Part shown: positions 1 to 64,000 of the stretch, piece by piece | Layout: every line of letters begins with the position of its first letter | Numbering within the stretch: the stretch's first letter is position 1 | Virus record (IMG/VR): IMGVR_UViG_3300037067_027643 | Location: 1 to 64,000 of that record | Direction: 5' to 3' (one strand) | DNA length: 64,000 nt | DNA from: a virus | Lineage: Duplodnaviria > Caudoviricetes | Program-made: the position numbers and the translations under genes | The notes under the pieces: model-generated | Told to the model about the DNA's origin: nothing | Databases searched by the model: none | What the model saw: only the letters and a program-made list of their open reading frames with translations

Positions 1-723
1 CTTTTCATTTATAAATGATTTGATTTCTTCTATACGCCATTTAGCATATTTTGTAGGGAAAAATATATCAGTTACAAGAATTTTACTAGTTTTGTTCTGA
101 TTTAAAGTTTTTTTTTGAATGATAAAACAATTTCCAGCTATAGGTTCATCTGGTCTAGCTTTTAAATCATTTCTAATACTTCCAATAATATTATAATTAT
201 CAAAATGGTTATTTATTAAATAAGTAACAGCTGGATGAACTCCCGGAGTACCAACATCATTATAATCATCAAACATAATAAACCCACCTGGATTAACTAA
301 ATGTTCGTACATCATAAAATCATCTATACATCCTTGATATGAATGATCCCCATCGATAAACAATATGTCAATACTATCTATCTTACTTTTTAATGCATTA
401 ATAGTAGATTGCTTATGTGAATCTCCACAGATATAATCATACTGATTTTTATTTGTATAGGGAGCTACGTTCTGTCTTACTTTTTCTTCTGGAATAGGAT
501 TACCAATATCAATAGATATTACCTTTGTATTTGGACGTTGTAGCATTAAACAAGCAGAAACACCAGCATAACAACCAATTTCTACATAGGTTAATTTTTC
601 TTTACTTTTATATTCTTGTGTAGCAATGTCATAAAGTACATGAAAATGATGATGAAATGTATCAACTTTTTCTGATATATCTCTTACTATGTCTAATGAT
701 TTCTGTGTTGCTTTAAATGTCAT
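1..723 (-). CDS. Class I SAM methyltransferase (Methyltransf_24-like), probably fused to a further domain; runs off the window start
   Basis: Manual translation from ATG at 723 gives VEIGCYAGVS, IDILFIDGDHSYQG, LVNPGGFIMFDDY; frame stays open to position 1; absent from the ORF track. Confidence 0.75.
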   Translation of the reverse strand, partial: MTFKATQKSLDIVRDISEKVDTFHHHFHVLYDIATQEYKSKEKLTYVEIGCYAGVSACLMLQRPNTKVISIDIGNPIPEEKVRQNVAPYTNKNQYDYICGDSHKQSTINALKSKIDSIDILFIDGDHSYQGCIDDFMMYEHLVNPGGFIMFDDYNDVGTPGVHPAVTYLINNHFDNYNIIGSIRNDLKARPDEPIAGNCFIIQKKTLNQNKTSKILVTDIFFPTKYAKWRIEEIKSFINEK

Positions 724-731
724 ATCTTATC

Positions 732-1361
732 TTATTGTAAAAATATTGGAAATTGTGAGAGATCTGGATAGGGTAAAGTTAAATCTTCATTATGTTTTGG
801 ATTTCCCTGTAAATCGTAAAACTGATTCATTAATAGTAATCCTCTAGCCGATTTTTCTGGTTCGATATAAAAATTCCATCCGATCATATCTAAGTTGTCT
901 GTCATATATGGACATTCCCTTCTACCAGAATATCTAGCACGTTTGAACCATTGATATGCAGTATAATCATCCGTTAAAATTGCTCCACCTTTACTAAGTT
1001 TAAAATGTTTGTAAGGTCCGGTAAAACTGATACACATAAAGGTATTTGGAATATACATATTACAAGTAAATCTCAAAGCACTATCCCAAGTTCTACTACC
1101 TTCTAAATTATAAGCTCCTGTTAATGTATTACTTTCTACTATTCTAAAAGCTACTTTACCTCCAGCATGTATAATTTCACAAGGAACTGATGGATATGTT
1201 CTATTAGGAATAGTAATTGTTTTACCTTTAATGTTTTCATAGTAAAGAGATAGAAACAAAGCGTTACTCATATTATCAAGTGCCACAACATATTTAGCTC
1301 CTGTATATTTAGCTAAAGCTTCTTCAAAATCTTCGGTTATCTTATATATTCCTGTTGCCAT
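732..1361 (-). CDS. Short DegT/DnrJ/EryC1/StrS-family PLP sugar aminotransferase-like protein
   Basis: FEEALAKYTGAKYVVALDNMSNAL, DSA and SFTGPYK..KGGAILTDD motifs; only 209 aa. Confidence 0.75.
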   Translation of the reverse strand: MATGIYKITEDFEEALAKYTGAKYVVALDNMSNALFLSLYYENIKGKTITIPNRTYPSVPCEIIHAGGKVAFRIVESNTLTGAYNLEGSRTWDSALRFTCNMYIPNTFMCISFTGPYKHFKLSKGGAILTDDYTAYQWFKRARYSGRRECPYMTDNLDMIGWNFYIEPEKSARGLLLMNQFYDLQGNPKHNEDLTLPYPDLSQFPIFLQ

Positions 1362-1523
1362 TATTATAATCCTAATTTATTTGTCCATCGTTCAAACCAT
1401 TTGAATTTATCTATATCAAATCCTCCTTTACCTTTAAAAAACCATAAAATTGCACTTCCTATTAAAAAAAGAAAATATGTAATAAACCAAAAAATAACTG
1501 TTAATCTAAATAGTATTTTCATA

Positions 1524-2393
1524 TTATAACGCTTTTATAAAATTAATAAACTCTTGTAATGATTCTTCTTTATACTTTTTATATGTATTATCTTCCCTCT
1601 TATCGTTTGTATTAGTTCTTTTTAATTCGTGTGAATAATTATGACCCTTTAGAATATTACTAATATGATATTGCTTTATTCCATGTTTATCAAATACTCT
1701 TTCAGTACAGGTATCTTCATGTGCAAAATGCATATTTTCTGGAATAAACGGAAAATCTACTCCTCCACTAATTGCTAATAAAGCACCGTCTATTTTAAGT
1801 GGATGTATTTCATTAATCCTTAGTTTTTTAACAGCATTTAAACCGTCTAATTCTTCTTGTGTAATAGTATGACCGCACCAAAATGGATAAGGAACACATA
1901 ATTCATCATTTGCGAACCCTTGTACTCCTTCATATTCTACTGGTTTCCAACTTGTATCCCACATCTTTCTTGATGAAATTGTAACAATATGTGGAATAGT
2001 AAGATTTTGTCTTGTAAACTGTTCTAAAATTACAAAGTAATTAAAAGGTAATAAACAGTCCGATTCTAGCCAAATATTGTACATAGCAAATTTATCATAA
2101 TTATCTCTTCTCCAATCAGCTATGTTATAAAAGGGATTATCATCTGTTTTATAAGTAATATTAGCATTTGGTAAAAATCTAAGAACGGTATCTCTAATAT
2201 AATCTACATCGATTGGTTTAATAGGAGATTCAATATATACCTGCAAATTAATACAAATATTATATCGAATCTCTATTACATCTCTTACATTGTCCTCTGC
2301 TCTTTTAATTGAAAATAATGTTTCTGCTATCATTTCTGATTCATACCACATAATGTGCAAATTTGCAGAAAAGTATCTCTTTAACTCTACCAC
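1524..2393 (-). CDS. Putative GT-A fold glycosyltransferase
   Basis: WLESDCLL (DxD-like) and HEDT motifs; located among glycan genes. Confidence 0.5.
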   Translation of the reverse strand: MVELKRYFSANLHIMWYESEMIAETLFSIKRAEDNVRDVIEIRYNICINLQVYIESPIKPIDVDYIRDTVLRFLPNANITYKTDDNPFYNIADWRRDNYDKFAMYNIWLESDCLLPFNYFVILEQFTRQNLTIPHIVTISSRKMWDTSWKPVEYEGVQGFANDELCVPYPFWCGHTITQEELDGLNAVKKLRINEIHPLKIDGALLAISGGVDFPFIPENMHFAHEDTCTERVFDKHGIKQYHISNILKGHNYSHELKRTNTNDKREDNTYKKYKEESLQEFINFIKAL

Positions 2394-2403
2394 TATCAGT
2401 TAT

Positions 2404-2838
2404 TTAGAAGTGAACGCCTCCGTCATGTCTTGTAGTATGATTAAATGTTATTGCCTTACCAACAGTAGTATCAGCTGATCCAGTAAATATTGGTGGAGGA
2501 GGAACAAGTGGACTTGTTGGTTCTGAATCTTCATCACTGTCCATTGTAAATGAACCTTTGCTAATTTCTTGTGTAAGATTTAAATGATAATCTTCAAATT
2601 GTTCATTAATAGGTTCTTCTTCTGTTTCTGTAAAATTTTCAATATTATTATCAACCACTTTTTCATTTAACTCTTCTACTTTATCATCGCGTTTTGGTGT
2701 AGTATCCTCGATTACTTCTTTTAAAGTTTGTGGTTCTACATATTCTTTTTCAGAAATTGTATTAATTATTACTTTTTTATCTTTTTTTGGTTTGGTATCA
2801 AGTAATGGAACACCAGGATTAATTTTTTTGTTTGCCAT
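2404..2838 (-). CDS. Hypothetical acidic low-complexity protein
   Basis: ORF fits the minus-strand gene tiling. Confidence 0.5.
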   Translation of the reverse strand: MANKKINPGVPLLDTKPKKDKKVIINTISEKEYVEPQTLKEVIEDTTPKRDDKVEELNEKVVDNNIENFTETEEEPINEQFEDYHLNLTQEISKGSFTMDSDEDSEPTSPLVPPPPIFTGSADTTVGKAITFNHTTRHDGGVHF

Positions 2839-2858
2839 GTTATTTTATTTTAAATTTA

Positions 2859-3077
2859 TTATTCATTGTATATTAAGAATTTTTTTGATAATAGTTCATC
2901 TTGACTTGGAGTCCATGGTACAACAGTGCCATCGTATTTATGTTGTACTAATAAATCAAGTTCTGTTGGTATCTTTGTTACATACTGGTCTTGTCTCCAA
3001 GTTAAATATGTAATTTTTTTACCTTCTTTTAAAGCTTTAACAGCTTCTCCGATTTCCATGTAATGTAATTGTGACAT
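2859..3077 (-). CDS. DUF2829 / Tad2-like (Thoeris anti-defence 2) protein
   Basis: MEIGEAVKALKEGKKI...W...VPWTPSQDELLS matches the DUF2829 pattern. Confidence 0.7.
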   Translation of the reverse strand: MSQLHYMEIGEAVKALKEGKKITYLTWRQDQYVTKIPTELDLLVQHKYDGTVVPWTPSQDELLSKKFLIYNE

Positions 3078-3120
3078 AATTATTGTTTTTAATTGTTTAT
3101 AAATAGTTTTTATTTTATTT

Positions 3121-3891
3121 TTAATTTATTTGAGTGTAAAAATCATTCTGTTTTCTTTGTCTTTCAATTGATTTAATGTGAGTTAAACAAAATAAATCAT
3201 CTGTTGGTAATTGTGTATGTGTTTCATATCCACTAAGTGTTTCATGTACTTTATTTTTCCATTTTATTTCTGGTTTATTCTTAAAAAGTCTTTTTTGATT
3301 ATCAGGAAAATTAATAACAGGAATTGAATATGTTATTTCATCATAAAATGCATTTATTATTAAATTATAAACTTTCAATAACTCTAATTCTTTTGGATAT
3401 AAATTATTAATATTATCTGTTACTATATATTTATCATGCTTACTAATATGCCAACCCCATCTAACTACATCATCTAATTCTAAATGTTTAACTATATTAA
3501 TTCTTGGAACATCAAATACATCAACATTTAAATTAGCTTCTAACATAGTAGGTAAATAATCGATAAACTCTTTACTAATCATCTCGTCACTATCAATTTG
3601 GAATATATAGTCACCATTACACAAACAATTTAAATAATTTCTTTGTTGTGAAAAATCCTTATTTAATGATTGTGAATAATAATGTATTAAATATGTTACA
3701 CCATTATCATAGGATTTTCTAATATATTTATCTATTACATCATTTACTTCTTTTGAGGTATTATCTTTATCGGTAACTATTACTATTTCATTATCTGTAT
3801 TAATAATACAATTAGTAAGATGTTCTAATAATGTATCAAGTTCTATATATTCATTACAGGCTAAAATTCCAAAACTGATAGTTGGTTTCAT
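3121..3891 (-). CDS. Glycosyltransferase family 2
   Basis: ISFGILACNE, DFSQQRN, YIFQIDSDE, W.NKVHE motifs. Confidence 0.8.
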   Translation of the reverse strand: MKPTISFGILACNEYIELDTLLEHLTNCIINTDNEIVIVTDKDNTSKEVNDVIDKYIRKSYDNGVTYLIHYYSQSLNKDFSQQRNYLNCLCNGDYIFQIDSDEMISKEFIDYLPTMLEANLNVDVFDVPRINIVKHLELDDVVRWGWHISKHDKYIVTDNINNLYPKELELLKVYNLIINAFYDEITYSIPVINFPDNQKRLFKNKPEIKWKNKVHETLSGYETHTQLPTDDLFCLTHIKSIERQRKQNDFYTQIN

Positions 3892-3903
3892 ATTATTAAA
3901 TTT

Positions 3904-4314
3904 TTATGTTAATATACAATCAAAAGGTTGAACAATTAAACTTATTTCGTTTCTATCATCAATGTATATATTATGTTCTCCAAAATCAACAGATACATCT
4001 TTTACTTGAATCAACCAATTTTCTATTTCATTTTCTTTTGATTTATCTAATGTAATTATATTGAATTCAAATGAATATCCTTTATCCGTTTCTAATATTC
4101 TAGAAGATTTTTGTAATTCATATATAATTTTAGATATACATGGTTTTATTACACCATAAAATGTTATTTGTATAGGTTCCCATTCTTCTGATATTATTTT
4201 TGGTTTATCTATTTCAATAACATATTCATTTAATATTTGAAATTCTTCTGGAAATTTAACTTCAAATAAATTTCTTTTTTCATACTGTATTATTTCTTGT
4301 AGTTTCTGTTTCAT
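3904..4314 (-). CDS. Degenerate T4 gp19-like tail tube paralogue
   Basis: KRNLFEVKFP...WEPIQITF...IENW...VDFGE...ISLIVQPFDCIL resembles myovirus tube proteins. Confidence 0.5.
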   Translation of the reverse strand: MKQKLQEIIQYEKRNLFEVKFPEEFQILNEYVIEIDKPKIISEEWEPIQITFYGVIKPCISKIIYELQKSSRILETDKGYSFEFNIITLDKSKENEIENWLIQVKDVSVDFGEHNIYIDDRNEISLIVQPFDCILT

Positions 4315-4326
4315 ATTTTTAAATTT

Positions 4327-4872
4327 TTAAATTTGTTCCTTTCTAAATAAAGCACTATCAATGTCTTCATATTCTACTTCACAACAATCCCATGCTCTAC
4401 AATGTGGACATCCGGTATTTGTATAAGCAAAACATTCATCATCGTCATTATCTAATTCTAAAAGTTTATCACTTTTAAACGTTTGCCCACATTCCTCACA
4501 AATCAAATCGACTATCTCATAACTATAATTATATTTTGAAATAGGAAGATGATCAAATGTTTGATAATTATATTTTTGAGTTATAGAAATTTCTTTACAA
4601 TTTCCATTTTCCTTCTCTTTCATTAATCTATCTACCAAACTCGGATCTAAAATTAAAGCACTAAATTGACATTCATCTTTTTTACTATAATCTAAGTTAT
4701 AAGATTGATTTGTTATATAACAATTTTCTCTATCTTTTAAATAATCAAACGGCTCGCTTCCAATTACATCAATAGTTATTTCTGTATTTGTAGGAATACG
4801 AGTTTGTGTCTGTCCATGTTTTGGATTTAATTTTATAGAATCTAAATCTATTTTAATTAATGTAGTTGTCAT
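4327..4872 (-). CDS. Hypothetical protein with C-terminal Zn ribbon
   Basis: CEEC...CPHC. Confidence 0.5.
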   Translation of the reverse strand: MTTTLIKIDLDSIKLNPKHGQTQTRIPTNTEITIDVIGSEPFDYLKDRENCYITNQSYNLDYSKKDECQFSALILDPSLVDRLMKEKENGNCKEISITQKYNYQTFDHLPISKYNYSYEIVDLICEECGQTFKSDKLLELDNDDDECFAYTNTGCPHCRAWDCCEVEYEDIDSALFRKEQI

Positions 4873-4891
4873 AATTTTAATCTTTTATTTA

Positions 4892-5392
4892 TTAATCTTT
4901 GATTTCTATTTCGTCATCGTTGACAATAGGAATATTACTTGGAAAAGAATAATCAAATGCCATTGCTGTTTTTACATTTTTTAAAGTAAAAGTTCTATAA
5001 GCGTTATTTAATTTAGTACCAAGTATTCTTTTTATTTCTTGATTATAGAATTGTTGACTACCCATGTCAATAAACATCTTTGAAAACTTTACTCGTTTTA
5101 CTTTTGCTAATCTTTTGGAATATACCAATCCATTAGGCTTAACAAGTTCCAACAATCTTTGAGGACTTATTATGTTGAGTTTCAAGGCGTGAGTTTTCCC
5201 TTTAAAATTAGGGTGTAGGATTAGACATATATATCTACCTAAAACATTTTTATCATCAACTTTTTTCATGTAATATATCTCACATATCATTCCCTTTTCA
5301 AGGTAGTAAGGACTAATTGGTAATCTATCTTTAACCTTACCAGCATGATTAGCTAAGTAATTCAATTCAACTGTTGGTTTCTTTGTTGCCAT
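4892..5392 (-). CDS. Basic phage protein, possibly related to T4 gp2 DNA end protector
   Basis: Weak motif resemblance (HALKLN..P...AYRTF). Confidence 0.3.
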   Translation of the reverse strand: MATKKPTVELNYLANHAGKVKDRLPISPYYLEKGMICEIYYMKKVDDKNVLGRYICLILHPNFKGKTHALKLNIISPQRLLELVKPNGLVYSKRLAKVKRVKFSKMFIDMGSQQFYNQEIKRILGTKLNNAYRTFTLKNVKTAMAFDYSFPSNIPIVNDDEIEIKD

Positions 5393-5672
5393 TTTATATA
5401 TTATCCTCTATTGGTTTAGAATTTAAAAATTTAATAAAATCTTTTTTTAATTGTTTTGCTAATAATTTATAACATTTCTTTTCTGATGCTTTTGACAATA
5501 AATTTTGAGGGATTTCCACACACCAATTAAATTTAATTTCTTTTACTGGTAAATTATTAACAACTGTAGTATTTTTACCTAATTCAAATTCATAATTACC
5601 TATAACGCAAGGTGTCACACCATCAAATTTTAAATCAATTTTTGCTGTTTTCATAATTTTAATTTTTATATT

Positions 5673-6155
5673 TTAACTTTCTCTATTCAAATTAATTCCT
5701 AATTCTTCACAAGCTAAATAAAACTCATTCTGTTTAAATCTAATCAAATTTTCAACATCTATTTTACTTTCATAGTATTTACCAGGTTGATTTGGTATTT
5801 CATATTTCACTCTTTCAAATATTGGTATAACAACCATCTTACCAACAGTCCATTGCCAATCATTTCGATTAGTTCCATCAATAAATATAATTCCTTTTTG
5901 ATTATTTATATATAATGGATACCAATAGCAATTTAATTGTTCATCTTTATATTTGCTTTCTATAAATAGTTTAGGTAAAGTTTTTTCATATTGTTCTACT
6001 GTTTCACTATCTACTTTATATAAATTACTATCTGTGACAAACCCACATGTAAGACACATTATTTCAAGTGAATTGGTTTCTTTATTTTCTTCAACAAAAA
6101 GTCTTTCTGATGTTCCACAGATGGGACAGATATTAGTTTTTTCTTTTTCTTCCAT
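5673..6155 (-). CDS. Zn-ribbon hypothetical protein
   Basis: CPIC...CLTC. Confidence 0.5.
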   Translation of the reverse strand: MEEKEKTNICPICGTSERLFVEENKETNSLEIMCLTCGFVTDSNLYKVDSETVEQYEKTLPKLFIESKYKDEQLNCYWYPLYINNQKGIIFIDGTNRNDWQWTVGKMVVIPIFERVKYEIPNQPGKYYESKIDVENLIRFKQNEFYLACEELGINLNRES

Positions 6156-6345
6156 TATTTTAATTATTTCTTTTTTCTATTCTCTATTAAACTATTACAA
6201 TAATTATAATATTCTCTAAGTTCTTTACCTAATTCAGTATCATTAGAAAATTTATTAACTAATTCAATAATATATATTTTATCTATTAATTTTGTTAATT
6301 CTACAATATTTGGTCTGACAATTTTATTCATAATTTTTATTTTAT

Positions 6346-7671
6346 TTATTTTTCAAATTTTGGTAATGTAAGTAAATCAGGAAGTACAATCTCAATAGGC
6401 ATTGAAAACTTTGGAAGATACTTATCAAGTATATCTTTTAACCGTTCAGTCATCTTGCTATGGGTAAACTGTTTAATATGGTTAGCCTGTCCAAAACTTC
6501 TGCTTAGATGTTCATTATAGTTCTTCCAAACATCTCTTAAAGTATTCTTAGCTACATTTTGATCTACATAAAACCAAGAGCTTTCTGGAATTAATACATT
6601 CTCCCAAACAGCAGATGGATGTATTTTTTGAAGTTGTCCTGGTAGTAATATAGTATGGTTAGGATTTAAGAAATCTAAATGTCCACTCCATCCACTTACA
6701 ATAATAGGCTTTCCAGTAACAGAAAACTCTGCAAACGTTCTGCTATAACCTTCTCCTTTGCAAAAGCTTACCATAGCTTTGACTTTAGGATGATTGTATA
6801 ATTGGTTCATCTCTTCGTCTGTCAAACTGCCATGTAATAAATATACATTTGGAAGCTTATTATCTGCTACATTTAATTGTTGTCTTACAATATCTCTAAT
6901 ATTATTAATCTTATTTAAAATCTGTTCTCTGTCAATCATACTAAAGGTGCCCCCCGATGTCTTTAGAATAAGTGATGGAGCATTACCGATTCCAACGAAT
7001 GTTTCTAGGAAACATTTTATTAGTGTTGCAACATCCTTTCTATCATGTCCAAAATCCCCGCCAGTCCAGTGAGACACGAAGAGATAGTTGAACTTTGACT
7101 TGATTTTACTCATCTCTTGTTCTACTAGTTCGCTACATTCATTGGTTCTCTTGTATATATCGTCTTGTATTCCTTCAAACAATATTTCAACAGGTTTTTC
7201 ACATTTTAATACTCCTTCTATCATCCTTGTTTGATTGTTCATTTTATTCCAAGAAGAATTTAAAAATACATCTCTTCCATGTTTACTTGATACAATCGTT
7301 AAATCCATACGATTTACGCCCTCTAACCAGACAGCAGATGCTACGGATGTCTCTATAGATGCGGTCAAACCAATATTGAATTTTCCTAATCGTTCAAATT
7401 CCATTGGTGTTGCACATTGTATAAATAACTCTGGTTGTTTAGTTAAATTAGTTTTAATAAAGTGATCAAGTAATATCTTATGTTCTGGATTATCTATACT
7501 TAATGCATTTTGTGGTGTTTCTCCCCATCTAGTTGGTATAATAATTATTTCCCATTCTTTTTCATCTAGTACATTATTAATTAAACTAAGAGCAAAGTCT
7601 GCGCTGCGCTTACCGTAGCCACTGATTGTATTACATGGAAATTTAAGAAGACACGTTTTTTTATTTGACAT
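6346..7671 (-). CDS. GT-B (GT4-like) glycosyltransferase
   Basis: SGYG, RKDV, KGEGYSRTFAEF..TGKPII.SGWSGHLDF. Confidence 0.85.
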   Translation of the reverse strand: MSNKKTCLLKFPCNTISGYGKRSADFALSLINNVLDEKEWEIIIIPTRWGETPQNALSIDNPEHKILLDHFIKTNLTKQPELFIQCATPMEFERLGKFNIGLTASIETSVASAVWLEGVNRMDLTIVSSKHGRDVFLNSSWNKMNNQTRMIEGVLKCEKPVEILFEGIQDDIYKRTNECSELVEQEMSKIKSKFNYLFVSHWTGGDFGHDRKDVATLIKCFLETFVGIGNAPSLILKTSGGTFSMIDREQILNKINNIRDIVRQQLNVADNKLPNVYLLHGSLTDEEMNQLYNHPKVKAMVSFCKGEGYSRTFAEFSVTGKPIIVSGWSGHLDFLNPNHTILLPGQLQKIHPSAVWENVLIPESSWFYVDQNVAKNTLRDVWKNYNEHLSRSFGQANHIKQFTHSKMTERLKDILDKYLPKFSMPIEIVLPDLLTLPKFEK

Positions 7672-8350
7672 ATTTTATTCTTTAATTTTATTCTCTATCA
7701 ATTGTAATAAATTATCACTGTCACTATTATTTTTAAAATAAAAATCACCACTATCCATTATTCTTTTTATATCAAATCTAACATCATCAAATACAAGATG
7801 AGTAAAATCATCATTCATTGGCTGAATCGAAAAGACAAATTGTATATCTACATTAAATCGTTTTAAAGCTATTGGTTTAAGTTCATTAAACTGTTTTGTA
7901 ACCAATGTATCTAAATTATTTAAATAAGCATTAATATCAACTGTATCATCATCTAAATATATATTAGCTATATTGATAAATAAATAGAACTGTAATATCT
8001 TTGTAGGAATATTAATAGATGGAACAGTAGTAGTAGTTGATGTATTTGATTCTTGTTCTTCTACAATAGGTTCTTTTTTCTTTTTAGTCATTTATTAAAA
8101 TACTTTTATATTATGATGTTTTTTGCATTTTGGATTTGTACATTCTTCATAAGAAAAATTAGTTCCGTAGGGAAATGTATTAAGTTCGGTTTTTTGTACG
8201 GTATGTTCACAGTTACAAATAAATGTACCATTCTTCATATAGTCTAAAATATCATGTATAATATTTTGTCTATTTTCCTGTCCGATACTGTACTTATTTA
8301 ATATTTCTTTTAGAACCTTCTTCTTTAATTTATGTTTCATTATTTTTATT

Positions 8351-8363
8351 TTAATATACAAAA
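8351..8363 (-). promoter_or_regulatory. Repeated phage promoter motif TTTTGTATATTAA, copy 1 of 10
   Basis: Identical 13-mer found upstream of minus-strand genes at 10 sites. Confidence 0.7.
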
Positions 8364-8968
8364 TTATTTTTAAATTACAAAGTTTTAATTGTTTTTGTAA
8401 TTAATTTCTCTTATCATTACACCAACTAATCCAACGGCTAAAAATCTTGATACTTTAGTCCATTCTTGATAATGTTTTAACTTAATGTATTGTTTAACTT
8501 CAACAATATCATATAAATAGTTCTTATTCATTATTCAAGTTTAAACAACTTATATAATATCCCTCTATCAATATATTTAGCTAAATGAGCAGCAGTTATA
8601 TCTGGATATTTTTCTAATGTACCTTCTTGTAGACAAAATTCATAAGACTCTTTATCAAACTGAGATAGTTCATCATCTGTCATTTTATTCATCCATTCCT
8701 CATTAAAATCATTTCTAATGATTGGTTTTTTAATTAATTCCAATACTGATAGTGTATATTCCATAATTATTTGTCATTTATTTTATGTATTAACTCAGCT
8801 CCCAATGTTTTCAAACTTTCATTTAATTCTTTGGTTCTAGTTTAAAAGACTGTGGGTAGACTGTTTAATTTATTCATTGTTAATTAGTTATAATTATTAA
8901 AAATAATTGTTTGTATTTTAATTTTATTATATAATTTTGATATAATGTTATAATTTATTTATAAATTT

Positions 8969-9436
8969 ATGTCATATACATTTAAAACATCAATAAAACT
9001 TGATAAAATACTAAAAATTTTATTTAATAAAAAATTATTACAATCATATCAAGTATCATCAAAAGATTTTATTTCTGATTTTTTAAAACAAAAACATAAT
9101 ATCGATTGGGATGACCCAAAAATAACATATTTATTAAATCTTTTACAAAATGATGGTTATATAATTGTTTCAAATGTAATAAACTTAGTAAATTATTATT
9201 CATTAACAGCAAAAGGAATAAACATTAAACAACATGGTGGTTTTACAGTATTATGTATTAAACAAAACATAAAAGAAAATATTAGAACTTACGCTGCACT
9301 TGTTGCTTTAATTACTTTTATAATAATTTCTATACCAACTTGTATTCAAAAATATTCAGCTAATAATACCATAAACAAACAACCTATATCATATAAAGCA
9401 CATACAAATACAATACCAGCAAGAAAACTACGATAA
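8969..9436 (+). CDS. Lone plus-strand membrane protein (wHTH-like N-terminus plus TM helix)
   Basis: Fills a gap in minus-strand coding; LLQNDGYI...YSLTAKG followed by a hydrophobic stretch; TATAAT boxes upstream. Confidence 0.55.
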   Translation: MSYTFKTSIKLDKILKILFNKKLLQSYQVSSKDFISDFLKQKHNIDWDDPKITYLLNLLQNDGYIIVSNVINLVNYYSLTAKGINIKQHGGFTVLCIKQNIKENIRTYAALVALITFIIISIPTCIQKYSANNTINKQPISYKAHTNTIPARKLR

Positions 9437-9870
9437 TCAAAATATAATTTTTCTTGTTTTTTATTAAATAAACGTCCTTTCCAGCCACATGACCAAAATA
9501 ATGTCCATTCATCGCCCTCGTCTTTTAAATCAAAAATATTCATAATCTTAATTGTTTATAATTATTTATTTATTATTTTTATTCCACCCACAGTCTTTTA
9601 AACTAGAACCAATTCTTTAAGTTCTTTAAGTTCTTTTACAACTTCTTGACCATCAATAATTTCATATTTTGGATAAACACATTCAATTCTAGTATCTTGA
9701 TTTTTAACTGGAACTGTAAACCATTTAACTTCAATATTATTAAATTTATTTTTATGCAATTCAAATGTTATTTTTTCCATTACAAAATCAACTTCAGTTG
9801 GTGGGATATTATTGATATTTATGTAAGCTGCTAAAATAATTTCTTTTTTCATAATTTTAATTTTTTAAAA

Positions 9871-10039
9871 ATAAAAGCAAATAACTTGAAATTTTTACAT
9901 ATCCATTATACAACCTATAATCAATAGGAACGATTGACCCTTCAAGTTAGGTGTTGACTTTTGATATAATAAATCTCTATTATATCTTTATCACAAAGTA
10001 GGTGATTAATCTACACTCTTTAGTATTATTTGCTTTTAT
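9871..10039. ncRNA. Candidate structured non-coding element
   Basis: Perfect 14-bp closing inverted repeat (9871-9884/10026-10039) enclosing several internal hairpins; no ORF. Confidence 0.45.
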
Positions 10040-10268
10040 ATCGCATTTTCTTTTATATATTTAGCAATATCACTGGGGTTTATTTCATAAGAATTACTAC
10101 TAAATTCATCTTGATATTTTGGTTCACATATTAATGATGGATTAACTCTACATAGTAATATTTTATTTTCATAAATTCTAACTTCATCAACATTATTATA
10201 TTGATTTTTTGAAAATACATAGAAAAATTCTCTATTATTAATATGTACAATTCTTGTTTTCTTATTCA

Positions 10269-11765
10269 TTAATACCATTCTTTCTTTAAACCATTCCAAA
10301 CTCCACTAGCAACCTTCTCTTTCTTACCGTCGATCTTAGTATCTATCATCTCAAATCGTTTCCTTGGCTTCCAGTTAGCAAACATACCATCTATATATGT
10401 AATCATGTTCTTGCACATCCATTTGCTACTCATCATACTTTCATCACTCATCACCCATTCTCTACCTTTCATTCCTCTACGTTTTCTTTCCTCCCTTCCC
10501 ATATTATAGCAATCAATTAAAGCCTGTGTAATATCTTTTATATCAGCTCTACTATCATATATATAAGGAGTAGGAACGCTACCAACGATATTTAATTGAG
10601 GAAACAACGGTAAAGTCCATTCTCCACATGTCTTATATCTACCACAGCTATTAGTAGGGAAATATTCACTAAAATCAATCCACTTACCATCATCATCTAC
10701 AAACCTACTTTGATCTTGAAGTCCTCCTATTGTATTGGTAATTGTCATAGTTCCAGCCATTAAACTTTCTGTATTTCCAAGTCCCCATCCCTCTGCACTA
10801 CTAGCATTAACAGTAACATCAGCAATATTGTACATTAAATTCAGTTCTTGTTCTGGTACCTTACTTGTATGTAATACCACATTACTATCAGGAGCTAAAT
10901 TTTTAATTACTTCATATAAATTAGTTCCAGCTTCTTCTATTGGATTGGTATGTAATACTAAGAAACACTTATCAGCATCTTCTTTTGGTAAAGTTGAAAT
11001 AAACATTTGAAATGCTACAATAATATCAGGTATCATTTTTCTACGTATATTTCTACTATTAAACATCGCTACAAACTTTGGTTCTACTCCTTTGAATAGT
11101 TGTTGTTTTTTCTTTAAAAGTTCATTATAAGCGTTCGTATTGGTTTCTTCGCTTATTGGAAAATAATAATTTTCATTTATTCCATGAGGGACATATTTAA
11201 TTTGCCAATCTTCGTAGTTATCATTTTTTAATATTGTCTTATTGATATTTACAGTTTGTTTGCTAATCCCTAATAACATGGAACATGACCTGTAAAATGC
11301 CCGATTATATTGACAAAACCCCCCCAAGTCGTCCCAAATGTTATAATATATAATAGGCAAACCATTTTGCTGTAATTCATGTGACATTTGAAATACCCAT
11401 ACAAAAAACCTAGGATCTGTAAACAACATAATTGCATCTGGCTTTTCAATTTGTATAATCTGCCTCAACATATCTGGATTACCGTAACCATCTGTTGGAT
11501 ATAAAGTACAAGAAGCATCATCTATTCCAGCAGCTTCATTAATTGCTTTATCCATATTGATTACTTTTCCTTTTTCATTGTGAATTTGTGCCCCAGAAAT
11601 CTGTGTCCATCTAAGATAATGTGCGGTACCTATTATGATTTGCTTAGATACACAACCGACACCGCTGACACTTCTTATATCATCACTTATTAATAGTATC
11701 TTTTTACGTTGGTCTTTTGGTATGTGTTTATACCCATTTATAATTTTTTTTGTCGTTTCTTCCAT
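10269..11765 (-). CDS. GT-B (GT4-like) glycosyltransferase
   Basis: SGVG, NSRNIRRK, SSAEGWGLGNTESLMAG. Confidence 0.85.
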   Translation of the reverse strand: MEETTKKIINGYKHIPKDQRKKILLISDDIRSVSGVGCVSKQIIIGTAHYLRWTQISGAQIHNEKGKVINMDKAINEAAGIDDASCTLYPTDGYGNPDMLRQIIQIEKPDAIMLFTDPRFFVWVFQMSHELQQNGLPIIYYNIWDDLGGFCQYNRAFYRSCSMLLGISKQTVNINKTILKNDNYEDWQIKYVPHGINENYYFPISEETNTNAYNELLKKKQQLFKGVEPKFVAMFNSRNIRRKMIPDIIVAFQMFISTLPKEDADKCFLVLHTNPIEEAGTNLYEVIKNLAPDSNVVLHTSKVPEQELNLMYNIADVTVNASSAEGWGLGNTESLMAGTMTITNTIGGLQDQSRFVDDDGKWIDFSEYFPTNSCGRYKTCGEWTLPLFPQLNIVGSVPTPYIYDSRADIKDITQALIDCYNMGREERKRRGMKGREWVMSDESMMSSKWMCKNMITYIDGMFANWKPRKRFEMIDTKIDGKKEKVASGVWNGLKKEWY

Positions 11766-13201
11766 TATTTATCTTCGTAAATTATAGTAAATAATTCTAA
11801 AAATTCTTCTTCTGTATTATGAAATGTAATCCATTTATCCTTACCAAAAAATACAGCAAATATATTTTCTAATGGTAAATATGCGGTTATTATTCCTCCA
11901 ACATCTTTTTTAATATTAGTATTTTCAATATCATTTTTAGCTATAGCAGTACCATGATATAACATTTCATCCAAGTTATTAGATATTTCTTTAGCTAATT
12001 TATGTTTATTTAATATTGTCATATTAATCTATTTTTAATTTTTCCATTTGTGTTAAATCAAAATCACTTCTAAGTAATTCTTTTAATTTTTCAATATTAT
12101 ATTTATATTGTAAATCTCTCATTCTATCGTCTAAAAATACCACTTCATTAATTTCATGTTCAGAAAAATTAATACATTGTAAAATTTTATTTGTAACATG
12201 TTGAAACATATCAACTATATAACCTCTTTCTTCTGATGATTCAATATTATCATAAATATTAACTAATTGAGAACGATAATCTAAAAGCTGTTCTAAATTT
12301 TTATTAATATTACCAATAAATGGATCTTCATATTCAATATTAACATTATGTTTAGGTTTTATTTTTATTTCAATATCATATTGTTTTGACCAACATAGAT
12401 TTTGATAAATTTTATGATGTTTAGAATTTGTTTCCATAATTTATTTTATAAATGTTTTGTCCATAGTTCACAAACCTCTCTTTTATCAATTGGAACTGTT
12501 ACTTTTAACAATTTACCATTAGATTTTAATTTAGCTACTTTAACACAATTTCCTTGATTTGCTCTAATAGATTGGCAATTATAACAATTTTTTTCTAGTG
12601 TAGCTATTAAATTTATATCTATTGGATATTCTATTAATTCAAATTCTCTATTTTCTGTTTCCATATTTTTATTCATTATCACTTTCTATCCAATCTGGGG
12701 TATCCTGAAATACTCCTTCTCCTTCATGATTTTTACATCCTTTATTAGAACAATATGCCCACCAATCCCAATTTCCAGCATCTTTAAAGTCTGCAAATTC
12801 ATCATTACAACATGCATCTATAACTGGCCATCCACAATCTTTACAATGAACATTTTTATAAATTGATATTGTATCTTGTTTCTTTTCCATTTTATTCTAT
12901 TTTATGTATTTTTGTTTCTATGACATCACTACCGTTAATATTTTGTTTAAAGTTTTTAATATCATTTATCATTTTTAATGCTTCTTCGTATGTATCACAA
13001 CATATTTTTTTATTTCCATATAACGTAAAAAGATTAACCCAATATGAGTTATTTACATCAATTTTATTGTTAAATGAAACTTGAAGAAATGCTTCTGGAA
13101 AAAATTTACTAGTATTATTTCTGCATTTATCTTCCTTAATTTGATATTTAGTAAATTCGGTTACTGGTTCTATATCTTTATTGGTTTGCATACTATTTTA
13201 T

Positions 13202-13609
13202 TTAATTTATTATTATCACTTTCTTTTCTTTCTTTACGCAATATTTTAATATATCTTCAAACTCTTTAGTCCAGTTCTCATCTTCATTCTTAAATATTAC
13301 AATACAATCATTACTATCTATCATCAATTTATTTCTATGAGTATCATGGTATAACATAAATTTTTTTCCATAATAGCTATTATACATTACAGAATAAAGG
13401 TTTTTAACTGTATAAGCTGGATTATGTTCCTGGTATTGTAGTCCAAATTCGATTGAATATTTTCTTATATATTTATCGGCTCCATAATTTCTACCACCAC
13501 TACTAATTACGATATCTTTTGATTGGTTTTTAAATTTAAAAATAAAGTCTTTAATTTTACTTTTATTTTCATAATTTTCTGTACCTATGATAGCTAGTTT
13601 GGTTGTCAT
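13202..13609 (-). CDS. SLOG / YspA-DprA-like nucleotide-binding protein
   Basis: LAIIG...VISSGG..GAD...RN..MID pattern. Confidence 0.6.
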   Translation of the reverse strand: MTTKLAIIGTENYENKSKIKDFIFKFKNQSKDIVISSGGRNYGADKYIRKYSIEFGLQYQEHNPAYTVKNLYSVMYNSYYGKKFMLYHDTHRNKLMIDSNDCIVIFKNEDENWTKEFEDILKYCVKKEKKVIIIN

Positions 13610-13614
13610 TAATT

Positions 13615-13627
13615 TTAATATACAAAA
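13615..13627 (-). promoter_or_regulatory. Promoter motif TTTTGTATATTAA, copy 2
   Basis: Exact repeat. Confidence 0.7.
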
Positions 13628-15349
13628 TTATTATTGAAAAACAAAATAATTAATATTTTATTATATCTAATCCACAGATAAAATCTATATCATTATCACT
13701 AAGTCTGTCAACTCTTTCTATTTTTTTATTTTTTAGATATTTAGTATATTCCTCCATTGTTTTGTTATAATCTAAGAACGGATTTATTTCACATGTTTCA
13801 TCTAACCAAATAAGAAATTTAAGATAATCTATCCCATCTGTTTTCATAATTATTTATTTTTGTTTATAAAAATTTTCAATGTTTGATAATTATCTTGTAA
13901 TTGTAAAGTAATTATGTTATCAGAATCCCAATTTAAATAATGTCTTCTATCATTTTCAACTACTTCGACTCTTGTAACCTTATTAACCGGTGTTAAATCA
14001 CTAACTGTAGATAACCACAATTTCAAAGTAGCATTTTCTGCGTTTAGTTGTTTAATTGTTTCTTTTAGGTATTTTCTTTTAATTTTCATTTATCTATATA
14101 TCTTAATTTATTTGTATTAAAATCATATTTTAATTTTTGTTCTGAACCAATATATGTTATAAGTTCTGGATTTCTATGAAACATATCTAAAATTGAAATC
14201 CAATCTTTCTCATCTATAATAACATGGTCATTATCAATGTTATTTGCTTTTTCGTCTTCTGGATGTGAATGTAAAAAATTTACACCAGGAATTAAATATT
14301 TTGTATTATTCATTTCTTTTATTTGTTTTTAAACTGTTTAACTCTTTTTCTAATCTTTTTAAAAATGATTCTTGTCCATCATCTCCCGCTAATAAGTAAT
14401 CTATTCTTTGAGTATAAACTTCCGCTTCCTTTAATATTTTTACAGCTTTTTTGAATTTATTTATTATTTCTTTTGGATAATTATAATAGCATTCATTATC
14501 CCAAGAATTTTTATCTCGTTCTGGAATCTTCTTTCCATTTTTATTAATAACAGATTCAATGTGTTCTGCTATTTCTCTTATTTTGTATTGATTGTAATCG
14601 AATGTACCTCCACTCATTTTATTTGAATTTAATTAAGTCTTTTAAATTAGTACATATCATTTCTTCCTCATTATCTTTATATATGGATTTTCTTAATGTT
14701 ATTACAAAATCTTTTAATATTGTTTCAAATACAATATCTCTTGCATCACAATGACCTATATAATTTTCTAAATTATGTGATTCTTTACTATCCGTTTCTA
14801 AATTAAAAATATTTGAATCAAATTCATATTTATATGGACAATTAAATAAATGCTTTCCAATAGAATTCATTCTTTCTTTATCTACTTTAATTTTATTCAT
14901 AGTTTATCATTTAATTGTTCAAGTAAATCGTTTCGTTCTACAATCCATTCAATTGGTATTTGTTTATCGGCGTCGTAATATCTTGCAATTGCTTGACATA
15001 TTTCATAATAGCGTTCTCTTTGTCTTACCCATTTAGGTACTAATCCTAATGGTGGTTTTTTGCTTTGTTCTATATTTTCCATAACTTATTAATATTTAAT
15101 TGTTGGTTCTACAGATTCTTGTAAGGCTGTTACTAATTTATTTGTTAATTCATCTAATTCTTTAATAGTAGGTTTTGGAAAATTATTTGTACTTATAGTG
15201 TCACTTGTTTTTAAATTATTAAATTCAAATAAATGTGCTTTAATTCTAATCATCATATTATTTAATTCATTTATTAATTTTTGATTCTTATAAATGTATA
15301 ATGTCTGTGGTATTTTTCTATTTTTCATATTTCCATAATTTTTATTAAT

Positions 15350-16339
15350 TTAAAATGTCATTGGTTCACAAACTGTATCTTTACAATGAGCTGTTCCACG
15401 ATATTGGCACCAACTACAAGAGCTATTCAATGCTTTATCATATTCTACATCTATATTGTAATTTCCATCTCGATCAAAAGCAGTAGTAACAAACCTAGTC
15501 ATATCTCGTTCAGATTTATTTAAAGATACCTTACCACTTGCAGGACTAAACAGTTGTACTCTTTTTTGTGGAAACATAGCATCTTCTTTAATTATTCTCT
15601 TTACTATAAAATATTCAGTATCAATGTTATCTAACGGAATCTTATACTGTTTTGAAAAATACTTCTTATACAAATTCAACTGTGCTATCTTACTAGCATC
15701 ACTTTTTTGAGCGTCATCCCATCCGTTTGTTGATGTTTTTATATCTTTAAGAAATATCATATTATCGACCGGACTATATAAAGCATAATCTATATAAGCT
15801 AAAAACAATACATTTTCATTTCCATCTACTTCGACTAATAATGGTAATTCTATTCCTACCAATTCACAATTACTAAGTGGGAAATAATCACTTCTATGTT
15901 TCTTTATAAAATTATATATATCTAAACCTTGTTTATGAAACAGTTTTAATTCATCAGAACTACTAAATGATATATTGGTTTGTGTTTTTGTTTTCTTATA
16001 TTCCTCTACCATTATAGTAACTAGTTGATCGGATACATCTATATCTTCTGCTAATAGTTCTTTATTTAGATATAGTTCTTTAATATAATTTTGTAATAAA
16101 ACGTGCATCGATGTACCAAATACTAAATGTATAGATGGTTTATCAATTTTTATCTTATCGATATATTTTAATTTCCAAGAATATGGACAGGTTAGGAACA
16201 TAGTTAATTGACTATAACTTATTGTTTTCTTTCCTATAAATTCTGTCAATACATCTTTATCAGTAGCTATACTATTACTACTTTGAATAGATTGAACGAT
16301 ATTAGGAATTTTATCTGGAGATAATTTTTGTTTAGCCAC
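15350..16339 (-). CDS. PD-(D/E)XK exonuclease (Cas4/RecB-like)
   Basis: SYSQL..F..CP, FGTSMH, E, YID, DIKTS, QL.LY, C-terminal CSWC...C. Confidence 0.8.
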   Translation of the reverse strand: MAKQKLSPDKIPNIVQSIQSSNSIATDKDVLTEFIGKKTISYSQLTMFLTCPYSWKLKYIDKIKIDKPSIHLVFGTSMHVLLQNYIKELYLNKELLAEDIDVSDQLVTIMVEEYKKTKTQTNISFSSSDELKLFHKQGLDIYNFIKKHRSDYFPLSNCELVGIELPLLVEVDGNENVLFLAYIDYALYSPVDNMIFLKDIKTSTNGWDDAQKSDASKIAQLNLYKKYFSKQYKIPLDNIDTEYFIVKRIIKEDAMFPQKRVQLFSPASGKVSLNKSERDMTRFVTTAFDRDGNYNIDVEYDKALNSSCSWCQYRGTAHCKDTVCEPMTF

Positions 16340-16706
16340 TTATTTATTTTTCTTTAGGTAAATTCATCCACAGTACCATAAAATCATAGAACTCTTCTGG
16401 TGTTGATATTACATATTCTACTTCATTTAACCAACATGACATTTTATTTTTTCCAAAATTATTTTCATAAGCGAACCAGTCACACCAAGTCATATCGTAT
16501 TTATCTGTCTCTATATCATTAAAGATAATATTTAATAATTTTTGAATTGCTAAACTATAATGATCATTCATTGTAGGAATAAATCTACCATCTAAATATG
16601 TTTCCATAAAATCAGTAAAATTATGATCTTTATCTGATTGTTTTTGAATTAAACTGATAATTTCAACAAACTGTTCTTTGGTAATAATTGGAAGAATTTT
16701 ATTCAT

Positions 16707-17693
16707 TTAATCAAATTTTATGTCTTCAATATTAAATTCTGATATATTTAAATTTTCAGAATTTGGTTCAGATGGTCTTATATCTATATCCCAGTTGATT
16801 TTATTATCACTACGATTTGCTAGTGTTTCAGAATCTATAATTTTTGATTCGATATCTTGATTTGTAAATTTCTGTTGTTTTTTATTTAAATATTCATCTA
16901 AATTTTCTATATTGACCGAATTATCATCTGCAACTATTGATTTATCTGATTCTAATTCTTTTATAATATCTACTACAGGTTCGTTACAAATTTCTGATGT
17001 CCTTTTTATTTGTGTATTTATTCCCTTGCTACGTTCAAGAATAGATTTTAGTCTTTCTTTATTAAAATCAAATAATTCTGGGTCAATAGTATTATTGCTA
17101 ATATTTTTTAGAAATTCATAATTGTTCGATGAAACATCTGGATAATTTTTTATTACTTGTCCAAAAACATAACTACTTGGTAAAATTATTGACATTATAT
17201 TATCATAATCCAAATTTTCATTTTTATCTCGTACAATATTTAAATTGAATATTTTATTAACTAGTTCAAATACCAATTGTTTTATTTGAGCTTTATCTAA
17301 GTTAAACTTATTTATTATTGCTCCAAATATCTCTATCTTATCACAAATCAAAACATTAGAATTTCGACAATAAATCATAAATAAATTTTTATGATTGGTT
17401 TCTTTATCTTTTATATAATAAGCAATATGAGACTCATATTTTTTAGACTTTAACTGTAGAAATAAATTGGTCAACCAAATTCTAGCATCTATCTTAAAAC
17501 TAAATTGTCTTGCTTTGGAAAAATGATAATTACAAATACCTTTTGTCCAAACATTTTTAGATAAATCGTCTAATTGTCGTTTAACATGTTTTAACTTAGA
17601 TTCTAATTTTTTAGTTTTCTTTTTATTTAATTTCTTTAAAATCTTAATCTCCTTTTGTTTAAGTAGACTGACTTCATCTAATGTTTCTTTCAT
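16707..17693 (-). CDS. Hypothetical protein
   Basis: ORF; start taken at ATG 17693 to avoid overlap with the upstream gene. Confidence 0.5.
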   Translation of the reverse strand: MKETLDEVSLLKQKEIKILKKLNKKKTKKLESKLKHVKRQLDDLSKNVWTKGICNYHFSKARQFSFKIDARIWLTNLFLQLKSKKYESHIAYYIKDKETNHKNLFMIYCRNSNVLICDKIEIFGAIINKFNLDKAQIKQLVFELVNKIFNLNIVRDKNENLDYDNIMSIILPSSYVFGQVIKNYPDVSSNNYEFLKNISNNTIDPELFDFNKERLKSILERSKGINTQIKRTSEICNEPVVDIIKELESDKSIVADDNSVNIENLDEYLNKKQQKFTNQDIESKIIDSETLANRSDNKINWDIDIRPSEPNSENLNISEFNIEDIKFD

Positions 17694-17707
17694 ATTTTTA
17701 TTAAATT

Positions 17708-17938
17708 TTAAAGTTTTGGAATAAAGTAAGAATCCAAGAAACCGCATTGGGAACATTCAAATACTGGTATTGGTACAATTGTTTCTTCTCCGGTTGGTGA
17801 TTCTATAGCTGATATCTTACGAATCATAAATGATTGTATAAATGTTTTGTTTCCGCATTCACTACATACAATTTCTGTAGAATCTTTTAGATTGATGTTA
17901 ATATTTTCTAATTCGTTGTTGTTTTTATTTTCTTTCAT
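17708..17938 (-). CDS. Small Zn-ribbon protein
   Basis: CSECG...CSQCG. Confidence 0.6.
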   Translation of the reverse strand: MKENKNNNELENININLKDSTEIVCSECGNKTFIQSFMIRKISAIESPTGEETIVPIPVFECSQCGFLDSYFIPKL

Positions 17939-18486
17939 ATTGTTGATTTATTTAATTTATAACGTAAATTTAATGATTTATCTAACTGTTTATTTAATTT
18001 ATTATTTATTTTTATCATTTCTTCTTTATCACATGGTTCAGAATCATATAACTCAGTTAACTTATTATGTAAATCTAAAATTTTGTTGAATTTTTTACAT
18101 AGTTTTCTATGAATTTTATCTTCTTTATTCCACTGTTTAAGCTCTTCATCTGTTATACAACCCGCTTCAAAATCATCTTTACAAGTATTACACTGACATT
18201 CAGTTGCATATTCGTATTCTCTTTTAGCTATACTATCTCTATCCCAATCTGGAGTTCTGTCTTTTGTTGTAAATACTATACAATTTGATTCCGGTTTATG
18301 TTTCCACAATTTTACAATATCTGCATTAGAACTAACTTTATCTGTTAAATTATCATCATAATAATCCAACGAACCATCAATTGGAGTTTGTCCATAATTA
18401 TCGTACATATTATTATCTACAATCAAATAAACAGTACCACATCTTAATTCAATCAAATCAAAATTATTTAAATCACTTTTCTTCAT
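17935..18486 (-). CDS. Hypothetical protein
   Basis: ORF tiling. Confidence 0.5.
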   Translation of the reverse strand: MKKSDLNNFDLIELRCGTVYLIVDNNMYDNYGQTPIDGSLDYYDDNLTDKVSSNADIVKLWKHKPESNCIVFTTKDRTPDWDRDSIAKREYEYATECQCNTCKDDFEAGCITDEELKQWNKEDKIHRKLCKKFNKILDLHNKLTELYDSEPCDKEEMIKINNKLNKQLDKSLNLRYKLNKSTI

Positions 18487-18507
18487 CTTATTTATATTTT
18501 TAAATTA

Positions 18508-19146
18508 TTATTTTAATGCAATTCTTACTAAACAATGTCTACTTCCTTCTGGATAATAATATGATGGATTATCGATTACTTTAGTAACAGCATTTTGAAT
18601 TAAATTGTATTTATTAGTATTAGGTAAAGTATCAATATCTAATTCTTTTTCTTTGCTTATTCTTAGTCTAATTTCTGTATGTATTTCTCCAGAGTTTGTA
18701 AATTTTTTAGCTGGGTATGCTACTGCTTTTACATAATCAATTGTATCAGTTGATTTATAATTGTTATCATCTACAGTATCACTATATAATTCAGGACTAA
18801 ATTGAATTGAGTATAAATATCCAATTGTATGAGTAACTTCATCTTCTTTATCTAATGAAAATACATTACCGCTAAATATATTTTCTTTTTCTATTGGTTG
18901 TTCCTGATTAATCATATATGTTTTACAACAGTAACAATCTTTTTTAACATGAGTACATATCCCACTTATTTCTTCTGTCCATTCAATTTTATCTATATTA
19001 AAATATTGTTTTAATATTTCAAATAATTGTTCTTGTTGATTATCTGTTAAATTAGATCGATCAAATCTAGTATTTAAATCTATTAATTTTCCAGTTGATT
19101 GGCAAATATCAATTATTTTTTCTGATGTTGTTTTTTCTTTTTCCAT
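18508..19146 (-). CDS. Hypothetical protein
   Basis: ORF tiling. Confidence 0.5.
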   Translation of the reverse strand: MEKEKTTSEKIIDICQSTGKLIDLNTRFDRSNLTDNQQEQLFEILKQYFNIDKIEWTEEISGICTHVKKDCYCCKTYMINQEQPIEKENIFSGNVFSLDKEDEVTHTIGYLYSIQFSPELYSDTVDDNNYKSTDTIDYVKAVAYPAKKFTNSGEIHTEIRLRISKEKELDIDTLPNTNKYNLIQNAVTKVIDNPSYYYPEGSRHCLVRIALK

Positions 19147-19171
19147 TATTTTATATTTTTAAATTATTATT

Positions 19172-20845
19172 TTAATTATAAGCTTGATCATATTCTTCTT
19201 GTCCAGCTGTTCTATTCTTATCAGGCTTAATTGAAACTACTGCTTCAGTTGTAAGTAACAATCCAGCTACACTAGATGCTTTTTCTAATGCTACTCTTGT
19301 AACTTTAACAGGATCTATAATTCCTTCTACAAACATATCTACAACTCTTGTACTTCTTACATCATATCCAATAGTATTAATATCCATTTCATCATTATTC
19401 TGTGTATGTACATAAAGTTCAATGTCTTTCCATACTGACTTATGTTCTTCACCGGCATTTTTCAATATTCTTTCAAAAGGAGTCTGTATAGCACGATATA
19501 ATATTTCTGCTCCAAATTCTTGATCTTTATTAGACAGTTCTATATCACAATTTTTAACATCAAATTCTTTTCCTATTCTATATAATACAGTTCCACCGCC
19601 AGCAATAATACCTTCATCAATAGCAGCTTTGGTAGCATGTAATGCATCATCTACTCTATCTTTCTTTTCTTTCATTTCAAGTTCTGTTTCTGCACCAATG
19701 TGAATAACAGCAATCCCTCCACCTAACTTACCTAAGCGTTCTTGTAATTTTTCTGTATCATAATTAGAAGTAGAATTATCTACCAAATGCTTCAGTTCTA
19801 ATACCCTAGCTTCAATTTTTTCTTTATCTCCTTTACCATCAATAATAGTAGTCATTTTATCGTCAACTGTAACAAGTCTGCATTTACCTAAATCTTCAAG
19901 TTCTAATTTATCTATCTTATCACCTCGTTCCAGACTCATTACTCTAGTACCGGTTAATATTGCTAGGTCTTCTAACATCTGTGTTTTTCTAGTTCCAAAT
20001 TCAGGAGCCTTTACCGCACATACTTTCATTGTTCCTCTTGCTTTATTAACAACTAAGGTAGCTAACGCTTGTCCTTCTACATCATCTGCAATTATTAACA
20101 GTGGTTTATCTTGTACTCGGATTTTTTCTAACAGTTTAATAATATCTTTAATATCTGAAATCTTCTTATCATATAACAATATATAAGGTTCTTCCATCTG
20201 AACTTGCATTAGTTCATTGTTTGTAATAAAATAAGGTGATAAATATCTTCTTTGAAATTGCATTCCTTCTACAATTTCTAATTTACTTTCTGCTGTCTTA
20301 CTTTCTTCTACTGTTATTACTCCTTCTCTACCAACTGATTTCATTGCTTCTGAAATAAGTGTACCTATTTCATTGTCATTGTTAGCACTGATTAAAGCTA
20401 CTGATTTTATTTCTTCTTCACTTGTAATATCTTTAGCAATTTCTTTTAATTTTTTTACTACTTCTTTTGTTGCTTTATCGATACCACGTTTTAATTCTAT
20501 TGAATTAGATGAATTTCCAGTATTTAATATTTTTAATCCGTTTTCAAATATAGCATGTGCAATTACTGTTGATGTAGTTGTTCCATCTCCCGCTTGTTCA
20601 TTTGTTTGACTAGCAGCTTCTTTAATAATTTGAGCTCCTATATTTTCGATTGGGTCTTCTAATTCTATTTCTTTAGCAACGGTAACACCATCTTTTGTGG
20701 TAATGGTTTGTCCGTATTGTTTTTCTAAGATGACGTTGCGCCCAAATGGACCCAAAGTACATGCTACAGATTCTACGAGTTTGATGACTCCATTTAATAA
20801 TTTACTTCTGCAATCTAATCCTGTATTAATTTCTTTCTTTTGCAT
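19172..20845 (-). CDS. groEL: Chaperonin GroEL
   Basis: TLGPFGRNV, TKDGVTVAKEI, AGDGTTTSTV, GIIDPVKVTR. Confidence 0.97.
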   Translation of the reverse strand: MQKKEINTGLDCRSKLLNGVIKLVESVACTLGPFGRNVILEKQYGQTITTKDGVTVAKEIELEDPIENIGAQIIKEAASQTNEQAGDGTTTSTVIAHAIFENGLKILNTGNSSNSIELKRGIDKATKEVVKKLKEIAKDITSEEEIKSVALISANNDNEIGTLISEAMKSVGREGVITVEESKTAESKLEIVEGMQFQRRYLSPYFITNNELMQVQMEEPYILLYDKKISDIKDIIKLLEKIRVQDKPLLIIADDVEGQALATLVVNKARGTMKVCAVKAPEFGTRKTQMLEDLAILTGTRVMSLERGDKIDKLELEDLGKCRLVTVDDKMTTIIDGKGDKEKIEARVLELKHLVDNSTSNYDTEKLQERLGKLGGGIAVIHIGAETELEMKEKKDRVDDALHATKAAIDEGIIAGGGTVLYRIGKEFDVKNCDIELSNKDQEFGAEILYRAIQTPFERILKNAGEEHKSVWKDIELYVHTQNNDEMDINTIGYDVRSTRVVDMFVEGIIDPVKVTRVALEKASSVAGLLLTTEAVVSIKPDKNRTAGQEEYDQAYN

Positions 20846-20850
20846 ATTTT

Positions 20851-21786
20851 CTATTTAATATTATTTTCTTTTTTTAATTTTTTACTTAATTTAAAATTTA
20901 ATTTAGCGAATAAATTTTCACTATGAGGTGTATTGATAATATTACAATCTAAATTCATCATTATAAAACTATCTTCTAAAATATCTTCTACATCATTAAT
21001 ATAACTATTATTTGTATTAATTAGAATATTTAATCCATGTTCATTATTACCTTCTTTTCCTTTTCCTATATAAATAGACATATCATTGTATTTCATATTA
21101 TTATCTACAATTAATCGGAATTTGTTGTTTAATAACCCTAAAAATTCATATCTATTGAATTCTGTTTTACTTGTATCAACAAATGTTGCTCCAGATGATT
21201 TACTTAATATATTAAACATTCCTTTTGAAGATATAATAAAATTAGCTCCTCCTCTTAATGTTTTTTTGTAAATTCTACAACTATACATTTGAATTTTACG
21301 TTCTATATCATTTAAAATTTTTGCTTTATATTTAATAATATATGTTTTATTAAATATTTTATAAATAAAAGATAGAAACTTTTGGATTTTTGTTTTTGTA
21401 TATTGGAAATTTGTATCTGTATATAAATTTGCTATATTTTTTATCTTATCAAAAACAAAATTTATTATTTCGTTTGCATGTGTTTGTATTAAAAGTGATA
21501 CCATTTCTGCATTAACATCAATATTATGATATTTTTGTAAATCGTTTTTAATATTATTAGTATATTTTATAGATAATGGGTGTGGTTCTGTTTGTATTAA
21601 TTGAGTTTTAACTTCGGTAATTATTTCTGGAATATCAAGTGGATCAATTGATGGTTTATAAACAAAATCTAAATATTTTATTTTTGCTTTATCAGAATCA
21701 ATTATTTGTACTGTAGCTATATCTTTTAAAATATTCAAACGATTGACAACAGTTTGTACTAATTCTTTACCTTCTATTTTTTCCAT
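20851..21786 (-). CDS. Degenerate T4 gp23/gp24-like capsid-fold paralogue
   Basis: VQ....YLDFVY, DLQKYHNIDVNAEM, TLRGGANFIISS, GLLNNKFRLIVD, IYIGKG occur in gp23 order. Confidence 0.6.
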   Translation of the reverse strand: MEKIEGKELVQTVVNRLNILKDIATVQIIDSDKAKIKYLDFVYKPSIDPLDIPEIITEVKTQLIQTEPHPLSIKYTNNIKNDLQKYHNIDVNAEMVSLLIQTHANEIINFVFDKIKNIANLYTDTNFQYTKTKIQKFLSFIYKIFNKTYIIKYKAKILNDIERKIQMYSCRIYKKTLRGGANFIISSKGMFNILSKSSGATFVDTSKTEFNRYEFLGLLNNKFRLIVDNNMKYNDMSIYIGKGKEGNNEHGLNILINTNNSYINDVEDILEDSFIMMNLDCNIINTPHSENLFAKLNFKLSKKLKKENNIK

Positions 21787-21787
21787 A

Positions 21788-22162
21788 TTATTCTTTTATA
21801 TTAATTTCGTTAAATGACCAAGATGATTCGGTAAGTATGTCATATTCGTTTTCATTTATTTTACAAAATATATCTCTAGCATCACTGGCTAATACATATT
21901 CTACATCATCGAACTCAATTTTGTGCAAACTATGTAAGGGATAAATGATCCGATCACCTTTCTTAAAATTTAATGGTTTTATTTCTCCACTTGCTAATAA
22001 ATATCCTTCTCCTACTGCTACCACTGTTCCAATTCTGGGTGCTTCTTGTGCTGTATCTGGAATTATTACTCCTCCTTTAGTAGCTGTTTCTGATTCATCT
22101 GGTAATATTAATACTTTTGAATCATGTACTGTTAATCTTGTTTTTAATTTGTTTTCTTCCAT
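21788..22162 (-). CDS. groES: Co-chaperonin GroES
   Basis: TKGGVIIPDTAQE..GTVVAVGEG..KGDRI. Confidence 0.93.
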   Translation of the reverse strand: MEENKLKTRLTVHDSKVLILPDESETATKGGVIIPDTAQEAPRIGTVVAVGEGYLLASGEIKPLNFKKGDRIIYPLHSLHKIEFDDVEYVLASDARDIFCKINENEYDILTESSWSFNEINIKE

Positions 22163-22366
22163 TTTTTATAAGTTATTTAATTTATCTTTTTTCTTTTTTC
22201 ATTATCAATACGTGCTTGTATTTTATGCTCAAAATATTGAACATCAGTGTAAAATTTTTTCAATAATTCGTCATCTTTATACCGTATAATACAATATTGA
22301 ATTAAATTATTTTTAGTCTTATCTAACAATTCTTCCAATGGTATCATAATTTTTTACTATTTATTT

Positions 22367-22379
22367 TTAATATACAAAA
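22367..22379 (-). promoter_or_regulatory. Promoter motif TTTTGTATATTAA, copy 3
   Basis: Exact repeat. Confidence 0.7.
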
Positions 22380-23039
22380 TTATTTTGAATTATCCATTAA
22401 TTTATTTATTTCTTTTTCAGATTTTCCATATTTCTGTATTAACATCTGCAAATCTCCTATTCCTTTAATACTTCCAAAAAATATATTTAAATAACCAGTA
22501 GCGTCATATTTACTTACCTGATAATGTTTAGCTATTAACTCTACTAAGCTAGTATTATATTTTTCTCCTTTTTGATTCTTAATATACTTAATATATACTT
22601 TCTGTTGTGGTAAGAAATCTAACAATACTTTATACAATTCTCTTTTACTCCATAATGTTCCTATTCCATAAATTTGAATTTCATCTATAAATACAAGTAA
22701 ATCACTATTCATTCCCAACCATAATAATATCATATAACAATCAAATGATTTTTTATCTACATCTCTTAACTGTTCCCAAGGAGTTTTATTTACTGTTAAA
22801 CCATCAATATGTTCAAATATACTTCTCGCTTTAGCTACTGGTTCATTATTATTGATATCTATGCCGTTATTTTCATCATCTTCCGTATTATTAATTTCTT
22901 TTTCATCAAATATATCAAGTATATCAGTTAAATCATTAAGAGATCCTTCTACTACTAAATCAGATTCTTTAACTTTTGACTTGGTAGATGTTGATGTTTT
23001 CTTTTGTCTTGTTTTTTTAGGAGTTGTTGTTTCTTCCAT
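22380..23039 (-). CDS. Clamp loader small subunit (T4 gp62-like)
   Basis: F.HID.L...K, F..YMI..WL.M, YIKYIK; close to the gp44 and gp45 homologues. Confidence 0.6.
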   Translation of the reverse strand: MEETTTPKKTRQKKTSTSTKSKVKESDLVVEGSLNDLTDILDIFDEKEINNTEDDENNGIDINNNEPVAKARSIFEHIDGLTVNKTPWEQLRDVDKKSFDCYMILLWLGMNSDLLVFIDEIQIYGIGTLWSKRELYKVLLDFLPQQKVYIKYIKNQKGEKYNTSLVELIAKHYQVSKYDATGYLNIFFGSIKGIGDLQMLIQKYGKSEKEINKLMDNSK

Positions 23040-23295
23040 TATCTATTATAGGATTTATTGTAATAAAATTACCATGTTTTTTATTATAATTATCTATTCT
23101 ATTTTTTGTTCTCTTTTTTATTGGAATATGTAAACTTTCAACATCTACAAATTTTTTTACATTTAATACAATAAAACCCATTGAAATTTGTTTCTACAGA
23201 TCTTCTTACAGTTGTTGAACTACATTCACAACATTTTATTTCTTCTTGATAAAAGTTATCATATATTCTTCCACTCATAATTATTAAAATTTATT

Positions 23296-23760
23296 TTATT
23301 TCCAAAATTGAAATTTTCCTGATTCTATATTAATTGTAAACCCTGTTCTAAACCACAAATCAATTAAATCAACTAATTTATCCAGTATTACATTTGATTT
23401 CATTCCTGTCATTCCCAACATAAAAACTGGTTGTAAAATTAAAGATAATACAGGTGGAACAGATACATAAGATTTAGATATTCCCAAAGATAACATTATA
23501 GCATACTGTTGAAAACAAAGAGGTAATATAGCTATCATTGCATTTGGTGCCTGTCCTAGCATATATGTATATTTAAAAGTCTTTTTAGCTATTTCTGATG
23601 TTGTCGATCCCACTTCTATTTCTTTTGCATACATATTTATAGCATTACTCCACTTTTCAGCTGATTCTTTAAATGTTTGTGGCATTCCTACGAAATTAGG
23701 ACTTTCACTATCAAAAAACTTAGATAATTCTGTATGTAAGGTTGATTTATTTAGACTCAT
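23296..23760 (-). CDS. Hypothetical protein
   Basis: ORF. Confidence 0.5.
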   Translation of the reverse strand: MSLNKSTLHTELSKFFDSESPNFVGMPQTFKESAEKWSNAINMYAKEIEVGSTTSEIAKKTFKYTYMLGQAPNAMIAILPLCFQQYAIMLSLGISKSYVSVPPVLSLILQPVFMLGMTGMKSNVILDKLVDLIDLWFRTGFTINIESGKFQFWK

Positions 23761-23763
23761 TAA

Positions 23764-25203
23764 TTATCTAATTATTTCTAAAATTGATATCAACAATGCA
23801 CTTGCACTTAATTCTTTAATTACTCTTAGATTACTTTGATATTCGTATTCTGCTAACTTTAATATAACTTCAGCACTTTTATTGTTACTATAATTATCAA
23901 CTTCATCATACAGTAATTGATACAACGGTGTAAAATCTCTTACCTGACTATCTGCTATCAACTGTCTTATTTCTGTAAGTGATTCTTTTGGTTTCTTTTT
24001 ACTATCTTTTAATATTTCTAATATTTTTAAAATATAGTTTCCTTCTATTAAATTTTGTTTATTTAATGTAAGTGTTCCATTAATAGTATTTTGTTGACAA
24101 GCATTTATTATTTTTCTAATATCTGGATAATTTGTATCTACTAGTACTTTTAAATCTTTTAAATCGTAGGTTACCTGTTCTGTATCCAATATATGTACAA
24201 TTCTTTTAGCAATATCTTTCTTACTAGGTGGAACTACATTAAATACTTGACATCTACTTTGAATTGCTGGACGAATTTTCTCAATGTAGTTCGCCGTCAA
24301 AATAAAGCGTGTACTTCCAGAATAAGTTTCCATTAGATTTCTAAGTAAATCTTGTCCTTGAAATGTTATACCATCACAATTAGAAGTTAATATCTGTTTA
24401 TTTGTAATATAAAAATTATGATTGTTTTCGACTGATAAATCAAATACAGGAATTTCTAAATGAGTTTTTACTATTTTTTCAATTTTTAATAATGATAATT
24501 TTCCTGTTGAATCGGTTGTTACTATTCGTCTATTATTACGAGTATCATTTATAATATCTGTTAATTTTAATTTATAGATATTTTTAAATTTAACTTCGGA
24601 AGAGTATTTAATTTTATTTGGTATCCAATTGTTTTTGTCAACATACACATACCATTTATGATCTTCTGTACATCTAACCATTTCTCCATTTTCAAAATGA
24701 ACTTGATAGATAGGTTTATTTCCCATCTTCCATAGATTAAATGGTTTCCATTCCTGTTCATTAGTATCAAAATTAAAACTCTTTACTAAATCACTATTTT
24801 CTTTTAAATAACGAATTTCGACTAGTTGTTCTACATCATCTCTTTTTATACAGACTAATGTGGTTTCTTCTAAACACTCATCTAAAAATACTACCTTCCA
24901 AGGTTTAAATCCTCCTGTTGTTGCAAATGATTTTACTTTAGTTCTAATAGTTTCGACATTATTTTCATCGGAAGCATTTATATATAAACAATCACATTCT
25001 ATTTCATTAGTTAATATATGACCTGCTGTCGTCTTACCAGTTCCAGGGGTAGAAAACAGCAAAATATGCGGAATGTCTTGATTAGTAACAAATGAACGAA
25101 ATTTATCTATCATTTGGTCATTACCAACATAATCATCAAACTTTCTAGGACGATATTTTTCGCACCAAATTGAATTTTCTTCTTCTTTATTTTCTATTTC
25201 CAT
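23764..25203 (-). CDS. Clamp loader ATPase (T4 gp44/RFC-like) containing a mini-intein
   Basis: WCEKYRP, PGTGKTT, NASD, VFLDE|C...N|CD, SRC. Confidence 0.92.
   Translation of the reverse strand: MEIENKEEENSIWCEKYRPRKFDDYVGNDQMIDKFRSFVTNQDIPHILLFSTPGTGKTTAGHILTNEIECDCLYINASDENNVETIRTKVKSFATTGGFKPWKVVFLDECLEETTLVCIKRDDVEQLVEIRYLKENSDLVKSFNFDTNEQEWKPFNLWKMGNKPIYQVHFENGEMVRCTEDHKWYVYVDKNNWIPNKIKYSSEVKFKNIYKLKLTDIINDTRNNRRIVTTDSTGKLSLLKIEKIVKTHLEIPVFDLSVENNHNFYITNKQILTSNCDGITFQGQDLLRNLMETYSGSTRFILTANYIEKIRPAIQSRCQVFNVVPPSKKDIAKRIVHILDTEQVTYDLKDLKVLVDTNYPDIRKIINACQQNTINGTLTLNKQNLIEGNYILKILEILKDSKKKPKESLTEIRQLIADSQVRDFTPLYQLLYDEVDNYSNNKSAEVILKLAEYEYQSNLRVIKELSASALLISILEIIR
24379..24876 (-). mobile_element. 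Contiguous 166-aa mini-intein in the Walker B of the clamp loader
   Basis: Starts CLEETTLV; block B CTEDHKW; block F VFDLSVENNHNFY; ends ILTSN|C; no endonuclease domain. Confidence 0.9.
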
Positions 25204-25373
25204 TTTTTATAATTTTATTAGATGTATCGTTGATTTCACTCCACCTATAACCACAATGATCACACTTAAATAGAATATGACTTTTGCTTTTATGAACTAC
25301 TCTTGATTTGTGAATTCCAATCCAGCACAACTTTATATTTCTAAACCAAATTAAAGTCCTTGTAATCATGATG

Positions 25374-26111
25374 TTAAACTGATTTTAATTTTACTAAATA
25401 ATAATCACTCTTCATATTTTCATAAGTAAATTCAACATGTATCAACCCTTTATCACTTATCTCTAACTTACCTGTTTTAAAACCTTTATTTACTGATAAT
25501 ATATTCTTTAACATATTAGCACTATAGGAATAATAATCCAGTTTTGTTCCTTCTTCAAACTTAGCTGGTAGTAATAATGAAATATTATCTATATTGATAT
25601 CTGATGCATACCCAACGATTAATCTTAATGAATCTTCTTCTGTTGTAAATGTAAATGTTTTTGAATCTGGTAATGAATTTTTAATACTTACTACCTTGCT
25701 AATAATTTCATCATTTAATTCTAATGCTATTTGATATTCTGGAGTTGCTTTTAATTTAGTAGGTTTAGGAATTACTTCTGTTTCTGATGTTTTGTATTCA
25801 GCATTAATTTTAAATGTTCCTGAGTTTTTAAAATTTAATGAACCATTTTTGTTTCCTTTGTATGGTAAATAAGATACTTCTAATTCTTTATCAAAAGGAC
25901 TTAATAATTTTAATAATCCTGCTGTTGAATTAATACCAATTTCCATATCTGATAATCCTAATTCTTTACTAACAACAGTACCTACTGCTGTTTTATCTGG
26001 AGAATTAAAATATACAGTTGTTTCATTATTACTTACTGTCCATACTACACTATCTACTTCTCCTCCAAGGTGATAAGTTGCGATAAATTTTTCTAAGATT
26101 TCTTTTTTCAT
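25374..26111 (-). CDS. Sliding clamp (T4 gp45-like)
   Basis: 245 aa, clamp-like C-terminus ISDKGLIHVEF...YYLV; lies between polB and the clamp loader. Confidence 0.7.
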   Translation of the reverse strand: MKKEILEKFIATYHLGGEVDSVVWTVSNNETTVYFNSPDKTAVGTVVSKELGLSDMEIGINSTAGLLKLLSPFDKELEVSYLPYKGNKNGSLNFKNSGTFKINAEYKTSETEVIPKPTKLKATPEYQIALELNDEIISKVVSIKNSLPDSKTFTFTTEEDSLRLIVGYASDINIDNISLLLPAKFEEGTKLDYYSYSANMLKNILSVNKGFKTGKLEISDKGLIHVEFTYENMKSDYYLVKLKSV

Positions 26112-27381
26112 TACTTTTTATTTATATTATTTAATTGTTATTTATTTTCGTATTCTTAACTAATTGTTATTAATCATTTTAATTTGACTTGGATCCAGTT
26201 CTGTTCTAAGTCTTTCAACTGTTTCTTTTATTGATATATCCCATTCTTTTGCTTTATCTTTGATATATTTAGTAGGTAAAATACAATAATCTGATCCTCC
26301 TCTAATATTTATATTTTGTATCTTATTAGAAATTTCTATTATTTTATCTACTAATTTATGTTCCATTTCTTCTTTATTCATTTTCATTATTATTTTTAAA
26401 TGGAGTTAAATCATCTGACATTTTACAATTTTTAATAGATTTTATTAATTCTTCATTAATTACATCAGTTATTTCAATATGATAATTACATTTTCCATCT
26501 GTATTATGTATGCAAACATTTGGTTTATCTATATAAAATTTTGAATAATCAGGATTATAAAATTTTTCTACTTCATATACAGAATTACATATTCCAAATT
26601 TTCCAGTATCTTCGTTTAATGCAAATACAAAACCTATATTAGCATACTCAAATGCCAATTTAGCATCTTCAACATTAAATATAGCCATTGATTTATATGT
26701 TGGATTAATTGGTGATAAATTTTCGTAATTATCATTAAATATTTTAAGCATATTTTTATTTATTTTCATATTTATAATCCAAATAAACTAATTCTACATT
26801 TGGTGAATCATTTATTGGTTCTATATTATTGCACTCTCTTAATTCAGGAAATTTAAAGCTACTAACTAATGGATGAGCAAATAAACAACCCCAATATGCT
26901 TGATAAATTTCTTTCTTTACATATCTTATATAATGTTTATCAAATTTCTTTTTATTTCTTCTTTTCTTTAAATTTATTTTTGAAAACGGATATAAATCAG
27001 AAATAGTTAATCTTTCATTATTTTGTAATTTATCTAACCAAATTGTAGTTATTTTACTTATTTTTGATTCCATATTTTTTAGTAAATATATTCATTTTTA
27101 TTTTTAACAAAATCAAACCAATGTATTATTTCACAATATCCAGTAAATTCGACTACATATCCTTCATGACCGTCTGGGCAACATTTACCATTTTGTGGAT
27201 TTGGCATTAACATATTAATTTTATTACTATGACATCGTCTATATAGTTTACCACAATAACTACAATGATATGGCATAAATCTCATTATTTTCCTATACCA
27301 ATTTAATTTTACTATTGGTTTTTGTACAACTTGTTCTTCTTTATTCATTTTAATTTTTATTTATTTTAATTTTTATTTATT

Positions 27382-27394
27382 TTAATATACAAAA
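27382..27394 (-). promoter_or_regulatory. Promoter motif TTTTGTATATTAA, copy 4
   Basis: Exact repeat. Confidence 0.7.
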
Positions 27395-27426
27395 TTATTC
27401 TTAATTATTAAAATTTATTTTAACTC

Positions 27427-28344
27427 TTATCCAAAAAATTCATCAATTAGTTCACTATCACCTAAAACTCCCCATCCCAAAGCACTATAGAAATCATTGA
27501 GTTTGTTCTTTAACACACTATCAAAGTTTTTAAACCTATCCATGTAAACAGTTACTAAATCTACAATTTCTGGAGGATCTTCATTATCTCCTTTTAAAGC
27601 AATACTTTCTAATCCATATTTATTCTGTCTTAAATAAGTCCATTTAATCTTATCATTGTTTTGAATAGGTGATATATGTTTATCATATCCTAAATACACT
27701 AATAAATCATTATAACTTAATGCTGCTCTTACATGTGCTGGTGTTCCTTTTAAATAATTAAATGATTCACTATTTTGATAGTCATCCATGTTTTTAATTC
27801 CACTTGGAAACATTATATTAATAGCAGTAAAATCTTTTAATTTATCTTTTAGTGCAAATATTTGTGTATCTATATATTTTTTATTTGCTTTCTTTAATAT
27901 ATCTTTTAATAATTGTTTTGTAAAACTTCTAAATTCTGTTGGGAAGTTAGATCTAACAACATCAATTCCTTTTACTTCTATTTCACCTAGTTCATTTGTT
28001 TCTTTATCATAAATTGGAACTCCCTTTTTATTTATAACTAACAGTGCATATCTTTTCTTTGCTATCCAAAGTCCTGTTTGTGCAATGATTTCCTGTTTAA
28101 ATTTTATTCGATGAGTATCAACATAAAAGAATTTTTTTGTATAAGTATCAAACATTGAATTAACAAATCCTTGTATTTCTGTGGCGAGTGGTAAAATTAA
28201 TTCTACCATCTTATTATTATCTGTTATATCTAAATCAGGAAATCTATGTTTTACTAATGGTACAATTGAAAAAAAATTCGAATCTGTATCAATATAATTT
28301 ATGTAATCTATTTGTTTTCCTTTTTCAATCTTTTTTATTTTCAT
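27427..28344 (-). CDS. polB: Family B DNA polymerase, C-terminal half (motif C and thumb), with a 9-aa intein-C-like leader
   Basis: YIDTDS, KKRYAL, VKGIDVVRS, HVRAALSYN; begins MKIKKIEKG. Confidence 0.92.
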   Translation of the reverse strand: MKIKKIEKGKQIDYINYIDTDSNFFSIVPLVKHRFPDLDITDNNKMVELILPLATEIQGFVNSMFDTYTKKFFYVDTHRIKFKQEIIAQTGLWIAKKRYALLVINKKGVPIYDKETNELGEIEVKGIDVVRSNFPTEFRSFTKQLLKDILKKANKKYIDTQIFALKDKLKDFTAINIMFPSGIKNMDDYQNSESFNYLKGTPAHVRAALSYNDLLVYLGYDKHISPIQNNDKIKWTYLRQNKYGLESIALKGDNEDPPEIVDLVTVYMDRFKNFDSVLKNKLNDFYSALGWGVLGDSELIDEFFG

Positions 28345-29041
28345 ATAATTCTATTATTTTTTGATTTAATAATTTTTTATACATGTATTCGGTTAAATGA
28401 TATTTTTTTCTAAATGAAATTATAGTATCATAAATTTGTCCATCTCTATTATCAATAATTGGCTTTGCTTGTGTTTTTGCTTGTTTATTAAAATCTGATA
28501 TTTTCTTCCTTCTTAATGCTTCATTTTCTACTGTTGTTTTTCTACATTTAGCAGATTCACTCATCTTTTGTATTGTATCATCGGAATAAATATTAGTTTT
28601 TCCTTTATTCCATGGTATTTGTCCAATATGCGCATCACTTAGTTGTTTGCAACGTTCTGGACTATATTTAATATGCCAACATGGACTTTTTTCTCCTTTA
28701 GATCTTTCCGAGCACATTTTTTTATATTCTTCCGTATGTGTTTTACCTGACCAATATGCATTTTCATCATGTCGACAAGAACCACCTTTTAATATATTAT
28801 ATCCATTTGGTGCTTTTGTATTTAATTCCTTAATCCAAAATATTTCTCGAATATTTAATTCTTCTTTTGTATTACACTCTTCTATAATTTCTTTTTTAAA
28901 ATTTTCTTTGCCATATTTTTTAATAGCTAACCTTATTAATTTTCCACTACCCCAATAACATTTAAATCTAATTCCAACAGATTTTGTTTGCCCAATATAG
29001 ATTTTACCATTAATTAAATTTGTTATTTTATAAATTACCAT
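28325..29041 (-). mobile_element. Free-standing GIY-YIG homing endonuclease with NUMOD3-like repeats, splitting polB
   Basis: VIYKITNLINGKIYIGQT, YWGSG, REIFWI, GYNI; HTEEYKK.SE and PWNKGK repeats. Confidence 0.9.
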
Positions 29042-31020
29042 TATAATTCAATTATATCATCTGATTCTTGTAGATTTTTAACATATATATTTAAAGATTG
29101 ATTATCTCTAATAACTCCTATTTCATCGTTACCATTTAATTTTAATATTTCTCCATTTTCCAATATAATTTCATATATATTTCCAAGTTCATTTGTAAAA
29201 AAATAATTAGCTGATTTTTGTGCAAATTGTACAATCTGCTGTCCGCAAATAGTTACACTTGTGGCGTTATCAAGATCATAAAATCTAAATGAATCTAATC
29301 CTAATACACCATAAAATATATTTAATAAAATCTTTTGAACTAATTGTCTCAAACTATAAAAATCATATAATTGATCATTTCCCTCTTTACCATATTTATT
29401 TGCTAAATCTTGTGATATAACTCTCTCATCAAACCATTTAGATAAAATAGTTGGTATGATTCCTCTTATATCAGTTCTATACATTACTCCACTTGCGGCT
29501 AATGAATATTTATTTTCAATAATCATTTCTTTAATCTTACTAACTGACATTTTAATAATATCTCCTTGATAATATACATTATAAATATATTCATTATCTT
29601 TTTGGAATACATCCATATTATATTCCAATATTTTTCCAATCTTCGTTTCGGGAGAAATATTTAATGTCATAATAATATTGGGATACATTGAAGTGGCATC
29701 TAAATCTATTAACCAATCATATAATCCTGGTATAGGTTCTTTTACAAACGCACCTTCAAAATGAAATCCAACTTCATAAGAAGTTAATATGCTTACATCA
29801 AGAGGATTTTTTAATGAGAATTTATTTCCTTTGTATAATACATATTCAATATCATAAAATTTACTTTTACTCTTTTTAAATCTAAGTATACCGCTCTTAG
29901 GAACATCTTCCTGTATATTTTCTTTACAAATAATTTCAGTACATCCAATATCATGATTTCTACTTAGTTTTATTTGTTTCCATGTCTTCTTGTTTGTAAC
30001 AATTTTATTATTATTTTTTGTAAATGTTAAACAAGCCCCGTCTACAATTCTACTGGATGTAAATATATCTTCGTATGGAATGTGAGCTTTGTGAGCAACA
30101 CCAATTGCTAAATTAATAAATGTATTTTTTTTATCAATTTCCACTATTAAAACAACATCATTAATATTATATTTACAATATCCAACAATATCATTTTTAT
30201 AAAAAGCATCTAAATCACCTTCAAAAGTCATCTTACCATACCCTAATTCTAATCGAGATATAAAATCTAGTTTATACATTGGCTGTTCATTCTGAGTATA
30301 ATTTTTATACAATAACATATAATCTAAATGAACTACACCATAAATCATATATTCTCTTCTCATAGTTGACCAGGTAACTATTCCGATCGGACTTAATCTA
30401 CTAGCAATAGCTTTACCTACTACTTTACATGAACGATTATATAAGTAAGGAACGTCAAAACGCGCTGAATTCCAACCTGTTATTAGAGTAACACCTAATT
30501 GCTCATATCTACTATAAAATTTAAGTAATAAATCTCTTTCACTATTACATGAAACTATTTCTACTTCATTACCTTTATCATCTGCGATAAATCCATTTTC
30601 TAATTTTCCTTCTACATCTAATATAAAAGCACTATAACTATTAGTTGGTTTAAAATAATATGATATTGCTGTAATCTCTTGTTCTGCTAAATCTGCTAAT
30701 GGAAATCCTTCATCTGATTTTACTTCTATATCAAAAAAGAATTCTCGATGTCCTGTAGCTACTTCATCACTAGTATGATATAAATCTATAAGTGTACGCA
30801 TCTCTGGATTAACATCACTTTCATACATTAAACCATTTGCTATATCACTTTCACTCCATCCTGATACTCGTTTTACTCTTTGATTGTCAATAGTAGTATA
30901 AGTTCCCTTTGGATCTAATTTATATCCATACCTTTTATAAGGAAAATTATCATATCCAGCTTTGTCATCCCATAAATGGATTAAGTTTGTTTCTCTTTGG
31001 TAATTTATACAATAATACAT
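29041..31020 (-). CDS. polB: Family B DNA polymerase, N-terminal half (3'-5' exonuclease, motifs A and B), with a 46-aa Hint-like tail
   Basis: FFDIE, GWNSARFDVPY, YNINDV, DLDATSMYP, QKILLNIFYG. Confidence 0.93.
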   Translation of the reverse strand: MYYCINYQRETNLIHLWDDKAGYDNFPYKRYGYKLDPKGTYTTIDNQRVKRVSGWSESDIANGLMYESDVNPEMRTLIDLYHTSDEVATGHREFFFDIEVKSDEGFPLADLAEQEITAISYYFKPTNSYSAFILDVEGKLENGFIADDKGNEVEIVSCNSERDLLLKFYSRYEQLGVTLITGWNSARFDVPYLYNRSCKVVGKAIASRLSPIGIVTWSTMRREYMIYGVVHLDYMLLYKNYTQNEQPMYKLDFISRLELGYGKMTFEGDLDAFYKNDIVGYCKYNINDVVLIVEIDKKNTFINLAIGVAHKAHIPYEDIFTSSRIVDGACLTFTKNNNKIVTNKKTWKQIKLSRNHDIGCTEIICKENIQEDVPKSGILRFKKSKSKFYDIEYVLYKGNKFSLKNPLDVSILTSYEVGFHFEGAFVKEPIPGLYDWLIDLDATSMYPNIIMTLNISPETKIGKILEYNMDVFQKDNEYIYNVYYQGDIIKMSVSKIKEMIIENKYSLAASGVMYRTDIRGIIPTILSKWFDERVISQDLANKYGKEGNDQLYDFYSLRQLVQKILLNIFYGVLGLDSFRFYDLDNATSVTICGQQIVQFAQKSANYFFTNELGNIYEIILENGEILKLNGNDEIGVIRDNQSLNIYVKNLQESDDIIEL

Positions 31021-31091
31021 AATTTTAATTTTTAATTTTTAATAAAATAATTGATGCACCGATAATAATGATTTTCAACACTTTACAGTAT

Positions 31092-32759
31092 CTACTCTAA
31101 CAAACTTTCGTTTGCATTATTATTATATTTGTTATTCTTTTCAAAATAATCATCCAAAACCTTTCTAATTGATTCTTTACCTAATCGTGGTTTTGGTATG
31201 AACCAATTAGTCGTTTTATCAAGTTTTAAAAATGACTGAGATAGAACATTTATCTCTTTGAATTGTTTTATATTTTTACTTGCATTAAAATCGGCATTTT
31301 CTTCGTGACCACATTCCAAACACTTAAAATGCTCTTGAGTCTTTCTATTGTTTCTATCAACATAACCACAACGCGAACAACGTTGTGATGTATAATATGA
31401 TGGAACAATAGTTAACTGTATGTTTCGATTTCTACACTGATTAATAAGAATGTTTTTCATACTTACTAAATGAAGAATTCTGATTAATCTTGAATATTTT
31501 ATATTATAAAATTCTTCACTTCTACACCAAGATTTATCTCCAAGAACTAATCCTTCACAAACGATATGATTATATCCAGATTTTATTGTTAATTTAATTA
31601 AGTCACTAACATTCAAATTTTGTTCTGCTATTAAACGTCTATTCCAAGTTTGTTTTCTAGCAATTAATTTATATTTTTGCTTTATTTGTTTTTCTGTTAA
31701 ATCTTTATCAATTGTCTCATACATAAGTTTAGATTTTTTATCTAATTTCAATTGAGTTTTAATATAATTCTTAATTAAATTTCTATTAAAATCAACTGTC
31801 TTATCGTTTGAAAGTCTAAATAAATTATGTTTTAAGTTGGTATCTACTCCGGCTATATTGTTACAATCAGAAATAGTTTCTCTATTTCCTTTTTTATGTA
31901 ATACTATTTTTATTTTATTTTTAACAAATTGTATTGTATAAGATGCTTGTTCTTTATTATAATTATCTAAGTTTCCGTGATATTTTTTACTATATTTAAT
32001 TGGAATGTAAATTCTACCACATTTATTAATATGTCTAAAACCACTTAAAACAATATAATGAGTTAATATCGATTTATTATTTTTATTCTTAATTATTATA
32101 TCTAAATGAGCATTTACTCCATTATAAGTAAGTTCTTTAAACAAACAAGGTTTAGAGAATAGTTCTTTAATTAGTCTTGTTTTTCTATCATTTGCTAATT
32201 TTAAAATTCTGTCTCCAAATTTATCTAAATAATAAAGAATACTTTTATAAAATTCAATTTGTTCTAAACTTTTAATTGTATTAACATTATCAATTTCTTT
32301 AATTAAATAATTAACAGTTGTTTCATTGTAATATTTAGCTAAATATGAAATAACTTTGGTTAAGGGAGATGATTTTAATGATATATGAAATATTTTAATA
32401 TCACCCTTATTATGTTTCTTAGTAGTTATTTTATAATATTTAAATGACAATGGTTTTGATTGAATTTTAAATATAATTTTTTTATTTAATTCTTGAAACT
32501 TATTTTGATAAGCTGTATATACATCAGTTAATGCTGGCTGAATTTCTCTCCCAACTAACCCATCTATTTGAGTATTAAATTGAATCTGAAAATCAAATTT
32601 AGATATATTTTGAAATTTAATTGGATTATCACATATTATTTGACTTAATTCATTCTTAAAATTTCTAATCTTAACAGCCTTATCATGTAAATGATTATAC
32701 TTAATACTGTTTAAATCAGTAGAATAAAATGAAATTGAATATGTTGATTCCTGTAACAT
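31092..32759 (-). mobile_element. tnpB: TnpB/Cas12f-like RNA-guided nuclease, no adjacent tnpA
   Basis: RuvC-I GVDTN, RuvC-II IVCEGL, YTSQRCSRCG...FKCLECG Zn finger, RuvC-III NADFNASKNI. Confidence 0.85.
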
Positions 32760-33281
32760 TATTTATATATTTTTAAAAATTTATTTTATTCATACATTGT
32801 TCCAGCAATTATATCTGGGTCACTATGTTCTTCCATCCATTGTTCAAATGATTTTTCTTTCCAGTTGTCTTCTGGATTTTCTGGATCATAATCCCAATTA
32901 AAAACTGTCATTTCTTTCCATTTTTCTTTTGGAATTTCTACTATTTCATCATCGTCTTCAAAGTTAATTAAATCCATTCCAGTAATAGAACAATAGACTT
33001 TTAAAGCTTCTATAGTAGTATTAGCTGCTACCCATTCTTTTTCGTCTTGAGATTTCCATTGGATTTCAAATATTTTCATAATCTTCTATTCGTTTATTAA
33101 TATAATTTTGTAATTCTTCAATAGAGCATAGATATTGTTGTCTTAATCTATGAAATTCTTCATCCTTTATTTCTGTCCAATCGCTATAATGATTAAAGCA
33201 ATAGTGAATACCTTCTTCTCTCATTCTGTATTTAACATTTTTAAATAATTCTTTTAATGTTTCTTCCATGACTTATTTATT

Positions 33282-33818
33282 TTAAATTGATTCAATTATA
33301 TAAGGAGGTCTGACTCCACCATTAAAATAAACAGCTGCTTCTAATGCTTTTACAATCTTATCTTTTGGTTTTGTATTTTTATCCATAGCAAATAACGCAC
33401 CTTTAGCATACGATTCTCCACAACCACAAGCGTTATAATTATTAACCGATTCGCAAACTTGGAAATCAGCTTCTATCTTGAATAATCTACCACAATATCC
33501 AACTAAAAATGTCCCTCCACTTTCTTCATTGTTATCTATTTTAGTATAACCACCTTTTGTTAGAACTTTTCTTAATTCTGTAATAAACTTAGTACACATG
33601 TATTTAAAAATATCTTCGTCATCTAATCTTGTTGGTGGTATAAATGAAAACATAATCAATTGAATCATACGATAGCTAGTTGTGCAACCAAATACAAAAT
33701 CATCAACTTTAAAAACTTTTGGATCTTTTCTAATAGTTATATCAAAATCACTTGCTCCAGCACTATCACCACCTATATATACATTACCTTTATCAACTAT
33801 TCCAACAATGCAAGTCAT
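33282..33818 (-). CDS. Ntn-hydrolase, HslV/proteasome beta-like protease
   Basis: N-terminal M-T-CIVG...GGDS, KVF, GCGESYAKGAL. Confidence 0.75.
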   Translation of the reverse strand: MTCIVGIVDKGNVYIGGDSAGASDFDITIRKDPKVFKVDDFVFGCTTSYRMIQLIMFSFIPPTRLDDEDIFKYMCTKFITELRKVLTKGGYTKIDNNEESGGTFLVGYCGRLFKIEADFQVCESVNNYNACGCGESYAKGALFAMDKNTKPKDKIVKALEAAVYFNGGVRPPYIIESI

Positions 33819-33833
33819 TTTCTATTTTTTATT

Positions 33834-33846
33834 TTAATATACAAAA
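33834..33846 (-). promoter_or_regulatory. Promoter motif TTTTGTATATTAA, copy 5
   Basis: Exact repeat. Confidence 0.7.
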
Positions 33847-33853
33847 TTTTTCA

Positions 33854-34753
33854 TTACCAAACATTCTTTCCATCATCAAAAATATTATAATGAATCCTTG
33901 GATAATATCTCCAATCATTCTTTATACACATATTAAAAATAACCTTAGAACTTTTCTTTAACATATCACTATCAGTACCTTGTGGAACAATAACAATATC
34001 ATCATTATTAATAAATGTTAAATATGGTAAATATTCAATGTTTATCTCCTCAAAATCTCTCATACTATTAACAGTAAACTTCACCTCAAAATCATGACAT
34101 TTTTTAATGTTTATAAAATAATCACAATACATAGCTATCAACCTAATATCTATTCTATACTTATTATGTACAAATTCAACAGTTTCATTATATTCTATAT
34201 CGGTATTCTTTAAAGCTGCTTTTGTTGGGGTAGTATTACTTAGTTTTGCTGATATACTTAAAAAGTCAACATAATCTAACATATCTGGATTATATATCGT
34301 ACCGTTTGTTTCTAATACAGTATATAAATCCATCTGTTTTAATTCTTGTAGTAATAAGTTTAATTCTTTCAATTGAAGTGTTGGTTCTCCTCCTGTTATT
34401 ACTACTCGTTTTATTGTTTGGGTATTATTTGATACTGTATTTAATATATCATATAATGAAGTAGACTGTTTATTTTCATATTGTATCTCTTTCCAAACAT
34501 CACATGGATCACTCTTATATTCTGTATCTAACCAACAACAATGTAAATTACATCCACTAAACCTTATATATATACAAGATAACCCTGATAACTTACCTTC
34601 GTTTATTACTGTTCCTGGTTGTTTTGGGTATTTTATCTCACTCGTTTCATTGTTTGTTTCTAATAGATTGTTTCCATCTCGATCGTATAATATTGGAAAT
34701 ATTCCATTTTTAGTGAGGTTGATGTTGATATCTTTGTAGGTTTCGTTGTTCAC
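33854..34753 (-). CDS. Second, divergent QueE-like radical SAM protein
   Basis: IRFSGCNLHC...CDV, VITGGEPTLQ, ETNGT, PRIH. Confidence 0.75.
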   Translation of the reverse strand: MNNETYKDININLTKNGIFPILYDRDGNNLLETNNETSEIKYPKQPGTVINEGKLSGLSCIYIRFSGCNLHCCWLDTEYKSDPCDVWKEIQYENKQSTSLYDILNTVSNNTQTIKRVVITGGEPTLQLKELNLLLQELKQMDLYTVLETNGTIYNPDMLDYVDFLSISAKLSNTTPTKAALKNTDIEYNETVEFVHNKYRIDIRLIAMYCDYFINIKKCHDFEVKFTVNSMRDFEEINIEYLPYLTFINNDDIVIVPQGTDSDMLKKSSKVIFNMCIKNDWRYYPRIHYNIFDDGKNVW

Positions 34754-34755
34754 AT

Positions 34756-36057
34756 CTATTCTTCATCAAAGAAGTTATCAATATCTGGAGATAATGGTTG
34801 TTTTTGCTGTTCTTTAATAGCTTTTTCTTCTCTTCGTTCTTTTTTAGTAACTTTTACCTTCTCTTCTTCTACAACATTAAAAAATTCACCTATACTTTCA
34901 TTGTCAACAGATATATTTTCTACAGAATTATTTAATCTTTGATATACAGGTAAATATTTATTATAAATAGCTATTGGATTATCACTTTCCAATATTTCAT
35001 TCATTGATTGATATACCTTGTATAAATCAGTTGATATAAATTCTTTAATAATTTCATCATTACATTTAAACAACTTATCACAAAAATCAAACATCTGTTT
35101 ATAAATCATCATGTTGTGATGTGTAAGTATCATATATTGATATTCATCGAACTTACTAATATCTTGAAATGTTACTCCTTCACAAATTTTACAATCATTT
35201 GGACACGGTAGTAATTCTTCTAAATTTAATTTATGCTTTTTTCCTATTGTAATGCTGTTCATTGAAAGTGTATTCCAATTTACTCCGGTATAATACGTTC
35301 CAAAAATTGTAGCAAGGTTAGGAGATGAACTATCAGTTGTCAGTTGATACTTATTCCCATATCTATTATTAAATGCTTTTTGTAACATCGTAAACAGTAT
35401 TACATGGGTAGGTGATGTCGCTCCTAAATAATGTAGATATTTATTATGATTTTTTTCAAATTCTTTATTCTCTAATAAAAATGCTACACTATATAATATA
35501 GAATCCGCAGTTTTTGCTCCACCAAATGCCCATCCTCCAAATTCAAAATCTTTAACAGCATTATACCATTTTTTTCCAAATTCTTTAGATTCACACATTC
35601 CTTGAAGAACATTTAAATATTTTGTTTTTCCAGACTGGTTTTCGTTAAAATATTTAAAATTTTCTATACTTAAATTTAATGCATCATCTAAATGATTTGC
35701 ATATATTCCTCTTGTTGGAATATCAATATTCATAGCAATATCACTATTATTTTCCAACCAATTAAAAATTTGAATTCTCAAATTAGAGTCCCATTTTAAG
35801 GCTCCAGTTGCTATTTGATATCCTCCACTATCTCCTATTACAAAAGAATCTTGTAATCCCATTTTCTCTCTAATTTCCATTTCTTTATATCTATGTCCCG
35901 CGCTTAAAAGAAAGTAAGGATGATATAATTCTATTGGATAATCTTTTTCATAAAATCTGCACGATAAACCTGGATGTATTTCTCTATTTCTTTGAAGCCA
36001 TCCTTGACTGTTTCCACTTGATAAGGATGGGAAAAATATTAATTTATTATCTCTCAT
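34756..36057 (-). CDS. dpdA: DpdA/TGT-like 7-deazaguanine DNA transglycosylase
   Basis: DSGGYQ, NIDIP, NVLQG, GWAFGG, HYLG, DSSS, CxxxCxxC...HN; adjacent to folE/queD/queE. Confidence 0.8.
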   Translation of the reverse strand: MRDNKLIFFPSLSSGNSQGWLQRNREIHPGLSCRFYEKDYPIELYHPYFLLSAGHRYKEMEIREKMGLQDSFVIGDSGGYQIATGALKWDSNLRIQIFNWLENNSDIAMNIDIPTRGIYANHLDDALNLSIENFKYFNENQSGKTKYLNVLQGMCESKEFGKKWYNAVKDFEFGGWAFGGAKTADSILYSVAFLLENKEFEKNHNKYLHYLGATSPTHVILFTMLQKAFNNRYGNKYQLTTDSSSPNLATIFGTYYTGVNWNTLSMNSITIGKKHKLNLEELLPCPNDCKICEGVTFQDISKFDEYQYMILTHHNMMIYKQMFDFCDKLFKCNDEIIKEFISTDLYKVYQSMNEILESDNPIAIYNKYLPVYQRLNNSVENISVDNESIGEFFNVVEEEKVKVTKKERREEKAIKEQQKQPLSPDIDNFFDEE

Positions 36058-37210
36058 TATTTAAAACTGTCTTAAAATATTCATATTCATTCCAAATATT
36101 AACTTCTCTATCAATTCCATTTGACATAATATATCCTTCTAATCTACGTCCTAAATCAGAAATATCGGCTATATCATAATGTGTTTGTGGATGTAAAATT
36201 GCATTATTTAAATATTCAATTGCACTTTCTAATTTAAAAGGGACATACAATCTGTTAGTTGATATAAACTCTGGAAAACTTCTAAAATTTGGATATACAA
36301 TATCACATCCAAATATCGATGCTTCTATTACTGTCCAACTTATATAATCTTGTAACGATGAATTGAATTGTATTTTAGCTTTTGATAATAATTCATAATA
36401 TTCTTCTTTTTTTAATGATGACTTAATAATAAATCTATCATTTTCTTTAGCTAATTTATTTATTTCATCCAATACAATATTATCGTTACTTCTAACACTT
36501 GATCCTGACGTTGTATAAATCCACTTCCAATCCAAATGCACTTTTAAAAATTGTCGAGCTACATTAATCATAAAAATTGGATTCTTTTCCCAATCTAATC
36601 TACTTGAAAAAATAACTATATTTTCTTTTTGAATATTACTATTATCATAAACTTTTTTAACATACTCAATATGAATAGGAAGTGAAACAACATGTATCTT
36701 ACAAGTAAACCCCGCATTTATTAATTGCTGTTTATGAATATCACATCCAACAAATATTCCAGTTAATTTTTTATCCAATCCCAATTCATACCATCGCATC
36801 CAATCTTTCATCGGATAAGTAAAATCATATTCATCAACAGATTGAGCATGTAGCATTGCATATACCTTTATATCTTTTATCTTATATAAATCTAATGCAT
36901 AAAAAATACTTTCTATTCCTGGTGTCCAAAAGTCTTGTAAATATATAATATCTCCGTCTTTAACAGTTCCTTTATTAATATATTGTAGCATTTGTTCACA
37001 TTGTTGAAGAGAATAAATTCCACGTCCAACCGCATCTAATACACATCCTACTTTAATATCAGTAGCTTTAGTTTCACTACCATACAAAGGAATAAAATTA
37101 ATTTTATCTTTATATTTTTTAAATGTATCTGGAATCCATTCTTCACAGAGTTGATATGTATATCTACTTTTAACACTTTCTAATCCAAAATAAAATAAGT
37201 TTTGTTTCAT
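36047..37210 (-). CDS. GT-B fold glycosyltransferase within the deazaguanine cluster
   Basis: SRLDWEKNP, SLQDYISWTVIEA, YPNFRSFPE. Confidence 0.7.
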   Translation of the reverse strand: MKQNLFYFGLESVKSRYTYQLCEEWIPDTFKKYKDKINFIPLYGSETKATDIKVGCVLDAVGRGIYSLQQCEQMLQYINKGTVKDGDIIYLQDFWTPGIESIFYALDLYKIKDIKVYAMLHAQSVDEYDFTYPMKDWMRWYELGLDKKLTGIFVGCDIHKQQLINAGFTCKIHVVSLPIHIEYVKKVYDNSNIQKENIVIFSSRLDWEKNPIFMINVARQFLKVHLDWKWIYTTSGSSVRSNDNIVLDEINKLAKENDRFIIKSSLKKEEYYELLSKAKIQFNSSLQDYISWTVIEASIFGCDIVYPNFRSFPEFISTNRLYVPFKLESAIEYLNNAILHPQTHYDIADISDLGRRLEGYIMSNGIDREVNIWNEYEYFKTVLNNER

Positions 37211-37214
37211 ATCA

Positions 37215-37637
37215 TTAAATTTTTAGATCATATTTATAATCATCTGGATATGTTTTTATCATTTGCATTTTAGTAACTTGATAAACTCTATACCAATCCG
37301 CATCAACTGAAACGGTATCTGTTTGTTTTAATCTTTCTATATTAATATCTTTTATTCTATAAATAATATGTACATGATTAAATATTGATAATGGAATATC
37401 GTTTAAACATTCCCTATTTGCTTCAATTGTAATGGTTTTCTTGGTTGTATGAATAATATCTTCTATGCATTTAAAATCTTGCTTTTTAATACAATCATTA
37501 ATAAATTCAATTGTAAAATAAACATGTGGATATTCTGCTATTAATTCTTTTTTATAATCTTTTCTAAAAAAAATAGTATAAATATCTTTATATCTACCTT
37601 CTACTTCTTTTCCTATCCAATACGACTCGTTATACAT
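37215..37637 (-). CDS. Hypothetical protein in the deazaguanine cluster
   Basis: W.G.EVEGRY motif; overlaps the upstream ORF. Confidence 0.5.
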   Translation of the reverse strand: MYNESYWIGKEVEGRYKDIYTIFFRKDYKKELIAEYPHVYFTIEFINDCIKKQDFKCIEDIIHTTKKTITIEANRECLNDIPLSIFNHVHIIYRIKDINIERLKQTDTVSVDADWYRVYQVTKMQMIKTYPDDYKYDLKI

Positions 37638-37977
37638 ACACTTCCGCTCCGTTTTCGTTATCTTCCATACAAGAACAATATTCTAAATCAAATTGTGATA
37701 ATAACTCTTTTGCTATCATTTCGCAACTCATATTATCAAATAATAAACATTTATAATATTTATCAAAATATTTTTCTGTTAAATATTCTACAATGGTATG
37801 TTTATAATCAATAAACTCAATATCTCTATCATCATGATTTACTAATTTTTTACAAGTAATATAAAAATTATGTCTATGTAAATCGGATAAAAACCCAACT
37901 TGTATTAATTTATTTTTAGCATCTTTCCATCTATGCAATCCTTCAACTGATAAATTAATAATTATATTTGTTTTCAT
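37630..37977 (-). CDS. Small QueD-like T-fold protein
   Basis: EGLHRW, HRHNF, DRDIEF, SCEMIA, EDNENGA resemble PTPS/QueD metal-binding elements. Confidence 0.55.
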   Translation of the reverse strand: MKTNIIINLSVEGLHRWKDAKNKLIQVGFLSDLHRHNFYITCKKLVNHDDRDIEFIDYKHTIVEYLTEKYFDKYYKCLLFDNMSCEMIAKELLSQFDLEYCSCMEDNENGAEVYV

Positions 37978-37978
37978 A

Positions 37979-38614
37979 TTAATTATTTTTTACAAAATTA
38001 ATATTATCATAAAATTCTTTTCGAGAAGCTCCATAAATATCTTTAAATGCCCCGGTCAACTTACTTGTAATCATTCTGCTATTTTGTTTTACTCCTCTAG
38101 CAGATACACATAAATGTTCTGCTTCAATTAATACAGCTACTCCCAAATTATCTACGCACATTTTATCAATATATTCAGCGATCTGCATTGTAAGATTTTC
38201 TTGAATTTGTGGACGTCTAGCAAAGAAATCAACTATTCTATTTAATTTACTTAATCCGACTACCTTACCAGTAGGACTTGGAATATAAGCTATATATGCT
38301 TTACCTCGAAAATTAACAATATGATGGGCACACAAAGAATTCACCTCTATATGACCTGAGAAAACTAATCCATCATATTTTCCTTCGTTATCAAAAGCAG
38401 TAATATTTGGTTGTCCTTTATAACATCCACTCATTAATTCTTCTACCATCATTTTTGATACACGTTTAGGCGTTTCGGCCATCTGTACATCATTTTGCCA
38501 ATCAAATCCTAACGCGGTTAAAAACTTACCATATTCTTTAGTAGCATTTTCTATTGTTTTTTGAATATCTTGTTGAGATACTATTCTATTTTCATTTGAT
38601 TTTATTAAATCCAT
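37979..38614 (-). CDS. folE: GTP cyclohydrolase I
   Basis: [39 protein letters not shown]. Confidence 0.95.
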
Positions 38615-38636
38615 ATTTTTATAATTTTATTTATTT

Positions 38637-38649
38637 TTAATATACAAAA
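38637..38649 (-). promoter_or_regulatory. Promoter motif TTTTGTATATTAA, copy 6
   Basis: Exact repeat. Confidence 0.7.
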
Positions 38650-38668
38650 TTATTATCAATTTTAAAAA

Positions 38669-39553
38669 TTAAACATTTCTTTTCTTTCCAAATAAATGAA
38701 TATGCAGTCTATCAGCAAATACATATCCAGATTTAATACATAATGGAATCAACCAGTTAGCATTTTCATACACTTCTTCCGAGGTAATTCCTTGAGGCAT
38801 TAAATATACATCTGTAGGTTGAACTCCTTTTAAATGTTGTAAAAATTCTGTTTCTATTTCATCAAAATCATCCCTATTAGCTACAACAAACTTTAATTGG
38901 AAATCTTTATCTCCTATTTTTTCAGTATAATCAGAATAATAACAAGAATCAATATATTGTTGAATTACATCTAAATTCTTTCTTTTATCTCGATGTAATT
39001 TCAGTTTATCTTCACTAAAATTAACATTTAATTTTTCCTTAGTGGGTTCAGAGCTACTTAATTTAGGACTCATTGAAATTAAATTAACGTATTCTCCAAC
39101 AATATTGGAATAAATTGTAGCATTAGTCTCAATAGTAATATCATATTGATGTTCTTTATATAATCTCTCTATAAGATCCTCAATACTGTTCTTCTGTACT
39201 AATGGCTCCCCACCTGTAATAACAATATTTTTTAATCGTCCACTGATATTATTATTGACAATCTTTACAATATCTTCATTACATACATGATTAATATCTG
39301 GAGTAAAACTGCTATACTCAGTATCGCACCGATTTACAATGTTTCCGCTTTTCCAAACACATCTCAGATTACATCCACTTGTTCTAATAAATAATGATGG
39401 AACTCCTACTCGTTTTCCTTCTCCTTGTAATGTACCTACTTGATTATAACCAGTACTATCTTTTTGAGCTATTGGATCGTTATTGATATCTACAACGATT
39501 GGAAATATTCCATCTTTTACTAAGTTAGTTGATATTATTTTTTCAGTCTCCAT
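38669..39553 (-). CDS. queE: 7-carboxy-7-deazaguanine synthase (radical SAM)
   Basis: TLQGEG, FIRTSGCNLRC...CDT, ITGGEP, IETN, SPKL, RLH. Confidence 0.9.
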   Translation of the reverse strand: METEKIISTNLVKDGIFPIVVDINNDPIAQKDSTGYNQVGTLQGEGKRVGVPSLFIRTSGCNLRCVWKSGNIVNRCDTEYSSFTPDINHVCNEDIVKIVNNNISGRLKNIVITGGEPLVQKNSIEDLIERLYKEHQYDITIETNATIYSNIVGEYVNLISMSPKLSSSEPTKEKLNVNFSEDKLKLHRDKRKNLDVIQQYIDSCYYSDYTEKIGDKDFQLKFVVANRDDFDEIETEFLQHLKGVQPTDVYLMPQGITSEEVYENANWLIPLCIKSGYVFADRLHIHLFGKKRNV

Positions 39554-39772
39554 AATTTATTTTCCTTACTAAGCTTGAATCATGTACATAAAAATCAGTA
39601 TTATTACCGCTCACCTTCATTGAAATACAGTTCATTTCTGGTAAATATTCAAACCCAACTACTTCTCCCGATTCTCCATTATGTTGATGTTTGCCTGATA
39701 TATAGACTTGTTTTCCAGTCCATTCTGCATTTAATTTTCTTATCTGAGCATCAATTTGCTGTATATTCATTT

Positions 39773-40342
39773 TTATTGTTTATTTTTATTATATGATTTA
39801 ATTCCTTTAGCAAAACGATATCTTTCAATCATTTCTTTTTTAGTATTATTGAAATTTTCCAGTTCATCTAATGTAATTGAACTTACTTTACATTTTACAT
39901 AGCAACTTTCAGTTTCATACAAAATTATTTTTTTTAATGTAATACCTCTATCTAAAAATAGTAAATCAATTGCTAAAAACAATTCCTTTGCCATATTTTC
40001 TGCACTTGGATTACATGATACTCCTTCGCCATTTAAACTCATTATCCAAATTTTATTATTTGCATGAGTTTGTAATGTAGGAAGTAAATAATCTGTTGGA
40101 TTAGAAACATATCCGTGATCAAAATAATCATCGATAAATTGACCCGCTATTCTTTTTATTTCACTAAAATCCATCGAATATCCCAATTCAGGATCTTCCA
40201 TTAAGTCAGGAGTAAACGAAAAGCACAATTTATAATGATAAGTGTGCCCATGGAGTGATCCACAGCCTCCTACATGTTCAACGATTGTATGCGCAGAATC
40301 GAATTTACCCTTACGTACAATATCCATTTTTGTTTTTTTCAT
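39773..40342 (-). CDS. queD: 6-carboxy-tetrahydropterin synthase
   Basis: FDSAH, C..LHGHTY, MDF, FDH, PSAENMA, YET. Confidence 0.9.
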   Translation of the reverse strand: MKKTKMDIVRKGKFDSAHTIVEHVGGCGSLHGHTYHYKLCFSFTPDLMEDPELGYSMDFSEIKRIAGQFIDDYFDHGYVSNPTDYLLPTLQTHANNKIWIMSLNGEGVSCNPSAENMAKELFLAIDLLFLDRGITLKKIILYETESCYVKCKVSSITLDELENFNNTKKEMIERYRFAKGIKSYNKNKQ

Positions 40343-40355
40343 AATTTCATTTTTT

Positions 40356-40396
40356 AAAAATTATTGGGTATTAAAACTAAATTAATACCCAATAAT
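40356..40396 (-). terminator. Intrinsic terminator
   Basis: Perfect 15-bp inverted repeat 40360-40374/40382-40396 followed by a T run on the minus strand. Confidence 0.7.
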
Positions 40397-40423
40397 CTTA
40401 TTTTTATTAAATTGTTTTTTATT

Positions 40424-40600
40424 TTACTTTGAAGCTTCTACAGATTCTCTTCTATATTCTGTAACTAGTTTCTTAATCTCTCCGATAGCTGCTCTTGCTC
40501 TTTTTGCCGCTACTTTTTTACCTTTTTCTGTAAATTCTACATGATTTGTTTCGAATTCTTCCCAAAGTTTTTTTAATTGTTCAAATGTTGTTGTACTCAT
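40424..40600 (-). CDS. Hc1-like (histone H1-like) small basic nucleoid protein, 58 aa
   Basis: Manual translation ...FTEKGKKVAAKRARAAIGEIKKLVTEYRRESV; AAGGAG upstream; below the ORF-track cutoff. Confidence 0.7.
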   Translation of the reverse strand: MSTTTFEQLKKLWEEFETNHVEFTEKGKKVAAKRARAAIGEIKKLVTEYRRESVEASK

Positions 40601-40626
40601 AATTCTCCTTTTTAAATTAATTGTTA

Positions 40627-40845
40627 TTATTTATGATTTTTCTTATTTGTTTTTACTACAATTACATTAGCAATTGAATCCGCTACTTTTTGTCTTTCTG
40701 CGTTTACTTTTGAAATAGAATCTACAGTTCTAAGTGAATCCAATTGTTTTTGAATTTGTGCTGCTTTGTTTGGTTCTGTTGTATTATTACACGATACAAA
40801 CATAAATCCAATTACTGTCAATAATACAAATGTTAATTTCTTCAT
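40627..40845 (-). CDS. Small lipoprotein
   Basis: MKK, hydrophobic stretch, then FVS-C lipobox. Confidence 0.65.
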   Translation of the reverse strand: MKKLTFVLLTVIGFMFVSCNNTTEPNKAAQIQKQLDSLRTVDSISKVNAERQKVADSIANVIVVKTNKKNHK

Positions 40846-40889
40846 TAAATTTAAATCCTTTCTTTTTGTTTAATTGTTAATAATTATTT

Positions 40890-40902
40890 TTAATATACAA
40901 AA
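40890..40902 (-). promoter_or_regulatory. Promoter motif TTTTGTATATTAA, copy 7
   Basis: Exact repeat. Confidence 0.7.
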
Positions 40903-40927
40903 TTGTTTTATTATAAACAAATTTATT

Positions 40928-42649
40928 TTATCCGCATTTGGACATTCCGCACGCTGGGCATTTCTGGCAACTCTCACTAAATACCATTAATTCTCCACAA
41001 TCTGGACATTTATTTTTACTCTTTATACCATCCTTTATAAATTTCTTAATGGTGCGCTCAACACCTGTTTTCCAAGTGTTTATACCATCTTCTTCAAATT
41101 TAAGATTACCTATTAACTCATATACACAAACTAATGGCATTCCTTGTCTAAGTACACCAGATAAAAGTCTAGCATAATTATAATATTGTTTGTCAAATGT
41201 TCTATTTAATCCTTCGTGTGTACATTTAAACCCATCACTATCAACATATTGAAAATCATATCTACTTATACCATTTTCTTTATTTCTGATAATAAATCCC
41301 TTTTCTATTTTTTGAGGAATATTAAAGGATTCTGATTTTCCAGTAAACAATTCGTATGGTTTATTATTTAATAATCCTATAACACTAATCCATTTTTCAC
41401 TATTACTTGTAAATCGAATAATTTCTGCGGGTAATATTTTAGGTCTTTTTGGTGCATGTGTTTCCCAATCGTTATTGATATTAGTTGCATTTTTACTATT
41501 ATCAATTAATATACCATCTCTACTTCCTTCTCTATATATTGTAAATCCTTTACATCCTTGTTTCCATGCTTCTAAATATATTGTTGATATTTCTTGTTCT
41601 GTTACATTATTAGGTAAATTACATGTAGAACTAATACTTTGTTGAATATATTGTTGAATTATTCCTTGTATTTTACATCTATTTATCCAATTAATTTCAC
41701 TCGCTGTTGATTTATAGTAAGGTGATACAGTTATTAATTTATCAAATTCTGTTTTATCTAATTTACTTAATTCTAACGATGATTCTTGTTCTGTTATATT
41801 TTTATATATACTATACCAAATAATAAATTTAGAATGGACTACATTATATTCTTCAAAACTATCACCTTGTTTATCTGTAAATGCTACTTTACTATTTTTA
41901 TCATTTGGATTTACTTTTTTACGTCTTGTATAATATATCATGAATGTAGGTTCAATTCCGGATGTTGTCTTAGTTAATAATGAAATTGATCCTGTTGGTG
42001 CCAATGCTGTTTGTGCTACATTTCTTCTTCCGAATTTTTTATATTTATCTATATAACTTTTATTTAATTTAGGTAACATCAATTGTATAAAATCATTTTT
42101 CGATTCTATATTGTAATCAAATCCTACGAATGAGCCTCTTTCTTCTGCTAAATCTATATCACTTTCTAATGAAGCCTTAGCAAATGAATTCATTATAGTA
42201 TTTTTAATAAATTCTATTGATTCTTCTGAACTATATTGTAAATTCATAGCTGCTAAAGTATCTCCTAATCCTGTATATCCTAATCCTGTTCTTCTACTAT
42301 TTAATGTTGTTTGTTTAATTTTATTCCATAATTCAATTTCTGTTCTCTTTATTTCTATCGGTTCTGGATCAATTTCTATTTTTGATAATATATTATTTAT
42401 TTTATCTATTTCCAAATCTACCATGTCGTCCATTATTCGCTGTCCATATTTTACATGTTGTTCAAATAAATCTATATTAAATGTTGAATTTTTTGTAAAT
42501 GGATTCACTACATAACTATACAGATTAAGCGACATAAGCCTGCAAGTATCTTGTGCCATATAGATTTCTCCACAATCCACATTCAAAATTGATTTATTAA
42601 AATAATTTTCTATTTTATCTTCCGTCTTTTTTATTTTTGTTATAATCAT
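40928..42649 (-). CDS. nrdJ: Class II ribonucleotide reductase, C-terminal half, preceded by a 25-aa intein C-fragment
   Basis: ...ILNVD|CGEI...CRL.SLNL, RRTGLG, APTGSIS, SGIEP, KG.TIYR, C-terminal CxxC pairs. Confidence 0.9.
   Translation of the reverse strand: MIITKIKKTEDKIENYFNKSILNVDCGEIYMAQDTCRLMSLNLYSYVVNPFTKNSTFNIDLFEQHVKYGQRIMDDMVDLEIDKINNILSKIEIDPEPIEIKRTEIELWNKIKQTTLNSRRTGLGYTGLGDTLAAMNLQYSSEESIEFIKNTIMNSFAKASLESDIDLAEERGSFVGFDYNIESKNDFIQLMLPKLNKSYIDKYKKFGRRNVAQTALAPTGSISLLTKTTSGIEPTFMIYYTRRKKVNPNDKNSKVAFTDKQGDSFEEYNVVHSKFIIWYSIYKNITEQESSLELSKLDKTEFDKLITVSPYYKSTASEINWINRCKIQGIIQQYIQQSISSTCNLPNNVTEQEISTIYLEAWKQGCKGFTIYREGSRDGILIDNSKNATNINNDWETHAPKRPKILPAEIIRFTSNSEKWISVIGLLNNKPYELFTGKSESFNIPQKIEKGFIIRNKENGISRYDFQYVDSDGFKCTHEGLNRTFDKQYYNYARLLSGVLRQGMPLVCVYELIGNLKFEEDGINTWKTGVERTIKKFIKDGIKSKNKCPDCGELMVFSESCQKCPACGMSKCG
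42575..42649 (-). mobile_element. Split-intein C-fragment ending in Asp
   Basis: MIITKIKKTEDKIENYFNKSILNVD followed by the catalytic Cys of (NP)CGE. Confidence 0.7.
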
Positions 42650-43874
42650 TTAATTCTTTCTTAAATTGTTCAAAATTATTAAAATATTTATTTATTGTTT
42701 GTATATTCAATCCAAAATTTAATGGTATTAATTTATTTTCTTTAAGATATTTAATAACATTATTAATATTTTCTAAATCAATATTACCATTATATTTATT
42801 AATACCATTGAATATTTTTATTTTATATCCATTAATTGATATATTATTTTTTAAATTATATTCTAATGTACATTTACCTGAACAAGTCATTTTTTCGGAA
42901 CTTGTTCTTTTTTTAAAAATATTTGTACATATTGCACATTTGCATTCTATAATCGGATCATTTAAATCTTTTTCTTGTCTTATTTTTTCGTATTTTTCTT
43001 TTTGACGTTTACTTATATCAGCCGCCATTTGTGGATTATTTTTAAATGCCTCCTTTCTGGATTTACTTAGTTTTAATGTATATTCTGGGTTTTCACATCT
43101 TTCTATTGCTTTTTGCCTTATTTTTTCTATGGTAGATTCTGACATAACAGCACCAAATCTTGGATTATTTTCTCCCCTCATATCACATTCTATAAAAGCA
43201 TCTTTCTTCCATTCTTTGCATTCCAATTTTATATCTTTGTTTTGTTTTAAAATTAAATTAATATCATATATCAATTCATATTCAATTTTAATTGATTCAA
43301 AATATTTTTTAAATAATTCATATTTATCATCCAAATTTTTATTATTACTTTTAACTTCAATTACTTTACACAAAATATTATTTTTATACATAAAAAAATC
43401 TGGTTTATATGATATATCACCCAAATAAAATATTTTATCTTCCATTTCTATTCTATAATCATTATAATATTTATATAAATATTTTAAAATAATAAACTCA
43501 CATTGACTTCGACAGTAATATTTTTTATCATTAATTATAACATAACCAGAATATCCTCGACTAAAATTTTTTGTTTGATGTTTATGTTGAACAGTTCTTC
43601 TATTAGTATGCTTATAAGATGATTCTATAAAATTATTAGCAAATATTTTTTTATTTTCTTCGGCTTCTAATTGTGTACAATTTTTCCGTAAAATCCAATA
43701 TGCAATAGATACTTTACTATTTGACGAATTAATAAATTGTACAATATCTATACATAATTTTTTATTTAATTCTGACTTATCTTTAATATTAAAATAAATC
43801 AAGGTTTTTTCTAAAAATTTATCAAAACCTTGTCTAATTTTTAATTTACTTAATTTTTCTACTGTTTGTTTCAT
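42615..43874 (-). mobile_element. Free-standing PD-(D/E)XK-type homing endonuclease splitting nrdJ
   Basis: RSQCE, YKPDFF, IEVKS; GENNPRFG..MSEST.EK NUMOD3-like segment; CAIC..CSGKC. Confidence 0.75.
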
Positions 43875-43940
43875 ATATTAATATCTCCTTACCATGTATT
43901 TAAATAAATAGTAAAAAAATATTTTTTATAAAACAACATG

Positions 43941-44486
43941 TTAAATTATTTCATCTCCTTCGACTAATTTATATGCAAATTTTTGACCTAATTTTGTATT
44001 AACAATATCAAAATATTTTAATTTTAAATTATCATTTAAAATAATATCATCTTCCACAATAATTTCTTTTCTATTTAAAATACTAAAAAAATTATAATTG
44101 GGTATAGCTGTTAAATCATATACATCCTCTACTAAATTTGTTTTAAAAATATCAATTACCTTAAGTAATTTATTATTAACACCTAATATAGAAATTTCTT
44201 TATTATTCTGTAAATCAATATCACAAATTAATATTTGATTAAAATCTTTATCATATAATTTATGTTTAGAATTTACTAAAATATATTCTCCATTATCAAA
44301 TGATATTTTATAAATTTCGTCTTTATGATTTGTTATGCCAACCCAATCTAATTCAGATGTAAATAATATACCATTTTTATCTTGTGTAATTATTTTAATA
44401 TCACTATATTTATCTTTCCACTTTTCTAAATTATTAATTTTAATCCAACCAATATTTGTTAATACTAATGTATCACCAACAACGCA
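43941..44486 (-). mobile_element. Split-intein N-fragment (blocks A, B and F plus a 46-aa tail)
   Basis: CVVGDTLVLT, IYKISFDNG...NSKH, VYDLTAIPNYNFF, then a tail ending KLVEGDEII. Confidence 0.8.
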
Positions 44487-45371
44487 TGGGTTTGTGGTTA
44501 TCCCTTTGTATTGTGGATATTCTTCACTAATCCCTTTATCTAAGTTGTCAATAAATAGAATTCCTGGTTCTGCATTCTTCCAATTGTTATATATCAACTT
44601 ATTCCAAATATCTTTAGGATTGATTTTTTTCTTAAATTTTGCTTCTCCTGTTATTGGAAATTGTTGTTCAAATTCTTTATTGTTAATAATACAATCTAAA
44701 AATTCATTTGTTATTTTAATTGAAATATTTGCTCCGGTAATTTTTCCTTCTTCAAATTTAGCATTTATAAAGTCCTCTAAATCAGGGTGCTTACAATGCA
44801 AAGACAGCAACAAAGCTCCTCTTCTTCCATCTTGTGCTACTTCTCTAGTTGAATTACTATATCTTTCCATAAATGGAACTATTCCTGTAGATGTTAATGC
44901 GCTATTTTTAACAGGACTACCTTTTGGTCTAATATGAGATAAGTCATGACCAACACCACCTCTTCTTTTCATCAACTGAACCTGTTCTTCGTCTGTTTTT
45001 ATAATTCCTCCGTAGCTATCGCACTCATTCCCTACGACGAAGCAATTGCTAATCGAGGTAACTTGTAAATCGTTTCCGATTCCTGCCATTGCACTTCCAC
45101 CTGGAATAATATATTTAAAATTCTTTAACAAATCGTATATTTCTTCTTCACTTAGTGGATTTGGATACTTTTGTTCTATTTTTGATAATTCTTCGGCTAT
45201 TCTTTTATGCATGTCATCTGGACATTTTTCATAAATATTTCCTTCACTATCCTTTAATGCATACTTATTGATCCAAACATTTGTGGCTAGAGTGTCATTG
45301 TCAAAATATTTTAATGTTTCATTATAAACTTCTTCTCTATTAAATTTAATCATCATTTCTTTATTCTCCAA
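43941..45371 (-). CDS. nrdJ: Class II ribonucleotide reductase, N-terminal half, ending in a 181-aa intein N-fragment
   Basis: VWINKYALKD, SNCFV, RRGGVG, QDGRRGA, EPGILF, TNP|C. Confidence 0.9.
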   Translation of the reverse strand: MENKEMMIKFNREEVYNETLKYFDNDTLATNVWINKYALKDSEGNIYEKCPDDMHKRIAEELSKIEQKYPNPLSEEEIYDLLKNFKYIIPGGSAMAGIGNDLQVTSISNCFVVGNECDSYGGIIKTDEEQVQLMKRRGGVGHDLSHIRPKGSPVKNSALTSTGIVPFMERYSNSTREVAQDGRRGALLLSLHCKHPDLEDFINAKFEEGKITGANISIKITNEFLDCIINNKEFEQQFPITGEAKFKKKINPKDIWNKLIYNNWKNAEPGILFIDNLDKGISEEYPQYKGITTNPCVVGDTLVLTNIGWIKINNLEKWKDKYSDIKIITQDKNGILFTSELDWVGITNHKDEIYKISFDNGEYILVNSKHKLYDKDFNQILICDIDLQNNKEISILGVNNKLLKVIDIFKTNLVEDVYDLTAIPNYNFFSILNRKEIIVEDDIILNDNLKLKYFDIVNTKLGQKFAYKLVEGDEII

Positions 45372-45401
45372 AAAAAGTTATTATTTATAGTTATTGTTTA
45401 G

Positions 45402-46247
45402 TTATATTTCAAAAAATTCATCAAAAGTTTCATTATTTATTTGTAAATCGGTAGAATCAATTTCTAATTCTTTTATTTGTTCCATTAACACTTTATAAAC
45501 ATCACTTACATTTAAATATGGAATACTTATCACTTTTCTTACTGTATTCCAATCATAATTATTAATAACATCAATTATTTTATCTTTTATTTTATCATCC
45601 AAATTAATTTTAACTTCGATCCATGATTTTATACTAGAATTATTATCTAAAATTTTTCCTAAATAATTTCCTAATCTTTGTATTTTAAAATCGTATATTC
45701 CAGTACCGTAGGCTTCTTGATGTACTTCTATTCCTTTTAATTTTAAATTATCAATTTTCTTATCTTTATTATATTTATAAATATTAAAACAACATTTCAA
45801 TTTAATATTACTAAATAGTTGTTCTTTTAAATCTTGACTATATATTAAATCTAAATTTTTTAAGTTATTTTTATTTAACCAACTAATAGGCAAAATATAA
45901 GCTACATAATTTGATATTTGATATGATTTATTAATAAATTGAGTTAATAAATTTCTATTACTACCAAACGGAGGATTTCCAATAATTAGACATTTAGTGT
46001 TAAACGGCAATTCTAATTTTAAAAAGTCTTGATTTTGTATTCGTTCTGATTCTGGTTGTATGTCGTATGCTAAAATTTTATATTTATAATAATATTCATC
46101 AAATAAATAATTCGAAAATGAGCCGTTACCAGCGCTTGGTTCTATAATAGTATCAATTTTATCTCTACCAATAAAATCTAATGTTTGTTCTATTAATTCT
46201 TTTGATAGATTAGGATCTGTATAGTATTTATCTAATTCTATTTTCAT
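45402..46247 (-). CDS. N6-adenine-type DNA methyltransferase
   Basis: YYT, IEPSAGNGSF, GNPPFG. Confidence 0.85.
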   Translation of the reverse strand: MKIELDKYYTDPNLSKELIEQTLDFIGRDKIDTIIEPSAGNGSFSNYLFDEYYYKYKILAYDIQPESERIQNQDFLKLELPFNTKCLIIGNPPFGSNRNLLTQFINKSYQISNYVAYILPISWLNKNNLKNLDLIYSQDLKEQLFSNIKLKCCFNIYKYNKDKKIDNLKLKGIEVHQEAYGTGIYDFKIQRLGNYLGKILDNNSSIKSWIEVKINLDDKIKDKIIDVINNYDWNTVRKVISIPYLNVSDVYKVLMEQIKELEIDSTDLQINNETFDEFFEI

Positions 46248-46261
46248 CTTTAATATATTAT

Positions 46262-46696
46262 TTATTGTTTTCCAGTAGAGCCAAACCCGCCGCTACCTCT
46301 ATCTGTATCATCTAATTTATCAACTTCTATAAATTCTGCTTTTTCATGTTTACTAATTATCATCTGTGCTACTCTATCTCCATCATTAATGCAATAATCT
46401 TCGTTTGATAAATTAACAAGCATAACTAGTAAATTTCCACGGTAATCACTATCTAGCGTACCCGGAGAATTTAAAACTGTAATACCGTGTTTAATTGCTA
46501 ATCCACTTCTTGGTCTTATTTGGGATTCATATCCAATAGGTAATTCTATATAAATATCAATTGGAATTAAAATTCTTTGTAATGGTTTTATCCAAATTGA
46601 CTCATTAATATTTGCTCTTAAATCCATTCCAGCCGACCCTATTGTTTCATAATTTGGTAATGGATGTTTTGATTTATTTACTATTTTTACTTTCAT
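46262..46696 (-). CDS. dut: dUTPase
   Basis: [28 protein letters not shown]. Confidence 0.95.
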
Positions 46697-48097
46697 TTAA
46701 TCAAATTTTGTTAATTTTGGTGCAATATTGTCTCTATTATTTTTTAATTGGTTATATTTAGTAGATAATAATTTTCTTGTTAATTCTTCGCTATTTTGCA
46801 TTGACATGTTTATTTCTTTTCCTTGACGTGAATCTTTATCAAATATTTGAATATCACCATTTCCGGTATTAATTTTACTAACAAACTTTAATCCATCCGG
46901 ACCAAATCTATTTTTAATAATATACCAACTTCCAAACCCAGCAGATTTTTGTTCTAACGGTCTTGCAAGTGATATTACTACATCCCCAGTCATTATTTTT
47001 GAGTAGTCCTCCGAAACCTGCGCACCAGTAATAATTTCGGACTCAGACGAGCTACGATTTCCTTGACTAGCTGTGATACAAGGGATTTTATACTTTCCTG
47101 CTAGTCCTCTTAGTTCAACATAAATATCACTTAATTCATATCTTTTTTCTCTTTTAGCATATCTAACATTACTTTTCATTAAATCAGCATAATCGACTAT
47201 TATCATATCTGGAGTAATTCCATTAAAAATAGCTTGATCAATATGTGCAGATATCATTTGAGTGCTTAATGTTCCTGCTGGATAATATTCTACAATTATA
47301 TTTCCTGGTAATCCATCTAATGATTTAACAACTGTTTCTTTTTGAAATTTTAAATCATGAAAATCAACACCAGTAAAATAAGCATCATATCTTTTTCCTG
47401 TATAATTTGGATATAGTTCTAATGTATAATGAAAAACAGTTTTACCAAGCTTAACCGCTGATCCTCCTACATTTACTAAGGTCCAGCTTTTACCTCCCCC
47501 AGCACTCGAAATAAATATAAATAGTTCTCCAGCACCGGATCCACCATGTGTAATATCATTAATTACATCCCAACCAGTAGGAATAGGATTTCTATCTTCT
47601 TCGCTGTATCTATTATCAACTTCTTTTTTATAATCGTAATATTGAAATGGTTCTATTCCTACCTTACTAGCTTGTTCTATTCTTTCTGGTACAGCATCTA
47701 ACTCACCTCGTTCTATTAATTCTACACAATCGTATATAGCTCCTGTATATTCTTGATTCCTGCAAAATTTAATAGTTTCATGCTTTATAAAATCTAATCC
47801 TTCTGCTCCTATTGAATCTTTTACTTGTTTATAATTTTCAAGTATTTGAAGTTTTAATACATCGTTGTTATTTATATTTTGTATCTGTACCTTAAAGAAT
47901 TCTTTGGTAGGACAACTATTGTATTGAGTATAATATTCTTTGATCCATTTTATTAGGGATTTATTTGCTTCACTATCAAAGTATTTTTCTTCTACATTTA
48001 TTCCTATTTGTTGATAGAATGAAGCATCGCTTATAAAGGCTGCTAATAATTTAATCTGAAAGCTAAATCCGTAATCTCCAAATGTTGTTTGTGTCAT
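46697..48097 (-). CDS. Replicative helicase (T4 gp41/DnaB-like)
   Basis: AGGGKS, TLE, IVDYADL, ASQGNR, KNRFG. Confidence 0.9.
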   Translation of the reverse strand: MTQTTFGDYGFSFQIKLLAAFISDASFYQQIGINVEEKYFDSEANKSLIKWIKEYYTQYNSCPTKEFFKVQIQNINNNDVLKLQILENYKQVKDSIGAEGLDFIKHETIKFCRNQEYTGAIYDCVELIERGELDAVPERIEQASKVGIEPFQYYDYKKEVDNRYSEEDRNPIPTGWDVINDITHGGSGAGELFIFISSAGGGKSWTLVNVGGSAVKLGKTVFHYTLELYPNYTGKRYDAYFTGVDFHDLKFQKETVVKSLDGLPGNIIVEYYPAGTLSTQMISAHIDQAIFNGITPDMIIVDYADLMKSNVRYAKREKRYELSDIYVELRGLAGKYKIPCITASQGNRSSSESEIITGAQVSEDYSKIMTGDVVISLARPLEQKSAGFGSWYIIKNRFGPDGLKFVSKINTGNGDIQIFDKDSRQGKEINMSMQNSEELTRKLLSTKYNQLKNNRDNIAPKLTKFD

Positions 48098-48130
48098 CCC
48101 TATCTTATTCCTTAGTTTTCTTCTTTATTT

Positions 48131-48143
48131 TTAATATACAAAA
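48131..48143 (-). promoter_or_regulatory. Promoter motif TTTTGTATATTAA, copy 8
   Basis: Exact repeat. Confidence 0.7.
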
Positions 48144-48152
48144 TTATTTGGA

Positions 48153-49203
48153 TTAATTATGTGATTCAAGATAATTAAAATTATTCAACCAACCAATTAT
48201 ATCTTTTACTAATGTCATCCTGTCTTCTGCAAGCATTCTTATAAAATTACTTTTAGATAGATGATTTCTTTCATTATTCATCTGAACGCTGATCTTATTT
48301 TTAGCAAACTCACTAATATCAACATTATGAAGTTGCATTAATTGTTCATTTAATCTAAGTTGTTCTCGATTCGCATTAATACTATTATATGTATTACTTG
48401 TAGATTCTTTTTCACTTGAAATATTAATGATATCTTCTACCGTTACTCTTTTATCTTGTTCAAATAATACTGGAAATCTCTTCTGTAATGTTTTTAATCC
48501 TATTCCCTTTATTCCTGGTATATTATCACTTTTATCACCTGTTAAAGCTCTGTAAGTAAGATAATTTTCTGGACTTAATTCATATTCAGTGAATACTTTG
48601 TCGGTATCATATAATATCTTTTTAGTTGGACTCCATACATTACAACCATCATTTACCAACTGTAAAAAATCTCTATCACTTGACATTACAGTTACATTAT
48701 ATCGATTAGTATCATTAAAAATACTTCTACACATATAAGCAATAGTATCATCTGCCTCTATATTATCTACTGATATTAATGTTACTGGTAATTCATGTAA
48801 GTAATCCATTAATCTTAATAGTTCATACTGCTGTTGTTTAGAGTCTTCTTCTGATGTATCGTAAAAATCAGGTCTTAAAATCTTATGAACTCTTCTTTGT
48901 GATTTATATTCTGGAAACAGTTTTCTCCTTCTTACAGATCCTCCTTTACCATCAAATACTATATATACTTTATCTGGGTTACATAGTTTTATAGCATATC
49001 CTAAACTTAGTAAGCTTCCTGTTATTCCACCTATATGAATAGCATTTTCATTGGTATTTGGTGCAACACTATAAGAACGAATAAATAAGTTTGGCTCAGA
49101 GGCCGTCGATAATCAAGATATTACTCCTGATATCGACGACCTTATTACCATTATTTTTAGCTTGTAGCATTTCTGTAAAACGCTTTAATAGATTGTTATT
49201 CAT
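48153..49203 (-). CDS. 5'-3' exonuclease / T4 RNase H (FEN-like), interrupted by a 7-nt insert at 49092-49098
   Basis: Frame 1: M..ILIIDGL-stop. Shifted frame: NLFIRSY..VFDGKGG..RR..FPEYK..EADD..SDRDFLQL..GDKSDNIPGIKGIG. Confidence 0.8.
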
Positions 49204-50431
49204 CTCCCGCTGAGCCGTTATCAATTTCTATCTCGTCAGTATCATAATTAGGTTCATTCATATTACTTGATTCTAAACTACTATCATTTTTCTTATACTT
49301 CATAATCATTGAATCACATATATCTTTATACATCCCAGCTTTTATTTCTGGTCTTTCAAGTAATAATGGTTTAAATGTTTTTTTAGTAAATTTTACTACT
49401 TCTGCTGTTTCTTTATCAACCCAGGTATAATTTGATCCAGAACCATCTATAAGTCCTCTATCAGACATAGTTTCAATCCAACTGCCTAAGTTATCTATTC
49501 CACTATCAAAATAAATATTAAATATAGCTTTTCTATGAGGTGGACCAAATCTATTTTTAATAACTTTTACTTCTGTTCTTGCTCCAATTACTTCTTCTTT
49601 TCCTTTTGGACCAATTTTAATTTGTCCTATTTGTGCAATTTTTAACCTAGCACTTGCATAGAATTGTAATGCCTTACCACCGCCAGTCGTGGACTTATCT
49701 CCGAACATTACTCCTAGCTTATCTCTAAGCTGGTTATTAAAGATAAGAAGTATATTTTCATTAGCAATTAGTTGTTTTATTTTACGCAATCCTTTAGACA
49801 TAATAATCGCCTTCGCTGTTGACCAACCATCTTTATCGTAATCACTTTCCATTTCTACCTTTGTTGATGCAGCGGCAATTGAATCTACTATAATAGTAAC
49901 TAATCTTTTTTTGCTTGATTCTCTTACTTTTGAAATAATATTTTCGATTGCTTCAAATATTTCTTCTACCAACGCTAATTGAATATATACAAATTTCTTT
50001 GGATCAGTATCTACACCTATAGCAGATAGAAACTCAACATTTAAAGAATTTTCTGTGTCTATATATACTGGTAATCCACCTTTCCGTTGAGTGTCCGCCA
50101 TAATATGCCCTGATATCAAGGATTTCCCAGATGCTTCCCATCCGAAAAATTCCAAAATTCTTGCACTAGGTAAGCCTCCATTAGGTCTATTACTAATCGC
50201 GATATCTAACACATCACTACCTGTGGAAACCCAGTCATTTAAGTCAGATGGAGTTTCTTCACTTCCATCAAGATAATAAGCTACTTTTTCATATTCTTTA
50301 CTAAACTTTTTATTTAAGCTTTCAACAATACTTAATGATAAACTATCTTGTATTTCTGCTTTAGATTTTAATTTAGAATCAACTACCCCAGAATCATCCG
50401 GAGTAGTTTCTATTGATTTCTTTTTTGCCAT
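49196..50431 (-). CDS. recA: RecA/UvsX recombinase
   Basis: GWEASGKS, YIDTE, VDSIAA, NQLR, GGKALQFYAS, KNR. Confidence 0.93.
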   Translation of the reverse strand: MAKKKSIETTPDDSGVVDSKLKSKAEIQDSLSLSIVESLNKKFSKEYEKVAYYLDGSEETPSDLNDWVSTGSDVLDIAISNRPNGGLPSARILEFFGWEASGKSLISGHIMADTQRKGGLPVYIDTENSLNVEFLSAIGVDTDPKKFVYIQLALVEEIFEAIENIISKVRESSKKRLVTIIVDSIAAASTKVEMESDYDKDGWSTAKAIIMSKGLRKIKQLIANENILLIFNNQLRDKLGVMFGDKSTTGGGKALQFYASARLKIAQIGQIKIGPKGKEEVIGARTEVKVIKNRFGPPHRKAIFNIYFDSGIDNLGSWIETMSDRGLIDGSGSNYTWVDKETAEVVKFTKKTFKPLLLERPEIKAGMYKDICDSMIMKYKKNDSSLESSNMNEPNYDTDEIEIDNGSAGDE

Positions 50432-50439
50432 ACTTACTA

Positions 50440-51351
50440 TTAATTAAAAATTTCATCAAATGCTTGATTAACATCTTTTGTTGCTGTTGGCTTAATAGTA
50501 GCAGCTGTAGGTTTTACTGTAGTAGATGGAGTAGTTTTAGCGGTAGCTGTTGCAATTGATTTATTTACAACTACTTGTTTTGGTTTTGGTTGTTCAACAA
50601 CTGGTTTGGTTTCTTCTACCACCTGTTCTTCTACAACGGTTTCTTCTGTTTCATCGGTAGTTGTTTGTTCTTCTGTGTTTGTAGCAGTTGTTTCGCCTCC
50701 TGGTTCTAACCATTTAGCTAACATATCAGCTAATTCATCATAGGTAGATTTTGGATAGATATTATAAATATCAGTTTGTTTTGTTAAAATCAAATCTAAT
50801 ACAGCAGGATCATTAGTTGCTTTAGTAACATTTGGTTTTACTCTAACACTAATTTTGCCATATTTATTCTTTGCTACAGCTGGTTCAGTAAATTCTACAA
50901 CTATATCTCTTCCAGCATTTAAATCTGTAATATCACCGTAATCTGGATCTGTAGTGATTTTTAATAATTCTTGATATTGATCTTTACCAAATCCCCAAAA
51001 TTTAACTCCTTCTTTTTCTTTTCCTCTTACAATAATAGGAACAAATACTCTTAAAGATGGTTCTAATTTTTTTCCTAGCATCCAATCATCTTTATCTCCG
51101 GTGTTTTGAAGTGATAATGCAAATTCTTCAATTGGATCTAATTCTCCAAATGTTGTTAATGCTAATGGTTTTTTCTTACCACAGTTATAATGAAAATATA
51201 ATTCAATAAATGGATCATCTTTTCTAAATTGATAAGGTACAATTCTGATAATGTTTTCACCTGGTGCAGGTTTCCACTTGTTTTTGTTTACATTTGTGTT
51301 ACTTTGCAATGCTTTTAATTTTTTTCTCATTGCTTCTACGTCAATTGCCAT
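50440..51351 (-). CDS. Single-stranded DNA-binding protein (T4 gp32-like)
   Basis: WKP..G...IRIVP, FWGFGK, DITD...GRD, acidic tail. Confidence 0.8.
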   Translation of the reverse strand: MAIDVEAMRKKLKALQSNTNVNKNKWKPAPGENIIRIVPYQFRKDDPFIELYFHYNCGKKKPLALTTFGELDPIEEFALSLQNTGDKDDWMLGKKLEPSLRVFVPIIVRGKEKEGVKFWGFGKDQYQELLKITTDPDYGDITDLNAGRDIVVEFTEPAVAKNKYGKISVRVKPNVTKATNDPAVLDLILTKQTDIYNIYPKSTYDELADMLAKWLEPGGETTATNTEEQTTTDETEETVVEEQVVEETKPVVEQPKPKQVVVNKSIATATAKTTPSTTVKPTAATIKPTATKDVNQAFDEIFN

Positions 51352-51445
51352 AATTTTTCTCCTTTTAATAGTTAATTGTTATTATTTAATAGTCATTAGT
51401 TTAATTCAAATAGGTCGACAAATTCTATTTGAAGTCTTATTTATT

Positions 51446-51458
51446 TTAATATACAAAA
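51446..51458 (-). promoter_or_regulatory. Promoter motif TTTTGTATATTAA, copy 9
   Basis: Exact repeat. Confidence 0.7.
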
Positions 51459-51496
51459 TTTTTATGAATTATTTTAGAAATTTGTAAAGTTTATTT

Positions 51497-52645
51497 TTAT
51501 AAATCAAGAAGTATTTTTAAACCATCATATTTTTTATCAATAATAAATAAAAAATCATATCCAAGTTTTATGCTGCCTATGCGTTTAGCTAAATTTTTAT
51601 TCAAATATGTATTATAATAATATACACTTTTAACTTCTATAATCAAATTATATTTTGGTAAATAAAAATCTGAGTGATATACTCTATTTTTATTATTATG
51701 AATATATCTTAAGCTTGGACCATTTTCTACAACTATATTATATTTTTCACAAAATTCTAAAAAATCGTATTCATAACTTCCTTGATATGATAATGTGGTA
51801 TCTTTATACAATTTAGCTTTAAAAGAATTCATTTGCATTTTATGAAACATCTCTGGATTTTGAGTATTGTTTTCATAGCCACAATGTTCTTTTTTAGTTT
51901 GTCTAGTTTTATTTTTAACTATTTCTGATTTTGTAGCATGATCAAATCCATATCTATCAATATATGTAAGTGTTCTTTTTTCTTTACATGAATCTAATTG
52001 CATATTATGTTCTACACCAAAATTTTCTCTATAAAAATCTTTAATCTTTTCTTTTATTATGTCTGAAGCAAATACATTTTCGGTTCCATAAAGTTTAACA
52101 TTAGTTATTTTTGTTTTTTCTTTAAATTCTGGAGTTTGCATTAACATTTCGTATCCATATTTTTCTTTATTTGTCTTTTTAATTTTTTTTGATGTTGATT
52201 TTGAACCTAAACCCATTCCACCATACAATTCATTTTGAGTTTGTTTAGTCTTTTCTTTTATCTCTTCATTCTGTTGACAATGCGGAACTCCAAAATGTTT
52301 AATACTAGTTGCTTTCATTTTATCTTGTACCCACTCTAATGAAGTAGTTGATTCTACACCATATCTTTCCATACAAGTATTTTTAACCTTTTCTCTACTA
52401 CATTTTGATGAGCAACTATAATATCCTCCATTTTTAATATTTTTTAAATATGCTTTATAACTTATTATTTTTTCATTACCACAAACATCACATTTAACTC
52501 TTACTTTTGTATAACTACCAGGATGTAAATCTGTAATCTTACATATAAATTTATCATTAAATCCAGTAAATGTATAACCTAAATTAATATAATATTTACA
52601 CATATTTGGATTAAACCGTATTTCAACAAATTCATCTAACAACAT
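51497..52645 (-). mobile_element. Free-standing putative homing endonuclease (Zn ribbon, KxTxxExYG repeats, PD-(D/E)XK domain)
   Basis: CDVCG, about 8 'K.K.T..E.YG' repeats, YHSDFYLP...IEVKS; start taken at ATG 52645. Confidence 0.7.
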
Positions 52646-52649
52646 AATA

Positions 52650-53717
52650 CTAACAATAAAATGGAAACCATTCAACTTTACATCTAGAAATACTATCTTT
52701 TACAATATGTAAATCAATAATACAAAACCCAACATGAGCAGCTAATCGTTTTCCTTGCATCCAATTTGTTTGACGTTGCATGCTTCCGGCTGATACACAA
52801 TGAATATTTCGTTCAAATATATAAGCAAATTTATGGCAATGCCCCAAACCTAAAAAATGGGGTTTTGTACCTCCAGTCAAGCTTTCTACAACTTTTTGTA
52901 TTCGATAACTTAGAGCGTAGCTCGATGCATCTTCACCATGCCATAAACGTATTTTAATATCTTTTTTTAATATAATATCCCCCACATCATGTCCTAAAAA
53001 TGTAGCTCCTATTCGTTCACAAACATCTTTAACAAACAGAGCACCTGCCGACTTTATGAACCAGCGATCATGGTTCCCATCTATCATATATAATGGAGCT
53101 GGACAATCTTTTAATAATTTTACAGTATGTTCTTTTTGTTTATCGTAGCCTAAATCACATAATTCGTAGATTTGGCCGGGTCTTTGACTCATACCCTCTG
53201 CAAGATCTCCAGTATGTCCAACAAATTCAACTCCTTCTTTTCTAAATTGGTCAAATGCTTGATAGATAAAATCATCATGAGTGTACATAGAACCAATATG
53301 AGTATCTCCAAATAATCCAAATTTAATATGATCACCATCAAAATGAATTTCTGGTACTTTTATTATCTGTTGTAATAAACTAGAACCATTTGCTATTAGT
53401 CTTAGTTCCTCTGGAGAATAACGTTCTTTTATTTTTGTAATTATTTTATCTTCTTTTTGTTGTTTAATTTCTTTGGGAGAACTACACTCATTATTTATTT
53501 TTTCTTTTTTAGTCTTTGGTTCAAAATTGGTTATAAAATTATCTACTAATTCTAAACTCCAAAAATCACCACATGTTTTAATTTTTCTACAGATTGCACG
53601 TTCTATGTTTTTTGTTTTAATTCCGTCCCATTTTATTTCTTTGAAATTGTTATATTCTTTGATATATTCGCCTGTTTCTCCATCGTAGCGATAGATTTTA
53701 CTCTGTTTATTTACCAT
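52650..53717 (-). CDS. Calcineurin-like metallophosphoesterase with NUMOD1-like N-terminus
   Basis: GDTH, GDL, GNHD, HG, GHCH. Confidence 0.8.
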   Translation of the reverse strand: MVNKQSKIYRYDGETGEYIKEYNNFKEIKWDGIKTKNIERAICRKIKTCGDFWSLELVDNFITNFEPKTKKEKINNECSSPKEIKQQKEDKIITKIKERYSPEELRLIANGSSLLQQIIKVPEIHFDGDHIKFGLFGDTHIGSMYTHDDFIYQAFDQFRKEGVEFVGHTGDLAEGMSQRPGQIYELCDLGYDKQKEHTVKLLKDCPAPLYMIDGNHDRWFIKSAGALFVKDVCERIGATFLGHDVGDIILKKDIKIRLWHGEDASSYALSYRIQKVVESLTGGTKPHFLGLGHCHKFAYIFERNIHCVSAGSMQRQTNWMQGKRLAAHVGFCIIDLHIVKDSISRCKVEWFPFYC

Positions 53718-53820
53718 AGTTTATTTATTTAATTTAAATTTTTTTATATTTTTGATTATGGAATCTATATTATATATTATAAATACAACTCCAATACCTA
53801 TTATCATTCCTGTTAACATA

Positions 53821-55221
53821 TTAAGTTACATTAAATTTTTCTAATTTTGAATAATTGTTTCCTTGTTTTGTTTTATATTTAAAACCACTATTATTAAAGA
53901 CTTGTAGAATGTTAGGTATCAGATCTTTGTCTTCTTTACTACAATCAAATAAGAAAGAATCGTAGGTATATAGTATTAATTTGGACATATAAGTATAAAT
54001 AGTAAAAATTTTAAAAACCTCTTTAATTACTATAGCCGAAAATTCAGTCTCTATCATTTGAATGTAATAATTAAAAAGTTTACTATCATATATATTGTTA
54101 TAATTTTCCTTTAATAGTCTACGTTTTGTTATTTTTGATTCTACATATCCTTTTGTTTCAAACTGCTTCCAAAGCTCTTGTATAAACTCACTTGTTTGTT
54201 TAAAGAATGGTATCTCTTGATATTCCTGTATGTGATTACCGTATATTATTTTAAAACTTATATTTTTTGATTCGTTGTATTCATCTTCTGTTAAAGCAAC
54301 ATTATCTTCCTTACCAAAATAATATCTACCTAAATATTCGTGTACATTTAGTTCACTTGGAATTTTATAATTTATTAGTTTGGATATTAACATTAAATGG
54401 TACGCATCAAAATCTATTTCAAATAAATATCCATCATTATCTTTAAACCTAGAAAGAAATATTTCTCTTGATCCATCTGTTTTATTAAGAGCCGCGTAAT
54501 TTACTCCGCCATATTTATTGCTTGGTCTTCCGGTTAATGTTAATAGATTATATTCTGTAAATACTGTATTATCATCAACTATATAAGGTTCTATATTATT
54601 TTCAAATATCGTTATTGCTTTTGGTTTGTCTATATATAATCCAGATTGTTCTACATTTACAAAATTATTTATTATGGTATCGTTATAAAATATAAATCCT
54701 TGATCTGTTATTAATTCTTGATTGTTATTTATTAGTTGTAGGTTTATATCAACGTATTGTTCACAGTATTCTATTAATTTTGTTATTGGTGTTAGAAATA
54801 CATTTATTTTATTATTGTCGATATAAAAATTTATTGATGGTAATTTTAGATTATATGTGTTATTTGTTTTGAAATAGTATAATAGTTGACTATCAATTAA
54901 ATTATTTAAATCTTGTCCCGTTAATAAATGGATTAATTGTTTTTTATCTATTGTAAATTTATTATGGTTATTATTATATGTATTAATATCTAGGTATAAT
55001 TGTTGTTTAGATACGATATAATAGTCTTCTTGGTGTTGATGTATAAATATATATCCTTGTTGTAGATCAATTAAATAAATGTATGTAATAGATAAATTAT
55101 TATGTAATACATGTTGATTATTATCAATACAAACTGGATGGATGATTATATCCGAATTAGGTAATTGATTGATAAAATCTTGGTATTGTTGAGAATTATC
55201 TATTATAATAGATTTCAGCAT
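53821..55221 (-). CDS. Compact family A DNA polymerase-like protein
   Basis: TGRPSN, EIDFDAYH, SKNISFKIIYG, NYYIQ, YDSFLFD. Confidence 0.75.
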   Translation of the reverse strand: MLKSIIIDNSQQYQDFINQLPNSDIIIHPVCIDNNQHVLHNNLSITYIYLIDLQQGYIFIHQHQEDYYIVSKQQLYLDINTYNNNHNKFTIDKKQLIHLLTGQDLNNLIDSQLLYYFKTNNTYNLKLPSINFYIDNNKINVFLTPITKLIEYCEQYVDINLQLINNNQELITDQGFIFYNDTIINNFVNVEQSGLYIDKPKAITIFENNIEPYIVDDNTVFTEYNLLTLTGRPSNKYGGVNYAALNKTDGSREIFLSRFKDNDGYLFEIDFDAYHLMLISKLINYKIPSELNVHEYLGRYYFGKEDNVALTEDEYNESKNISFKIIYGNHIQEYQEIPFFKQTSEFIQELWKQFETKGYVESKITKRRLLKENYNNIYDSKLFNYYIQMIETEFSAIVIKEVFKIFTIYTYMSKLILYTYDSFLFDCSKEDKDLIPNILQVFNNSGFKYKTKQGNNYSKLEKFNVT

Positions 55222-56186
55222 TCTTTCAAATATAATTTAGAATATATTATATCACTACTATTTTCAATAAAATCATAATAATGCTCAATACCCCATATTC
55301 CGGGTTTAACATTAACTACTACATATTCTTTAAGATTATTTGATTCTATATTATCTTTCACAATTAATAAATCATCATCTGGTAATATTTCCTTCTGATT
55401 TTTTAAATTTTCTATATCACTACACATCCATCTATCAAGTGTTAAATGAATTTTACCTACGTGTACAAACCCATCAATATTAATTTTATATTTTCTACCA
55501 GAATTAGGATTAAATATATATTCACCTCCTATAATTATTTCATTTCCTTCATTATTTACATATATTGATATAGTTTTATTTTCTATATACCATATATGAT
55601 AATATTCATTATTACCAGACATTTGTCCATAACCAACATTTTTATTATTTGCTAAATAAGTCATTAATTCAAATCTACCCAATAATGACTTTAAAGATTT
55701 GTTATTTTGATTTTTATTTATATCTATGTATAATTCTTTACTATAAAAATTATTAGTAAACATTAATTGTCCACTTGGTACATTTATTTTACTTATCATC
55801 TTTCGATATTGTTGTAAAAATTCTCCATCGCATAATTTTATTAATTCTGGTGTAATAACAATATTATTATTTTCATTATATAATTTATTATATACATTAA
55901 TATCCATTACTGCTATAGTATTTTCGTCTAATAAAATCATACACATATAAATATCACAATTAGAACAGTAAATATCATTTTTTCCAATAGATATAATTGG
56001 ATAGCCTATTTTTAGTTCGTTATATATAAAATCATATGAACTTTTTATAACGGCTTCTAAATAAATTAAGATATGTTTGGGATTGAAGTTATGTCCTCTA
56101 CTATTAAAACTAATAGTTTTATTTTTTAGCTTTGATACTAATTCAATTAAATTCATAATTTTATATATTTTATTTTTAATATACAA
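55215..56186 (-). CDS. Hypothetical protein
   Basis: ORF; the true start is probably downstream of the promoter motif. Confidence 0.5.
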   Translation of the reverse strand: MYIKNKIYKIMNLIELVSKLKNKTISFNSRGHNFNPKHILIYLEAVIKSSYDFIYNELKIGYPIISIGKNDIYCSNCDIYMCMILLDENTIAVMDINVYNKLYNENNNIVITPELIKLCDGEFLQQYRKMISKINVPSGQLMFTNNFYSKELYIDINKNQNNKSLKSLLGRFELMTYLANNKNVGYGQMSGNNEYYHIWYIENKTISIYVNNEGNEIIIGGEYIFNPNSGRKYKINIDGFVHVGKIHLTLDRWMCSDIENLKNQKEILPDDDLLIVKDNIESNNLKEYVVVNVKPGIWGIEHYYDFIENSSDIIYSKLYLKEC

Positions 56187-56188
56187 AA
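56176..56188 (-). promoter_or_regulatory. Promoter motif TTTTGTATATTAA, copy 10
   Basis: Exact repeat. Confidence 0.7.
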
Positions 56189-56201
56189 TTATTTTGAATA
56201 T

Positions 56202-56840
56202 TTAATTAATTATTTTTGAAAATTGTATTAAATTTGATAAATATCTGGAAATTCCGCTCATTTCCCGTTCTTTTAATTGCAGAGTTCTTTTGTTGGTGTT
56301 ATAAATACCATATTGTACAATGGTTTTACCAGAGTTATCATATTTATCATTTAAACATCCATATATTTTCCAATCTAACTGAATTCCATAATATAATACT
56401 TCGTCTATTCCTTGAAATGGTATTGGTATAGTATTGTATTGTTTTTGATTTACTTCTATTATATTTGAACTAGTGCTATTTCTTCTTTTGACAAAGTATC
56501 TTACTATAAATGTGGTTGTATAATCATTATCATCTGGAATAGGAATATATGCTACAGGTTCTTTATAATTATATGTTCTTTTTTTGTTTAGTGTAAAATA
56601 ATATGTATCATATATATCATTAGATTGATCTAATGGAATAAATAATTGTTTACTGTTTAAATCGTTTATATCTCCTGAATATGCTATATTATTCTTATAG
56701 TAGTACTTTCCCACATACGCTTGTCCGTTCCCAAATACGAAATCTCCATTAGAAAACAAGATTTCTGTTGACTTCTGGTTACCACCTACATTTACATTGG
56801 GAGTAGATTTAATTTCAATTTGTTTTGGACGATAAAGCAT
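56202..56840 (-). CDS. Hypothetical, probably virion-associated protein
   Basis: Position in the tail module. Confidence 0.4.
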   Translation of the reverse strand: MLYRPKQIEIKSTPNVNVGGNQKSTEILFSNGDFVFGNGQAYVGKYYYKNNIAYSGDINDLNSKQLFIPLDQSNDIYDTYYFTLNKKRTYNYKEPVAYIPIPDDNDYTTTFIVRYFVKRRNSTSSNIIEVNQKQYNTIPIPFQGIDEVLYYGIQLDWKIYGCLNDKYDNSGKTIVQYGIYNTNKRTLQLKEREMSGISRYLSNLIQFSKIIN

Positions 56841-57116
56841 TGTTATTTAATATTTTGTAAAGTTGTCATATATTTACTCTGTTCTTTTGCTAGTTCTTTA
56901 TCTATTTTAGCAGAATGTTCAATAAATTTTAATAAGTAATCAAAGCGTTTAGTTTCATCTCGTTCATTATCATAAACATGTTTGAAATCCTTCATCATCT
57001 TATTCTTTTGCTGTAGTAATTCTTGATATTCTTTGGAAATAAATTCTATGTTATCATTTTCATTAAGAACTGTCTTTACTATATCTTTTAATTTCATATT
57101 TTTGTCTTTCTATTAT

Positions 57117-60100
57117 TTAATTTGTTGAAGCATTTGGATCTACAGGATTTGTTTCTGGATCAACACTAACTACAGGAGGAGTTTTACCTACACTTGTATA
57201 ATATTCATATTGTCCGGTATCTTTATTTTTTGTCTTGGTTAATTCTTTAAACTGTTTAAAATAATCATAATCAGCAAAATAATAATTAGTTTTATTTGGA
57301 CTCTGTCTTCCTATTACTGTCCAAGAACAATTTACAGTACAAGCCATTGGTAGTTTATGATTATCAATATCCCAAGGAAAATCATCTTCTATTGTATAAT
57401 CTAAAGAAGAAAGGAATCCAAATTCGCTTTTTACAAAATTTCCTATTGTTAAAGTATATATAGGAGAAACCATTCTATTCTGTGATATTACTGGTGATAT
57501 TTTTTGTTGTAATTCGTTTAAATGTTTCCACATAATACCCATTTCAGTTTCACTTCCTGCCGCAGCTATAAAACTAAAATCTATAGTTCTACTCATCCCT
57601 TGGTACATAAATACCTCGTCTGGTCTTCCAGCATATTGTACAGAACTCCATTTTGGTGATGGTTTTGAACTTAAACTTTTTAAAATGGCTCTAAACTGAG
57701 TATTACATATTAATAAAGTAATAAAATCTTTTGTTATTATTGGTGTTAATCCTTCTATATTATATACATTATCTGGTTCTCCTGTATCCGGTATTCCAGC
57801 GGAACCATTGTGCATAGTAGCATATTTTTCTCCACTTTCATCTAATACAGCATTACCATATTTACTTATATAATATTGTGATACTTTTGACCAAGGTGGT
57901 GTTTCTACTCTTATTGGTTGTGGTATAATGCTTCCACTAATTCCTGTAGTTGATGCTCCTCTTACACTTGTTCTTGTATTTGTTACATGATTTACTTTAT
58001 TTTCATCTGATAAATCCGGATATTTTAAGTTATTATATAGTTTAGCTTCGTCTCCAATAAATATAGCATTACCTCCACCTGGATATCCTGTTTTAGTATC
58101 AAATGGATCTTTTACTGATTCTAATCTATTTGATATTTTGCTTCCTGGTAGCGATGATCCAATATTACTTGTATTAATTAAGGTAGTATCTAAAATATTA
58201 TTGGTATTGACAATTCCTTGTTGGTTATCTGGTTTTATACTTACAATTGAACTATATTTTAACTTATCATTCCAAAATTCAGATGGAGTATTTAATGTGC
58301 TATTATAGTTTACTGGTTTGGCTATATCTTTATGTAAATCTAACATTTCTATTGTTGACATACTTCTACCGTTATCTGGACGATATATGTTTGTAAACCC
58401 TAATCCATACAATGAATTTGGACCACCTATTCCCGATAATGTTACAATTGGAAGTTTATTTGTAGAATATAATAATGATGATTGTACTAACGGAGTAGTA
58501 TCTTTTCCCATCTCTTTCCACATTTTAAGCAATCTATTACCAATAACTAAAAATGGAAATCTTGGGTTATTTAATATATCTTTATTTTTAAATTTAACTA
58601 TATCTTCATAATCTGGAGATATTCCTAATAACCCATGTCTTGGTGCATGATATCCAATTAATCCTCCCGCTATTGATAATGGTACTTCTAAAGGATTGTA
58701 TATTCTATTAAAATTAATTGGTCCAATTTTTTCTGATTTTGGATTTGTTAATTGTAGTCCTTGTTGCTGTAATAGCCAAATTAAACCTTTGCCACTTGTT
58801 AAAAATTTAGTAGTTCTAATTAAATCAATTGCTGTTCTAGATGTTCGTAATTTTAAATTACCAAGTAAATCATTACTATTATCACTGTCTGTCCAAGTTT
58901 GTCCTATATTTCTTACTATGTAAGGTTGACCACTTGATCCCGCTCCTTTTTGATCTAACTCATATAAAAATTTAGATTTTATTTGTACTTTATCTATTAA
59001 TACACTTTCTTTTTTATAACTAGCATCTACTAATTGATTTAATAATGTTTCTGATTTTATATGTGTTGTATTTAAATCTAATTGATTTCCTCTTAAATTC
59101 TTATCTTGATCGGTAAACAGTCGTGCTACCATACCAGTTGGAAATGGTTGTTTAACTCCTAAAGGTGATGTAGTTTTATTAGTATTAATAGCTGTTTGAT
59201 TATTTGGAACCGTAATTGATGTTTTTGTTTTTACATTAGTATTATCTGTTACATCTGTTCCCGTTTTTGGTATTACATTTACATTATTACTAACATTTTT
59301 TCCAACTTTATTAATTAATCTTGTATTATCTGTTACAGATTTACCTGTTTTATTAACTGATTTTGTATTATCTGATACCGTTAATCCTTCTTTCCTTTTT
59401 ATACGAATATTATTATTAATATCCTTTCCTGTCTTAGGTTTTACAATTATATTATTATTTACATCTCTTCCTGTTTTATTTTTTACTACAGTATTATCAG
59501 TAACATCTCGTCCTGTTTTTGTTTTTACATTTATATTATCGGTTACATCAACTCCTGTTTTATTAGCAACTTTAACATTATCACTGACTGTTTGTCCTGT
59601 TTTATTTTTTAATACTGTATTATCGCTTACATCTTTTCCGGATTTTTGTATCGTTCTTATATTATTGGTTACTGTTAATCCTAATTTTTCTAATAATTTT
59701 GTTGTATCGCTAACTGATATTCCTGTCTTTGCAACTGTTTTTATATTATTAGATACATCTATACCAGTTTTATTTATTGTTACAATATTATTTGAAGGTG
59801 ATAATAAATTTTTAGTTTTATCTATTATTCTTGTATTATCTGAGATATTTACATTTGATGTTTTATTTATTATTTTTTTATCAGTAACTAAAACAGTATT
59901 AACTTTTGATTTGTCTTTATTTTTTGTAATATAATTATCAATTACTACAGATCCTTTGTTATCTGTTTGTTTGAAATTATTTATTTTAACTGTTTGTTCA
60001 TTGTATAAATCAACTAATGTTTTTCCTTTTGGATATGTATTATTACTTTTAACAGAATTTAAATGATGTGATACACCTAATTCATCTGGATTTTGAATAG

Positions 60101-60185
60101 ATGGAGTTGGACTATTCTTTAATGGTTTAGTTTGAAAAGAATAATTGACTTTCGATAAATCTGTTTTTAGGTTTTTAAGAGCCAT
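57117..60185 (-). CDS. Baseplate / tail-tube-initiator-like structural protein with an N-terminal repeat array
   Basis: C-terminal FRA.L..LS....W..VQYAGR...Y.G.SRTI.FSF...P..TLTIG..GFLSSL...PW resembles contractile tube-fold baseplate proteins; follows the tape measure gene. Confidence 0.6.
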   Translation of the reverse strand: MALKNLKTDLSKVNYSFQTKPLKNSPTPSIQNPDELGVSHHLNSVKSNNTYPKGKTLVDLYNEQTVKINNFKQTDNKGSVVIDNYITKNKDKSKVNTVLVTDKKIINKTSNVNISDNTRIIDKTKNLLSPSNNIVTINKTGIDVSNNIKTVAKTGISVSDTTKLLEKLGLTVTNNIRTIQKSGKDVSDNTVLKNKTGQTVSDNVKVANKTGVDVTDNINVKTKTGRDVTDNTVVKNKTGRDVNNNIIVKPKTGKDINNNIRIKRKEGLTVSDNTKSVNKTGKSVTDNTRLINKVGKNVSNNVNVIPKTGTDVTDNTNVKTKTSITVPNNQTAINTNKTTSPLGVKQPFPTGMVARLFTDQDKNLRGNQLDLNTTHIKSETLLNQLVDASYKKESVLIDKVQIKSKFLYELDQKGAGSSGQPYIVRNIGQTWTDSDNSNDLLGNLKLRTSRTAIDLIRTTKFLTSGKGLIWLLQQQGLQLTNPKSEKIGPINFNRIYNPLEVPLSIAGGLIGYHAPRHGLLGISPDYEDIVKFKNKDILNNPRFPFLVIGNRLLKMWKEMGKDTTPLVQSSLLYSTNKLPIVTLSGIGGPNSLYGLGFTNIYRPDNGRSMSTIEMLDLHKDIAKPVNYNSTLNTPSEFWNDKLKYSSIVSIKPDNQQGIVNTNNILDTTLINTSNIGSSLPGSKISNRLESVKDPFDTKTGYPGGGNAIFIGDEAKLYNNLKYPDLSDENKVNHVTNTRTSVRGASTTGISGSIIPQPIRVETPPWSKVSQYYISKYGNAVLDESGEKYATMHNGSAGIPDTGEPDNVYNIEGLTPIITKDFITLLICNTQFRAILKSLSSKPSPKWSSVQYAGRPDEVFMYQGMSRTIDFSFIAAAGSETEMGIMWKHLNELQQKISPVISQNRMVSPIYTLTIGNFVKSEFGFLSSLDYTIEDDFPWDIDNHKLPMACTVNCSWTVIGRQSPNKTNYYFADYDYFKQFKELTKTKNKDTGQYEYYTSVGKTPPVVSVDPETNPVDPNASTN
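59184..59771 (-). repeat. 14 tandem 42-nt (14-aa) repeats, KTGxxVxDNxxVxx
   Basis: Counted directly from KTGIDVSNNIKTVA to KTSITVPNNQTAIN. Confidence 0.9.
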
Positions 60186-62995
60186 TAATACTTACCCTTT
60201 CCTGAAGTGTATGAAGAATTTGTTCCAAATGCAGGAACAACTTTAGTTAAATATCTTAAAAATTCAACTCCATCAATCTTAACAACTGCTCCACCATTTA
60301 CTGCTTCTATTAACATATCTAATTGTTCGTTTAATTTTTTTAATAATGTATTATCAGTACCACTAGCATTATTGTTACTTCCTCCACTTGTAAATGTATT
60401 AGGAGATGGTTTACTCATTACATCCATCTTTGTCATTGTTGGTGCACTAGTAGTAACTCCACCACTTTTAACATTTGATGGTTTACTCATTACATCCATT
60501 GTATTAATCTTAGAAAAATTAATACTTGATACTTTATCTAATAAATTCTCATACTTATTTAATTTTCCGAGAGCATTAGTCATATTATATATACCATTAG
60601 CGATATTATCAAAGAAATCAGCTACTTTATCAGGAGCACTTCTAATATTATCAAATGTTTTCATAAAATTAGTTAGATAAGGAAGTCCTTTTCCCATTTT
60701 TTCGAGTGCTACACCTAATGGAATCATTGATGCTCCTAATATTGCTATTGCTCCAGCTCCTGCTAATATAGCTACAGCACCAAACCCACTCATCATTACA
60801 GCTCCCAATGCTATTGCTTCTAATGCTACAGCTCCCAATACAATAGGAACCATCATTAATGTCTTCCAATCAATCCCGGCTAAATAACTCATTGCTACGC
60901 CAAATGGTATTAAAGCGGCTCCTAATATTCCAATAACAAATGCTCCCATTATTAACTGACTAGATGCTTTTGACATTATCTGTGAAATTCCCCAAAATCC
61001 AGCTACTAATATACCAAGTGCAGTCGCTCCTTTTGGAATTGACATCCAATCTACTTCATTAAATACCTTTAATGATTGTGCTAAAATATATATTGCCCCA
61101 GCCATTATTGCTATAGCAGCGGCTCCTTTTACAATATTACCCATATTAGAACCCATTCCTTTAAACATTCCAGTAGCTGCTGCGCCACCTTTCCCTACAT
61201 CGGGAGTAGCTCCACCACCAATACTCGGTTTTATACCACCTTTTATTCCGACCCCACCTACACCACCTGCACCTGTTTTTGGCTTACCCATAAAAAAGTT
61301 ACTTAATTTAGTACCAGCTAACATACTAGAATTCCATATTTTTTGCCACAAAACATTTAATTTCAATGCTTTTGCAATATGTCCAAAATTAAATAAAAAA
61401 CTACCAACACTCATTACAGCACTACCAATTAATCCACCCCATTCTTTAAGCGAACTACCTCCACCTACAACTTTTTCTCCTATCTTATCCCAATATGTAC
61501 CAATCTTATTTGTTAATTTAGCTTGATCTTTTGAAGCAGTATACATTTTCATAACTTCATCAACTTGTAATCCAAGTAAATCTGCTACTGACTTCTTTTG
61601 ATACATATCCATCTTATTCCATTCTGTAATCCCACCCATCTGTTTCATTAAATCTTGCATTGCTCCTGCATGATCTCCGTCATACATTTTTTGTCTTACA
61701 GCTTGTAGATTTAATTGTTTTCCTAACATTACAGAAGCATTCATTTCTTTTTCTATACTATCGGTTGGATCTCCTAATAATGATTCTTGTATCTGTGCTA
61801 TATTACTTAATTCTAATCCAAGTTTCTTTGCAGTAATAGAAGCTTTAAATATATTTTCCCCACCTTTTTTTCCTGACAATGCAAATAATTCAGCATTATT
61901 AGCTACCTCTCTCATCATAGCTCCAATTGGAATTCCATTACTACGAGCTAAATTCTTTGCTGTTTCTAATGTAGATTTACTTGTTCCTTTCATTAATCTA
62001 GTAATAGTTGTTGCTTCTGTAGCAGTCAATCCATACAAACTCATTAATTTACCTGTTTGTATTACATTTTCTTTTGTTGCTTGTGTAATACCTCCCATTG
62101 TATTAGATATTTCTGTAAATGCTTCTGCACTAGTTTTTATTCCAACTCCTCCCCAAAATCCACTACTACTAAATATAGATGACCCCATTACTCCAGCCAT
62201 ACTTGTCATTTGTGTTAATGATAACCCTAATACTTTATGAGCATCTTTTATAGCATCTGCAAAATCGTAAGCTTTTTTAGATAAAAATCCCATAAAAGCA
62301 ATAAATGCTGTCTTTGGACTTGTGATTAATGTTTTAAATGTAGTGACCCAGGTATTAACCTTTTCTTTTATTTCATCTAAATATTTTGATTGTTCTTTTA
62401 GTATATTATTTGCTTTATCAATATAATCTTTGTTCTTAATATATTCTGTATTAATATTTTTTATTTTTGATAATGACTGTTCTACTAATTTTAATTCTTT
62501 TTTTGATAAAGTTGGAAATTGATTTTTTATCTTTAACATTTCCAAATCATCTCTAAATATTTTTGTATTTCCTTGATTTATATCTTTAAACTGTAATGCT
62601 GTTAATTTTACTATACTATGTTTTGCTTTGTTGATATCTGTATCTTTTTTCTTCATATCAACATAAGATTGTGCAATTTTTTTATCTAAATTGAAATCTA
62701 ATTTTTTTATAAATAAATTTTCTTTTTGAATCTTTCCTATTTCTGTTGATAAATCTAATAAATCATCCTCATAATCATATTGTTTTTCTAAACTTTTAAT
62801 TGTATCTGGTAATATTTTTTGATATTCCGCTTCTTTTTTATTACGAGTTTCTAATCGTTCATTTATTTTTATCCATTTTTGTACTTGTTGATCTAACAAT
62901 TCATTAATCTCACGATCAGCCTTTCCAAGTTTTATTAACTTAGCTTCTTCTAATTTAAATTGTTTATCAATATCTATAGCAGCTTTTCTAGCCAT
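60185..62995 (-). CDS. Tape measure protein
   Basis: 936 aa; coiled-coil N-terminus and Ala/Gly-rich hydrophobic helical repeats; tail-module position. Confidence 0.75.
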   Translation of the reverse strand: MARKAAIDIDKQFKLEEAKLIKLGKADREINELLDQQVQKWIKINERLETRNKKEAEYQKILPDTIKSLEKQYDYEDDLLDLSTEIGKIQKENLFIKKLDFNLDKKIAQSYVDMKKKDTDINKAKHSIVKLTALQFKDINQGNTKIFRDDLEMLKIKNQFPTLSKKELKLVEQSLSKIKNINTEYIKNKDYIDKANNILKEQSKYLDEIKEKVNTWVTTFKTLITSPKTAFIAFMGFLSKKAYDFADAIKDAHKVLGLSLTQMTSMAGVMGSSIFSSSGFWGGVGIKTSAEAFTEISNTMGGITQATKENVIQTGKLMSLYGLTATEATTITRLMKGTSKSTLETAKNLARSNGIPIGAMMREVANNAELFALSGKKGGENIFKASITAKKLGLELSNIAQIQESLLGDPTDSIEKEMNASVMLGKQLNLQAVRQKMYDGDHAGAMQDLMKQMGGITEWNKMDMYQKKSVADLLGLQVDEVMKMYTASKDQAKLTNKIGTYWDKIGEKVVGGGSSLKEWGGLIGSAVMSVGSFLFNFGHIAKALKLNVLWQKIWNSSMLAGTKLSNFFMGKPKTGAGGVGGVGIKGGIKPSIGGGATPDVGKGGAAATGMFKGMGSNMGNIVKGAAAIAIMAGAIYILAQSLKVFNEVDWMSIPKGATALGILVAGFWGISQIMSKASSQLIMGAFVIGILGAALIPFGVAMSYLAGIDWKTLMMVPIVLGAVALEAIALGAVMMSGFGAVAILAGAGAIAILGASMIPLGVALEKMGKGLPYLTNFMKTFDNIRSAPDKVADFFDNIANGIYNMTNALGKLNKYENLLDKVSSINFSKINTMDVMSKPSNVKSGGVTTSAPTMTKMDVMSKPSPNTFTSGGSNNNASGTDNTLLKKLNEQLDMLIEAVNGGAVVKIDGVEFLRYLTKVVPAFGTNSSYTSGKGKY

Positions 62996-63012
62996 TATTA
63001 TTTACTTTCTTT

Positions 63013-63303
63013 TTATATTCCAAATGCTTTTTTATATAAATCATCTTTATCTTCATTTTCATCATATTTTAATAAAGACTTTAATTCATCAGAATTCTTT
63101 TTTATATTAGCCATTGCAATAGCTGCTTTTGGATTAACTTTTTTCATATCATTTATGATTTGATCTGCACGATTATCCTTTACCTTGTCGAAAAACTTAT
63201 CTACTAACCTAGTTAAAAAACCTTCATTTAAAAACTGTTTATTTTCTTTTATAATTTCTCTTACTTTATTTTCTATTAGTTGTTCAAGTTCTTTTTGTTT
63301 CAT
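63013..63303 (-). CDS. Hypothetical protein
   Basis: ORF. Confidence 0.5.
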   Translation of the reverse strand: MKQKELEQLIENKVREIIKENKQFLNEGFLTRLVDKFFDKVKDNRADQIINDMKKVNPKAAIAMANIKKNSDELKSLLKYDENEDKDDLYKKAFGI

Positions 63304-63361
63304 GATGTAAATCCTATTTAATAAAACTTTTATTTATATAAATAGTAAAATTTAGTAAAAT

Positions 63362-63386
63362 AAAAAAGTCCAAACTTAATTGGACT
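63362..63386 (-). terminator. Intrinsic terminator
   Basis: AGTCCAA/TTGGACT stem followed by T6 on the minus strand. Confidence 0.65.
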
Positions 63387-63394
63387 CTTTATAA

Positions 63395-63640
63395 TTATCT
63401 CTTTGATTTTACCTGATTAGGTGGTCTATAAATCTTACCTTTATCGTTGGTTTTTGGTTTATTAGCATTTTCTTGTACCTCTCTTTCTAGTCTTTTCTTT
63501 TCTGCCAATCCATAATAAACAAATTTTCTTTTTGGTATTGGCATATTCCACACTTGATCCCATGATATTCCGCCTTGTGAATTATATACAATATCAAGTA
63601 TCTGTTGATGAAACTCCGCCCTATAACTCGGAGTCAGGCC
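63395..63640 (-). CDS. Probable frameshift extension of the gp26-like protein (tail chaperone G-T-like)
   Basis: 82-codon open frame GLTPSYRAEFHQQILDIVYNSQGGISWDQVWNMPIPKRKF... begins at the T7 run with no start codon there. Confidence 0.6.
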   Translation of the reverse strand, partial: GLTPSYRAEFHQQILDIVYNSQGGISWDQVWNMPIPKRKFVYYGLAEKKRLEREVQENANKPKTNDKGKIYRPPNQVKSKR

Positions 63641-64000
63641 AAAAAAACTCTGGTGTTATCTGCATTTTTCTTTCTTTAGTATATTCACAATATGCACATT
63701 CAAAAATATATTTTGAATCTACGGTTGGAGTCATTGAATTTAAATGTTTTCTAAAATCCCTAGCATCAAGTGCTAACATATGATCTGCAAAATTTCTAAT
63801 TGTTTTACTATCTCTAGAGCCATTTACTGATGTTATAATATATTTCATTCTAGTACTTAATTCTGGATCTACATCATTATCATCATTATTTTTAATATTT
63901 TTCTTCCCAACATCTCTAATTTTCTTTAATCCCCTTAATTCTTGTTCGATTAGTTTATCATCTGCTATAGTTAATAATTTAAAAGTAATTACAACTTTTG
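63621..64000 (-). CDS. T4 gp26-like baseplate hub / tail assembly chaperone, 5' part outside the window
   Basis: ITFKLLT..D, LSTRMKYII, DARDFR, CAYC, C-terminal EFFWPD. Confidence 0.65.
   Translation of the reverse strand, partial: KVVITFKLLTIADDKLIEQELRGLKKIRDVGKKNIKNNDDNDVDPELSTRMKYIITSVNGSRDSKTIRNFADHMLALDARDFRKHLNSMTPTVDSKYIFECAYCEYTKERKMQITPEFFWPDSEL

Follow-up and report, generated by a model that had tools for sequence, protein, structure and literature searches.

Within the window, a stretch of 64,000 nucleotides from the 286-kb contig of a giant phage (25% G+C), the essential gene for a T4-type DNA polymerase (PolB, gp43) is present as two open reading frames flanking a free-standing endonuclease gene, and both halves carry extensions at the break that are missing in unsplit homologues. 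The best explanation, to which we assign a probability of about 0.7, is that these extensions are a non-splicing split-intein remnant that docks the two polymerase halves without joining them; we infer both the binding and the enzyme's need for it. The arrangement itself was confirmed.

All three ORFs are located on the minus strand and overlap. The N-half ORF (29041-31020, 659 aa) consists of the N-half proper (29182-31020, residues 1-613), with the exonuclease domain and motifs A and B (Pfam DNA_pol_B_exo1 and DNA_pol_B), and of an acidic tail of 46 aa (29044-29181, residues 614-659, net charge -7). Its stop codon has one base in common with the start codon of the endonuclease gene, in the sequence TAATG. 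The endonuclease ORF (28325-29041, 238 aa) matches GIY-YIG (PF01541, 36.7 bits, E 5e-9) and NUMOD3 (PF07460, 29.5 bits, E 7e-7), both above the cut-off, and shows the layout of Seg-like homing endonucleases, with an N-terminal GIY-YIG domain and NUMOD3 DNA-binding repeats. Its 3' end overlaps by 20 nt with the start of the C-half ORF (27427-28344, 305 aa). This ORF opens with the basic leader MKIKKIEKG (28318-28344, residues 1-9, charge +3), which is followed by the C-half proper (27427-28317), starting with KQIDYINYIDTDS and containing YIDTDS, motif C and the thumb (Pfam DNA_pol_B; tblastn to phage PolBs). An alignment with RB69 gp43 (E 1e-54) reaches only about residue 613-616 of the N-half, at ...NELG, so that residues 614-659 are extra, as are residues 1-9 of the C-half. 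The ORFs, the Pfam matches and this alignment bear out the first-pass annotation, which had described a PolB gene split by a GIY-YIG gene.

Uninterrupted PolB homologues were examined for tail and leader residues, and neither piece was found in Microcystis phage Mel-JY01, in many 838-aa metagenomic PolBs or in the related locus L006, which is unsplit at ELG. In these relatives, ELG-like residues are directly joined to YxDTDS, and removing tail and leader from the polymerase of the window restores the same T4-like spacing, as had been noted earlier. An independent landfill metagenome contains the identical arrangement across both junctions. Read joints with short sides at 85% likeness in the landfill-metagenome data were taken as noise.

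In order to trace the origin of the tail, we built a profile (A2) from five PolB tails and ran it against 1.84 billion proteins. At E<=1e-3, 71 proteins matched, and in nearly every one the aligned segment was the C-terminal end of the protein. These matches comprise further PolB N-halves whose tail follows ELG immediately, intein N-fragments possessing Cys1 and TxxH and encoded within reductase and DnaE genes (for example P0255, E 6e-8, as well as P0261, P0289 and P0302), and truncated tails on other enzymes. All five N-fragments that were scanned (P0261, P0264, P0282, P0289 and P0302) match Pfam Hint, Hint_2 or Intein_splicing, with the matches of P0261 and P0289 attaining the curated cut-off. 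The tail of the window is itself matched by Intein_splicing (PF14890) at positions 34-93 of 155, a weak hit (E 7e-4) in register, and independent matches were obtained for three of six tails; several truncated tails scanned singly gave no Intein_splicing match. The match ends at position 93 in the tail, P0261, P0264, P0282 and P0289 and at position 94 in P0302, and the break in the gene falls at the conserved endonuclease-insertion or split site of inteins (PF14890 position 93). Against PDB sequences, the tail profile returned chance-level matches only and no intein, an NCBIfam scan of the tail gave nothing relevant, and a run of the profile over the phage's own genome detected no second tail. 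With hhalign, the profile aligned weakly (probability under 1%) to the first symmetry unit of the clamp-loader intein encoded in the window, for which the internal pseudo-symmetry of the fold may be the source.

The predicted structure points in the same direction. An AF2 model of residues 604-659 (mean pLDDT 79) shows five strands, while the first eight of the ten residues preceding the tail are disordered. Foldseek searches with the tail model placed Hint or intein structures in 16 of the best 20 rows (best match 5o9j, rmsd 1.2 over 40 columns), and all 28 entries listed by VIA-align are Hint folds, with Z-scores of 2.2-5.5, which are all low because the piece is small. In this comparison, the tail matches residues 45-96 of Npu DnaE. 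Of the Hint fold, the two pieces contain only the middle (PF14890 34-93, Npu DnaE 45-96), together with one strand from the leader. In gp41-1 numbering, the retained segment comprises strand b3, b4, the globular lobe of the second symmetry unit and b6. The first-pass annotation had proposed a permuted half-Hint domain; instead, the pieces form a contiguous central Hint segment broken at the canonical split site. Taken together, the profile, Pfam and model comparisons lend good support to an intein origin of the tail and to its homology with the second half of split-intein N-fragments. Neighbours of the tail in the Atlas structure collection, which we regard as a lead only, include the ends of viral DnaE, reductase, terminase, PolB and intein clusters.

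The counterpart of the leader can be recognised in contiguous inteins. In P0271, MKVKSIKEAG begins within a few residues of the end of a tail-like region and precedes blocks F and G; in P0285, its place is taken by KIKSITPIG and KIKLIKKIG, again ahead of blocks F and G. Judged from these sequences, the PolB leader corresponds to the first strand of a split-intein C-fragment, cut off at Gly. Leaders of this type are kept in about 30 clusters of PolB C-halves of approximately 300 aa. The strict leader pattern occurs in one of the 367 ORFs of the phage's own 286-kb genome, and this ORF is the C-half. Among the readable partners of tail-bearing split genes, all ten start with such a leader, indicating a pairing of tail and leader beyond chance. 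The suggestion that both extensions are intein-derived is therefore upheld by the profile search, the Pfam match, the fold match to Npu DnaE and the strand seen in P0271 and P0285.

Next, we considered how the pair is distributed among other phages. Between the same proteins, identity to the window amounts to 34-55% for the tail and 38-52% for the polymerase part. The content between the PolB halves varies considerably: a homologous GIY-YIG gene is found at the same place in L007, a zinc-ribbon ORF in L004, a Vsr-like remnant in L017, and 3 kb with four ORFs in L001 (huge phage LR756508), whereas L002 and L003 have no gene in between, their called genes being 33 nt apart with the leader frame overlapping the tail end. 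The earlier proposal to search for the pair around other endonucleases led to three further enzymes. It is present on the large subunit of ribonucleotide reductase (L008, genes overlapping), on the UvsW helicase around an HNH gene (L009), and on DnaE of a cultured phage, Tenacibaculum phage Larrie, where it occupies the classic FERFLN site; PolA-like tails are also among the A2 profile matches. When the tail was compared with cultured phages by tblastn, all matches were weak (E 0.8-7), and inspection revealed two of them, in Larrie and BS-TP1, as real tails on DnaE genes. The conservation, the persistence with varied contents between the halves and the recurrence on other enzymes suggest that the module is likely in use and not a relic.

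How the pieces could act is suggested by working split inteins. In the gp41-1 structure, strands b3 and b6 run antiparallel to each other as a charge zipper, which was tied to the "capture" step of fragment association (bioRxiv 10.1101/546465). In such inteins, a YEIxLENG-type strand with alternating Glu and a KIKKI-type strand with alternating Lys pair in this way and start the association of the fragments. At the locus studied here, the polymerase would consist of two separately made chains that stay unlinked, with a small acidic beta domain closing the N-half and a basic beta strand opening the C-half. Together, these represent the central part of a split intein from which the first lobe, with block A, and the final two strands, with blocks F and G, have been lost, so that the docking part alone is kept. 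If tail and leader pair antiparallel, ELG would come to lie beside KQIDY and close the palm domain ten residues before the catalytic DTD. The break between tail and leader is the classic endonuclease-insertion site of inteins, here filled by the GIY-YIG gene. The charges agree with such an arrangement. The consensus has alternating Glu in the first tail strand and alternating Lys in the leader, and charges are opposite in ten of ten pairs (first tail strand -2 to -6, leader +2 to +6); at this locus, the first tail strand carries -2 within the overall -7 of the tail, opposite to +3 in the leader. A complex prediction of the tail (alignment A3) with the leader region (A4) yielded a score of 0.24, with the mark at 0.32, and was counted neither way for binding. 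Overall, a docking function appears likely from the sequences compared.

It could also be assumed that the two halves do become joined, whether through removal of an endonuclease-bearing intron from the RNA or through non-canonical protein splicing. As claimed previously, all catalytic blocks of an intein are missing. Block A is absent, with the whole first lobe and Cys/Ser1 gone, and the tail opens with NIYEI right after the polymerase ELG. TxxH of block B is absent, and NGND is found where aligned true inteins have TGNH or TPNH. Blocks F and G are absent as well, including the terminal HN, the nine-residue leader running directly into KQIDYINYIDTDS, and neither junction offers a Cys, Ser or Thr nucleophile. 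With Cys/Ser1, TxxH, block F and the terminal HN missing, known splicing chemistry is excluded. The statement that there is no room for an intron was likewise substantiated, and there is no signal for one: the ORFs overlap, in relatives the halves are only 0-33 nt apart, and a search of 26500-31500 gave no Rfam family at E<=1, on which basis a group I or group II intron was rejected. Nothing was found in favour of joined halves, save that both the gene and the clade in which the site lies are rich in real inteins, and we consider this reading extremely improbable.

A different view would be that tail and leader are tolerated vestiges of a decayed split intein, and that the halves assemble via the native palm interface alone, like those of other split PolBs. 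The example of gp43A/43B of Aeromonas phage 44RR, which is split elsewhere, before motif B, and lacks an intein-like tail, speaks for this view, as do C-halves with very short or absent leaders (P0220, P0238). However, over a range of 38-55% identity the tail is conserved as much as the enzyme, and it was retained after endonuclease loss (L002, L008, Larrie), the charges are complementary in every pair, and four different enzymes bear the same truncated form, whereas phage genomes quickly delete useless DNA. We therefore regard mere vestiges as unlikely. Alternatively, the module may serve the mobile element, with tail, endonuclease and leader as one cassette in which tail and leader mainly break the nuclease target and provide the downstream half with a start codon and coupling. 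In line with this, endonuclease ORFs of three families all have their stop inside the leader codons. Furthermore, L006, an 87%-identical relative, shares 88% identity with the window over the C-half extein; identity is approximately 100% at a distance from the junction and falls to 52-64% in the 100 or so residues flanking it on each side, a dip that fits the import of different cassettes with co-conversion of the flanks. However, target disruption and a start codon need few bases and not a conserved, folded domain of 46 aa, and the pair persists where the endonuclease is gone. As the principal account of the module, service to the element thus seems quite improbable; it is compatible with a docking remnant rather than an alternative to it.

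Comparing our results to known systems, the locus resembles the fractured genes described by Dassa et al. 2009 (PMC2677866), in which split intein halves surround a free-standing homing-endonuclease gene. The order is the same (N-part of the host protein with an intein N-piece, endonuclease gene, intein C-piece with the C-part), and so is the break at the canonical intein split site. In contrast to fractured genes, the first lobe with Cys/Ser1, TxxH, block F and the terminal HN with the nucleophile are deleted here; no peptide bond can form, and the product must therefore remain two chains. True fractured genes occur in close relatives, namely in the PolB of L006, where DTD|S is the site of a canonical split intein (Ser1) together with a Vsr-like endonuclease gene, and in the dUTPase and clamp loader of L002. 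The likeness to gp41-1 and Npu DnaE ("capture and collapse", bioRxiv 10.1101/546465) is that the retained pieces include exactly the zipper strands b3 and b6; as in Npu DnaE, charges alternate, with an acidic N-piece and a basic C-piece. In true inteins, however, the zipper is the first step before the catalytic core folds, whereas here it would be the end state.

Terminal extensions on endonuclease-split genes have been reported before. In the mobE-split NrdA of Aeh1, deletion of the tail abolished activity and not heterodimer formation (Crona et al. 2011, PMC3045599); thus, the role of the module may lie in geometry or higher-order assembly and not in association itself. The tails of Aeh1 NrdA-a and NrdA-b had no database match, and a degenerate intein was speculated upon (PMC3045599). 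For T4 gene 39/60, a CTE and an NTE of the mobA element were described, and Manning and colleagues proposed terminal extensions as a general strategy (bioRxiv 10.1101/2022.08.31.505936). Both systems share with the present locus an essential gene split by a free-standing endonuclease and oppositely charged terminal extensions that are absent in unsplit homologues and kept after endonuclease loss. By the published description, the Aeh1 tails are set apart by their reversed polarity (basic C-tail, acidic N-tail), and unlike the Aeh1 and T4 tails as described, the pieces analysed here have a demonstrable intein origin and occur as the same module on several enzymes. The arrangement is therefore less unprecedented than the first-pass annotation had implied: assembly tails on endonuclease-split genes were already published (PMC3045599, bioRxiv 10.1101/2022.08.31.505936), and its interpretation stands with respect to the intein origin and the absence of splicing and of an intron, and not with respect to a permuted fold. 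Our literature search found no paper describing truncated split inteins as assembly tails. The split gp43 of the Aeromonas phages 44RR and 25 (Petrov et al. 2010, as cited in PMC2677866 and PMC3045599) is similar in that a T4-type PolB is encoded by two adjacent genes, according to these citations with a GIY-YIG gene in between in phage 25. In 44RR gp43A/43B, the break is in the fingers, and neither an intein-like tail nor an MKIKKI leader is present; because the split site differs, these genes were rejected as the same thing.

These findings provide sequence and fold evidence for the former guess on the Aeh1 reductase tails, namely that protein splicing can decay into plain docking, and show that what survives is the charge-zipper region of split inteins. 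They suggest that, in addition to introns and inteins, essential phage genes have a third common means of tolerating selfish nucleases, and they give an explanation for many of the polymerase, reductase and helicase genes that are annotated as "truncated" in phages. Since the module is present on DnaE of the cultured phage Larrie, the idea can be tested at the bench, and the short tail and leader could serve as a tag in protein engineering. More tentatively, and with somewhat less than even odds in our estimate, tail, optional endonuclease and leader could constitute a portable gene-splitting kit, in which a single family of truncated, non-catalytic split inteins moves among essential genes (PolB, DnaE, RNR, UvsW and probably PolA) and brings along its own non-covalent ligation device. 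If so, free-standing endonucleases could settle inside reading frames without RNA or protein splicing, and the pair of 46 and 9 residues would be a natural minimal heterodimerisation tag.

In a tree built from 66 tail-like segments, most truncated tails group together irrespective of the host gene, and 5 host-gene label changes were counted compared to 22 expected, which can be taken as a hint only, since support is weak (82/44) and the rows were picked with the PolB-tail profile. One DnaE pair is nested among true reductase inteins, and truncation has therefore probably occurred more than once.

The short basic leader that starts the downstream half of the split gene contains ATGAAAAT, which is the end point of GIY-YIG, zinc-ribbon and HNH ORFs alike. 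These ORFs terminate inside the leader (window 28325-28344; L004:5170-5185, in a related phage; L009:5518-5528, where UvsW is split around an HNH gene) with the C-termini ...YENKKD, ...INEN and ...IYEN, respectively. Because all three kinds of ORF end in the leader, these results suggest that the tail/leader junction was already present and was then invaded repeatedly.

The same tail/leader break was found in the PolB of a 484-kb phage (L001; LR756508.1 258000-269000), with 3 kb and four unrelated ORFs between the halves; this PolB also carries two complete inteins, one in motif B and the other between YTD and TDS. The closest relative of the window, L006, has an 87% identical C-half and encodes a canonical fractured PolB (L006:2-3138), in which YIDTD|S is the site of a Ser1 split intein accompanied by a gene for a 378-aa Vsr-like endonuclease. 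Where the window and L006 differ, the differences are concentrated around the junction, no more than about 100 residues away from it.

The C-half frame of four diverged relatives runs from the leader to YxDT and then meets a stop (L002:4748-4770, L004:5228-5250, L013:3490-3512 and L017:4160-4182), and TDSVF... resumes 5 nt after it in a different frame. The nucleotides at the break are ACG TAA CT GAT, ACT TAA CT GAT, ACG TGA CG GAT and ACT TGA CT GAT, so that a Thr codon is followed by a stop and by a second Thr codon at +5, which would restore YxDTDS. The break resembles a conserved 5-nt hop by the ribosome within motif C, at the position where the pol-c type intein inserts. No start codon is conserved at this position among the four. 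The window's own C-half has an intact YIDTDS.

The clamp-loader large subunit of the window (23764-25203, minus strand) contains a complete, contiguous mini-intein at about 24391-24873 (Pfam Intein_splicing, E 3e-10), starting with CLEETT and finishing with TSN|C. The corresponding L002 gene is broken in two; its pieces carry the halves of a split intein, and an ORF separates them. In the cultured Tenacibaculum phage Larrie (ON950054.1), DnaE is split at the FERFLN site (L012:3330-3720): a truncated intein tail is followed by a 2-nt gap, the leader MKVVKIKE and LPDIDSDF. The annotation calls each half Pol III alpha and nothing more, and Larrie, being cultured, would be usable as an experimental system.

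Compared with RB69 gp43, the window's PolB N-half has an insertion of ~75 residues just before motif A (residues 344-420; 29761-29991, minus strand), for which no Pfam match was found. P0005, L007 and LR756508 have this insertion too, and P0006-P0009 lack it. Directly upstream of the N-half lies a gene for a 555-aa TnpB-like protein (31092-32759, minus strand) with a Cas12f1-like TNB domain (E 3.5e-17).

Follow-up and report, generated by a model that had tools for sequence, protein, structure and literature searches.

Phage genes broken in two by a split intein and an endonuclease gene were described by Dassa et al. (2009; PMC2677866) as fractured genes, the set comprising NrdA-1 to NrdA-7, NrdJ-1, NrdJ-2, gp41-1 and IMPDH-1. 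Their IntN (88-105 aa) and IntC (33-54 aa) pieces are separated at the canonical endonuclease site, and one terminase intein has a short IntN. Reviews up to 2025 name only two kinds of natural split, at the endonuclease site or leaving a short IntN (PMC11923092, PMC11766414). The reported splits between blocks F and G (S11), such as Ssp GyrB S11, Ssp DnaX S11 and Ter DnaE3 S11, have all been engineered (PMC11766414), and short-IntC variants of Npu and Ssp DnaE are also known (PMC2664965). These man-made S11 inteins have an IntC of 6-15 aa and no extra docking element, and they are listed as slow and of low affinity. A natural intein split between blocks F and G was not found in the split-intein literature that was searched. 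In the Aeh1 NrdA-a/mobE/NrdA-b system (Crona et al. 2011; PMC3045599), the polypeptides of an endonuclease-split gene have tails of opposite charge, one C-terminal and one N-terminal, on which assembly depends, and the authors suggested that such tails could be degenerate remnants of split inteins.

The locus described here belongs to a giant phage with a genome of 285.7 kb, of which a stretch of 64,000 nucleotides (the window) was analysed. It resembles the genes of Dassa et al. in its phage origin, in the succession on one strand of extein-IntN, short spacer with a hairpin, endonuclease gene and IntC-extein, and in the acidic IntN and basic IntC; as in their NrdA genes, the host is a ribonucleotide reductase (RNR) and the insertion lies directly before the thiyl-radical Cys. 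It differs from that set in the size of its pieces (IntN, 181 aa; IntC, 25 aa), in a break placed after block F inside an extra module of roughly 70 aa, in a terminal Asp, and in a putative endonuclease that is neither GIY-YIG nor Vsr-like. With the S11 inteins it shares the F-G break and a near-complete Hint fragment accompanied by a very short C-piece bearing the last strand and the terminal residue; unlike them, it is natural and conserved, and a 19-residue N-terminal extension of its block G is predicted to dock on a 47-aa tail. AceL-TerL, GOS-TerL and VidaL (S1; PMC11923092, PMC10189870) are likewise natural, from phages or metagenomes, broken away from the endonuclease site and with one very short fragment, but they are its mirror image, the short piece being the IntN (15-37 aa) in them and the IntC in NrdJ. 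The resemblance to Aeh1 lies in the endonuclease-split gene and the oppositely charged tails; Aeh1 does not splice and has no recognisable Hint residue, whereas the tails of NrdJ lie, by their sequence, inside a seemingly functional intein. The NrdJ element adds a nested form to the known fractured-gene layout, and we regard it as likely that it represents a natural split intein of S11-like type, broken between blocks F and G and provided with a built-in clasp, in a fractured phage nrdJ gene.

Organisation of the nrdJ locus

On the minus strand, the sequence reads in the order nrdJ-N with IntN, nuclease-like gene, and IntC with nrdJ-C (Table 1). The two extein-bearing ORFs jointly cover the whole of NrdJ with the endonuclease gene between them, as expected of a fractured gene, the N piece matching positions 1-212 and the C piece positions 212-523 of the RNR barrel profile of Pfam. 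The insertion site is the classic one of RNRs, in the NPCGE loop. The 3' end of the middle ORF overlaps the IntC start by 35 nt, and an in-frame stop lies immediately 5' of the IntC ATG, so that the IntC cannot exceed 25 aa. No match to the intein protein or to 6 kb of the DNA was found among GenBank phages. An earlier note, made from the sequence alone, had placed the start of the intein at NP/CVVGD, with blocks A, B and F in the N-fragment, and its end in a C-fragment MIITKIKK...SILNVD/CGEI; our reading agrees with it on both, and the tail that precedes the stop after block F has 47 aa instead of the 46 it had counted. Its description of the break as atypical accords with the two kinds of natural split named in the literature.

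Table 1. Features of the NrdJ element and of the PolB comparator locus, in positions of the window
Feature	Position	Strand	Remarks	Basis
nrdJ-N ORF	45371..43941	-	opens at TTG 45371; probable start ATG 45356	translation
nrdJ N-extein	44487..45371	-	C-terminus ...GITTNP	Pfam Ribonuc_red_lgN and Ribonuc_red_lgC, translation
IntN Hint core	44085..44486	-	Cys1, blocks A, B and F; uninterrupted across the canonical endonuclease/split site	
Intein Cys1 codon	44486-44484	-	after ...TTNP (NP/CVVGD)	
Block A	44486-44448	-		
Block B (NSKH)	44285-44253	-		
Block F VEDVYDLTAIPNYNFF	44132-44085	-		
IntN tail SILNRKEIIVEDDIILNDNLKLKYFDIVNTKLGQKFAYKLVEGDEII (SILNRKE...VEGDEII)	43944..44084	-	47 aa, acidic; N-side of putative clasp	
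Stop codon after tail	43943-43941	-		
5' UTR hairpin of endonuclease gene	43861..43941	-		RNA fold
Middle ORF, putative homing endonuclease	42615..43874	-	419 aa; free-standing	
IntC MIITKIKKTEDKIENYFNKSILNVD	42575..42649	-	25 aa; basic strand, IENYF, block G; terminal Val-Asp	
IntC basic first strand MIITKIKKTEDK	42649-42614	-	C-side of putative clasp	
Block G (KSILNVD)	42595-42575	-	last residue Asp instead of Asn	
Cys+1 of NPCGE active-site loop	42574-42572	-	NVD/CGEI	
nrdJ C-extein	40928..42574	-		Pfam Ribonuc_red_lgC, translation
PolB comparator, outside the NrdJ element	28309..29181	-	tail, GIY-YIG gene, leader	
PolB-N tail	29181-29044	-		
GIY-YIG gene in PolB	29041-28325	-		Pfam GIY-YIG, E 5e-9
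PolB-C leader MKIKKIEKGKQI	28344-28309	-	12 aa	

The protein of the middle ORF shows a PD-(D/E)xK-like core (RGYSGY...YKPDFF...IEVK), NUMOD3-like repeats and a Cys-rich C-terminal part. Orthologues with 41-43% identity occupy the same location in three relatives (L001, L010, L037), and P158, D159, E173 and K175, which make up the PD...E.K motif, are invariant in the 4 orthologues compared. Pfam rendered only a weak match to NUMOD3 (E 0.027), sequence searches of PHROGs and the PDB rendered nothing, and the Atlas leads were NUMOD3, TnsA-like and DUF7487. The core is predicted by AF2 to have an alpha/beta topology (pLDDT about 80), for which Foldseek gave no hit at E <= 0.001 and a weak list made up mostly of restriction-endonuclease-fold proteins. 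The gene that the earlier note took for an endonuclease is present as a nuclease-like ORF that none of these searches placed in a known class, and the PD...E.K motif and the weak NUMOD3 match may point to a PD-(D/E)xK-like homing endonuclease that could be active. The hairpin in front of it covers the AAGGAG ribosome-binding site (43890-43885) and carries TATTTAAATA in its loop (43906-43897); it folds with -22.2 kcal/mol (z = -4.5), and none of 200 shuffled sequences folded equally well. The endonuclease genes of fractured genes show the same feature (Dassa et al. 2009, PMC2677866).

The segment between blocks F and G

The typical split site (S0) is found from block B/N4 to block F and leaves an IntN of ~100 and an IntC of ~35-50 aa. 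The NrdJ intein is broken elsewhere, between blocks F and G and close to its last strand, which is an atypical position, and as modelled the IntC gives only the last beta-strand (block G), predicted to pair with the second strand of block F as in S11-type splits. The model consists of a Hint core and about 65 additional residues. The best of three controls scored 0.01, and the predicted complex of IntN and IntC 0.89, a mark that was attained by 58 of the 80 solved complexes and by 2 of the 110 mismatched pairs. The runs shared at least 80% of their contacts with a partner pLDDT of at least 53; this result, which would indicate a specific association, was obtained with a shallow IntC alignment (8 rows) and may in part stem from solved split inteins that the model remembers. 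The complex model pairs S20-V24 of the IntC (block G) with the NFFSI strand of the IntN with an expected error of 0.5-0.7 A and places I2-K7 between tail residues 154-158 and 182-186 (numbering of the modelled chain), and IntC residues 1-10 are contacted by the tail and predicted to be buried in its sheet. The tail has a net charge of -2 here and of -6 on average in the family, and the first 12 residues of the leaders are basic (+1 to +5). From the complex model, the conservation of the tail and the complementary charges, it is plausible that tail and leader act, as the earlier note proposed, as a clasp holding the IntC on the IntN; the break would probably lie in an extra mini-domain that clips the 25-residue IntC onto the IntN.

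The same tail is present in at least 23 relatives, and 23 homologues with 46-62% identity cover the intein and the tail in full. Throughout the split relatives, at least 22 in number, the tail ends at the identical point, and the 22 complete split forms have tails of 47-51 aa. In seven relatives the intein is contiguous and holds the tail-plus-leader segment between blocks F and G, either whole, as in P0017 (two independent contigs, entire tail and leader), or in diverged long versions (P0023, L043), or shrunken (L048, L011, L012, L046). The distance from block F to block G in these fused forms ranges from 38 to 73 aa, with 38-39 residues in L046 and L012; across the family the extra segment amounts to 30-65 residues, and a plain F-G turn was seen in none of the relatives. 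The gene is broken inside this segment in the window and in most relatives, where an endonuclease gene usually fills the gap, the split site containing a PD-(D/E)xK-like gene, a GIY-YIG gene (L007), two genes (L001) or none (L006).

Split and contiguous forms are intermixed in the unrooted tree of the Hint core, with at least four changes forced by well-supported branches, and the module must therefore be older than the sampled family. Since contiguous relatives keep the segment, it is a feature of the family rather than a cassette that occurs only together with the endonuclease, and the full module of the fused P0017 implies that the split state is no strict requirement for it. The proposal that clasp and endonuclease had been inserted together into a formerly contiguous intein finds no support in these homologues (P0017, P0023, L043 and others), in which the segment is already contained. 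The tail is conserved in the split forms, and it decays or shrinks in the fused ones: for pairs matched in core identity, the tails of two split forms have an identity of 0.44-0.48 and those of a split and a fused form one of 0.21-0.32, and the ratio of tail to Hint-core conservation is 0.85 in split and 0.54 in fused forms, the pairs compared being phylogenetically non-independent.

It can also be the case that the F-G segment is an ordinary domain of the family, involved in stability, regulation or nucleic-acid contact, and that the break is incidental, at a place where an endonuclease could land harmlessly, with no specialised clasp. The persistence of long versions in the fused P0017, P0023 and L043, the confidence with which AF2 folds the segment in the fused protein, and the occurrence at the split site of different endonuclease families or none would be consistent with this. 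We consider it unlikely, however, given the difference in conservation ratio between split and fused forms, the shrinkage to 38-39 residues in L046 and L012, the complementary charges on the two sides, and the predicted burial of the first residues of the IntC in the tail sheet.

The PolB locus and the origin of the tails

The PolB gene of the window is also interrupted (Table 1). Its tail matches positions 48-93 of the Pfam family Intein_splicing (E 0.006 and 0.0013), can be aligned with no gap to the true IntN halves of L117-L119 and resembles the Hint core in its block B-N4 region (hhalign P 5e-4). In IntN pieces of the kind found in the Aes123 PolB1-type split intein of T4-like PolB (PMC11923092; PDB 9hth) and at the L118 locus, it is the second half to which the tail aligns; unlike these, the locus lacks blocks A, F and G, neither junction has a nucleophile, its block B is NGND instead of TxxH, and the insert is found about 8 residues upstream of the true PolB split-intein site of L118, so that it looks transposed and not decayed in place. 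As judged from its sequence, the PolB tail is a catalytically dead, non-splicing remnant of the half of a split intein that runs from block B to the split site, and it is separate from the NrdJ tail. This fits the idea of degenerate split inteins put forward by Crona et al. Pfam gave no Hint match for the isolated NrdJ tails or for the fused module, and comparison of the module's profile with the Hint core and with the leader and extein revealed no similarity. Two other origins of the NrdJ tail, as a duplicated and since diverged block B-N4 region of the same intein or as a decayed F2/G strand with the start of the C-extein (hinted at by a MAFFT misalignment), were ruled out with an hhalign probability of 0.3% in each case.

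The two tails had been aligned by eye in the earlier note, and their similarity is at chance level in a shuffle test (score 31 vs 26.9 +/- 5.3, p 0.22). The leaders, which it had also matched (MIITKIKK vs MKIKKIEK), gave p 0.12, and tail plus leader joined p 0.04. Only the last 13-18 columns were aligned by hhalign (probability 12-17%, P 0.0015-0.0024), and outside the terminal L.E.D.II motif the profiles are not significantly similar. Searches of the 285.7-kb genome with the NrdJ tail profile (E <= 10) rendered only that tail itself and not that of PolB, and those with the PolB/IntN profile (E <= 1) did not render the NrdJ tail, so the significant similarity of tail plus leader expected of one and the same module was not found. 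Among 1.84 billion representatives, the NrdJ tail profile recovered its own intein family and no second host gene, with one doubtful exception, P0083, a 119-aa ORF on a 512-bp contig that is too short to judge. The GIY-YIG genes at the PolB split and at the NrdJ-intein split of L007 have catalytic domains that are 43% identical, a link confined to these domains, since the DNA-binding parts differ.

Tails have been proposed to arrive with the endonuclease (Crona et al., PMC3045599), and a portable cassette of tail and stop, endonuclease gene, and start and leader, the same as in PolB, could have been inserted into the F-G loop of a contiguous NrdJ intein, acting as a reusable fracturing module. 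In both loci an acidic ...L.E.D(D/E)II end immediately precedes the break and a basic M.I.KIKK strand opens the second piece, and the P values of the terminal columns, the displaced PolB insert and the related GIY-YIG genes point in the same direction. We nevertheless give this little credence: the pairwise similarity is at chance and the hhalign probability low, neither profile recovers the other's tail, the tail profile is confined to the NrdJ intein family and the doubtful ORF, fused relatives hold the module without an endonuclease gene, the module tracks the intein's own phylogeny, and a plain F-G turn is not found in any family member. What is left of the reusable module is that the split site of one intein family hosts differing endonuclease families or none. 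It seems equally doubtful that the tails and leaders of NrdJ and PolB descend from the strands flanking the canonical site of an earlier split intein, carried with the endonuclease as a portable clasp cassette. If this were so, any gene could be fractured, the PolB pieces would be held together without splicing, and landing inside another intein, that of NrdJ, would have produced a new class of split intein.

Splicing residues, proposed mechanism and significance

The Hint fold spans the NrdJ intein from its first to its last residue, and both Cys1 and Cys+1 are present, as in class 1 inteins. Relatives at 46-62% identity show little or no variation at Cys1, the block B His, the block F Asp, the terminal Asp and Cys+1, PNYNFF and the terminal VD are also kept across diverged NrdJ exteins, and the leaders of the relatives are conserved (...SIL(N/S)VD/C). 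In block B, the His is invariant, and almost all family members have Asn (NSKH) at the position of the Thr; inteins without this Thr exist. The C-terminal His-Asn is absent, the family terminating in Val-Asp. With three canonical residues missing (block B Thr, penultimate His and terminal Asn), the intein could be slow or conditional. The NPCGE active-site loop of RNR is buried, and the enzyme could hardly be active with a large insert, here of 206 residues, left in the middle of that loop. From the conservation of its residues and its position inside this loop, we infer that the NrdJ intein splices. It is documented that Asp or Gln can stand in for the terminal Asn, that inteins ending in Asp are able to splice and that some inteins do without the penultimate His (PMC4031507). 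That the intein is catalytically dead, and that the NrdJ pieces associate non-covalently like Aeh1 NrdA-a/NrdA-b or the PolB of the window, would agree with the non-canonical residues (block B Asn for Thr, Val-Asp for His-Asn) and with the existence of a non-splicing clasp in the same genome (PolB), but it is the least likely of the readings considered, in view of the near-invariance of the catalytic residues, compared with a PolB that has lost blocks A, F and G, of the large insert in the NPCGE loop, and of the splicing of Asp-terminated inteins.

In the natural S11-like split intein that we favour, of class 1 type and located in nrdJ, the IntN would be a nearly complete Hint domain minus its last strand, which the IntC would supply (SILNVD) together with the terminal Asp, Cys+1 following. 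The basic first strand of the IntC would initially zip into the acidic beta-sheet of the tail, a capture that would compensate for the very small Hint interface. Block G would then be set against the NFFSI strand, so completing the active site, and the N-S shift at Cys1, the transesterification to Cys+1 and the cyclisation of the Asp would take place. Trans-splicing would in this way ligate ...TTNP to CGEI... and restore the enzyme. The endonuclease would be a selfish passenger, kept in check by the hairpin that covers its ribosome-binding site.

Splits placed just before the last strand are sought after, since a short IntC is accessible to peptide synthesis. The NrdJ intein may offer a natural answer to the weakness of the engineered ones, namely a 25-residue IntC with an extra strand that is predicted to dock on a dedicated tail, and its family is a potential template for C-terminal protein labelling tools. 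The PolB locus, for its part, lends sequence-level support to the view that the assembly tails of endonuclease-split genes can be dead split inteins. The relatives form a graded series, with endonuclease, split and empty, fused, and fused and shrunken, which makes the cycle of gain and loss of gene fracture directly testable.

An nrdJ intein divided between blocks F and G

The AT-rich window (about 25% GC) belongs to a virus record of 285.7 kb with T4-like replication genes. The ribonucleotide reductase (RNR) gene nrdJ is found in two pieces, which cover positions 1-212 (nrdJ-N) and 212-523 (nrdJ-C) of the Pfam RNR barrel profile and are therefore exact complements. nrdJ-N leaves the extein at ...TTNP and runs into CVVGD..., with the codon of the intein Cys1 at 44486-44484, and nrdJ-C begins with MIITKIKKTEDKIENYFNKSILNVD and returns to the extein at CGEI; since an in-frame stop immediately precedes its ATG, the C-terminal half of the intein (IntC) has at most 25 residues. 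The insertion point, NP|CGE, lies in the active-site loop bearing the thiyl-radical cysteine. Reading of the minus-strand ORFs reproduced exactly the coordinates proposed for this intein in the earlier note, as well as its N-terminal half (IntN), which starts at NP|CVVGD and holds blocks A, B and F. IntN is continuous through the usual position of the endonuclease domain, which is the break point of typical split inteins.

Features of the split nrdJ locus, in window coordinates
Feature	Position	Strand	Remarks
nrdJ-N	45371..43941	minus	476 aa counted from TTG; likely ATG 45356
Middle ORF	43874..42615	minus	419 aa, between nrdJ-N and nrdJ-C
nrdJ-C	42649..40928	minus	573 aa
Block A	in N-fragment (IntN)	minus	CVVGDTLVLTNIG
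Block B	in N-fragment (IntN)	minus	NSKH
Block F	in N-fragment (IntN)	minus	VEDVYDLTAIPNYNFF

A structure prediction of the complex, proposed in the earlier note, was run with IntN plus 6 extein residues and IntC plus 45 extein residues and gave a score of 0.89, the best of three controls reaching 0.01; the score mark applied is attained in 58 of 80 solved complexes, compared with 2 of 110 mismatched pairs. Contact agreement between runs was at least 80%, and partner pLDDT at least 53. In the predicted complex, S20-V24 of IntC pair with the N-F-F-S-I strand of IntN, which is the canonical pairing of blocks F and G, Y16/F17 of IntC pack against the block A region, and two strands (IILND and EGDEI) of the acidic tail that follows block F flank I2-K7 of IntC, in its basic leader. 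Because comparable split-intein complexes have already been solved, the pass of the Hint part may reflect the memory of the model; for the part formed by tail and leader (the clasp) we know of no solved counterpart.

Other intein matches are present in the same phage. A canonical mini-intein, contiguous and with an ordinary, short F-G turn (VVFLDE|CLEE...NHNFYITNKQILTSN|CDG; PF14890, 43.3 bits, over the cut-off), interrupts a clamp-loader-like (RFC/gp44-type) ORF at 23764-25203 (minus strand). Beyond the window, two more Hint-domain matches (116533-116814 and 120258-120644 of the full genome contig, G000:C1; 29 and 24.5 bits) sit in two long open frames (1213 and 733 aa), which would make at least four intein-related insertions in this phage.

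Split and fused relatives of the NrdJ intein

A search with intein and tail together rendered 23 proteins (46-62% identity, full coverage including the tail), and scanning viral and metagenome contigs for sequence patterns yielded further family loci. All 22 split members that are complete share one end point (...E.D[DE]I[IL]*), and their tails measure 47-51 aa. The split is filled by one orthologue of the middle gene (loci L010 and L037), by such an orthologue and a second ORF (L001), by a GIY-YIG gene in the L007-type contigs, where TGA is read as Trp, or by a 90-nt spacer with no gene (L006). Seven family members are contiguous (fused) inteins: P0017, found on two independent contigs, has the entire tail joined to leader-like sequence (...ENDEIFEDTKITKIIKPNINNDYFSKSILNVD|C), P0023 and L043 bear diverged versions of this segment, and in L048, L011, L012 and L046 it becomes progressively shorter. 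Counted from NFF, the terminal Asp lies 72-78 residues away in split forms, 38-39 in the shortest fused forms and roughly 7 in inteins of canonical type, and the family loci gathered include none with a plain F-G turn. Of 1.84 billion proteins, the tail profile matched no more than 18 representatives, which belong to this family with the exception of a 119-aa ORF from a contig of 512 bp. This ORF (P0083, locus L120), which has a Phage_phiTE_072 domain and a tail-like end (matched by the NrdJ tail profile at E 2.6e-5), is the sole candidate for an NrdJ-type tail in another host protein, on a contig too short to judge.

Split and fused forms are intermixed on an unrooted maximum-likelihood tree of the Hint core alone, in which well-supported sister pairs (P0022/P0023, P0024/L011, and L043 plus L046 with P0025/26) require four or more state changes. 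The module tracks the phylogeny of the core, as exemplified by the LYGYDE start common to L043, L046 and P0025/26; the short linker of L046 preserves the start of the tail and the end of the leader, as would result from an internal deletion. For pairs of equal core identity, tail identity is 0.44-0.48 for split-split pairs and 0.21-0.32 for split-fused pairs, with tail/core ratios of 0.85 and 0.54, respectively, the pairs being non-independent in both measures. Net charge averages -6 in the tails and goes from +1 to +5 in the first 12 residues of the leaders, the same polarity that Dassa et al. found for NrdJ-1, NrdA-2 and IMPDH-1. Tail constraint in split forms, this polarity and the tree lead us to favour tail and leader as a docking device tied to the split state.

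In L001, a group I intron (8560-8787; RF00028, 99.7 bits, E 1e-26) directly follows the ..VD|CG codons, so that this nrdJ houses, within a few hundred bases, the split intein, the two genes between its halves and an intron. In L007 (around 7640-7690), and also in L008, L009, L041, L047 and L050, five additional bases, TAGGA, including a TAG stop, come after ...STLNVDCG, and CGEILMSTGVC is regained by omitting exactly those bases; they could mark a dead allele, or be skipped by a programmed hop or frameshift. Farther downstream, the same nrdJ genes of L006 (7616-8302) and L007 (9561-10454) contain another split intein, a canonical one, with IntC ends ...HYYLLEDGTVSHN|S and ...HHYILGNGIISHN|T, respectively.

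The middle gene

Orthologues of the middle gene at the same site show 41-43% identity, the RGYSGY, YKPD and E.K motifs being invariant. The gene has a weak Pfam match to NUMOD3 and a Cys-rich C-terminal part, and comparison with PHROGs and PDB sequences gave no match. Its AF2 model (overall pLDDT 73) has an alpha/beta core; Foldseek returned nothing at E <= 0.001, the sub-threshold list consisting chiefly of nucleases with the restriction-endonuclease fold, and its Atlas neighbours are NUMOD3, TnsA-like and DUF7487 clusters. We take the product to be a putative homing endonuclease of PD-(D/E)xK type, belonging to an unnamed family. A hairpin in its 5' UTR, with TATTTAAATA in the loop (z = -4.5), hides an AAGGAG site, the same regulatory design reported for endonucleases of fractured genes (PMC2677866), and its 3' end overlaps the start of IntC by 35 nt, likewise in relatives. 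Another free-standing homing endonuclease (51497-52675, minus strand; Pfam DUF7487, E 8e-53; PHROG 'homing endonuclease') lies amid replication and recombination genes, not within a gene.

The PolB insert and the place of the nrdJ split among known inteins

PolB is encoded in two pieces flanking a GIY-YIG gene (Pfam E 5e-9) and, compared with contiguous PolBs (...KELGNKDDYNVYIDTDS), has an extra 46-aa tail and 12-aa leader; a homologous insert is borne by P0036, a contiguous PolB. By sequence, this tail is similar to the latter half of the IntN of a split intein, the stretch between block B and the canonical split site. Two PolB tails match positions 48-93 of Pfam Intein_splicing (E 0.006 and 0.0013), and hhalign places the PolB tails alone on the block B-N4 region of the NrdJ Hint core (P 5e-4, 40 columns). 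A gapless alignment to the true IntN ends of L117-L119, one of them a Ser1 split intein of PolB (YGD|TDS), gives about 41-44% identity, partly built in through the choice of these loci via the YEI.LEN pattern. The block B position reads NGND, and blocks A, F and G and a nucleophile at either junction are absent from the insert, which would therefore be unable to splice, in agreement with the suggestion of Crona et al. that assembly tails derive from dead inteins (PMC3045599).

Another PolB (L116, 2354-4057) shares this split position and carries a homologous tail, the intervening ORF being a 103-aa Vsr/DUF559-like nuclease instead of GIY-YIG. In the PolB of a related phage (L118, 3400-5230), a true Ser1 split intein, whose halves flank a 317-aa gene, is located at YGD|TDS, about 8 residues downstream of the site of the window's non-splicing insert. 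Adjoining the split PolB of the window, a 555-aa ORF (31092-32759, minus strand) has, by eye, a TnpB/IS605 OrfB-like C-terminal zinc-finger region.

The earlier note proposed that clasp plus endonuclease entered the F-G loop of a formerly contiguous nrdJ intein, and took the two loci, nrdJ and PolB, to suggest a reusable gene-fracturing module. What it observed is real at nrdJ, but the likeness to PolB did not hold: the resemblance of the tails seen by eye is at chance level (shuffle p 0.22 for tails, 0.12 for leaders and 0.04 joined), hhalign aligns only their last 13-18 columns, with a probability of 12-17%, and in reciprocal searches of the genome the NrdJ profile did not find the PolB tail, nor the PolB profile the NrdJ tail. 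With no significant similarity between the tail profiles, and with the segment contained in contiguous homologues, a clasp cassette shared by NrdJ and PolB has a low probability. The L.E.D.II / M.I.KIKK junction common to both loci may be convergent, or the sole remaining trace of a common origin.

The IntN lengths reported by Dassa et al. are 88-105 aa and the IntC lengths 33-54 aa, and one terminase intein in their set has a short IntN (PMC2677866). A paper and a review, both of 2025, recognize two natural split classes, at the endonuclease site and at S1 (IntN of 15-25 aa), and treat the S11 split, with a 6-aa IntC, as engineered (PMC11923092, PMC11766414). Nested endonuclease domains are reported to sit, in all cases, at one conserved insertion site (PMC6801210). 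The literature searched, of incomplete coverage, rendered no description of a natural split between blocks F and G or of an intein with a folded module between them. A terminal Asp is a documented stand-in for Asn (PMC4031507). The nrdJ layout belongs to a known type, the split-intein fractured gene; what is new in it is a natural S11-like split inside a family-specific clasp module, with a Val-Asp terminus.

Follow-up and report, generated by a model that had tools for sequence, protein, structure and literature searches.

A 7-nt insertion at the foot of a conserved hairpin in a phage 5'-3' exonuclease gene: a candidate for corrective +1 frameshifting

Introduction

How can a gene that is still needed live with an indel that breaks its reading frame? 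The 'corrective' frameshifting of indels is a recognised class of recoding (PMC5009743), and +1 frameshifting at CUUUGA increases, on 70S and 80S ribosomes alike, when a stable hairpin refolds beside the E site, to an extent that scales with the stability of the stem (PMC3639245, PMC6321510). With 70S ribosomes in vitro, this hairpin effect was seen only without RF2 (PMC6321510). No natural bacterial or phage example of an upstream refolding hairpin that stimulates a +1 shift was found in the literature that we searched.

Here we describe a phage gene in which such a hairpin, a stop codon and a frame break lie side by side. Its product is of the Pol I-type 5'-3' exonuclease/FEN kind, represented by the Taq 5' nuclease (1TAQ), T5 D15 (1EXN), immuto gp6 and the enzyme of Mel-JY01, all of which have the same two Pfam domains; with the exonucleases of large phages it further shares the catalytic residues and the gene order gp32-recA-exo-DnaB. 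Those exonucleases are uninterrupted single ORFs of 340-360 aa with a canonical DG-x2-L-x2-R spacing, whereas the gene described here is split. The stretch of DNA that we analysed, called the window below, comprises the first 64 kb (64,000 nt) of a 285,744-bp IMG/VR virus record (~26% GC). A protein database places the genes of the window on a contig of 318,275 nt, while the IMG/VR record of 285,744 nt is classed as 'provirus'; the difference implies that ~32 kb of flank were trimmed as host-like.

Results

Layout of the split gene

All features of the locus lie on the minus strand, and their coordinates are those of the window:

49196..50431, minus strand: recA-like recombinase gene, 411 aa (ORF with a PF00154 match of 191.8 bits)
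49198-49196, minus strand: recA stop codon TAA, overlapping the exonuclease ATG (49203-49201); overlap sequence ATGAATAA
49096..49203, minus strand: exonuclease part 1 in frame 0, 35 codons (MNNN...SNILIIDGL) and TGA (49098-49096)
48153..49097, minus strand: exonuclease part 2 in the +1 frame, GAG CCA AAC ... stop (48155-48153), 314 codons
49093..49102, minus strand: lesion, 10 nt (CCTCTGAGCC) in place of ATT in the relative L008, net +7 by pairwise alignment
49095..49104, minus strand: proposed shift site GGC CUC UGA G, inside the two-frame overlap, read from the sequence
49100..49142, minus strand: mRNA hairpin of 18 pairs with one bulged U (49112) and a loop at 49124-49119

Frame 0 can be aligned with the N-termini of 21 homologues as far as DGL and ends in ATC GAC GGC CTC (49101-49099) TGA (49098-49096), which yields a 35-aa product. 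The +1 frame, open on the minus strand from 49112 to 48153, continues with ..EPNLFIRSY.. (EPNLFIRSYSVAPNTNENAIHIGG); its earliest ATG, GTG or TTG stands at 48809, 101 codons in, and only the 17 nt of 49112-49096 are open in both frames. The computed products are 347 aa long if 7 nt are removed and 349 aa long after a +1 shift. A preliminary description of the locus had reported a gene interrupted by exactly 7 nt (TGAGCCA, 49098-49092), with an ATG overlapping the end of recA, a length of 347 aa after deletion and a GC-rich stem before the TGA. Each of these points is confirmed, the stem being the hairpin of 49142-49100 listed above. In practice, gene callers shorten the exonuclease to 218 aa. 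The synteny of gp32, recA, exonuclease and DnaB helicase is common to Flavobacterium phage immuto, Microcystis phage Mel-JY01 and an uncultured 484-kb phage, each of which encodes the exonuclease in a single ORF of 341-350 aa.

Identity of the encoded protein

The same description had labelled the gene RNase H, a name that has to be abandoned: the product belongs with the enzymes of the Pol I-type 5'-3' exonuclease/FEN kind rather than with those that have an RNase H fold, and RNase H (PF00075) is absent from the phage genome. The label reflects a relation of function, as the exonuclease is the functional analogue of T4 RNase H. The part in the +1 frame matches PF02739 with 85.9 bits against a cut-off of 34.3 (87.1 bits in a genome scan, which found a single copy of this gene in the phage), and the C-terminal H3TH/SAM-fold DNA-binding domain matches PF01367 with 47.3 bits against a cut-off of 40. 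All acidic metal ligands (in DG, FDG, EADD, SxDxD and GDxSD) are present in the predicted +1 product, and D33, D84, E149, D151, D152, D176, D178, D223 and D226 are invariant in an alignment of 37 sequences (A4), the +1 product among them. D33 is encoded in frame 0, the remaining catalytic acidic residues in the +1 frame.

An AF2 model of the 349-aa +1 product has a mean pLDDT of 89.5 and places G34-F40 in the beta1-alpha1 loop. It indicates that the predicted fold tolerates the additional EP in silico, which speaks for plausibility only and is not evidence of activity. In the model the break coincides exactly with the beta1-alpha1 loop, which would suit an enzyme made in two pieces, with the 35-aa peptide (a helix and beta1 with its Asp) complementing a re-initiated C-terminal fragment, or with that fragment active by itself. 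We consider such an arrangement very improbable: the +1 frame offers no ATG, GTG or TTG over its first 101 codons, the few AUU-type codons are not preceded by an SD, and a fragment without beta1 would miss a metal-ligand Asp.

Size and reality of the 7-nt excess

In the motif D-x4-[FY]-x-R, four residues separate the Asp from [FY]-x-R in each of the 121 full-length homologues that we fetched, none of which has an insert, and an alignment of 21 homologues shows (L/I)(I/V)D(G/S)(L/M/T)N(T/L)FIR at the junction, again without insert. The nearest relative for which DNA is available, the JGI contig L008, has ATT ATC GAC GGA TTA AAT TTG TTT, that is IIDGLNLFIR, without the 7 nt. From the uniform spacing of the homologues and from L008 it follows that the excess amounts to exactly 7 nt. 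The window gene has no single continuous frame with canonical spacing, and its +1 product has six residues in place of the four; in an alignment with Taq polymerase, a 2-residue gap opens opposite the extra residues.

Could the 7 nt be an artefact of sequencing or assembly, for which nothing speaks beyond the general prior for metagenome contigs? A Logan contig from a 2018 landfill run matches the window over 1,704 nt with 0 differences, a Logan contig of 11,101 nt from a 2022 groundwater run has the same sequence with the 7 nt at a word depth of 19, and an ENA MEGAHIT contig with 1 difference in 5,797 nt carries them as well. These three matching assemblies may include the source sample, so that they rule out an assembler error, yet do not count as independent lineages. 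The same letters thus come from three assemblers and at least two studies, and the 7 nt recur in a relative of ~93% identity described below. Moreover, part 2 of the exonuclease is the sole start-less long ORF that lies on a coding strand in the entire genome, so the assembly is not ridden with frameshifts and no further broken genes are apparent. Given the three assemblies and the diverged relative, an assembly error is excluded, and we regard an artefact of either kind as barely conceivable.

Further copies of the site were sought in several ways. A DNA search of a phage collection with the exonuclease gene gave no match, a protein-pattern scan of IMG/VR found no relative, and the exact site pattern had a single chance match in IMG/VR, on an unrelated GC-rich contig (L005), and none in the JGI metagenomes. 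The 10-mer CCTCTGAGCC has no second copy in the genome, nor does the motif recur at another gene break. Templating of the insert from its 5' flank as a quasi-palindrome is not supported, with a match at only 6 of 13 positions.

The invariant spacing in the 121 homologues also bears on how the gene might be read, as only a bypass of the 7 nt in translation, or their removal from the RNA, would restore the canonical DGLNLF, and a stop codon beside a strong structure loosely resembles T4 gene 60. Both routes are nevertheless highly unlikely. None of the codons of frame 0 recurs in cognate form 7 nt downstream (the take-off and landing pairs would be GAC/UCU, GGC/GAG and CUC/CCA), so a hop to DGLNLF lacks codon support; a hop from CUC to the CUU 12 nt further on would stay in the dead frame; and Rfam gave no match at the site. 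We know of no RNA processing that removes 7 nt in bacteria or phages. Thus, of the three mechanisms that the preliminary description had offered, only the +1 shift fits the codons, whereas the 7-nt hop and the micro-excision are left without support.

Inheritance of the insert

The relative of ~93% identity, X3, is a 282-nt contig from a 2025 freshwater study that spans 49000-49265. It differs from the window by 19 substitutions and one in-frame 3-nt deletion (49150) and has no indel at the site; hence it also carries the 7 nt, and the insert has been inherited. The insert is accordingly found in a second study and in a diverged relative, and is missing from L008. None of the listed differences of X3 falls within 49054-49160, a tract that comprises the hairpin and the site together with the codons just after it, whereas the adjoining 105 nt on the upstream side contain 13. 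Site and putative stimulator are therefore conserved among the relatives with the split gene, as judged from one relative, X3, whose identical 107-nt tract could be a recombination patch instead of a sign of constraint.

Downstream of the site, the listed differences between contigs of the X3 run and the window are at 48414, 48417, 48429, 48441, 48444, 49035 and 49053. All seven are synonymous third positions of the +1 frame, for which the chance under neutrality is roughly 0.25^7; just two of the seven (49035 and 49053) lie on the contig that spans the site, and the other five count on the assumption that they come from the same strain (depths 3.9 and 4.9). At the other end of the gene, the exonuclease ATG has become ACG in X3, and a neighbouring change creates a GTG one codon upstream, so the frame-0 ORF keeps a start. 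Both the loss of the ATG and the gain of the GTG (window 49224-49196) are synonymous in the recA frame.

Constraint on the gene and broken alleles in the clade

In comparison with L008, the downstream part of the exonuclease has a dN of 0.037 and a dS of 0.49, a ratio of 0.075, where recA gives dN/dS values of 0.23/0.93 and gp32 of 0.23/0.85. Judged by these values, the exonuclease is the most constrained of the three neighbouring genes. Relaxed constraint or further lesions, as expected of a pseudogene, were not found: the 314 codons are free of stops and the seven listed differences of the X3 run are synonymous, in a small sample. Conservation between window 48153-51351 and L008:305-3105 is mosaic, with 95% amino-acid identity in the exonuclease and ~69% in recA and gp32, which suggests either a recent exchange of the exonuclease segment or a far stronger constraint on it.

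L008 has a break of its own in the same gene. At L008:2860-2875, homologous to window 48752-48760, a 2-nt deletion turns ATAGAGGCA into ATAGGCA; it breaks the frame within the catalytic NIEADD motif, with a TGA two codons on. This deletion could reflect an error in the contig as well as a genuine null allele. As no frameshift could mend it without losing the Glu, broken alleles exist in the clade, unless the contig is in error. A search based on RecA found a contig with a 61%-identical RecA that appears to carry a fragmented exonuclease, and no further close relative. A search for shorter homologues returned the L008 fragment, a chimeric contig, L009, and two distant split copies, L010 and L011, which we judged to be background error or variation and uninformative for the site. 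The two distant homologues have 63-66% identity (L010:2545-2910 and L011:82-1121) and are split after 'KIRL' and 'SIRLNR', near residue 105, in a Lys/Arg-rich stretch; homopolymer errors or variants without a relation to our site are the probable cause of these splits.

Against this background the window could hold a young null allele, which arose when the hairpin acted as a hotspot for a complex indel that knocked out the exonuclease, any frameshifting being incidental. T4 RNase H is not essential. In the same way as for T4 rnh mutants, Pol I or FEN of the host would substitute for the lost enzyme, and drift, hitch-hiking or complementation in co-infections would keep the allele in the population for some time. 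This account, including the substitution and the temporary persistence, is doubtful in our view, yet it is the main rival of a frameshift and has to be taken seriously. It agrees with the lack of the insert in L008, with the failure of any homologue to tolerate extra residues at the junction (121 of 121, and Taq), with the second, unrescuable break in the same gene of L008 and the possibly fragmented copy on another contig, and with a lesion that resembles one mutational event and comes with neither a classical slippery codon nor a correctly spaced SD. It fits less well with an insert common to two lineages about 5-7% apart, from different studies and years, with the compensated start codon in X3, with listed downstream differences that are all synonymous, and with 314 codons of 26% GC DNA in which no second lesion has appeared. 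Finally, the gene that would have been given up is the most constrained of three neighbours and the only copy of the phage. The earlier opinion that the locus represents recoding rather than decay is thus supported by the inherited insert, the synonymous differences, the status as sole 5'-3' exonuclease and the constraint, but it is not proven.

A hairpin older than the insert

ILIIDG is encoded by the 3' arm of the hairpin, whose last two bases are the first two of the CUC codon, and the 5' arm contains an SD-like AGGAG (49128-49124). For the 111-nt context the folding energy is -34.4 kcal/mol (z = -4.85), a value matched by none of 200 shuffled sequences. In a scan of every 48-nt stretch of the 285,744-bp genome, on both strands, the hairpin came first with -26.5 kcal/mol, followed by a fold at -19.9. 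Its antisense strand reaches -18.8 kcal/mol only, and such a weaker antisense fold is what one expects if G-U pairs matter, that is, if the element acts as RNA on the sense strand. That this most stable of all folds adjoins the only broken gene, at ~50 nt in 286 kb, cannot be put down to chance; the hairpin either provoked the indel, made it tolerable, or did both.

L008 has a homologous hairpin of 17 pairs (-21.4 kcal/mol, z about -5.7) without the insert, and in eight more distant relatives a hairpin is absent (z about 0). Between the hairpins of the window and L008, 12 of 45 columns differ, with one full exchange of G-C for U-A and a coordinated change of register, and chimeras of their arms lose 6-11 kcal/mol. 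The two stems thus show compensating changes, and by this evidence the hairpin is a selected RNA element of a small clade. A degenerate hairpin pattern found nothing in IMG/VR and the GTDB genomes, and Rfam likewise has no matching family.

L008 has the hairpin but lacks the insert, so the hairpin came first and was not built for recoding; it must therefore have, or have had, another role. The earlier view of it as a dedicated recoding signal is only half right, since the hairpin predates the lesion. Near the start of recA, at 50365-50412 on the minus strand (about codons 7-22), stands a second strong hairpin, which ranks sixth in the genome scan with -19.0 kcal/mol and is conserved in L008 with base changes that keep the pairing, even though the RecA proteins are only 69% identical. 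Hairpins early in ORFs may be a regulatory habit of this replication and recombination cluster.

Discussion

How, then, is the split gene expressed? It still looks selected despite its 7 nt, and so it is probably read by a +1 ribosomal frameshift. Taking all evidence together, we see the balance as even on whether full-length exonuclease is produced by corrective frameshifting at GGC-CUC-UGA with the aid of a hairpin that refolds on the 5' side. We more tentatively propose a natural frameshift of the bacterial +1 type, for which the refolding hairpin was co-opted, first rescuing and then fixing the 7-nt indel; similarly tentative is the joint claim that the resulting enzyme is active with two extra residues in a catalytic loop of invariant length. 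The shift itself, its exact codon, its efficiency and the stimulatory role of the hairpin are what we infer from the lesion and its inheritance, from the hairpin and its conservation, and from the constraint on the downstream frame, which are directly observed.

In this scenario, a complex indel would have replaced ATT by CCTCTGAGCC, with a net gain of 7 nt, at the 3' foot of a pre-existing, selected hairpin, and the allele would then have been inherited while the gene was kept under purifying selection. Ribosomes that start at the recA-coupled ATG would unwind the hairpin and stall at one of two points: the P site would be occupied by GGC and the A site by the very rare CUC, or else, one codon on, by CUC and UGA, respectively. 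As the very stable hairpin refolds just behind the ribosome, beside its E site, slippage forward by one base would be favoured. Decoding would resume at GAG CCA AAC and give ...IIDGL-EP-NLFIRS..., an enzyme of 349 aa whose beta1-alpha1 loop is longer by two residues. A shift with CUC in the P site would yield DGL-EP-NLF, one with GGC in the P site DGS-EP-NLF. Ribosomes that do not shift would release the 35-aa peptide, by which the output of exonuclease would be lowered relative to RecA.

Several features of the site bear on this scheme. The conserved Asp-Gly needs frame 0 and the overlap extends over 49112-49096 only, so a shift has to take place at GGC, CUC or UGA. As in prfB, an in-frame stop codon occupies the A site 3' of the shift codon (CUC UGA). 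CTC accounts for 1.0% of the Leu codons of the genome, of which it is the rarest, and GGC for 3.2% of the Gly codons; however, both came with a single indel and are not independent evidence of selection. Several points weigh against the +1 reading. Re-pairing after the shift would probably be poor for CUC to UCU (by wobble, at positions 1 and 3 only) or partial for GGC to GCC (two of three pairs kept). An SD-like stimulator ~3 nt upstream of the shift codon is lacking, as the AGGAG ends 22 nt upstream and is too far for an SD effect of the prfB kind; the element proximal to the E site is the hairpin instead. As seen from the alignments, the additional EP would sit at a junction of invariant length directly after the catalytic Asp. 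Lastly, the frame break of L008 and the possibly fragmented copy hint that broken alleles circulate.

Other forms of recoding were considered and rejected. Quadruplet decoding or a suppressor tRNA finds no candidate among the 22 phage tRNAs, none of which has an unusual anticodon loop and none of which is for Leu. An alternative code with TGA as a sense codon would carry frame 0 no further than a TAG nine codons on, and 19 of 180 long ORFs have TGA as their stop. Against genome-wide recoding stands the absence of any other start-less long ORF on a coding strand; CTCTGAG occurs just once more, in frame as Ser-Glu. The 22 tRNA genes form a cluster at 89199-93581 of the genome, outside the window and on the minus strand, without a tRNA-Leu although Leu is mostly encoded by TTA; tRNA-Trp (88 nt), tRNA-Met (82 nt) and tRNA-Asp (81 nt) are unusually long.

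A real shift would make this, to our knowledge, the first case in nature, among bacteria and phages, of an upstream refolding hairpin that drives +1 frameshifting, at a prfB-like CUN-UGA site with a natural stimulator and born from an indel. As a clean case of a frameshift signal that arose from a tolerated indel at a pre-existing structure, it would bear on the origins of recoding sites, and similar hairpin-adjacent breaks in other large phages could be mis-annotated as pseudogenes. If the allele is null, the locus exemplifies a strong intragenic hairpin as an indel hotspot in a phage replication gene, which would be ordinary, yet useful for annotation.

Among known systems, E. coli prfB (RF2) with its CUU UGA C comes close in several respects: in both genes an early in-frame UGA directly follows a P-site Leu codon of the CUN type, a 5' stimulator, putative in the phage, adjoins the E site, and a short dead-end peptide is the product of ribosomes that do not shift. 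In prfB the stimulator is an SD:anti-SD duplex 3 nt upstream, whereas here it would be an intramolecular hairpin; CUU-U re-pairs, whereas CUC-U cannot do so in the same way, and the autoregulatory logic of RF2 has no counterpart in the exonuclease. The prfB site is conserved across bacteria and its shift restores the native sequence, in contrast to a site that is confined to one shallow lineage and looks like a corrected indel, with a product that gains two residues.

T4 gene 60 is likewise an interrupted phage gene related to replication, and its break, too, coincides with a stop codon and a strongly structured part of the mRNA. Its gap measures 50 nt, compared to 7 nt here, its matched take-off and landing codons are absent from the exonuclease gene, and its structure encloses the stop, while ours lies 5' of it. 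Corrective frameshifting, as in the G-run mutants of herpesvirus TK and at mitochondrial +1 sites (PMC5009743), shares with our locus the tolerance of an indel in an otherwise intact, needed gene. Those cases make use of homopolymer runs or of rare or unassigned codons, where the phage replication gene would use a stop codon and a pre-existing hairpin. Also close are the synthetic refolding hairpins of the Chang laboratory (PMC3639245, PMC6321510), which equally place a stable hairpin immediately 5' of CUN-UGA; they are engineered reporters with a 70S effect in the absence of RF2, whereas in the exonuclease gene the arrangement is natural and its stimulatory effect putative.
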